Of a stretch of 32,000 nt of DNA, positions 1-32,000 are shown piece by piece. The stretch spans positions 28,432 to 60,431 of the forward strand of contig JAVSLW010000010.1 in NCBI GenBank assembly GCA_039666455.1, given 5' to 3'. The stretch comes from Methanobacterium sp. Its GTDB lineage: Archaea; Methanobacteriota; Methanobacteria; Methanobacteriales; Methanobacteriaceae. The number at the start of each line of letters is the position of its first letter. Position 1 is the stretch's first letter. The position numbers and the translations under genes were made by a program. The notes below the pieces were generated by a model. That model did no database searches. It saw only the letters and a program-made list of their open reading frames with translations, and was not told the origin of the DNA.

Positions 1-2
1 CC

Positions 3-179
3 TTATTTCTCCTCTCCCACATCAACATTAAATCCGGTTAATACTGTATTACTTCTTATTAAAACTGTATCTGTGTCCCACTTAGATGCAATCTCATAAT
101 ATAACTCCACATCTGCGTTAAAACCTGTTATTCTACTATCAAGGCCCACAGCATGGTATAAAATTACTTTTGGCAGCAT
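3..179 (-). CDS. short 58-aa ORF resembling the N-terminus of RibD-C/DHFR-like reductases; possibly truncated
   Basis: Manual minus-strand translation gives ATG at 179-177, then MLPKVILYHAVGLDSRITGFNADVELYYEIASKWDTDTVLIRSNTVLTGFNVDVGEEK, then TAA at 5-3. It falls below the ORF-track length cutoff. The family resemblance is by eye only. Confidence 0.25.
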   Translation of the reverse strand: MLPKVILYHAVGLDSRITGFNADVELYYEIASKWDTDTVLIRSNTVLTGFNVDVGEEK

Positions 180-405
180 TTAATTCCTACCTAATTAACA
201 CCTGTTTATATTCTTTCTATATTTAATTTATGCTTGCATAATGTTTAAAAGGCTTAAAACTGAAGATTAATAATGTAAAAACAAAATTTTGAATTAATTA
301 AATTTATAAAGAAACAAATTTAATATGCCTCATTTAAGTATGAACCTTCAAAAGTATTCCCATACAATCTTCTAAACAACATAAAATTTCAAAATTTAAA
401 TCATT

Positions 406-1077
406 TTATGAACTTATTTTTTCAAAATCAAAATCAGGCTTTATAAAACGCGTAGTGTAATTAATAAAACTTCCCTCCACATTATCCAAAATAAAACCTG
501 CAGCTTCGCATTGTTTTACGGTGGTTGATTTAAAGGGATAATCAGGATCTGGTAAAAATTCTGTCACTGCAAGTATACCTTCAGGTTTTAAAACTCTTTT
601 GATTTCTTGAAGTGCTTTTCTTCTATCCTTAACTTCCTGTAAAACTGCAACCATATACACAAGATCAAAATAATTGTCTTTAAATGGCATTTTACAAATA
701 TCTCCTTCTACCATGAATATATTACTGATATCCCTGTTTTCAAATCGCATTAATTTCATGCGGAGCTGTTTCAGCATCTCTTCCTGGATATCAAAGGCAT
801 ATATTTTCCCTTTAGTTCCAACAGCCCTTGCAACATAATTTGTAAATGCTCCACTTCCACATCCTGCCTCTAAGACATTCATCCCTTCATTAATACCACT
901 TCTTTTAATCAATTTATCTGGAGGCTGAATTATCCTTCGATAATCGCTATCTAAATATTTTCCCATAAATGCAGGTATAGGATGAGGATGTATTTTACCT
1001 ATAATGCTCAGTAAAATCCATAAAAAGATAAAAAAGACAGAAATTAAAGCTATGATAGTTATTAAGGATATTTGCAT
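406..1077 (-). CDS. class I SAM-dependent methyltransferase with an N-terminal transmembrane anchor
   Basis: The N-terminus is hydrophobic (ISLITIIALISVFFIFLWILLSII). SAM-binding motif I is present (VLEAGCGSGAFT), followed by post-I/II-like IYAFDIQ and FDLVYMVAVLQEV. Confidence 0.8.
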   Translation of the reverse strand: MQISLITIIALISVFFIFLWILLSIIGKIHPHPIPAFMGKYLDSDYRRIIQPPDKLIKRSGINEGMNVLEAGCGSGAFTNYVARAVGTKGKIYAFDIQEEMLKQLRMKLMRFENRDISNIFMVEGDICKMPFKDNYFDLVYMVAVLQEVKDRRKALQEIKRVLKPEGILAVTEFLPDPDYPFKSTTVKQCEAAGFILDNVEGSFINYTTRFIKPDFDFEKISS

Positions 1078-1276
1078 TATTTCACCTCAAACTGTAAAAA
1101 TTATTATGGATATTATTAATTATATACAGTTGTTTTTTATTATAAATATTTATTAATGTATGCAGCTGTTATTATTTCTAATTCTTCTATAACCAAAAAT
1201 ATTTATAGAAAAGAGGGAAAATATAGTTTTTTCCACAAAAATTATTTCAAATTAGATCATCTAGATAAAATCTTTT

Positions 1277-1348
1277 AGTCCCTTGGGGTAGTGGCAATCC
1301 TGAGAGGCTCTGGACCTTTCGACGGCGGTTCGACTCCGCCAGGGACTA
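1277..1348 (+). tRNA. tRNA-Gln (anticodon CUG)
   Basis: A hand-folded cloverleaf fits. Acceptor is AGTCCCT/AGGGACT. Anticodon stem is AGAGG/CCTTT with loop CTCTGGA, giving anticodon CTG. The T-arm is GGCGG-TTCGACT-CCGCC and the discriminator is A. No CCA is encoded. A T6 run follows. Confidence 0.85.
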
Positions 1349-1351
1349 CTC

Positions 1352-1357
1352 TTTTTT
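1352..1357 (+). terminator. oligo-T tract after the tRNA (archaeal-type terminator)
   Basis: A TTTTTT run starts 4 nt after the tRNA 3' end. Archaeal RNA polymerase terminates at oligo-T tracts. Confidence 0.5.
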
Positions 1358-1464
1358 CAAATAGATCTATAAATTCTTTTAATTTATTTCCAGCTTTCCA
1401 GTGACTTCGAAGCTGGTTTTGGATGATTACTGGAAAATACTATCTTTAAACCCGTTGATATCAT

Positions 1465-1587
1465 TTATATAATTTGTATTCTATCTTAGGCGTGAAACCT
1501 TCAGCGAAACAGTCCTGTTGACCAGGTTATATAATTTGTATTCTATCTCATGGTTTTTAAAAATTCTCATATAATTGTTCTATCTCT
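1465..1587 (+). repeat. direct repeats TTATATAATTTGTATTCTATCT (two perfect copies plus one degenerate)
   Basis: Perfect 22-mers lie at 1465-1486 and 1527-1548. A degenerate copy, CATATAATTGTTCTATCTCT, lies at 1568-1587. Confidence 0.85.
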
Positions 1588-1758
1588 GTAACCACGTTTG
1601 ATTTCCAATTCAAACCTAAAAGGTCTTCAACTACTATCAAAAGGTTTAACATATTTTTTTATGCGCAAGTCGTTTATTTAATGTCTGTAAAACTAATTTA
1701 GATGAGTAGCATGCTACTAATTGTAAACAGCAGAAAAACAGCACCTATCTCTGCTCTG

Positions 1759-1833
1759 CCAAACTACTTTACGATTAGGCAGGTGTCCCACTTTTTATCA
1801 AAATCTGTAAATACATGCAAACTACTTTATGAT
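1759..1833 (+). repeat. direct repeat CAAACTACTTTAYGAT (two copies)
   Basis: CCAAACTACTTTACGAT at 1759-1775 and GCAAACTACTTTATGAT at 1817-1833. Confidence 0.8.
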
Positions 1834-1856
1834 GTAATACCATGTTATTATTAATT

Positions 1857-1872
1857 TTACACTTGAAATGCA
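1857..1872 (+). repeat. mini-ORB-like box, forward orientation
   Basis: TTACACTTGAAATGCA. Its reverse complement recurs at 1925-1937 and 1938-1949. Confidence 0.6.
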
Positions 1873-1924
1873 CCTCTCTCTTTGAACATTTATATAGTTT
1901 AAAAACAATCTTAATAGGCAGAGG

Positions 1925-1949
1925 GCATTTCAAGTGTTTCAAGTGTAAA
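1925..1949 (-). repeat. two adjacent mini-ORB-like boxes, reverse orientation
   Basis: GCATTTCAAGTGT at 1925-1937 and TTCAAGTGTAAA at 1938-1949 are reverse complements of ACACTTGAAATGC and TTTACACTTGAA. Together with 1857-1872 they form an inverted arrangement. Confidence 0.6.
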
Positions 1950-2004
1950 TATATTGCAAGTGCATTCGAAATCTCTGATTTTGCATGGTTTCGAAAATCA
2001 TAGA

Positions 2005-2046
2005 TTTTCGACGGCTACGTGTTTGACGGCTTTGTTTTCGACGGTA
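2005..2046 (+). repeat. three phased TTTYGACGG boxes with about 15-bp spacing
   Basis: TTTTCGACGGC at 2005-2015, GTTTGACGGC at 2021-2030 and TTTTCGACGG at 2035-2044. They lie 45-85 bp upstream of the cdc6 ATG. Confidence 0.7.
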
Positions 2047-2090
2047 CCTCTGTCTTCTCAAACATTGAAGATTATAATAGAGTGGTTTAG

Positions 2091-3239
2091 ATGAATATTT
2101 TTGAAGAGCTTGGAGAAAAAAATACTGTTTTTAAATGCAAAAAATTCCTGGATCACAGGTTTTTGCCGGATAAATTGCCTCACAGGGAAGAACAAATAAG
2201 ATCTGTTGCCAAATACTGGATTGAAGCTTTGAATAATGTAACTCCTCCTGATGTAACAATATACGGTAAAACAGGCACCGGTAAAACTGCAGTTGCAAAA
2301 TTTGCAAAAAAACAGTTATTACAGGTTGCAAAGAATAAAAACATGAATGTAAGGGTAGAATATGTAAGATGCACAGATTACACTACTGAATACCAGGTTA
2401 TAGCCCATTTATGCCAGCAATTAGGTCAAAATGTTCCTTACAGGGGCTGGACCAAAGCAGAAGTTATTCGTTCATTTAGAAATCTCTTTAAAAAAAATGT
2501 TTTTGGAAAAGATCTGATTTTAATCATTCTCCTTGATGAAATTGATATACTGCTTAAAAATGATGGCGATGGATTGCTTTACACCCTCACAAGGACTGAC
2601 AATGTTGCCATTGCCTCCATAAGTAACTATGTTGAATTTAAAAAGTTCATAAAACCACGTGTGAAAAGTAGTTTACGAGATAGAGAAATTGTGTTCCCCC
2701 CATACAACGCACAACAACTGGTAGATATTTTAGAAGAAAGAGCTGAAATGTCTTTTAGAGAAAATGTGGTAAGTGATGATGTAATTCCACTTTGTGCAGC
2801 TCTAGCAGCAAAAGAAGAGGGTGATGCAAGATATGCACTTGATCTTCTCCGGACATCTGGTGAACTTGCAGATGAAAAGGGCTCAGAAATTATTCATGAA
2901 GAATATGTAAGAGAAGCAAAGGACTATATTGAACATAACAAAGTTACAGATATTATAATGACCCTTCCAAGCCAGCAGCAGAAAGTACTGGAGTCACTAC
3001 TTTATCTAACCAGGCGAAAAGAAGAAATAACATCCGGAAGGCTATATGAAGTTTATAAGGAATTTTCCAAAGGGGATTCTGTATCTTATAGGCGTATATT
3101 TGATTTTATAAATGAATTAGAAATGCTTGGACTTATTTCAACTAAAACCGTTTCCAGAGGTAGGGGGAAGGGCAGGACAAATATAATTGACTTACAATGT
3201 GAACTCAATCTTCTTGAGGATGCTATGTGGAATGCATGA
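2091..3239 (+). CDS. cdc6: Orc1/Cdc6 replication initiator (AAA+ ATPase with a winged-helix domain)
   Basis: Walker A is GKTGTGKT and Walker B is LLDEID. The N-terminus carries the typical LPHREEQI motif. The C-terminal winged-helix region is present ([16 protein letters not shown]...GRGKGRT). Confidence 0.95.
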
Positions 3240-3296
3240 TTCCCTCAAAATTGTTATTTCCCCGACCGAAAACAAGTTTTCGAGGGCCCCAAAATC

Positions 3297-4211
3297 TTAG
3301 ATTTTGATGGCTTTCAATAGAGCCATCCTAACAGGTACTCCATAAAAGGCTTGCTCAAAATATTTTCCATGCTTGCTATTATCCACATCATGGGCTATTT
3401 CATCAACCCTCGGTAAAGGATGCATTACAATGGTATTACTATCTTTTAAAAGATTATAATCAATTGTATAGCTCCCTTTAATTTTTGAATATTCTGCAGG
3501 GTCAGGGAATCTTTCTTTCTGGATTCTTGTTACATAAAGAACGTCTGTTTTGTCCAGCACATCGTGGATATTATCAGTCTCATATACCTCAACACCACTT
3601 TTTCCAAGGTCATGAAGTATTTCAGGAGGCATTTTAAGCTCTTTTGGAGATACAAAGCTCACATCAACGTTAAACATTGCCAGTGCATATGCCAATGAAT
3701 GTACAGTTCTTCCATATTTAAGATCTCCTACAAGGGCAATGTGCAGATCATCAATTTTTCCAAGAACTCGTTTCATTGTATAAAGATCGAGTAAAGTTTG
3801 GGTTGGATGTTGTCCCGCACCATCTCCAGCGTTTATCACAGGAACATCAGCAATATTAGCTGCATAACGCGCTGTTCCTTCCATATTATGTCTTATAACA
3901 AGAGCATCTGAATATTTTCCTACTATTTTAACTGTATCATTTAAATTTTCTCCCTTGGTAGCTGAACTTGTCCCGGCTTCTGAAAATCCAATGGTACTTC
4001 CTCCAAGTCTTTTCATTGCAGCTTCAAAGGATAAACGTGTCCTGGTTGATGGTTCGTAAAAAAGCATTCCCAGAAGCTTTCCAGATAAAATATTGGATTT
4101 TTTTTCTGATCTGGCAATGGGTTCCATCTTTTCAGATATTTTAAGGATGTATTCTATATCTTTTTTGCTAAGGTCCCTTATTGAAATAATATTTTTTTGA
4201 CTGAAGCTCAT
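3297..4211 (-). CDS. pyrB: aspartate carbamoyltransferase catalytic subunit
   Basis: Hallmark motifs are present: STRTRLSFE (carbamoyl-phosphate binding), HPTQ and HPLPR. The 304-aa length is typical. Confidence 0.95.
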
Positions 4212-4979
4212 GAATACACCACTTGATGAATTAGATCATGTTTACCTGTAAATTTACATGAACAGATTAAGTTAATAATTGTTTAATTTTAATTTACTAT
4301 TTTATTTATTATCTTTCTCTAAATTTATAAATCCATCGTTTGTTCAATTGCATGCATTTTATGTTTTAAATTCACTAATCTGTTACTGAAAGTCCTTTTT
4401 TTTATTAAATAAATAATGCAGATTTGAATTGCAAGACAGTTATTACAGTTAACAACTATTTATTGCTTTAGGGGATGTAATTTACTTTACATATTGTACA
4501 CAAGCTTTTATTACAGTTATATATTATATTTGATTAGTATTATATTCATAAATATCTTTCCGTTACAATTTATTTGTATTCTACAGCTTTTTATGTGTAC
4601 ATTGATATATATAATCTATTATATAATCTATTAAGTAATACTATTTTGTATAATTGGTTTGATTTAGTAATAACAGGTTATAAACTGGTTTAAGGTAATA
4701 CTGGCTTATAAAAGTGCTTTAATTTTGTAATACAATTATATAGAAAATTATTTATAGTAAAATCACCTTATTACAGCTTATCTTAAGTTTACTTTAAATA
4801 GTATTACCTAAAGGCGTTTTTAGCCAAATAAATATTATTGAAATAGACTTATTTTTACTAATAATGTCTTTTTTAAAAATACTATACAAATAACTTAAGT
4901 TTATCCTAAAATAAGTAAGGAGGCGTTTTAAATTAAGAAAAATCAGCAATATTTAATTATAGGATTAGTAGTTGCAATT

Positions 4980-6551
4980 TTGATAGTTTTTGCTGCAGCT
5001 TTACCATTTAGCTCGACTTCTAGAGCTGCCGATGAATTAGTAGCAGCTGTAGGAACACATGGCGGAGAGCCTGAAGCTGGTTTTGACCCCATTAACGGAT
5101 GGGCAGACGGAACAGAACCACTCATTCAAAGTACTCTTTTTAAAAGAGATAATACATCTCTTGTCAACGATTTAGCCACAAACTATTCTGTTAGTAGCGG
5201 TGGATTGACATGGACAGTTAAAATAAGAGATGATGTCAAATTCACCGATGGAGTACCTTTAACTGCAAAAGATGTTGCATTTACATTTAATAAAACAGCT
5301 AATGGCAGTAGTGGAATGGATTTATCAATGATAGAAAGCATTAAAGCTTTGGATAACACTACAATCCAGTTTAAATTAAATGATCCTCAATCAACTTTTA
5401 TTTATAAACTTGCAGGGCTGGGTATTGTCCCTGAACATGCTTACAACAATGAGACTTATGGTCAAAAGCCTGTAGGTTCTGGCCCATATAAATTTGTACA
5501 GTGGGATAAAGGCCAGCAGTTAATACTTGAAAGAAACGATGAATACTACGGTAAAAAACCATATTTTAAAAAGATAACCATTCTGTTTATGGAAGAAGAC
5601 GCTGCTTTCGCTGCAGCTAGATCAGGACGGGTTGATATAGCTGAAATCCCTGTTTCACTTGCCAATCAAACAGTAAATGGTATGAAAATAATATCTCTTG
5701 ATTCTATTGATGCTCGAGGGATCAGTTTCCCAATGCAGCCAGATGTGGGTAAAAAAACTGAAGATAACTATACAATTGGAAATAATGTGACCTCTGATGC
5801 TGCAATCAGAAAAGCATTGAATGTGGGGATTGAAAGACAGGTATTAATTGATGGCGCCTTAAACGGACAGGGAACTGAAGAATTCACTGGTGTAGACAGG
5901 TTACCCTTTGGAAATAAAGAGGCTACTTTTGAAGACGGAAATACAGATGAAGCCAAGAAAATTCTGTCTTCAGGAGGCTGGAAAGACACTGATGGTGATG
6001 GTATCTTAGAAAAAAATGGATTAAAAGCAGAATTTACTCTTACGTATCCATCTAATGACCAAACAAGACAAGCATTAGCTGTTTCAGTAGCTGAACAGGC
6101 AGGAAAGATTGGTATAAAAATAAACGTTGAAGGTAAAAGCTGGGATGAGATTGATGTATCAGCCTACTCAACCCCTAATGTTTGGGGTTACGGATCTATA
6201 GATCCAACTGATATGTATTTAAGATACTATAGCGTTCGTTCAGGAAGCGGAGAATGGAGTAAATACAACAATGTAATATTCTACAACAACTCTGCTGTGG
6301 ATAATAATTTAAGAAAGGCTATGACATCTTTTAATCAAAATACCAGTAACAAATACTGGGGAGCGGCTGCATGGGATGGGACAACAGGATATTCCCAAAA
6401 AGGCGATGCTGCATGGTTGTGGATAGCGACTCTTAAGTACGTCTACATCGTGGATGATAGTTTAGATATTGGAACTCCTGGGCTCCAGCCCCACGGTGCA
6501 GATATCTTTAACAATATCTATGAGTGGAAACGTACCCATCAAAATAGCTAA
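4980..6551 (+). CDS. ABC transporter substrate-binding protein, family 5 (Opp/Dpp/Nik type)
   Basis: It has a signal-peptide-like N-terminus and SBP_bac_5-like sequence (GPYKFVQWDKGQQLILERNDEYYG), and it leads a five-gene transporter operon. The true start is probably upstream: the frame is open from 4932 (ATT), 8 nt after a strong AAGGAGG at 4917-4923. That start would add IKKNQQYLIIGLVVAI to the signal peptide. Confidence 0.85.
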   Translation: MIVFAAALPFSSTSRAADELVAAVGTHGGEPEAGFDPINGWADGTEPLIQSTLFKRDNTSLVNDLATNYSVSSGGLTWTVKIRDDVKFTDGVPLTAKDVAFTFNKTANGSSGMDLSMIESIKALDNTTIQFKLNDPQSTFIYKLAGLGIVPEHAYNNETYGQKPVGSGPYKFVQWDKGQQLILERNDEYYGKKPYFKKITILFMEEDAAFAAARSGRVDIAEIPVSLANQTVNGMKIISLDSIDARGISFPMQPDVGKKTEDNYTIGNNVTSDAAIRKALNVGIERQVLIDGALNGQGTEEFTGVDRLPFGNKEATFEDGNTDEAKKILSSGGWKDTDGDGILEKNGLKAEFTLTYPSNDQTRQALAVSVAEQAGKIGIKINVEGKSWDEIDVSAYSTPNVWGYGSIDPTDMYLRYYSVRSGSGEWSKYNNVIFYNNSAVDNNLRKAMTSFNQNTSNKYWGAAAWDGTTGYSQKGDAAWLWIATLKYVYIVDDSLDIGTPGLQPHGADIFNNIYEWKRTHQNS

Positions 6552-6629
6552 TCAGCTAAAATAGATAAAAAAAGGCGGAATTTGTTTATAAGAACATATG
6601 AGTAAAACACGAGAAATATAAAAATTTTT

Positions 6630-6666
6630 CAGTGTTTACTTCTTTATTTTTTAAGTAAAGCCACTG
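6630..6666 (+). promoter_or_regulatory. intercistronic hairpin between the binding-protein and permease genes
   Basis: CAGTGTTTACTT (6630-6641) pairs with AAGTAAAGCCACTG (6653-6666), leaving a GC bulge and an 11-nt T-rich loop. The hairpin ends 1 nt before the permease ATG at 6668. Confidence 0.4.
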
Positions 6667-6667
6667 G

Positions 6668-7699
6668 ATGGAGGAAAATACAGTGAAACATGAAAAATTA
6701 TTGAGATTTACCCGGCGTGAGAAATTACTAGGCTTTGCTGGGAAAAAGACCCTTAAATTAATAAGCCTTTTAATTGGGGTCTGTCTTGCCAGTTTCTGGC
6801 TTGTTGAACAGTCTCCAGTAGACCCAGTTAGGGCATATATTGGGGAAATGTCAGTAACTCCGGAAAAACAAGCCCAACTTGAAGAATACTGGGGCGTTAA
6901 TAAACCTCCACAGGAAAAATTCTTAAACTGGGCTGGAAATATTCTAAAAGGAGATTTTGGAATTTCATTGATTTATAGAATTCCAGTTATTGATGTGATT
7001 AAAGAAAGATTTACAGCATCATTGATTCTTATGGCGACTTCCTGGCTAATTTCAGGAATTTTAGGTTTTATCCTGGGAATAATAGCAGGGATGAGAAAAG
7101 GAACGTGGATAGATAAAGTGATAAAAACTTATTGCTACACTTTAGCCGCCACTCCGACGTTCTGGCTGGCGTTGATTTTTTTAATGGTATTTTCAGTGTA
7201 TTTAGGGTGGTTCCCCATAGGATTAAGCGTACCTATAGGTGTTACAGCAGGTAATGTGACCTTTTTGGACTGGCTGCATCATTTAATTCTCCCTGCACTA
7301 ACTTTAAGTTTACTTGGAGTTGCCAAAATTGCAATGTTCACCCGGGAAAAGTTAACAGAAGTTCTATCAAGTGATTACGTATTATTTGCAAATGCAAGAG
7401 GTGAAAAAGGATTGAATCTTGTACTGCGACATGGAATTAGAAATGTTGCACTTCCAGCAGTTACATTACAGTTTTTAGGGTTCAGTGAATTGTTTGGAGG
7501 GGCAGTTCTGGTTGAACAGGTATTTTCATATCCTGGAATTGGACAGGCCGCGGTAGAAGCTGGATTAAGATCCGATGTACCTCTACTTTTAGGAATAGTC
7601 CTCGTAAGTGCCTTATTTGTCTTCTTTGGAAATACGATAGCAGATGTTATATATGAATTCGTTGATCCAAGGATAAAACAGGAGGAGGCAGCGTCATGA
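6668..7699 (+). CDS. ABC transporter permease (DppB/OppB/NikB-like)
   Basis: It is multi-TM with a BPD_transp_1-type EAA loop region (ARGEKGLNLVLRHGIRNVALP). The C-terminus DPRI is typical of this family. Confidence 0.9.
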   Translation: MEENTVKHEKLLRFTRREKLLGFAGKKTLKLISLLIGVCLASFWLVEQSPVDPVRAYIGEMSVTPEKQAQLEEYWGVNKPPQEKFLNWAGNILKGDFGISLIYRIPVIDVIKERFTASLILMATSWLISGILGFILGIIAGMRKGTWIDKVIKTYCYTLAATPTFWLALIFLMVFSVYLGWFPIGLSVPIGVTAGNVTFLDWLHHLILPALTLSLLGVAKIAMFTREKLTEVLSSDYVLFANARGEKGLNLVLRHGIRNVALPAVTLQFLGFSELFGGAVLVEQVFSYPGIGQAAVEAGLRSDVPLLLGIVLVSALFVFFGNTIADVIYEFVDPRIKQEEAAS

Positions 7700-8550
7700 A
7701 TACTACAGCAACGTTGAAAAAGGGATTATTTGGAGGGCTGAATTTAAGACAAAAGACCCTTTTAATAATAGGTTTTATGTCGCTTTTACTGCTTGCAATT
7801 GTGATTTCTAGCCTGGTTTTAGGTGGCGAATCATTACCCACTAATTTCGGCTCTAAAAATCTTGCCCCTTCTCTGGAACATCCATTTGGAACAGATTGGA
7901 TGGGGAGAAACATGTTCATAAGAACTCTGGAAGGGCTTGGCCTAAGTATAATGAGTGGAACTGTTGCTTCCATATTCAGTACAATACTGGCTATAATTTT
8001 AGGGCTACTTTCAAGCGTAGGGAAGAAAACAGATTCTTTTGTATCCTGGCTGGTAGATCTGTTTCTTTCAATTCCTCATCTCCTTTTAATAATCCTTATT
8101 TCTATTGGATTAGGGGGAGGGGCAATAGGAGTTATTGCTGGAGTTGCATTAACCCACTGGACAAGCCTAACAAGGGTTGTAAGGGCAGAAATTAAGCAGC
8201 TTAAAACCCAGGAATATATTCATATATCCAGAAATCTTGGCAGGTCCAAATGGTGGATAGCTACAAAACACATATTTCCTCACTTAATTCCCCAGATACT
8301 ACTTGGAACCATTTTAATGTTTCCACACGCAATTTTACACGAAGCTTCAGTCACATTTTTAGGTTTTGGGCTTTCACCCCACGAACCAGCAATCGGTATA
8401 ATTTTATCAGAGTCCATGAAGTACCTGTCGGCAGGATACTGGTGGCTTGCATTCTTCCCTGGATTAGCGCTACTAATTGTAGTCCTGGTGTTTGATATGA
8501 TAGGAGATAATTTAGGAAAGCTGATGGATCCAAAAAGCGCTCATGAATGA
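7696..8550 (+). CDS. ABC transporter permease (DppC/OppC/NikC-like)
   Basis: It overlaps the upstream permease by 4 nt (ATGA). HPFGTDWMGRNMF is the typical DppC N-terminal motif. It is multi-TM. Confidence 0.9.
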   Translation: MNTTATLKKGLFGGLNLRQKTLLIIGFMSLLLLAIVISSLVLGGESLPTNFGSKNLAPSLEHPFGTDWMGRNMFIRTLEGLGLSIMSGTVASIFSTILAIILGLLSSVGKKTDSFVSWLVDLFLSIPHLLLIILISIGLGGGAIGVIAGVALTHWTSLTRVVRAEIKQLKTQEYIHISRNLGRSKWWIATKHIFPHLIPQILLGTILMFPHAILHEASVTFLGFGLSPHEPAIGIILSESMKYLSAGYWWLAFFPGLALLIVVLVFDMIGDNLGKLMDPKSAHE

Positions 8551-8615
8551 ATAAAATATTTGGGACCCTTGTATAATTCAAATAGCTGTAAAATTTTGGT
8601 TAAAAGGTGTGAAAT

Positions 8616-9710
8616 ATGGAAAATAAAGCCGAAATAAATGTTGGAGAAGGATTAAATACTGAAATTGAAATAAACGAAGAATTTGGCAACAAACTCAATG
8701 TAACATCAAATAAAAGGCCAATATCTGAGTTAGATAGTAGTACTGAGGAAAAGAAAAAGACTGAAGCTCTATTAAAAGTAGAGAATATTTCTCTTTCCTT
8801 TACTCAATATACTTCTGGACTTAGACAAACTGAATTGAATGTTATCTCTAATTTGAGTATAGAAGCATACAGTGGCGAAATTTTAGCTGTTGTTGGATCA
8901 AGCGGTTCTGGTAAAAGTCTTCTGGCACATGCTATTTTAGGAATTTTACCTTCAAATGCGAATCTTGATGGTAAAATGGAATATGATGGTCAAGAACTTA
9001 TTCAAGATAAAAAAGAAGAGCTTCGAGGTAAAGAAATAGCTCTGATCCCACAGTCTGTGAATTATCTGGATCCTTTAATGAGAATCTCTGATCAGGTAAT
9101 AGGAGACGTTGAAGAAGATGAAAAGTTAATGAGAAATCTCCAGAGAAAAATTTTCCAGAGGTATGATTTAAAACCAGAAACGGATAGGATGTTTCCACAT
9201 GAACTGTCTGGAGGTATGGCCAGAAGAGTCTTGGTTTCTACTGCCATAATAAGCTCTGCAAAGCTCATAATTGCAGATGAACCTACTCCGGGATTAGATG
9301 AAAAAACTTTAAACGAAACATTGAGTTACTTCAAGGACATGGCCGCTAATGGATGTGCAGTTATACTTATAACCCATGATATAGAGGCTGCACTGAAAAT
9401 ATCTGATAAAATTGCAGTATTTTATGCAGGTACAGTTTTAGAAGTGGCTAATGCCCGAGACTTTGAGAATAATGGTGAAAAGTTAAGGCATCCCTACACC
9501 AGGGCGCTCTGGAGTGCACTTCCCCAAAACGGGTTCCGGGCAATTAAGGGCCATCAACCGATGCAGGATGAAGCCATTGATGGATGCGTTTTTTATGAGA
9601 GATGCTCTAAAAAGACCGATATTTGTTCTAAAGGCGTACCCCCACTAAAAGAGATTAGTAGTGGAATAGTAAGGTGCAATAACGTTGCACTTGAAGAAGA
9701 AATCATTTAA
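8616..9710 (+). CDS. ABC transporter ATP-binding protein (DppD/NikD-like) with an N-terminal extension of about 55 aa
   Basis: Walker A is GSSGSGKS, the signature is LSGGMARRV, Walker B is LIIADEPT and the H-loop is ITHD. An AAGGTG SD lies upstream of the ATG. Confidence 0.9.
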   Translation: MENKAEINVGEGLNTEIEINEEFGNKLNVTSNKRPISELDSSTEEKKKTEALLKVENISLSFTQYTSGLRQTELNVISNLSIEAYSGEILAVVGSSGSGKSLLAHAILGILPSNANLDGKMEYDGQELIQDKKEELRGKEIALIPQSVNYLDPLMRISDQVIGDVEEDEKLMRNLQRKIFQRYDLKPETDRMFPHELSGGMARRVLVSTAIISSAKLIIADEPTPGLDEKTLNETLSYFKDMAANGCAVILITHDIEAALKISDKIAVFYAGTVLEVANARDFENNGEKLRHPYTRALWSALPQNGFRAIKGHQPMQDEAIDGCVFYERCSKKTDICSKGVPPLKEISSGIVRCNNVALEEEII

Positions 9711-9780
9711 ACTGATGGAAATCCGTCTATTTGTGGTTATAATTTGATGTTCCAGTAAAAGAAGTTAAAGAGGTGTAAAA

Positions 9781-10392
9781 ATGCTTCTTAAAGGTGAAAA
9801 TATAAGTTTTGGATATAAAAGAGACAAACAGATTTTAAATGGCGTGAATATATCTTTAAAAAGTGGTGAAGTACTGGGCCTGATTGGAGATAGTGGAAGT
9901 GGAAAATCAACACTGTGTAAGATATTATCTGGCTATGAAAATAACTATCAGGGGAATGTAAGCATTGATGGAAAAGAAATCCCGTTAAAAGGATATAATC
10001 CAGTGCAACTTGTCTTTCAACATCCAGAAAAATCTGTAAATCCTAAATGGAAAATGAAGGATATTTTAAATGAAGGGCATGATGTTCCGCAGGATATTTT
10101 GAATTCATTTGGAATAAAAAAGAACTGGCTTAATCGGTGGCCAAATGAGCTTTCTGGAGGTGAACTTCAAAGATTCGCCCTTACAAGGGCTTTAAACCCT
10201 AAAACCAGGTTTTTAATAGCTGATGAAATAACCACAATGGTAGATGCAATTACTCAGGCTCAAATATGGAATACAGTTTTAGACATAGCTGAAGAGCAGA
10301 ATATTGGTGTGCTGGTTGTAAGCCATAATAAAAAACTAATCAATGAGTTATGTCACGATACAATCTATTTAGATGATATTAACAATGTTTAA
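9781..10392 (+). CDS. ABC transporter ATP-binding protein (NikE/DppF-like, short form)
   Basis: Walker A is GDSGSGKST, the signature is LSGGELQR, Walker B is LIADEIT and the H-loop is VSHN. A GAGGTG SD lies upstream. Confidence 0.9.
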   Translation: MLLKGENISFGYKRDKQILNGVNISLKSGEVLGLIGDSGSGKSTLCKILSGYENNYQGNVSIDGKEIPLKGYNPVQLVFQHPEKSVNPKWKMKDILNEGHDVPQDILNSFGIKKNWLNRWPNELSGGELQRFALTRALNPKTRFLIADEITTMVDAITQAQIWNTVLDIAEEQNIGVLVVSHNKKLINELCHDTIYLDDINNV

Positions 10393-10405
10393 TTCAAACT
10401 AAATC

Positions 10406-10412
10406 TTTTTTT
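10406..10412 (+). terminator. oligo-T tract after the ABC operon
   Basis: A T7 run lies 14 nt after the stop codon of the last transporter gene. Confidence 0.4.
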
Positions 10413-10502
10413 GCTAATTTTAGAACCTTTAATAAATCCTTTTGCATAGGGTATACACCTTAAAACATTATATCCATCAAGCACTACCATGTCAAATATC
10501 TC

Positions 10503-11885
10503 TTATCCATATTTATTACATCCTTTTTTAATTCCAGAAAGCATGGAAGACTTCACACTTTCATATGCAGATATAGCTCCAGGACCTACATGCAATATTG
10601 TATCTCCAGGTTGTGAATATTTAATGGAAAGCTCTCCTGCGGTTTTCATGTCTTCAACTGCAATTTTCAAGGCTTTTGAATCATGAGCTCCAGCTAAAAC
10701 TTCTTTGGCAGCGGCCATGTCCAGTTTCCCAATGGTTTCATTGTATCCAGTAGCAATTATAACTTTAGCATATCTACCAAGTATGTTACCGAGTCCATAT
10801 TTATCCCGGGGAGTGCTACTATCTGGATTATCGATTAAAACCACCAAAGAATGCCCAGAAAAAGATTTTAAAGTAGGAAGAAGACCCTCGGGTATGTAGG
10901 CCGCATCAAAATACACTTCTCTGTTAGAATATTTTCCTAAATATTCCATATGGCCTGGAATTCCTCTGAATTTGCCGAGTGCATCTTTTATGCTTTCTTC
11001 ATCAAGACCATAACATATTGAAGCTGCTGCTGCGGCTATGGAATTTTCAACATAGTAACCAGACATTTTAAGAGGGGTTTGAAATTTTCCAGCTCTGTTA
11101 CCAACATCATATTTGATCATAAGCTTTTTATCTACTAACTCCCCTTTGACATTACATTCATTGCCTTTTGAACCATACCAGACCACATCGTTTCTGTGTA
11201 TTAAATTTCTGCATTTAATATTGGCAATAAAAATGTCGGGCATATTAACTATGAGCATCTCACGGGCTGTGTACTTCTCCATGGATCCACCGAATTCTGC
11301 AAGATGCTCGGGGTAGATATTTGTAAGGATCCCTACCTTCAGTTTCACCTGGGACATTAGCCTTATGGTACCATGGGGAATCTCAAGAACTGCAATATCA
11401 TTTTTCTTATGATAATTATGAATTATTCCATCAACTATGATCTCGCTAAGTAGATTTCCATGTTGGGATGAACATGTCCACACCTTATATCCTGCAGACT
11501 CAAATATGTGGGATATTATGTGGGTGGTACTTGTTTTTCCAAGTGTTCCTGCTATTCCAATTATATCTATATCAATCTCCTTGTCTATTATCTTTGCGAT
11601 GTCCTCATTTTTTAATAACTTTATCTTCTCTCCTTTGATGGTGTCATCTACTGGTATTGTGGGAGATACATATGCCAAGTCAAAATTTTTAAGATCATCA
11701 GGTACATCTGATCCTAAACGAAGATCTACTCCTTCTTTTTCCATTTTCAGGAGAATTTCTTGGATATCTTCTTGGAAACTGCTTAAAGGTTTTCTATCAG
11801 TTATAACAACGTTATTGCCTACATGGTTTAGAATTCTTGCAACAGGGCGTCCAGCATTACCTGCGCCAATTACTATACATCTCAT
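10503..11885 (-). CDS. Mur ligase family protein (MurD-like; candidate pseudomurein peptide ligase)
   Basis: The N-terminus is a Rossmann fold (VIGAGNAGRPVARIL). The Mur-ligase P-loop is present (GIAGTLGKTSTTH). Middle and C-terminal domains are of typical length. Confidence 0.75.
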   Translation of the reverse strand: MRCIVIGAGNAGRPVARILNHVGNNVVITDRKPLSSFQEDIQEILLKMEKEGVDLRLGSDVPDDLKNFDLAYVSPTIPVDDTIKGEKIKLLKNEDIAKIIDKEIDIDIIGIAGTLGKTSTTHIISHIFESAGYKVWTCSSQHGNLLSEIIVDGIIHNYHKKNDIAVLEIPHGTIRLMSQVKLKVGILTNIYPEHLAEFGGSMEKYTAREMLIVNMPDIFIANIKCRNLIHRNDVVWYGSKGNECNVKGELVDKKLMIKYDVGNRAGKFQTPLKMSGYYVENSIAAAAASICYGLDEESIKDALGKFRGIPGHMEYLGKYSNREVYFDAAYIPEGLLPTLKSFSGHSLVVLIDNPDSSTPRDKYGLGNILGRYAKVIIATGYNETIGKLDMAAAKEVLAGAHDSKALKIAVEDMKTAGELSIKYSQPGDTILHVGPGAISAYESVKSSMLSGIKKGCNKYG

Positions 11886-12155
11886 AATAATCTCCTTTTT
11901 TTAAATTAAATCCTCAAGACATTCTTTAAAGTTTTAAGTTAAGTACATCTCCAATTTCATCTAATTGCAACATCATTTTTTTTGCATTCATCTAAAATAT
12001 TATAACTAATATAGATTTTCAAATACTACAAATTTTCTAAAATTCTCTGAATTTTGATCAGATAAAGTATTTATGTCAATATTCTTTAAAAGAGTTATTA
12101 TTTGAATGAACATTCTTTAAGCTTTTTAGAAAAATCCATTAAAACTTCTATGGAG

Positions 12156-12893
12156 TTATAGATTTCTTGCAAATGTCAAATACCCGGTATGACCTACGGC
12201 CCTTGTTTTAGGCCGGGTACCCTTATTTTTTACTTCAATTTCACGTAGAATACATTCAATTGTTTTAATATTTGAAAATTCGAATTTTTTAAGCACTTTG
12301 TGAAGTATTTGAACCTGTTCAATGTAGGGGGTATAAGTTGCGATATATCCGCCTGTTTTAAGGGCTTTTTTAGCGTGCTCTACAACATCCCATGGTTTTG
12401 GTAGATCTAAAAAGACCAGATCGATATCATCTTCATCTATACCATCTAATATGTCTTTACATTTTATATGCACGTTTTCAAGCCCAAAACCTTCGATATT
12501 ACGTTTTGCAATTTCTGCAAAGTCTTCTCTTACCTCATAGGAGTAAACAGCGCCTTTATCACCCACAACATTTCCAAAATGAAGTGCTGTGGCTCCAGCG
12601 CCTGTTCCAGCATCAATTACTCTGTCTCCACACCCAGTTCCTGTAGTTGCGATTATGATTCCAATGTCTTTGGGCAGTATTATTGAGCATTTTCTCTCCA
12701 TTAAATCGATATAATCATTTATATTAGCCTTTAAAACCTTAAATTCATGCCCTAAATGAGTTTCCAGGGCGTCTCCAGGCATTCCATTTTCCATATCCTC
12801 TTTTTTTATAAAACCGAAGTTGGTGTGGAATTCTTCATTGCGGGCAATGTATTTTTTGCCCCTTTCATCCATTAAAATGCGCAATTTATTCAC
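12156..12893 (-). CDS. trmI: tRNA (adenine-N1)-methyltransferase, TrmI/Gcd14 family
   Basis: SAM motif [15 protein letters not shown] is present, as are [14 protein letters not shown] and the C-terminal [17 protein letters not shown] characteristic of TrmI. Confidence 0.85.
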
Positions 12894-13004
12894 TCCTCAC
12901 TATAATATATTAAAAATTTAATCAATGATATTTGCCCTTTTTTATGTTATAACTAAATATTTGGGTTCAGGTTACAAATTAACTTTTGATTCATTCTATT
13001 AGTT

Positions 13005-15302
13005 TTATTCATCCATTTCTGTAAGCTTTTTAGTTTTACTTTTACCAATTTTCCTAAAGCCAGAATCAACTACCTCTTTTATTCTTCTGGCTATTTTTTC
13101 ACCAATTCCTTCCACAGTTTTAAGATCGCTTTTTGAAGCATTTATAATGTCTTTAACTGAACCAAATTCTTCAAGCAGCTTTTTAGCTGTAACTGGCCCA
13201 ATATTTGGTAGTGATTCTACAATATACAATTGCTGTTCATACAATGTGAGTGGTTTTTTCTCGGTTCTAATCTGCATCACTGGCCGTTCAAGTATTTGTT
13301 CTCTTATAGCAATCCTCATAACCATTGCAGCAGTATCTTCTTCAGATCTGGTTGGAATGATTGGAATACTGAAATCCACAGCTAGAGAAGCAAGAGCGCC
13401 TCTTACTGCATTTGGATGAATTAAAGATGAATAGAGATCTTCACCTTCAAGTATAATCACTGGCTTTCTGAAGTTTTCAGCCAATTCTTTGGCCTGTTTG
13501 TAAAGTCGTTTATCCATAATTGAAACTATGAAGTCTTTTGTAGTTTTTCGCTCAATTCCAACCTCATCACTCACCTGATAATCGGCAATAGCAAGGCTTT
13601 TTACTTCTATATCTGCATTTAATTTGTCAAGTTCACGCAGTACCCTGGAATTACCCTCTCTTGAATCAGCATAGATCAGTGGCTTAATCTCGCCATCTTC
13701 ACGGGGGATTACTTTTACAATTTCTTTAGGAGCCGTACGAAACTTTGGTTTCGTGGCCCCAAAAGCTTCGTGTTTGAGGGCTGTATTTCTTTTTATTCTG
13801 TTTGAAAGCTGTTTTTTCATTCTCTGCTCTTTATTGATACTTGCCCAGTAGTAAGCTTCATCCCTGGTACCTTTAGTGATTAAAATACACGTTTTTCCTT
13901 TATTTTTCCTTCCAGTTCTACCACGGCGCTGTATCATCCGTATTTCAGATGGAACAGGCTCGTAAAGTATTACAAGGTCCACAGCAGGTATGTCAATACC
14001 TTCTTCAGCCACACTGGTGGATATTAAAACATCATAAGTACCCATTTTAAAAGCTTTAATGACTTCTTTTTGTTTTTTTTGGGTTAATCCCTTTTCACCT
14101 TCCTTTGCAGCCTGACCAAAGAATTTAACAGCTTTAATATCCTCTTCCTCACATTTTTCAAATATCCTATCAACAGTATCTCTAAACTGGGTGAAAACAA
14201 TTATTCTGGAGTCTTTATTTTCTTTGAGCTCTTTTTTCAATATTTGAGCTAATTTATTGAGTTTTGGATGTTCAATTCCTTTTCTATGGGCTATTTTGGT
14301 AAGGCTAATCGCTTTTTTAAAGTTTTCATCCACTAAAAGGCTTTTAGCTGCTTTTGTTCTCTTTTTGCGCAGCCTTTCAAAGTATTTGTTTAAAGTATGT
14401 ATCCCCTGGGTTTCAAGTAATTCAAGGGCATGCAGGGCATTGATTACAGCAGTAAACGTAGAAACAGCTATATAATATTTCTTTGGAGGATTACTGCTTC
14501 TTGATATCCTGTTTTGAGCCTCTCCCTTGGCTTTTAAAACGTCCTTTTTATTCATGTTCACAGATTTTATTATTCCTATTTTTTTAAGGGTGTTAAATCT
14601 GGCCTTCAAGGTATTTTCAATATGTGATTTAATACCTTTAAGTTCATCATTAAGTTCAACTTTAATCCATTTAACTTCAACCGGGTTAAAATAAGGAACA
14701 ACATCAGCATCTTCTTCGCTTTTGATGACAACGTCATTTATAAACAAATTTTCGCATACTTCACTAATTTTATTTTCATCAGAGCCTGGAGAAGCGGTAA
14801 GGCCAAGTATAAGTGGATTTTTTGCTTCTTTTTGGTATTTTGAAGCCAAATAAACATAGGAATAAGATCCCACACCGCGGTGACATTCGTCAAATACAAT
14901 CAGTGAAACATCCTTTAAACTGTATCTGGAGGATATTAAATCTGATTCTATGGTCTGGGGAGTGGCACAAATAATTTGATATTCATCCCATCTTTTAGCT
15001 CTTTTTTCTGGCTTAATATCACCAGTAAGAGAGGTTACAGGCAAATTCATAAATTCCCTAAAGCTTTCCTCATGCTGTGCTGTAAGTGGCTTGCTTGGTG
15101 ATAGAATCAGGACTTTTGAACCCTTGAAATTTTTGAGCCTTTCCGCTGCCACTAAAACTGCTACTATTGTCTTTCCAAGTGCTGTAGGTGCTACTATTAT
15201 AGTGCTTCCTTTTTTAAGCACATCAGCAGCTAGAATTTGCTGGTAAAGTCGTGATTCTATTTTTTGGTCCTTGATTAGAGGGTGTTTAATCCACTTTTGC
15301 AT
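13005..15302 (-). CDS. hef: Hef-type helicase/nuclease (SF2 DEAH helicase, ERCC4 nuclease and HhH2 domains)
   Basis: Helicase motif I is APTALGKT, motif II is DECH and motif VI is QRRGRTGR. An ERCC4 nuclease region follows (IYADSRE...GIERK). The C-terminus has a double helix-hairpin-helix ([18 protein letters not shown]...[11 protein letters not shown]). Confidence 0.92.
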
Positions 15303-15596
15303 GGGTTTAAGTATTTAAATTGTATCATATAAAAATGGCGATTGATTTAATGGCTTCATTTGGGAGTTTTTTGGATTAAAAAAAGTTATTGCACTTTTTT
15401 TCACGATTTAATTAATATTCAACGGTTTATTTGGTATATCTGATAGAATTAATTCATAGCAACGTATTATATTGATTAAATTAATAAATTTGGCTCTTAC
15501 TGGTATTTAAGTGTTGCTATTTATTTCAAATAGTAAATTTTTTAATAACAGGTGTATCATTTAGAATTAATATTGGATTATATGGGGAATGGGAGT

Positions 15597-16280
15597 ATGA
15601 TCAGGCGAGTGATGTTTTTTATTTTACTCTTTGCTTTTACACTGGTATTTTGCAGTGTAGCGGCAGCTGCAAATACCAATTACACTTATACAACTGACGA
15701 TGATTTTAACAGAGGTAATGGCACTGGTTTGAATGTTTCTGATAATCGGTTGCAGCTTTCCAGTAATTCTTCAGCATCCAGTTATTCATTTATCTGGGTT
15801 CCTAACAGTAATGAGGGAACTGTATCTAAGGTTAATACTGTTACTGGTCTGGAGGTGGCTCGTTATAGGGTTGGTCCTTCTGCGGGTTCTTCTCCTTCTC
15901 GTACTACTATTGATCTTGATGGTAATTGTTGGGTTGGTAACCGTGGAACTGGAACGGTGGTTAAGATTGGTTTGTTTGAAAATGGAGGTTATTTTGACCG
16001 TAATAATAATGGAATAATTGAAACCTGCAGAGATTTGGATGGTAATGGTGTTATAACAGCAGATGAAATTCTTCCAGGGGTGAAGATGAATGTGTACTAT
16101 GGGAAGTGGTGGTTATACCAGGACGTGAAGGTACCTATAGGCCGGGAAATTATACTGAAGGATATTCTAATGTTCCTGGACCCCGGGGGATTGCTGTTGA
16201 TAGTCAAAACAATATATGGGCAGGTACTTACGGCACACATAAATTTTACTATATTAATGGCTCTGATGGTCAAATATTGA
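15597..16280 (+). pseudogene. N-terminal fragment of surface beta-propeller/DUF11 protein paralog 1, cut off by a 1-nt frameshift near 16077
   Basis: The ATG at 15597 follows GGGAG. The signal peptide is MIRRVMFFILLFAFTLVFCSVAAAA. Homology to paralog 2 (NYIWVPNTNQGTISKV...) runs in this frame to about 16076 and then continues in the frame of ORF 16106..20746. Expected sequence is CCA TGG GGT GAA; observed is CCAGGGGTGAA. Confidence 0.75.
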
Positions 16281-19200
16281 AGACGGTGGATGTTTCATCG
16301 GTTGGTCATGGATCTTATGGGGCGGTGATTGACCAGTATGGTGTATTATGGTCTTCTGGAGGTGTTGGGAATAATATTTTAAGATTAGACCCTTCAAATG
16401 ACACATTCAAGAGAATTAATGTTCCTCACACTGCTTATGGACTGGGGCTTGATAGAAATAATCATTTATTTGTTTCTGGCTGGACATATTCCCGATTTTC
16501 CAGGATCAACATTCTCACTGGCACTATTGAATGGACAAAACCATGCCCATACCAATCCAGGGGAGTTGTTGTTACAGATGATGGTGATGTGTGGATTGCT
16601 AATTCTGCAGCAGGAACAGTGACTCGATATTCTAATGATGGTGACTTTAAAGCTACTATAATTGTTGGAAACACTCCTACCGGTGTTTCAGTGGATAACC
16701 AGGGTAAAATATGGGTGGTTGATAATGGTGATGAGTATATTCACCGGATTAACCCGCAGAAAGTTGATTCAGGAGATATTGAGAATGGGGTGGAATTATC
16801 CAAAAGAATCATCGGAGGTCTTCATTATGGTTACAGTGACATGACTGGAGTGGTGTCCAACACCATCACCACAAACAAAGGCATATGGACTGTAATCCAT
16901 GACACACAGATTAACAATGCTCTTTGGGGAAAAGTATCCTGGAACAGTCTTGAACCAGAAGGCACCAGAATAAAAGTGCGTGTTAGAAGCTCCAACAATA
17001 AACAGAACTGGTCAAATTGGGAAGAAGTAATTAATAGTGCTTTTCTTAGTTCAACACCTGGAGGCAGATATTTAGAGGTTGAAACAACTCTGGAAAGAAA
17101 TAAAGGCAATATTTCACCTGTACTTTATGATTTAACTGTTAAAGCCTTGAAAGCAGATGTTACACTTACCACAACTGTAAATAACCCTACACCACGCATA
17201 GGAGACACTGTTATATTTGTAACCATGGTTAGAAATAATGGGCCTGATACAGCAACCAATATAATGGTTTATCCTGTGTTACCATCTGGATTTACGGTGA
17301 TTACACCTTCTGTGGGGACATACAGTGACGGAGTATGGACTGTTGGGGTTTTGCGGCCTGGTGAAACAGCGACACTGGAAGTTACAGGAGTTATAACACC
17401 GGAATTTGCAAGCAGGAATATTAATTATTGGGTTAGTGAAACCCATAATGAATATGACCCAACAAATAGTTCAGTATCAAGTGCAAGTGTTTATGTTCCA
17501 TTTCAAAATGTTGAATTAAGCTATGAATTGAAAAATGGTAAACCTACGCTTACTGTAAGTAACACTGGAACTGATTATGCGTTTAATACTGCAATAAAAA
17601 CTACTATACCTTCAGGATTCACTCCTGAACCCTCTCATGGTTCATATAATAATGGGTTGTGGTTTATTGGTGCATTGTCTCCTGGTGGGGCGGTTGCACT
17701 GACTTTAACACCTATAATTAGTGGAGATAATGATCCATCTCCTCCTGTCTCTGTTGATGGTCACACCAAAGTTTCAAAAAAAGCAGTTCAAAAAAGAGGT
17801 TATTACAGGTATGGTGGTAGCATCCCTCCTCCTGAAAGGGATAATAGGACTGTTCCTATGCAGGATACTGGTGTGCCTCTTAATTTTTCTGGGCTTGCGA
17901 TTTTACTGGTTTTATTTGGATCCTATCTTAACAAAAGAGAAGACAAGTCCAAAATCAATAAATGGCTTTTATTGATCATAGTGTTATTTGGAGTTTTATT
18001 GTTCTGCAGCACTTCATTTGCTGCAGGCACCAATCAGACCTATAACTCATCAGATGATTTTAATAATGGTACTTTTAACAATGTAAATGGTTCTGGGGAT
18101 AAACTGGAGCTCAATAATTCATCTAAACCTGCAGGGAATTATATCTGGGTCCCCAACACTAATCAGGGCACAATATCCAAGGTGGATGTGCGCACAGGGC
18201 AAGAAGTGGCCAGGTATCGTACCAGCCCTCAAGGTAATGCTCATCCTTCCAGAACAGTGGTAGATTCTAATGGTAACTGCTGGGTGGCTAATTACCAAAC
18301 AGGAACCGTGGTTAAAATCGGCCTATTAGAGAATGGAGGATATATTGACCGGGATAATGATGGAACAATTCAGACAAGCCGGGATCTGGACCATAATGGA
18401 GTGATCACTGGAAGTGAACTTTTAGACTGGGGAAAAGACGAATGCATGCTTTATGAGACAGTTTTCATACCTGGACGTGAGGGTGCTTATGTCCCAGGTG
18501 CGTATACAGGAGGTTACGCTAATAACTGGAAGAATCCTGGACCTCTTGCAGTTGTACTGGATTCTGATAACAATGTGTGGGTCGGATGTTATGGATTGCA
18601 GAAGTACTTCTGCCTCGATGATACCACGGGTCAGATTCTGAAAACTATAGATGTTTCTTCAGTAGGACATACACCTTACGGGGCAGTGATAGATCAAAAT
18701 GGCATTATATGGTCTGCTGGCGGTGAAAATAGAAATATTCTTCAGCTTAACACTAATACCGGCTCTTTTACAAGGATTAATATTCCTCACTGGACATATG
18801 GCCTTGCCCTAGATGGGAATAACCATCTTTTTGTCACAGGTTACGTGAATTCACGTATTTCCAGGATTGATACCTTAAATGGCACGGTGGATTGGACTAA
18901 AACTGCTCCTAATGGGGCGAGGGGTGTTGTAGTTACTGAAGATGGTGATGTTTGGACAGCTAATCTGGAATCAGATACAGTTACCAGATTCTCCAACGAT
19001 GGTATTTTGAAAGCTACAATATATCCTGGAAAGGGACCCAGCGCTTTATCAGTTGATAGTGAAGGTAATGTCTGGGTTGTTGACTATAATGATGTTTATA
19101 TTCACCGTATAAACCCCGAAATTAATGGAGTGGACTTCTCTAAACTGATAGTCTCTGGAAGTCATGTGGGCTACAGTACAATGACGGCTCCTTCATCCAG

Positions 19201-20746
19201 TGCTTATGATAAGGGAACCTGGACAGTAATTCATGATTCCCTGACTGATAATGCTTATTGGGGTACTGTTAGCTGGAATAGTTATGAACCAAAGGGTACA
19301 AAAGTAACTGTACGTGTTAGAAGTTCCAACGATAAAACTAACTGGTCAAATTGGGAACCGGCAGATAATTACTTTAATCTAAAATTAACACCAAATGGAC
19401 AGTATTTAGAAGTTGAAGTGATTCTTGAGAAGTTTAACAGTACGCAGTCACCTGTAGTTTATGATGTTACTGTAAATACTTTGGATTCTACTGCTTTAAC
19501 AACTGATCTTGGTGTGAGCATCACTGGAAATCAAAGCAGTTTAAATGTAGGGGGTACTGTTAAATTAACCATTATAGCAAGAAATGAGGGCCCTAATCCT
19601 GCTAATGTTAAGGTTAATTATAAGATTCCGCTTGGTTTGAAATTGTTAAGTAGTCAGGGTACTGGAGCTTATGATTCAGAGACTGGGGTTTGGAGTGTGG
19701 GAATTTTACCTGTTGATAGTAATGTTACAATGGAATTGACTCTTCAAGCTAATAATGCAGGCGCTATTGTTAACACTGCTACAGTTTACAGTGATTTACC
19801 TGATTTAAATCCATTAAATAATCAGGCAGGGTTCAATTTAGTAACTAACGCACCAGACTTGGAATCAATTCCATCAGATGAATTGAATCCTTTACATTAT
19901 ACTTTTCCTGATGATATTAGGCCTCCAAATAATCCTCCAACACCGTCTGATACTCCACCAACTCCTGAACCACCTATACCTCCTTTACCTCCTTTACCTC
20001 CTTTACCTCCTTTACCTCCTTTACCTCCTTTACCTCCAGGTCCTGGACCTACACCACCTGACAATCCTCCAATTCCACCAAACCCTAATCCGCCTGCTGA
20101 ACCACAGAAACCATCAACTCAACTTGGTAGAGATATTGCCGGGGTGAGGCAGGCTGTTTCAAGTGGAAATACTGAGGAGAATGTGCCTGAGTGGACAGGT
20201 GATCCTGGGCCAGAATTTACTCAGGAAGAATATGAAGGTTGGGTTAAAACTATGCTGAAATTCTCTGTTGAAGTCGCTATTTTAGCTTTCATGGAATTCA
20301 CACCATCTGGTGGTTCAGCTTCTGGAGAATATTTACAGAGTGTAAAAAGTGCATTTTTAAATAATTTCAAAGCATTAAACACGATATCTAGCTACTTTAA
20401 CAAAGTGATGCGTACAAAACAAATTTTGGATGTTTTAGCTAAGGCAAATAAAATTATTAATAATCCTACTGTTCAAAAGGCTTTGAAGACCTGGGACGAA
20501 TTATTAAATAAAGCTGGTTTCAATTATGGAATGGAAGTGTTTAAAAGAGGCATGTATAAGTTATTCCCGGGTCAAGAGGCTAAAATTGATGCTTTATTAT
20601 TAGCATATTCAAGTGCACAGTTTATTCAAGATCCTGATGGCACAATAAATGCTGTAATAGACATTATCACCAGTCTAATGAAAGGGCAACTTCCTGATCG
20701 TGAAAGTTTTGAGAAAGTATTTATTTTTGACCCAGTACAGGATTAA
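16106..20746 (+). CDS. giant ORF holding the rest of paralog 1 fused in frame to full-length paralog 2, the master gene of the cassette locus
   Basis: Vgb/NHL-like beta-propeller blades are present (for example GVVVTDDGDVWIANSAAGTVTRYS). A beta-sandwich follows (VSWNS.EP.GT...VRVRSSN). DUF11-type repeats follow (GDTV...N.GP..A.NV...P.G). Residues near nt 17870-18010 carry a C-terminal-anchor-like segment immediately followed by a second signal peptide. Paralog 2 ends with a proline-rich linker, the QLGRDIAGVR motif and a unique tail of about 200 aa. The annotated GTG start at 16106 is an artefact of the frameshift. Confidence 0.8.
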   Translation: MVVIPGREGTYRPGNYTEGYSNVPGPRGIAVDSQNNIWAGTYGTHKFYYINGSDGQILKTVDVSSVGHGSYGAVIDQYGVLWSSGGVGNNILRLDPSNDTFKRINVPHTAYGLGLDRNNHLFVSGWTYSRFSRINILTGTIEWTKPCPYQSRGVVVTDDGDVWIANSAAGTVTRYSNDGDFKATIIVGNTPTGVSVDNQGKIWVVDNGDEYIHRINPQKVDSGDIENGVELSKRIIGGLHYGYSDMTGVVSNTITTNKGIWTVIHDTQINNALWGKVSWNSLEPEGTRIKVRVRSSNNKQNWSNWEEVINSAFLSSTPGGRYLEVETTLERNKGNISPVLYDLTVKALKADVTLTTTVNNPTPRIGDTVIFVTMVRNNGPDTATNIMVYPVLPSGFTVITPSVGTYSDGVWTVGVLRPGETATLEVTGVITPEFASRNINYWVSETHNEYDPTNSSVSSASVYVPFQNVELSYELKNGKPTLTVSNTGTDYAFNTAIKTTIPSGFTPEPSHGSYNNGLWFIGALSPGGAVALTLTPIISGDNDPSPPVSVDGHTKVSKKAVQKRGYYRYGGSIPPPERDNRTVPMQDTGVPLNFSGLAILLVLFGSYLNKREDKSKINKWLLLIIVLFGVLLFCSTSFAAGTNQTYNSSDDFNNGTFNNVNGSGDKLELNNSSKPAGNYIWVPNTNQGTISKVDVRTGQEVARYRTSPQGNAHPSRTVVDSNGNCWVANYQTGTVVKIGLLENGGYIDRDNDGTIQTSRDLDHNGVITGSELLDWGKDECMLYETVFIPGREGAYVPGAYTGGYANNWKNPGPLAVVLDSDNNVWVGCYGLQKYFCLDDTTGQILKTIDVSSVGHTPYGAVIDQNGIIWSAGGENRNILQLNTNTGSFTRINIPHWTYGLALDGNNHLFVTGYVNSRISRIDTLNGTVDWTKTAPNGARGVVVTEDGDVWTANLESDTVTRFSNDGILKATIYPGKGPSALSVDSEGNVWVVDYNDVYIHRINPEINGVDFSKLIVSGSHVGYSTMTAPSSSAYDKGTWTVIHDSLTDNAYWGTVSWNSYEPKGTKVTVRVRSSNDKTNWSNWEPADNYFNLKLTPNGQYLEVEVILEKFNSTQSPVVYDVTVNTLDSTALTTDLGVSITGNQSSLNVGGTVKLTIIARNEGPNPANVKVNYKIPLGLKLLSSQGTGAYDSETGVWSVGILPVDSNVTMELTLQANNAGAIVNTATVYSDLPDLNPLNNQAGFNLVTNAPDLESIPSDELNPLHYTFPDDIRPPNNPPTPSDTPPTPEPPIPPLPPLPPLPPLPPLPPLPPGPGPTPPDNPPIPPNPNPPAEPQKPSTQLGRDIAGVRQAVSSGNTEENVPEWTGDPGPEFTQEEYEGWVKTMLKFSVEVAILAFMEFTPSGGSASGEYLQSVKSAFLNNFKALNTISSYFNKVMRTKQILDVLAKANKIINNPTVQKALKTWDELLNKAGFNYGMEVFKRGMYKLFPGQEAKIDALLLAYSSAQFIQDPDGTINAVIDIITSLMKGQLPDRESFEKVFIFDPVQD
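17858..18020 (+). other. paralog junction: sorting-signal-like C-terminal anchor of paralog 1 running without a stop into the signal peptide of paralog 2
   Basis: The sequence is VPMQDTGVPLNFSGLAILLVLFGSYLNKREDKSKINKWLLLIIVLFGVLLFCSTSFAAGTNQ. There is no stop codon and no ATG between the anchor and the second signal peptide. In-frame ATG lies at 17858, TTG at 17972 and GTG at 17981, and none has a clear SD. Confidence 0.7.
19981..20034 (+). repeat. perfect 9-bp tandem repeat (TCCTTTACC) x6 encoding (PPL)n in the linker
   Basis: Six exact tandem copies were read directly from the sequence. The repeat is in frame. Confidence 0.95.
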
Positions 20747-20768
20747 ATAATATCTGAGGTGTATTATA

Positions 20769-21701
20769 ATGGGCATTATTGATAAGATGGAAGAGAAGAT
20801 AGAGGAGATGGATAAGAAAAGTAAGCAGAATATGGAGGATCTTTTTAGTTATCTTGGGGGTTTGGATATCAGGGGTTTGGACGGTATTCTTTCTGAAATT
20901 AAGAATATTAGGGATTCTGGGTTTTATAAAAAATTGATAGATGCTTCGAATTCTGATAAATTTGATGGTGATATTGATTTTTTGGGGGATTTGCCAAAAC
21001 ACAGAATAGAAATTCTATCATATGATAATTTAAAAAAAGGTGGTTTGTTTACAACAATTTTCACAAAATCAATTATTACTGTTCAAGATACGCTTACTTT
21101 ATATTCTTTTATTGAATCTGTTTATTTTATGCATAAAAGTCCTTTGGAAAAGGAGGATATGTTGAATATTTATTTTAGTGGTTTGGATGAGAGGATTATT
21201 TTTGCTTTAGATGATTTTAACACGGTTGAGCTTGAAAATTTGCCTGAACCCACCCCAGAATATATTAAATCACTGGGCAAAACCTATTGGGAAGAAAAAA
21301 AACTCTACAAAAAATTAAACAAACTAATGTTCGAAGTAATGGATTTTAGTTTGAATTATCCAGACTTTAAAGATTGGTCTTCTGAATATAGGTCTACTGA
21401 GGATCTTTTTGTTCAATTTTTAGCGGCCTGTAATGCAGTGAATAATGGCCGTTTAGGAATTGGAACTGAAGATACTATTGTGGCATATAAAACTTTTTTT
21501 AAGCTTATTAAAACAGATGTTACCAAGTACAAAGCTATTCCTGAGAGAATAACTGATCTGGATAATCATGGCGATTATTTAGTTTGTAAGAAGTGTGGAA
21601 CCTATTATCAAATCCCTGAAGGTGAATCAGTAGACGATTACTCTGATAATTGTGAGTGCGGGGGAAAATTAAAGTATTTGGGCTCTCCTGCTATAAAATA
21701 A
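20769..21701 (+). CDS. partner protein P1 of the expressed C-terminal domain (unknown family, C-terminal CxxC...CxC zinc ribbon)
   Basis: A GAGGTG SD lies 9 nt upstream, and the gene starts 22 nt after the master stop. It is homologous to P2 and P3 ([18 protein letters not shown]; [12 protein letters not shown]...[16 protein letters not shown]). The ribbon is [31 protein letters not shown]. Confidence 0.8.
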
Positions 21702-21741
21702 GATAAATAATAAAAATAACACTTACTGGACCACTATAAGC

Positions 21742-23103
21742 TTGAACAGTTATGAACCACATGGTACAAAGATTACAGTACGTGTTAGAAGCTCTAACGA
21801 TAAACAAAGCTGGTCTGCATGGGAGGATGCTATAAATGGTGCTAGTTTACGTTTAACTCCGCGTGGAAGGTATTTAGAAGTTGAAGTAACTCTAGAGAAG
21901 TTTAACAGTGCACAGTCACCTGTAGTTTACGATGTTACTGTAAATACTTTGGATTCTACTGCTTTAACAACAGATCTTGGTGCGAGCATCACTGGAAATC
22001 AAAGCAGCTTGAATGTTGGTGAAACAGTTAAATTAACCGTTACAGCTTTTAATAATGGTCCAAATAGTGCAAGTGTTAAGGTTAATTATAAGATTCCGCT
22101 TGGTTTGAAATTGTTAAGCAGTCAAGGAACTGGAACTTACGATTCCGATACTGGAATTTGGAATGTGGGAGTTTTACCTGCTGGAGGTGATGCTACAATG
22201 GAATTAATCCTTCAGGCTAATAATGCAGGTTCTATTGTGAATACTGCTATTGTTTACAGTGATTTACCTGATTTAAATCCATTAAATAATCAGGCGGGGT
22301 TCAATTTAGTAGCTAACGCACCAGACTTGGATGATATTCCAGGGGATGGGTTGAATGGTTTGCCATATGATTTCCCTGATGAAGTTAAGCCTCCGAATAA
22401 CCCACCTAATAATCCTCCAAATCAGCCTCCTAATAATCCACCTGCTCCACCAACACCTCCAAATCCTAATCCTCCAATTCCACCTACACCACCAGGTCCA
22501 GGTCCTGGGTCATCCAATCCACCACGTACGCAGTTAGATCGTGATATTGGCTATGTTAGGGGTTATGTAGGATATACTCCTAGTAATAATCAAAACACTA
22601 ATGATAGCTCAAATGGAAATCAGACTACACAACCACCTCAAATGCCAGGATGGGACGTAGATACAAGTGTTATTGAACAATTAATATTAGCTTCGTGTCT
22701 TGTATCGGGCGGGTTAGCGTTTGCTTTCCTTTCTGATACAGATATGAAAAATAAAATAGCTAAATTTGTTGTAGATAAGGCTGCCGGTAAAAACTTTGTA
22801 TTTAGACCTCAAGATGTGGCTTTATTTGCATTAGATGTAGTATGCTTCTTAGTTAGCCCCGATCTTTTCAGTTATGTGATGATTGTCTATCAAACATTTG
22901 CATTTATGCAATATATAGATATTTTAACTAAGTCCGTCCAAACAAATATCTATGCTATATTTTCGGCGGTTATTCTAATGTTAAGTTTAGCTGTTATTCT
23001 TAAGAACATAGCAGATAATAAATTAAATAGTCCCTTATTTAATGCCATAGACTGGATTGAACAGTTTGTAAAAGATTATATTAAGAAATTATTTGGAAAG
23101 TAG
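21742..23103 (+). CDS. orphan cassette 2: 5'-truncated copy of the master 3' region (beta-sandwich end, DUF11, Pro-rich linker) with a different multi-TM C-terminal domain
   Basis: Homology to master nt ~19250 onward begins at ~21718, 16 nt after the P1 stop. An in-frame stop lies at 21694-21696. There is no ATG and no SD; the track start is a TTG that replaces the master Trp codon. The junction motif [10 protein letters not shown] lies at 22531-22560, and unrelated sequence follows. Confidence 0.75.
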
Positions 23104-23108
23104 GAGAC

Positions 23109-24086
23109 ATGTCAATGGCGTCATTTAAAAAAATTTTTCAATCAACAGATGAAAAGCTAGAATTATTAATCGATGATTTTAGAAAAGAATATGGGTCTAT
23201 TTTTGATTTTATTATTGTTAATTTGGATGATCTTGAAAAATTAGGTTATGATGATTTTTTGGTTAGTGTTTCTAAAAGGGCATATCCTCCTTATTTTGAC
23301 GCTGATGATCTTTTTAGTTTTGATAAAAATGTTATTGCTGGAGGAGATACAAAAAAGATTAGGAAATATATTGATAAAATGCGCCTTAGGAATTTAGCAA
23401 AAAAAGAATTAATTTACTGGACTTCAGAAGGACCGACTAATAGGCTAATTTATGGGGCTTTTGAAGGATATAAAAATGCTTATATTGAATATGCCCATTT
23501 TTCTAGAATTTATCTCTTTTTGGAAAGGCTTTATTGTAGGGTTGTTGGTAGAAAATTAGGGCTTTTTGATTTATTTAATGTTTATTTCAGTGGTTTAGAT
23601 GAATCAATAACTTTTAATCTAGATAAATTTGATATAAATACTCATACAAGAGAACCTACAGCAGAATTCTTTAAAAAACTAGATAAAATAAAGAATCCCG
23701 ACCAAGAAGTGGTTAATTGTGAATATGAATTTCGAAAAATCATGAGAATGAGCCTATCTTTAAAATATGGAAACTTTGGTTCATTTGCAAGGATTGAAGA
23801 AGAGTTTGTATCTTATCTTGCTGGCTGTAGTGCTGTGAATGATGACAGATCAGGACTTACTATTGATGATTATATTACAGCTTATAGGACTTATTATAAG
23901 CTTCTAAAAACTGATGTAACCCAATATAGGTGCAAAAGAGAGCTATTTCATGATTATGATTATGGTGGCTATTTAATGTGTAAAGAATGTAATGGTTACT
24001 ATAAACTAGAAGAAGGCGAATTTCCTGATGATTTTGATAAGTGTCAGTGTGGTGGAGAGTTAGAATATAAAATAGAATTAAATTAG
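23109..24086 (+). CDS. partner protein P2 (same family as P1, C-terminal zinc ribbon)
   Basis: AGGAG overlaps the cassette 2 stop, and the ATG lies 5 nt after that stop. Family motifs are present: [18 protein letters not shown], and [12 protein letters not shown]...[16 protein letters not shown]. The ribbon is [30 protein letters not shown]. Confidence 0.8.
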
Positions 24087-24140
24087 CAAGTTTAATAAGG
24101 ATTATATCCATATTTCAATGACTTAAAGGAGAATTAAACT

Positions 24141-24659
24141 ATGAAAGGGAAATTCAATGGTTTAATAGTTTGTAAGAAATGTAATGGCTATTATGAGCTT
24201 CAATCTGGTGAATCTCCCACTGATTTCGATAAATGTCAGTGCGGTGGGAAGTTAGAGTATTCAGAATTTTCAAGTAATTTAAAACCTGCTAAAAATCAAT
24301 TGAAATACGCATTAATTTTAGGAATTGTTATAGGTTTTATTTCATCTTTCTTATTGAAAATGGTAGTTTTAGGAGTATTGGCTGGTGGTTTTGTGGCTGC
24401 TTATAGGTTTGGCGGCACTTTAAAGGATGGTTTAAAAAGCGGTTTTATTACTGGTGCTATTATAATGTTTTTAATTAATTTAATGATTCTAATTGGAGGA
24501 TTTATTAAAAATCAAGATAATTATGGGATTTTAGGAATCAATGTTCATGGGCCTGTTATGACTATCATTTTTTTAATAATTACCATGTTTATTGGAGGAG
24601 TAATAGCAGCAATTACTGGTTTGATTGGAGTGAAAATAAAATCTATAATAAGCAAATGA
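24141..24659 (+). CDS. zinc-ribbon membrane protein (N-terminal ribbon paralogous to the P1/P2 C-termini, plus about 4 TM helices)
   Basis: An AGGAG SD is present. The N-terminal ribbon [30 protein letters not shown] is nearly the same as the P2 ribbon. Glycine-rich hydrophobic helices follow. Confidence 0.75.
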
Positions 24660-24782
24660 AGCAATATTTATAATTAGAATCTTATTTAGAAATGTCCCAT
24701 AAAGTATTTAGAAGTTGAAGTAGCTCTTGAGAAGTTTAATAGTACACAATCACCTGTAGTTTATGATGTTACTGTAAGTACT

Positions 24783-25934
24783 TTGGATTCTACTGCTTTG
24801 GCAACTGATCTTGGTGTGACTATCACTGGAAATAAAAATACTTTAAATCTGGGCGATACTGTTAAATTAGCCGTTACAGCTTTTAATAATGGTCCAAATA
24901 GTGCTAATGTCAAAGTAGATTATAAGATTCCGTTTGGTTTGAAATTGTTAAGTTATAATGGGGAGGGAACATATGATTCAAGTACTGGTATTTGGAGTGT
25001 AGGGATATTACCTGCTGGAAGCAATGCGTCAATGGAGTTGACTCTTCAGGCTAATAATACTGGTTATTTTGTTAATTTAGTTAGTGTTTATGGTGATTTG
25101 GCGTTGTTCAGTACTAAGAGTTTAAGTGGGGTGGTTAGGGCGTTTTCAGTGAAAGCTGCTTCAGTGGGTGATCTTAATCCTGGTAATAATCAGGCGAGTT
25201 ATGATATAACTTCAATTGATCCAGTACAAACCGCTGATACGAATACTTTTACGTATGATTTTCCTCCTGTTACTCCACCTACACAGCCACAACCACCGAA
25301 TAATCCTCCTACACCCCCTGGACCTATTCCACCTGAACCACAACCTCCAGGTCCAACACCTCCAAATAATCCACTACATCCTACAAGTCAGCTTGGACGT
25401 GATATTGCCGGAGTTAGAAATGCAATTTCACAGGGTACATTGAAAGATGCTATGAATAAATCTGTACTACCTGAATGGAATTTAACTCAGGATAATGAGC
25501 CTGAAGAGCCTGAAGAGGATCCACCATTGTGGTTTTATGCTATAATCATAATAGGTGCTTTAATTGGAGCCGCTTTAGTCATTACTCCTGCAGGAGAATA
25601 CTTGCAAAGAATAATAAATGGAATTCTCGCAGCATTGTCATCTGCATGGGTGTATTTGTCTTATTTGGGTTATTCATTGAAAAAATTCCTTGAAAATGCA
25701 ATATTAAGGATTTTTATTCAGTATGAGAGCTATATTTCGGCTGTTCTTCAGGAATTATATTCTACTCCTTTAACTGGTATTGGACCTACTACAATAATTG
25801 GACTTGGTTTAAGATTTTTAGCAGAAAAATTTCCAGTTCTTAAACCTTTCATTGCACCTTTTATACATACTTTAGACCAATTAACATACTATGAAATTTC
25901 CAAAAAATTAAATGAATTATTTAACAAAAAATAG
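24783..25934 (+). CDS. orphan cassette 3: more deeply 5'-truncated copy (from YLEVEV onward) with a third distinct C-terminal domain
   Basis: Homology to master nt ~19403 starts at ~24705. An in-frame stop lies at 24687-24689. There is no ATG and no SD; the track start is an internal TTG Leu codon. The junction motif QLGRDIAGVR lies at 25389-25418. The tail contains hydrophobic helices. Confidence 0.75.
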   Translation: MDSTALATDLGVTITGNKNTLNLGDTVKLAVTAFNNGPNSANVKVDYKIPFGLKLLSYNGEGTYDSSTGIWSVGILPAGSNASMELTLQANNTGYFVNLVSVYGDLALFSTKSLSGVVRAFSVKAASVGDLNPGNNQASYDITSIDPVQTADTNTFTYDFPPVTPPTQPQPPNNPPTPPGPIPPEPQPPGPTPPNNPLHPTSQLGRDIAGVRNAISQGTLKDAMNKSVLPEWNLTQDNEPEEPEEDPPLWFYAIIIIGALIGAALVITPAGEYLQRIINGILAALSSAWVYLSYLGYSLKKFLENAILRIFIQYESYISAVLQELYSTPLTGIGPTTIIGLGLRFLAEKFPVLKPFIAPFIHTLDQLTYYEISKKLNELFNKK

Positions 25935-25950
25935 TATATTTGGTGATATA

Positions 25951-26670
25951 ATGCCATCTCATAATGATCTAGCAAATTATGGTTTGAAAAGACTAAGAAA
26001 AGTTTGTTCTTCTGATTTAGATGAATTAATGACTGAATTACATTTTTTAATTGATTCAGGTTATTATCATAATTTATTGGAAATTTATTATAACTGGAAA
26101 GAACCCGTACCTTTATTAAGTGATAACACAACAGAAATTGCCCTTGAAAGTTCTCTTTTAGTTATGGCAGCTGAAAATCTAAAGAACTTTCCTGTTAAAT
26201 TTCTATCAGATTTAATTGATTATAACACGTTTTATTTTTTCTTTCCTTTTCTGGAATGGATTTATTCAATGAATTTGGGGAGACAATTAACTGCAGAAGA
26301 CGTTAGGAAAATATTTAAAAATGACATTGGTGAAAGAATTGTATTTGCATTAGAGGATTTTGATAAAATTAATGAAATATCAAAGCCAACTCCGGAATTT
26401 TTTCAGAAACTCAGGAAACTAAAATGGAAAAATAGACAAACCAAAAAAATTTACAATGAAGTGAATAAAATAGTATCACTTTTTATTTTTAAAAAATATA
26501 GTTTTAAAGAGTCATCTTTTAGTATTAGGCAGGAGGACATAGTGTTATTTTTAGCAGGTTGCAGTGCAGTAAACAAAGAAAAGGAAAAAATAGATGAAAA
26601 AGACGTTATACGTGCCTATAAAACATTATTTAAAATCATTAAAACGGATATATCAAAATTTATAGACTAA
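25951..26670 (+). CDS. partner protein P3 (P1/P2 family, lacking the zinc ribbon)
   Basis: Family motifs are present: IGERIVFALEDFDK, and [12 protein letters not shown]...AYKTLFKIIKTDISKF. It ends exactly where the cassette 4 homology begins. The ATG at 25951 lies 16 nt after the cassette 3 stop and follows GGTGA. The track alternative at 25912 overlaps cassette 3 and has no SD. Confidence 0.7.
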   Translation: MPSHNDLANYGLKRLRKVCSSDLDELMTELHFLIDSGYYHNLLEIYYNWKEPVPLLSDNTTEIALESSLLVMAAENLKNFPVKFLSDLIDYNTFYFFFPFLEWIYSMNLGRQLTAEDVRKIFKNDIGERIVFALEDFDKINEISKPTPEFFQKLRKLKWKNRQTKKIYNEVNKIVSLFIFKKYSFKESSFSIRQEDIVLFLAGCSAVNKEKEKIDEKDVIRAYKTLFKIIKTDISKFID

Positions 26671-26697
26671 ACAACCACTTCAACTACAGATCTGGCT

Positions 26698-27618
26698 GTG
26701 ACTATCACTGGAGATAAAAATAGTTTAAATGTTGGTGATACTGTTAAATTAACTATCACATCCTTGAATAATGGGCCAAAATCGGCTGATATTAAAGTGG
26801 ATTACAAAATATCTTTCGGTTTGAAGTTATTAAGCAGTCAGGGAACTGGAACTTACGATTCAGAGACTGGGGTTTGGAATGTTGGGATATTACCTGCTGG
26901 AGGTAATGCTACAATGGAGTTGACTCTTCAAACTAATAATGCTGGTCATTTCATTAATTTAGTGTCGGTTTATGGTGATTTGGCGTTGTTCAGTACTAAG
27001 AGTTTAAGTGGGGTGGTTAGGGCGTTTTCAGTGAAAGCTGCTTCAGTGGGTGATCCTAATCCTGGTAATAATCAGGCGAGTTATGATATAACTTCAATTG
27101 ATCCAGTACAAACCGCTGATACGAATACTTTTACGTATGATTTTCCTCCTGTTACTCCACCTACACAGCCACAACCACCGAATAATCCTCCTACACCCCC
27201 TGGACCTACTCCACCTGAACCACAACCTCCAGGTCCAACACCTCCAAATAATTCATCACAGCCTACAGGTCAGCTTGGACGTGATATTTTAACGGTTCGA
27301 GATGTAGTTTCAACTGGAACACAACTTGATGCAGGGAAATTAGTTTGTGAACAGAATGATCAAAATAGCTGGAAAACCGTAGGAGATATATTAAATGAAG
27401 TGTTTGGTTCACCTGATTTTGATATATTAGCTTTAATTGCTCTACTTGCTTATATGACATCATTTTTATTAAGTGCAGGATATGGGCTATTACTTGGATG
27501 GACAATTGCAGGAATTATGGCTGCATCATTTTTGGTTTATGCTGCTATTTTATTTATTATAACAATGTTGATATTAATATGGGTATTATATAAATTTTAT
27601 AGCCGTCCAAAATCATAA
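26698..27618 (+). CDS. orphan cassette 4: most truncated copy (from TTDL.V.ITG onward) with a fourth, strongly hydrophobic C-terminal domain
   Basis: Homology to master nt ~19499 starts at 26671, directly after the P3 TAA and in the same frame. There is no ATG and no SD; the track start is an internal GTG Val codon. The junction motif QLGRDILTVR lies at 27271-27300. The tail has 2-3 TM helices. Confidence 0.75.
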   Translation: MTITGDKNSLNVGDTVKLTITSLNNGPKSADIKVDYKISFGLKLLSSQGTGTYDSETGVWNVGILPAGGNATMELTLQTNNAGHFINLVSVYGDLALFSTKSLSGVVRAFSVKAASVGDPNPGNNQASYDITSIDPVQTADTNTFTYDFPPVTPPTQPQPPNNPPTPPGPTPPEPQPPGPTPPNNSSQPTGQLGRDILTVRDVVSTGTQLDAGKLVCEQNDQNSWKTVGDILNEVFGSPDFDILALIALLAYMTSFLLSAGYGLLLGWTIAGIMAASFLVYAAILFIITMLILIWVLYKFYSRPKS

Positions 27619-27631
27619 AGGAGAATAAATC

Positions 27632-28255
27632 TTGACATCAGAGAATATCCAAGCTGAAAAAATGGTTGAAGGGTTAATTGCATATATAATGGAGTTTGAG
27701 CCGGATAGACCCCCAGCACCGATAGGTATTATCCCTTATTCTTTTAACACCTTTTTTAAACTATTATCTAAGCAGAAACAAAGAAATTATTTTGTAAAGA
27801 ATGTTCCTGATTTGTATCAAGAAACTCGAAAAGAAATGGAATCTTATTTTGAAAATGCAACAAAATTTGATGCTAAAGATATATTGAAAATTTTTTTCCT
27901 ATTAATTTTATGGATATCTGCTCTAGGAGGATTATTTATATTTATGTTTGGACTAATTCTTGATTTTAATTTTTTTCAAGGAATTTTGTCTATTATCATA
28001 GTGGGCACACCAAGTACATATTTATTTCTTGTATGGATGATTACAAGGCGTAGAAACTATTTTGGAAAGAAATACGATGAAAACATAAAAAGAGCAGTTC
28101 AACACTTAATTGATTATGGCAGAGATAAAATTATAGAAGAAAACCTCAATCCCAAAGATTTTCCTATTAAATTAAGGCATAAGGATTATACTGGTTTAGT
28201 TTATGAAAAGAAAGGTAAAAATAATTATGTGGGGTTTTTTAGAAATGAAGAATAA
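27632..28255 (+). CDS. partner protein P4 (unrelated to P1-P3; membrane protein with central TM helices)
   Basis: An AAGGAG SD lies 8 nt upstream of the TTG at 27632, and an ATG alternative lies 10 codons in. The hydrophobic core is ILKIFFLLILWISALGGLFIFMFGLIL...IIIVGTPSTYLFLVWMI. Confidence 0.65.
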   Translation: MTSENIQAEKMVEGLIAYIMEFEPDRPPAPIGIIPYSFNTFFKLLSKQKQRNYFVKNVPDLYQETRKEMESYFENATKFDAKDILKIFFLLILWISALGGLFIFMFGLILDFNFFQGILSIIIVGTPSTYLFLVWMITRRRNYFGKKYDENIKRAVQHLIDYGRDKIIEENLNPKDFPIKLRHKDYTGLVYEKKGKNNYVGFFRNEE

Positions 28256-28433
28256 AGAAATTGTTTTAATTGTTCTATTTTATTTATTTGTAATTGGAAA
28301 AACAATTCAGCTTTTTTATTTCCCAAATCCTGCTTTAAGCGTTATTCGTCAGGATTTTTTATCCTACATATTGATTATAAAAATTATAATGATTTTAATT
28401 GTATTTAGTTTGATACCTGGTTTTCACTATTAG
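28245..28433 (+). CDS. possible small hydrophobic protein (62 aa) overlapping the end of P4
   Basis: The ATG at 28245 overlaps the P4 stop region. Two hydrophobic segments are present. There is no recognisable SD and no homology I can recognise. Confidence 0.3.
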   Translation: MKNKEIVLIVLFYLFVIGKTIQLFYFPNPALSVIRQDFLSYILIIKIIMILIVFSLIPGFHY

Positions 28434-28564
28434 CTGGAACAGTCACCAACCAAAGGGCACAAAAGCTCGCAGCATCAAAATAAATCTATAACTCTAAACA
28501 TTTAGATATAAAAACAGGGTTAAAAATCTCTTATAGTTTTCCTTTAAAAATAAATGGTATGCAT

Positions 28565-29164
28565 TTAAGCATCCATAATCTTCTTTACAAGTGGAATAAC
28601 TGCATATGTCAACCCGCTCCATGAAGGGCTGATAAATGCTACTCCAATAGCAAGTAATGAAACAGCAGGTAAAATTAAATTAACCTGCCGAATATTGTAT
28701 ATTTCTTTTAAAGTTAATTCGGAACCTATATATTTTTTTTCGGTAACATAATACCAGCTTAATGCTGATAATAATCCAATTCCAAGTAAGTTAAGGCCAA
28801 AAAAGATTTGGGCAGATCTTAAATACCCATATTCTCCTGTTAAAGAGGTTGAAAAGGGCACGAGAGCAACAAGCAAAAGCCATACAACAGTTATCCATAA
28901 AAAAGTATTGTCTGCCTGTTTAATATGGTAAAACTGGCTGTGATTAATTCTCCAGAATATAGCAAGAAGGGCAAAACTCAATGTATATGTAAACAGCCGG
29001 GGCACCATACCGATTAAAATACTCTGCATGGTTGAATCAAAGACAGGATAAACTAACTGAGGAACATCAAGGTTTAAAACAAGTAGTGTCATTGCAATTG
29101 CAAATATTCCATCTACAAGTGTCTCAATACGTTCAGTATTTTCCCAGTGAGACTTTCTTGCCAT
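28565..29164 (-). CDS. TMEM175/DUF1211 family membrane protein (putative K+ channel)
   Basis: The signature N-terminal helix is RIETLVDGIFAIAMTLLVLNL. Topology is 6-TM-like and the size is about 200 aa. Confidence 0.8.
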   Translation of the reverse strand: MARKSHWENTERIETLVDGIFAIAMTLLVLNLDVPQLVYPVFDSTMQSILIGMVPRLFTYTLSFALLAIFWRINHSQFYHIKQADNTFLWITVVWLLLVALVPFSTSLTGEYGYLRSAQIFFGLNLLGIGLLSALSWYYVTEKKYIGSELTLKEIYNIRQVNLILPAVSLLAIGVAFISPSWSGLTYAVIPLVKKIMDA

Positions 29165-29176
29165 TTTAATTCCTGC

Positions 29177-30280
29177 TTATATTCTAATCATCTCATAATT
29201 CATACTTCCAAGTCCAATTTCCTGGCCATATTTTATCTGGATATTGCCTTCAATTTTTTCATACAGTCCCCTGAACTTATCCCCTCCCTTTTCATGGTTA
29301 TGAATTAAAAGAGAGTTTTTAAACCCGTGCTGCTCATTTACAAGATGATAACTGGCAGTATCCAGAGCTACAGGATCATTTGAAGCTAATATTCCAATAT
29401 CTGGAACTATTGGAGAATCACTCCATGGAACGCAGTCACAGTCAGGGGTTATGTCCATAAGGAAGTTAATATAACAGATTTTGTTTTGTTTGCTTTTTAC
29501 TGCCCCATAAGCATATTCGGTCATTTTTTCAATGAAAGGCTGTATATTATCAAAGTCCAGGTCTATCATTGATTCAGGGCAGACCATGAGACAGTTATTA
29601 CAGGCAATACATACATCATAGTTTATTTTAGATTTTCCAGCTTCAAGGTACATGGCTGAAACAGGACATGATTTTAGACATTTGCCGCAGCCCATGCATT
29701 CTGCTGATATTAAGGGTTTGGTACATTCATGCTGCTCTAATTTACCTGCAGGCGATGCACAACCCATAGCAAGGTTTTTTATAGCTCCTCCAAATCCACT
29801 CATCCCATGGCCTTTAAAATGAGATATTACCACCATCGAATCTGCTTTTTCTATATCTCCTGCAATTTTTACGGTTTTAAAATGTTTCAAATTGATTTCA
29901 ATTTCAATTTCATTTTCTCCACGAATTCCATCTGCAATTATAAGCGGTGCTCCAGTAACAGCGTAATCAAATCCATGCATTATTGCGGTGTTTAAATGAT
30001 CAACAGAGTTATGCCTGCTGCCGTAATAAAGAGTATTTGTATCTGTTAAAAATGGCCTGGCTCCTGCTCGCCTCACGCCATCAACAATTTGCCTTACAAA
30101 CACTGGATTTACATAAGAATCATTTCCCCTCTCACCAAAATGAATTTTAATGGCAGTTAAATCATTTTTATTGATGTTACTTTCAAAATCTGCAGCTTTA
30201 AAAAGCTTTCTGATTTTATTGATCTTATTTTCCCTACTATTCCTTGATCTGAAATCTGAAAAATAAACTTTACTTATCAT
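29177..30280 (-). CDS. DUF362 domain protein with an inserted 2x[4Fe-4S] ferredoxin domain
   Basis: DUF362-like features are present (KVYFSDFR, AIKIHFGERGN, PFLTDTNTLY). Two CxxCxxCxxxCP clusters are present (CMGCGKCLKSCP and CIACNNCLMVCP). Confidence 0.8.
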   Translation of the reverse strand: MISKVYFSDFRSRNSRENKINKIRKLFKAADFESNINKNDLTAIKIHFGERGNDSYVNPVFVRQIVDGVRRAGARPFLTDTNTLYYGSRHNSVDHLNTAIMHGFDYAVTGAPLIIADGIRGENEIEIEINLKHFKTVKIAGDIEKADSMVVISHFKGHGMSGFGGAIKNLAMGCASPAGKLEQHECTKPLISAECMGCGKCLKSCPVSAMYLEAGKSKINYDVCIACNNCLMVCPESMIDLDFDNIQPFIEKMTEYAYGAVKSKQNKICYINFLMDITPDCDCVPWSDSPIVPDIGILASNDPVALDTASYHLVNEQHGFKNSLLIHNHEKGGDKFRGLYEKIEGNIQIKYGQEIGLGSMNYEMIRI

Positions 30281-30374
30281 TTAATCACCGAAATCCATAT
30301 TTAAATCCTTTTTCCATACAAAACCCACTGGAAAGCGGCAGATCACTGTTTTTTTTAAGGATTTCATTTTTCGC

Positions 30375-32000
30375 TCATGATGGATTAATACTTAAAAGAA
30401 AGTTTAAGAACTTACCTTTATCCGATGTTGTAAAATATGCATTTGAATCTGCAGGACCACCTATTTCTATTTTAATTACGTTATTGCCCCAGTAAACATA
30501 TGTTACTTTATCAGGATCATTTTTATTGATTCTAATTGTTCTATACTTTACGTTGTTAATGTAGATGCTGTAGGTTCCATTTTCAATTATTCCTGCTGTA
30601 CTAACTACTTTTTGTCCATCAACATATATATTAATCATTCTACCATTTTCTGTACTTGGATTTATGATTATACCTTTTTTAACCTCTAAATTATTTGAAT
30701 TATTGAAATTAGGGTCTAAAGCCATAGATTTTTCTGCGTACATGTTTTTAAATGTGTTTCTGAGATTTCCATCAAGTATAACATTTCCTATATTCAATCC
30801 CATGCGATTTCTTGCATCTTGTGGCATTCTAATTATGTTATACTCTTCTGGCCGTGTTTCATTCAGTAAATACCTTTTATTATTTATGTAGATAAAATCA
30901 CCATAGCTAAACTCTAAAGTGCTCATAGCCTCTGCAGGCATCCTTATTGTGCTATTTTCATTTTCAAGGGCGCTGTCTACAATATAGGGTCCTCTTATTT
31001 CTGCTTTTGTAAGATCTGGAGATGTTCCCAGGGGGATTATAAGATTGCCAGATGCAGGCTGGATTGTAAGTTTGCCTCCATCGATCTGTACTCCTCCCAG
31101 AAGAGTGAAAATCATGGCCAGAAGTATCAATGCAGAAACAAGAATAGGAAAATGCATGTAGAAGAATGATTTCATGGTAGATGATTTACTATCTGATTTT
31201 GAAAAAACTTTAAATGATCTTCTTATAAGTTTGAATGTGTAGAAAAGGGCGATTATAAGCCCAATGACTAAAATTAAAGCCCCGATTATTGCAGGGATTC
31301 TGTTAATGAAGAATATTGAAAAAAGTCCAAGTGATGTAAGCGAAAGACCTAAAATACTCATTCTTATATATTTTCCAAGGGTGTCCATCATTGAAACTCT
31401 GCCGTATTCCATGGCACGGTCTACTATGGTCCTTACAACTTCATTGGCCATTTTATTCAGTCCCTTAATAGAAGAATGTTTATGTTCAATCTGGCCTATG
31501 TCCACTTCTTTTATCCTCACGCCGCTTGCATTAGCATCCAGAACTATTCCAACGTCAACACCGTAATCTTCTTCAAATTTTATCCTGTTTAAAAAAGTCC
31601 GTTTAGCTGCAAACTGTCCGCTTAGAGGTTGATCAAACTTCACTTCCGGGAAAAAGAAATTTAATAAGGGTTTTGCAGTTAATTCAGTGACCCTTCCTGA
31701 TTTTCTTTTAAATTTTGTTTTGGTTACATCAGCCTTTCCATCCAGTATTGGCTTAATGATTTTTTTAATCTGATTTGAATTTATATTATGGAGATCAGCA
31801 TCGATAAAAGCAATTATATCTCCTTTAGAATTTTTAAAACCTGTCTTTAAGGCAGCCCCTTTTCCAGAATTAGTAGTATGACTTATAACTATTGCACCGG
31901 CCTTTCTGGCAATTTCAGCTGTCTGGTCGGTTGAGCCGTCATCAACAACTATGACCTCATTTACAATATCAAGACTCTTAACAACTTTAATAATAGATCC
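30375..32000 (-). CDS. GT2-family glycosyltransferase fused to TM helices and a C-terminal domain of about 240 aa; 5' end lies outside the window
   Basis: The frame stays open for all 119 codons from 31644 to 32000. Manual translation there gives ...[56 protein letters not shown]..., a GT2 nucleotide-binding and DxD region. The track start at 31643 is an internal GTG. Confidence 0.85.

Follow-up and report, generated by a model that had tools for sequence, protein, structure and literature searches.

The window analysed here, a stretch of 32,000 nt from Methanobacterium sp. (contig JAVSLW010000010.1), contained a long main gene followed by a partner gene and an array of truncated cassettes. 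All features described below lie on the forward strand. An N-terminal fragment of a paralogue, named copy A, was found at 15552..16280; it comprised a signal peptide, with the hydrophobic segment VMFFILLFAFTLVFCSVAA at aa 20-38, and the start of a propeller. The fragment shifts frame into the long open reading frame (ORF) at 16106..20746, and homology of copy A to the main gene (copy B) goes on in another frame from about 16080-16110. From its translation and domain matches (DUF11, 3.6e-45; Vgb_lyase; SGL; NHL) the long ORF contains what remains of copy A, continued without a frame change by all of copy B. Where the two copies join in frame (17852..18022; KD 1.8 and 2.64), VPMQDTGVPLN is followed by a hydrophobic helix, by a basic loop, NKREDKSKINK, and by a signal-peptide-like helix ending SFA|AG. 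The same in-frame arrangement was also present in M. petrolearium.

The main gene encoded, in this order, an NHL/SGL propeller, DUF11, a proline-rich stalk, a short junction motif, an acidic spacer, a tryptophan, a hydrophobic helix and the body of the C-terminal region (CT). The last DUF11 domain (aa 1134-1242; 19505..19831) lay within an upstream recombination arm common to three cassettes. It was followed by the 74 aa stalk of this first module (M1) at 19898..20119, and by the expressed copy of the motif, QLGRDIAGVR, at 20120-20149. In the acidic spacer (20150..20242), the W at 20192-20194 belonged to a PEW motif, and a nearly invariant W (20240-20242) stood just ahead of the hydrophobic helix. 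The CT body of M1, type I (class A), reached from 20243 to the stop codon at 20746 and began with a helix of moderate hydrophobicity, in which a Glu was conserved, followed by a helical region of approx. 140 aa.

Directly downstream, partner 1 (310 aa; 20769..21701) was preceded by a GAGGTG Shine-Dalgarno sequence. The silent cassette M2 (21697..23103) comprised a 5'-truncated pre-DUF11 end, DUF11, stalk, motif (22531-22560, by pattern scan) and a CT body of type II with 3-4 transmembrane (TM) helices. Partner 2 (325 aa; 23109..24086), of the same family as partner 1 and with an AGGAG Shine-Dalgarno sequence, followed, and after it a protein with a zinc ribbon and a DUF5518 membrane domain (24141..24659; DUF5518 match 1.8e-9). 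In cassette M3 (24690..25934) truncated DUF11 and stalk, the motif QLGRDIAGVR (25389-25418, by pattern scan) and a type I (class C) CT body with one strong TM helix were found, followed by partner 3 (252 aa; 25912..26670), a member of the same family that had no zinc ribbon. Cassette M4 (26671..27618) had the same truncated upstream part, the motif QLGRDILTVR (27271-27300, by pattern scan) and a 105 aa CT body of type IV with 2-3 TM helices. The gene after M4 (27632..28255; 207 aa, two TM helices) fell outside the partner family. M2 to M4 were start-less, 5'-truncated copies, each keeping 190-280 codons of DUF11 and stalk and each followed by a partner gene of its own with a ribosome-binding site; a Shine-Dalgarno sequence and a signal peptide were looked for in M2 and neither was present. 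Generally, orphan cassettes had neither start codon nor Shine-Dalgarno sequence and partner genes had the latter.

The pattern QL[GD]RDIxxVR occurred exactly four times in the window, always on the forward strand, and a six-frame scan with QL.RDI..VR gave no further matches beyond the four modules. A sequence-only reading of this DNA had placed the four copies at these very positions, each right after a proline-rich linker, and both statements held: P, G, S, N or T made up 75-90% of the 40 residues preceding each copy. It had further given T or S as the residue before Q. This was true of three modules (T, T and S); in the fourth the residue was G, and family-wide it was T, D, G, N or S, thus the prefix is not strict. 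The modules belonged to a family of 300-nt direct repeats (D1; 19502-19801, 21970-22269, 24804-25103 and 26686-26985; 76-79% identical), which makes the four motif copies paralogous. Presence of the motif in homologues from other genomes had been named as a check, and it was found in 20 of 20 related proteins, recurring in 34 modules of genome loci and in 22 metagenome modules. With paralogous copies and a motif in every relative found, its four-fold recurrence is not a chance pattern. When the DUF11 columns were retained in the search profile (391 positions), the best 150 matches were giant DUF11 repeat proteins.

Across 30 distinct DNA versions of the motif, Q, L, D and R10 were invariant and were encoded by two (Q), five (L), two (D) and five (R10) synonymous codons; Leu was written with TTR as well as CTN codons, and Arg with AGR as well as CGN codons. 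Invariant residues written in several codons show that selection acts on the peptide and not on the DNA, which supports the earlier suggestion of a role beyond that of a crossover point. We also considered whether the motif was an amphipathic helix and found no support for this: the hydrophobic moment was 0.41 compared to 0.28 +/- 0.14 for shuffles, of which 19.5% were equal or higher. AF2 predicted a helix here at a pLDDT of only approx. 55. Gly and Pro were tolerated at the x positions.

The 200 aa upstream of the motif were 57-85% identical between the window modules. After the motif, global alignment scores were at noise level (2 or below) and no BLAST match between modules was found at E<=1e-3. 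The collapse of similarity described earlier was thus seen between the modules of the window, but was not complete: past the motif M3 and M4 kept a weak similarity for approx. 11 residues, M1 and M3 had distantly homologous CTs connected through intermediates, and 47 of 61 CT bodies formed one divergent superfamily. Recombination junctions in the DNA were mapped at +18, +19, +32/33 and +49/50 nt from the motif start, with others within the linker and at a pair of tryptophans further downstream, giving a spread of about 230 nt. A 95%-identical block between a related locus, L001 (11372-13331), and the window (20116-22088) began 4 nt before the motif. The junctions are concentrated within the motif and right behind it; to call the motif the exact boundary, as had been done, was an overstatement. 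That junctions map within the motif and that the window copies are paralogues would be expected if it were a mere crossover hotspot or the leftover of a recent duplication and did nothing in the protein. The codon usage described above contradicts such an origin, junctions also occur outside the motif, and the motif is kept across species even where the scaffolds beside it are wholly dissimilar. We regarded this explanation as highly improbable.

All relatives found were Methanobacterium or other Methanobacteriaceae. Arrays in which each cassette was followed by a partner were present in L001 and in M. petrolearium (loci L002 and L003), with five 5'-truncated cassettes in L001 and three each in L002 and the window. 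In L001 and L002, additional partner genes stood in tandem with no CT of their own. Among complete modules from genomes, 28 had contig room for a downstream gene and 27 of these were followed by a partner, as were all 14 complete metagenome modules. For 28 cassettes of related Methanobacterium genomes, CT body and partner were tightly correlated (Mantel r=0.89, p=2e-4, zero discordant pairs), and both the N and C halves of the partner co-varied with the CT (a split was obtained for half of the partners). Upstream scaffold and CT body were uncoupled (Mantel r=0.02): in 21 pairs the upstream part was at least 70% and the body less than 30% identical, and eight pairs had the reverse pattern. In M. 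petrolearium, a class-A CT (68-71% identity) with its partner (76-81%) was attached to a Big_13 Ig scaffold showing no similarity to that of the window. As judged from these comparisons, CT and partner travel and diverge together, independent of the scaffold. The positional parallel that had been drawn to the VENN motif of CdiA and to PxxxxDPxGL, the aspartyl autoprotease motif ahead of the Rhs tip, was therefore supported: the motif sits at the junction of scaffold and exchangeable region, with a co-varying downstream gene, truncated cassettes and unrelated scaffolds.

The CT bodies, 105-215 residues long, were hydrophobic or helical and fell into four types with no detectable homology between types (hhalign probability <=10%). 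A first single-linkage clustering had united all CTs into one family; the linking edges were traced to shared spacers, and the bodies were re-clustered alone. An AF2 model of the class-A CT (22 sequences) was all-helical but unreliable (pLDDT 43, pTM 0.26). Searches of the CTs against Pfam, NCBIfam, PADLOC, PHROG and PDB sequences returned no known family and no toxin domain, and the CT profile gave nothing below E=0.19 against PDB sequences. The CT of M4 had a weak PADLOC match to PycTM (E=0.0012), on which we did not rely. A DPxG sequence was noticed within type I CT bodies, approx. 150 residues after the junction.

The motif lay 30-50 residues ahead of the hydrophobic helix of the CT. The flank on the N-side of this helix was acidic, with a mean net charge of -3.8 compared to +0.1 on the C-side, and 19 of 28 helices reached KD>=1.6. 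From these features the CT is predicted to stay in the membrane of the producer with its tail in the cytoplasm. The hydrophobic character of the CT is compatible with a membrane-active toxin, and the predicted topology would suit an anchor as well as an effector.

The order of stalk, motif and hydrophobic helix is also that of Gram-positive sorting signals, and copy A ends in an LPXTG-like PMQDTG followed by a helix and a basic tail. An envelope peptidase or sortase-like transpeptidase may thus recognise the motif and free the ectodomain from the membrane-bound CT, perhaps linking it to pseudomurein, with the CT as a long disposable sorting signal. Conservation of the motif as a peptide, independent of both flanking regions, would agree with this. 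A disposable signal, however, needs neither 105-215 residues, four body types nor a co-varying partner of 300 aa, and a candidate enzyme was not found in the window. We considered processing of this kind improbable as the whole explanation; it could be a step within the one we preferred and is compatible with it.

Partner 1 was predicted to be a cytoplasmic, all-alpha protein with a C-terminal CxxC...CxCGG zinc ribbon and no TM segment (predicted structure: pLDDT 83, pTM 0.79). The partners of three CT types belonged to one all-alpha family with a conserved zinc-ribbon core. The partner profile gave nothing below E=0.19 against PDB sequences, and no relatives were found in the viral contigs searched; going by sequence, the partner family is new. 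The zinc ribbon of the protein at 24141..24659 was 58-69% identical to those of the partners, and in two proteins (P0071 and P0122) the zinc-ribbon part of a partner and the DUF5518 part were fused. Homologues of the partners also stood alone in housekeeping contexts.

These properties fit a non-toxic arrangement, in which the CT would be a C-terminal membrane anchor and the partner a cytoplasmic adaptor or regulator that binds its tail. The proline-rich stalk would span the pseudomurein wall, motif and spacer would be juxtamembrane, and one or more TM helices would lead to the cytoplasmic tail, so that a cassette swap varies anchoring, signalling or kin-recognition specificity and no toxin is delivered. 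The hydrophobic helix with its acidic outer flank and conserved interfacial W argues for this, as do partners that lack TM segments, share a zinc-ribbon core across unrelated CT types and are sometimes fused to, or trailed by, a DUF5518 membrane domain. The database searches revealed no toxin domain among the CTs, and C-terminal membrane anchor domains are known in adhesin-like proteins of Methanobacteriales (PMC11532034). The hypervariability, however, lies in the membrane and cytoplasmic part and not in the exposed ectodomain. Together with silent cassettes whose partners are intact and translatable, and with tandem partner-only genes, it is hard to explain without conflict-type selection, and four unrelated CT body types exceed what an anchor needs. 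We considered the anchor and adaptor a serious rival to a toxin-like reading, possible although on balance not probable.

Polymorphic toxin systems (PMC3482391; CdiA-CT/CdiI with VENN, Rhs/WapA with PxxxxDPxGL) resemble the locus in several respects. In both, a large exported protein with a stalk (here signal-like helices, a constant NHL/SGL propeller, DUF11 and the proline-rich stalk) carries a variable C-terminal tip behind a short conserved junction motif, and the tip is exchanged by recombination. A cognate gene lies directly downstream and co-varies with the tip, its immunity role in the window being putative. Arrays of 5'-truncated cassettes of tip and partner follow the full gene, extra partner-only genes occur, and tip and partner are swapped jointly between scaffolds. 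The locus also differs from them. The host is archaeal and only a Sec-type signal is present; TPS, FHA and YD repeats are all absent, as are T5SS, T6SS and T7SS. Searches of the long ORF and its neighbours against Pfam and NCBIfam gave none of the CdiA/CdiB features (TPS domain, FHA repeats, CdiB, PT-VENN), and Pfam gave no Rhs/YD repeats in the long ORF, where the junction peptide is QLxRDIxxVR and not PxxxxDPxGL. The motif is unrelated to VENN, DPxGL, PT-TG and PT-HINT. No toxin fold is recognisable in the hydrophobic or helical tips, 47 of 61 of which come from one superfamily, and one zinc-ribbon partner family serves three unrelated tip types, which is atypical. Zhang et al. (2012, PMC3482391) regarded classical polymorphic toxin systems as uncommon among archaea and for the most part obtained from bacteria.

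The VARTIG loci of Thermococcales (Makarova et al. 2021, PMC8416519) are likewise archaeal and lineage-specific, with a large surface protein in which recombination has made the C-terminal domain hypervariable, downstream genes that vary and in part encode membrane proteins, a polymorphic-toxin-like layout with no identifiable toxin, and a short conserved motif proposed as cleavage site. The variable part of VARTIG is an extracellular Ig domain, whereas that of the window is helical, with TM segments, and lies in the membrane and cytoplasm; lineage, domains and motif differ as well, and the window system has one partner family dedicated to it, for which co-variation has been quantified. With the adhesin-like proteins of Methanobacteriales (PMC11532034; bioRxiv 10.64898/2026.08.03.742440) the window protein shares the order, the large repeat-rich surface architecture and hydrophobic helices at the N-terminus and sometimes at the C-terminus, and the homologue of M. 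petrolearium has an Ig-type (Big) scaffold. Neither arrays of cassettes nor a junction motif nor a family of partners is described in those papers, which define the proteins by archaeal Big and right-handed beta-helix domains (ABD/RBH); these are absent from the window protein, which uses an NHL propeller and DUF11 and has a terminal hydrophobic helix.

The reading we preferred, and to which we gave about an even chance, is that an adhesin-like surface protein of Methanobacterium carries an exchangeable cassette at its C-terminus, of which QLxRDIxxVR is the conserved head, with a lineage-specific, polymorphic-toxin-like layout. The expressed gene would recombine with a silent cassette, with DUF11 and stalk of the truncated copies as homology arm, and would in one step replace its CT and gain the cognate partner. 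Such a single-step swap is the logic of polymorphic toxin systems, for which Zhang et al. (2012, PMC3482391) gave the rationale of toxin-immunity cassette pairs. The CT would most likely be a membrane-inserting effector, and the partner a putative protein that specifically neutralises or binds its CT. The motif would be needed whichever CT is attached; speculatively, it may serve for docking, for processing or as a hinge where the stalk that spans the wall meets the membrane-active CT.

Several observations argue against the effector part. No CT matched a toxin or any other known family, and no delivery apparatus was evident for the system. One homologous partner family for three unrelated CT types is unusual for immunity proteins, and partner homologues are found alone in housekeeping contexts. 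The helical and amphipathic character of the motif was not significant, and the predicted CT topology fits an anchor equally. An extended form of the toxin-like reading appeared doubtful to us. It holds that pseudomurein-walled methanogens possess a contact-dependent effector system native to archaea, in which the stalk passes through the wall, QLxRDIxxVR is the site of processing or release, and the freed membrane-inserting CT kills or marks neighbours that lack the cognate zinc-ribbon partner. 'Weapon and shield' would be changed from the silent cassettes, the origin would be independent of bacterial polymorphic toxin systems, and effector, immunity and pre-toxin families would all be new.

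Genetically, the locus shows every element of the logic of polymorphic toxin systems (a constant body, a junction motif, swappable cassettes of tip and partner and silent reservoirs), in families confined to Methanobacteriaceae. A layout familiar from the contact-dependent toxins of bacteria is thus assembled from archaeal parts without known relatives. To our knowledge, antagonism and kin discrimination in methanogens are almost unstudied, and the locus offers handles on them: a ten-residue motif, four CT types, a confidently modelled new partner fold and natural strain pairs that differ in their cassettes. If the system is non-toxic, it would still be a system, not described before as far as we know, by which recombination varies the membrane-proximal end of surface proteins in methanogens.

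The four peptides of the pattern QLxRDIxxVR were found exactly where the sequence-only reading had placed them, all on the plus strand, at 20120-20149 (module M1), 22531-22560 (M2), 25389-25418 (M3) and 27271-27300 (M4). No further match to QL.RDI..VR was detected in six frames of the window (35% G+C). In 4/4 modules the motif ended a proline-rich stretch of 49-74 residues. When the modules were anchored on the motif, they were 57-85% identical to each other over the 200 residues upstream, and the four upstream regions formed one family of 300-nt direct repeats (76-79% identity). Downstream, in the 105-198 residues of the C-terminal region (CT), alignments between window modules did not rise above noise (global scores ≤2), and BLAST among these regions gave no match at E≤1e-3.

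The cluster is a chromosomal island with housekeeping genes on both sides: Hef helicase-nuclease, Cdc6, ATCase and a peptide ABC transporter on one, TMEM175 and a DUF362 Fe-S protein on the other. The ORF at 16106-20746 (plus strand) carries at its end the only full-length module, composed of an NHL/SGL-type propeller, DUF11, the proline stalk, the motif and the CT. Three shorter ORFs (21697-23103, 24690-25934 and 26671-27618) start within the DUF11 region or shortly ahead of it, immediately behind the preceding gene, and no signal peptide, recognisable start codon or Shine-Dalgarno sequence was found in them. The gene after each module, its partner, lies ≤25 nt away or overlaps it shortly and is preceded by an AGGAG or GGTG Shine-Dalgarno sequence. 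The partner genes at 20769-21701, 23109-24086 and 25912-26670 are mutual homologues (32-41% identity) without a TM segment, two of the three ending in a CxxC...CxCGG zinc ribbon; the gene after M4 (27632-28255) encodes two TM helices and is unrelated to them.

Ahead of the main gene (copy B) lies a paralogue, copy A, whose N-terminal fragment (15552-16280) has a signal peptide and the start of the propeller. It shifts frame near 16080-16110 into the long ORF starting at 16106, which reflects either a pseudogene or a MAG assembly error. No stop codon separates copy A from copy B at 17852-18022, where an LPXTG-like VPMQ[DN]TGVPLN, a hydrophobic helix, a basic loop and an in-frame signal-peptide-like helix (…SFA|AG) follow one another. 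A matching arrangement was seen in M. petrolearium (L002, ~nt 590-720), yet with an unrelated second ectodomain. The two copies could be a polyprotein that signal peptidase, a sortase-like enzyme or both would cleave.

Co-variation was assessed by Mantel tests on 28 complete cassettes. Identity of the CT body, the part after the spacer, followed partner identity closely (r=0.89, p=2e-4) with zero discordant pairs, and the correlation held among pairs below 50% CT identity (r=0.73). Scaffold identity was correlated neither with CT identity (r=0.02) nor with partner identity (r=-0.03). Upstream identity of ≥70% was combined with CT identity below 30% in 21 pairs, and the reverse pattern was seen in 8. 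In M. petrolearium and M. subterraneum the window's class-A CT, that of M1 (68-71%), recurs with its partner (76-81%); the scaffold ahead of them there is of the Big_13 Ig type and shows no similarity to that of the window. In L001, a metagenome contig, the same CT (98%) and partner (100%) stand in an orphan position with a different DUF11 remnant ahead; the DNA block shared with the window (95% identical) begins at window nt 20116, 4 nt before the motif. In the syntenic locus L004, identity to the window is 82-89% along the main gene; the second cassette there parts from M2 ~137 nt after the M2 motif start, and the third has an M4-like arm and a different CT.

Break points were mapped by motif-anchored DNA comparison, with positions relative to the motif start. 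They fell at +18/19 nt, after RDI (M3 against M4, and the compared sequence L1_e against M2), at +32/33 nt (M1 against L1_e), at +49/50 nt (M1 against the compared sequence L1_d), at +91 nt in the first W motif, at ~+137 and +157 nt in the W that precedes the hydrophobic helix, and in the linker at -72 to -39 nt, a stretch in which mapping is confounded by indels. From this spread of independent break points we concluded that the motif is the centre of a ~230-nt junction zone and its most frequent site. No one point is the boundary, and the earlier proposal of an exact one was overstated. Spacer and CT body were only partially coupled (r=0.53, eight discordant pairs), which confirmed a second junction at the W.

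That the motif is more than a crossover point, as also proposed, was borne out by codon analysis of 30 distinct DNA versions. Four residues were invariant with varying codons: Q (CAA, CAG), L (five codons, TTR and CTN families), D (GAT, GAC) and the last R (five codons, AGR and CGN families). R4 was kept in 29/30 versions, I in 25/30, and position 9 was V or I in 30/30, while the x positions varied freely and included G, P and Y. Invariant residues on 2-5 synonymous codons point to selection on the peptide; a purely DNA-level role was therefore ruled out, as was recent duplication alone as the cause of conservation. In the AlphaFold model the motif opens the first helix that follows the stalk, at a pLDDT of only ~55, and its amphipathicity was not significant. 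A putative processing or sorting element would fit an effector as well as an anchor, and we consider this role improbable.

Downstream of the motif the elements keep a conserved order. A short spacer (sub-types xAVSSG or xYVGYxP) comes first and is often followed by [IVM]P[ED]W; in 14/58 sequences an N-x-[ST] sequon stands immediately behind the W. At 20186-20200 and 25470-25487, and across the family, this first W motif often reads P[ED]W-N-[LMV]-[TS]; an extracellular spacer would fit the predicted N-glycosylation sequon. Then come an acidic stretch (mean net charge -3.8 over the 15 residues ahead of the helix), a W that is almost invariant and a hydrophobic helix (KD≥1.6 in 19/28). When CT bodies alone were clustered and the groups compared by hhalign, four types without detectable mutual homology (probability ≤10%) were obtained, and none of them matched known families. 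Type I (47 sequences, including M1 and M3) has a single helix, in many cases carrying a conserved mid-helix Glu, followed by ~130 residues that are helical; type II (10 sequences, including M2) has three to four TM helices, type III comprises 3 sequences, and type IV (M4 only) has 2-3 TM helices. Types I-III pair with the partner family and type IV with a membrane protein. The Glu lies in [GSA][VAG]E[VLT] in the helix at 20243-20299 and in type I CTs of L001, L002, L004 and L007-L012; it is typical of class-A-like CTs, absent from class-C members such as M3, and unusual for a simple anchor. The M4 CT (27301-27618) consists of TM helices alone; PADLOC matched it weakly to the effector domain PycTM (E=0.0012), which may simply reflect TM composition.

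Clustered at 90% identity, the partner family comprises at least 121 clusters, whose annotation is hypothetical throughout, and had no match in Pfam, NCBIfam, PADLOC, PHROG or PDB. A confident AlphaFold model (pLDDT 83, pTM 0.79) showed an all-alpha domain and a zinc ribbon, and Foldseek found no match for it in PDB or BFVD. The main rival to a toxin-type reading is that the CT forms a variable, non-toxic membrane anchor and tail, and that the partner is a cytoplasmic adaptor. This rival would agree with the predicted N-out, C-in topology, with a soluble partner family whose conserved core is common to unrelated CT types, and with the C-terminal anchors described for Methanobacteriales adhesin-like proteins (PMC11532034); we regard it as less likely than the toxin-type reading. 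Small genes after some cassettes (window 24141-24659; L001 2352-2870) fuse a partner-type zinc ribbon to a DUF5518 multi-TM domain, and in other genomes (proteins P0071, P0122) the entire partner is so fused, which suggests that partners can be membrane-tethered. Tandem partner paralogues without a CT between them (55-64% identical; L002 5189-6085 and 6154-7029, L001 6960-7730 and 7877-8620) resemble extra 'immunity-only' genes. Solitary or tandem homologues of ~250-320 aa without the zinc ribbon (L022 9989-10747, L026 9917-10888, L019 9272-10747) lie among housekeeping genes with no surface-protein module adjoining. Remoter homologues (28-38% identity; L014, L016, L020, L021, L025, L027) follow other large proteins without the motif. 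In one group of these a Gly/Ser linker leads directly to a TM-rich tail, and in another a long Lys-rich tail has G[LI]W at its end; the range of surface-protein tails served by the partner family is therefore broader.

All protein relatives came from Methanobacterium or Methanobacteriaceae, and in every one a linker rich in Pro or in Gly/Ser led up to the motif, in line with the expectation that it recurs in other genomes. Cassette arrays of like design were found in L001 (five modules) and M. petrolearium L002/L003 (a full gene plus three cassettes). A genome-wide partner-profile scan gave 28 loci, all in Methanobacteriaceae except three short contigs binned to bacteria (L009, Spirochaetae; L011, Bacteroidetes; L023, Bacillota), whose cassettes are typical of Methanobacterium and whose binning is probably wrong. 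All 34 modules matched by the motif regular expression in genome loci were co-oriented with a partner. Scanning metagenomes for sequences coding QLxRDIAG[VI]R returned 22 family-type modules (low G+C, linker upstream, same downstream architecture) and 24 chance matches without this context in high-G+C contigs; a partner-family gene followed 14/14 complete modules. Three metagenome loci (L072, L093, L097) share a degenerate cassette with the motif intact and the CT truncated after 72 residues, which appears to be a decaying copy.

The motif, CT types, partner family and cassette arrays were undescribed in the literature searched, which excludes the 2019 survey of archaeal polymorphic toxins; the nearest archaeal analogue in concept is VARTIG (PMC8416519). 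Like polymorphic toxin systems, as defined by Zhang et al. 2012 (PMC3482391), the locus has a constant body, a junction motif, cassettes of a tip plus its cognate gene, and a silent reservoir. A genetic architecture of the polymorphic toxin type is the best-supported explanation, which we hold with moderate confidence: the CT would be a putative membrane-inserting effector, the partner a putative specific binder of its CT, and the motif an element that would be required whichever CT is attached.
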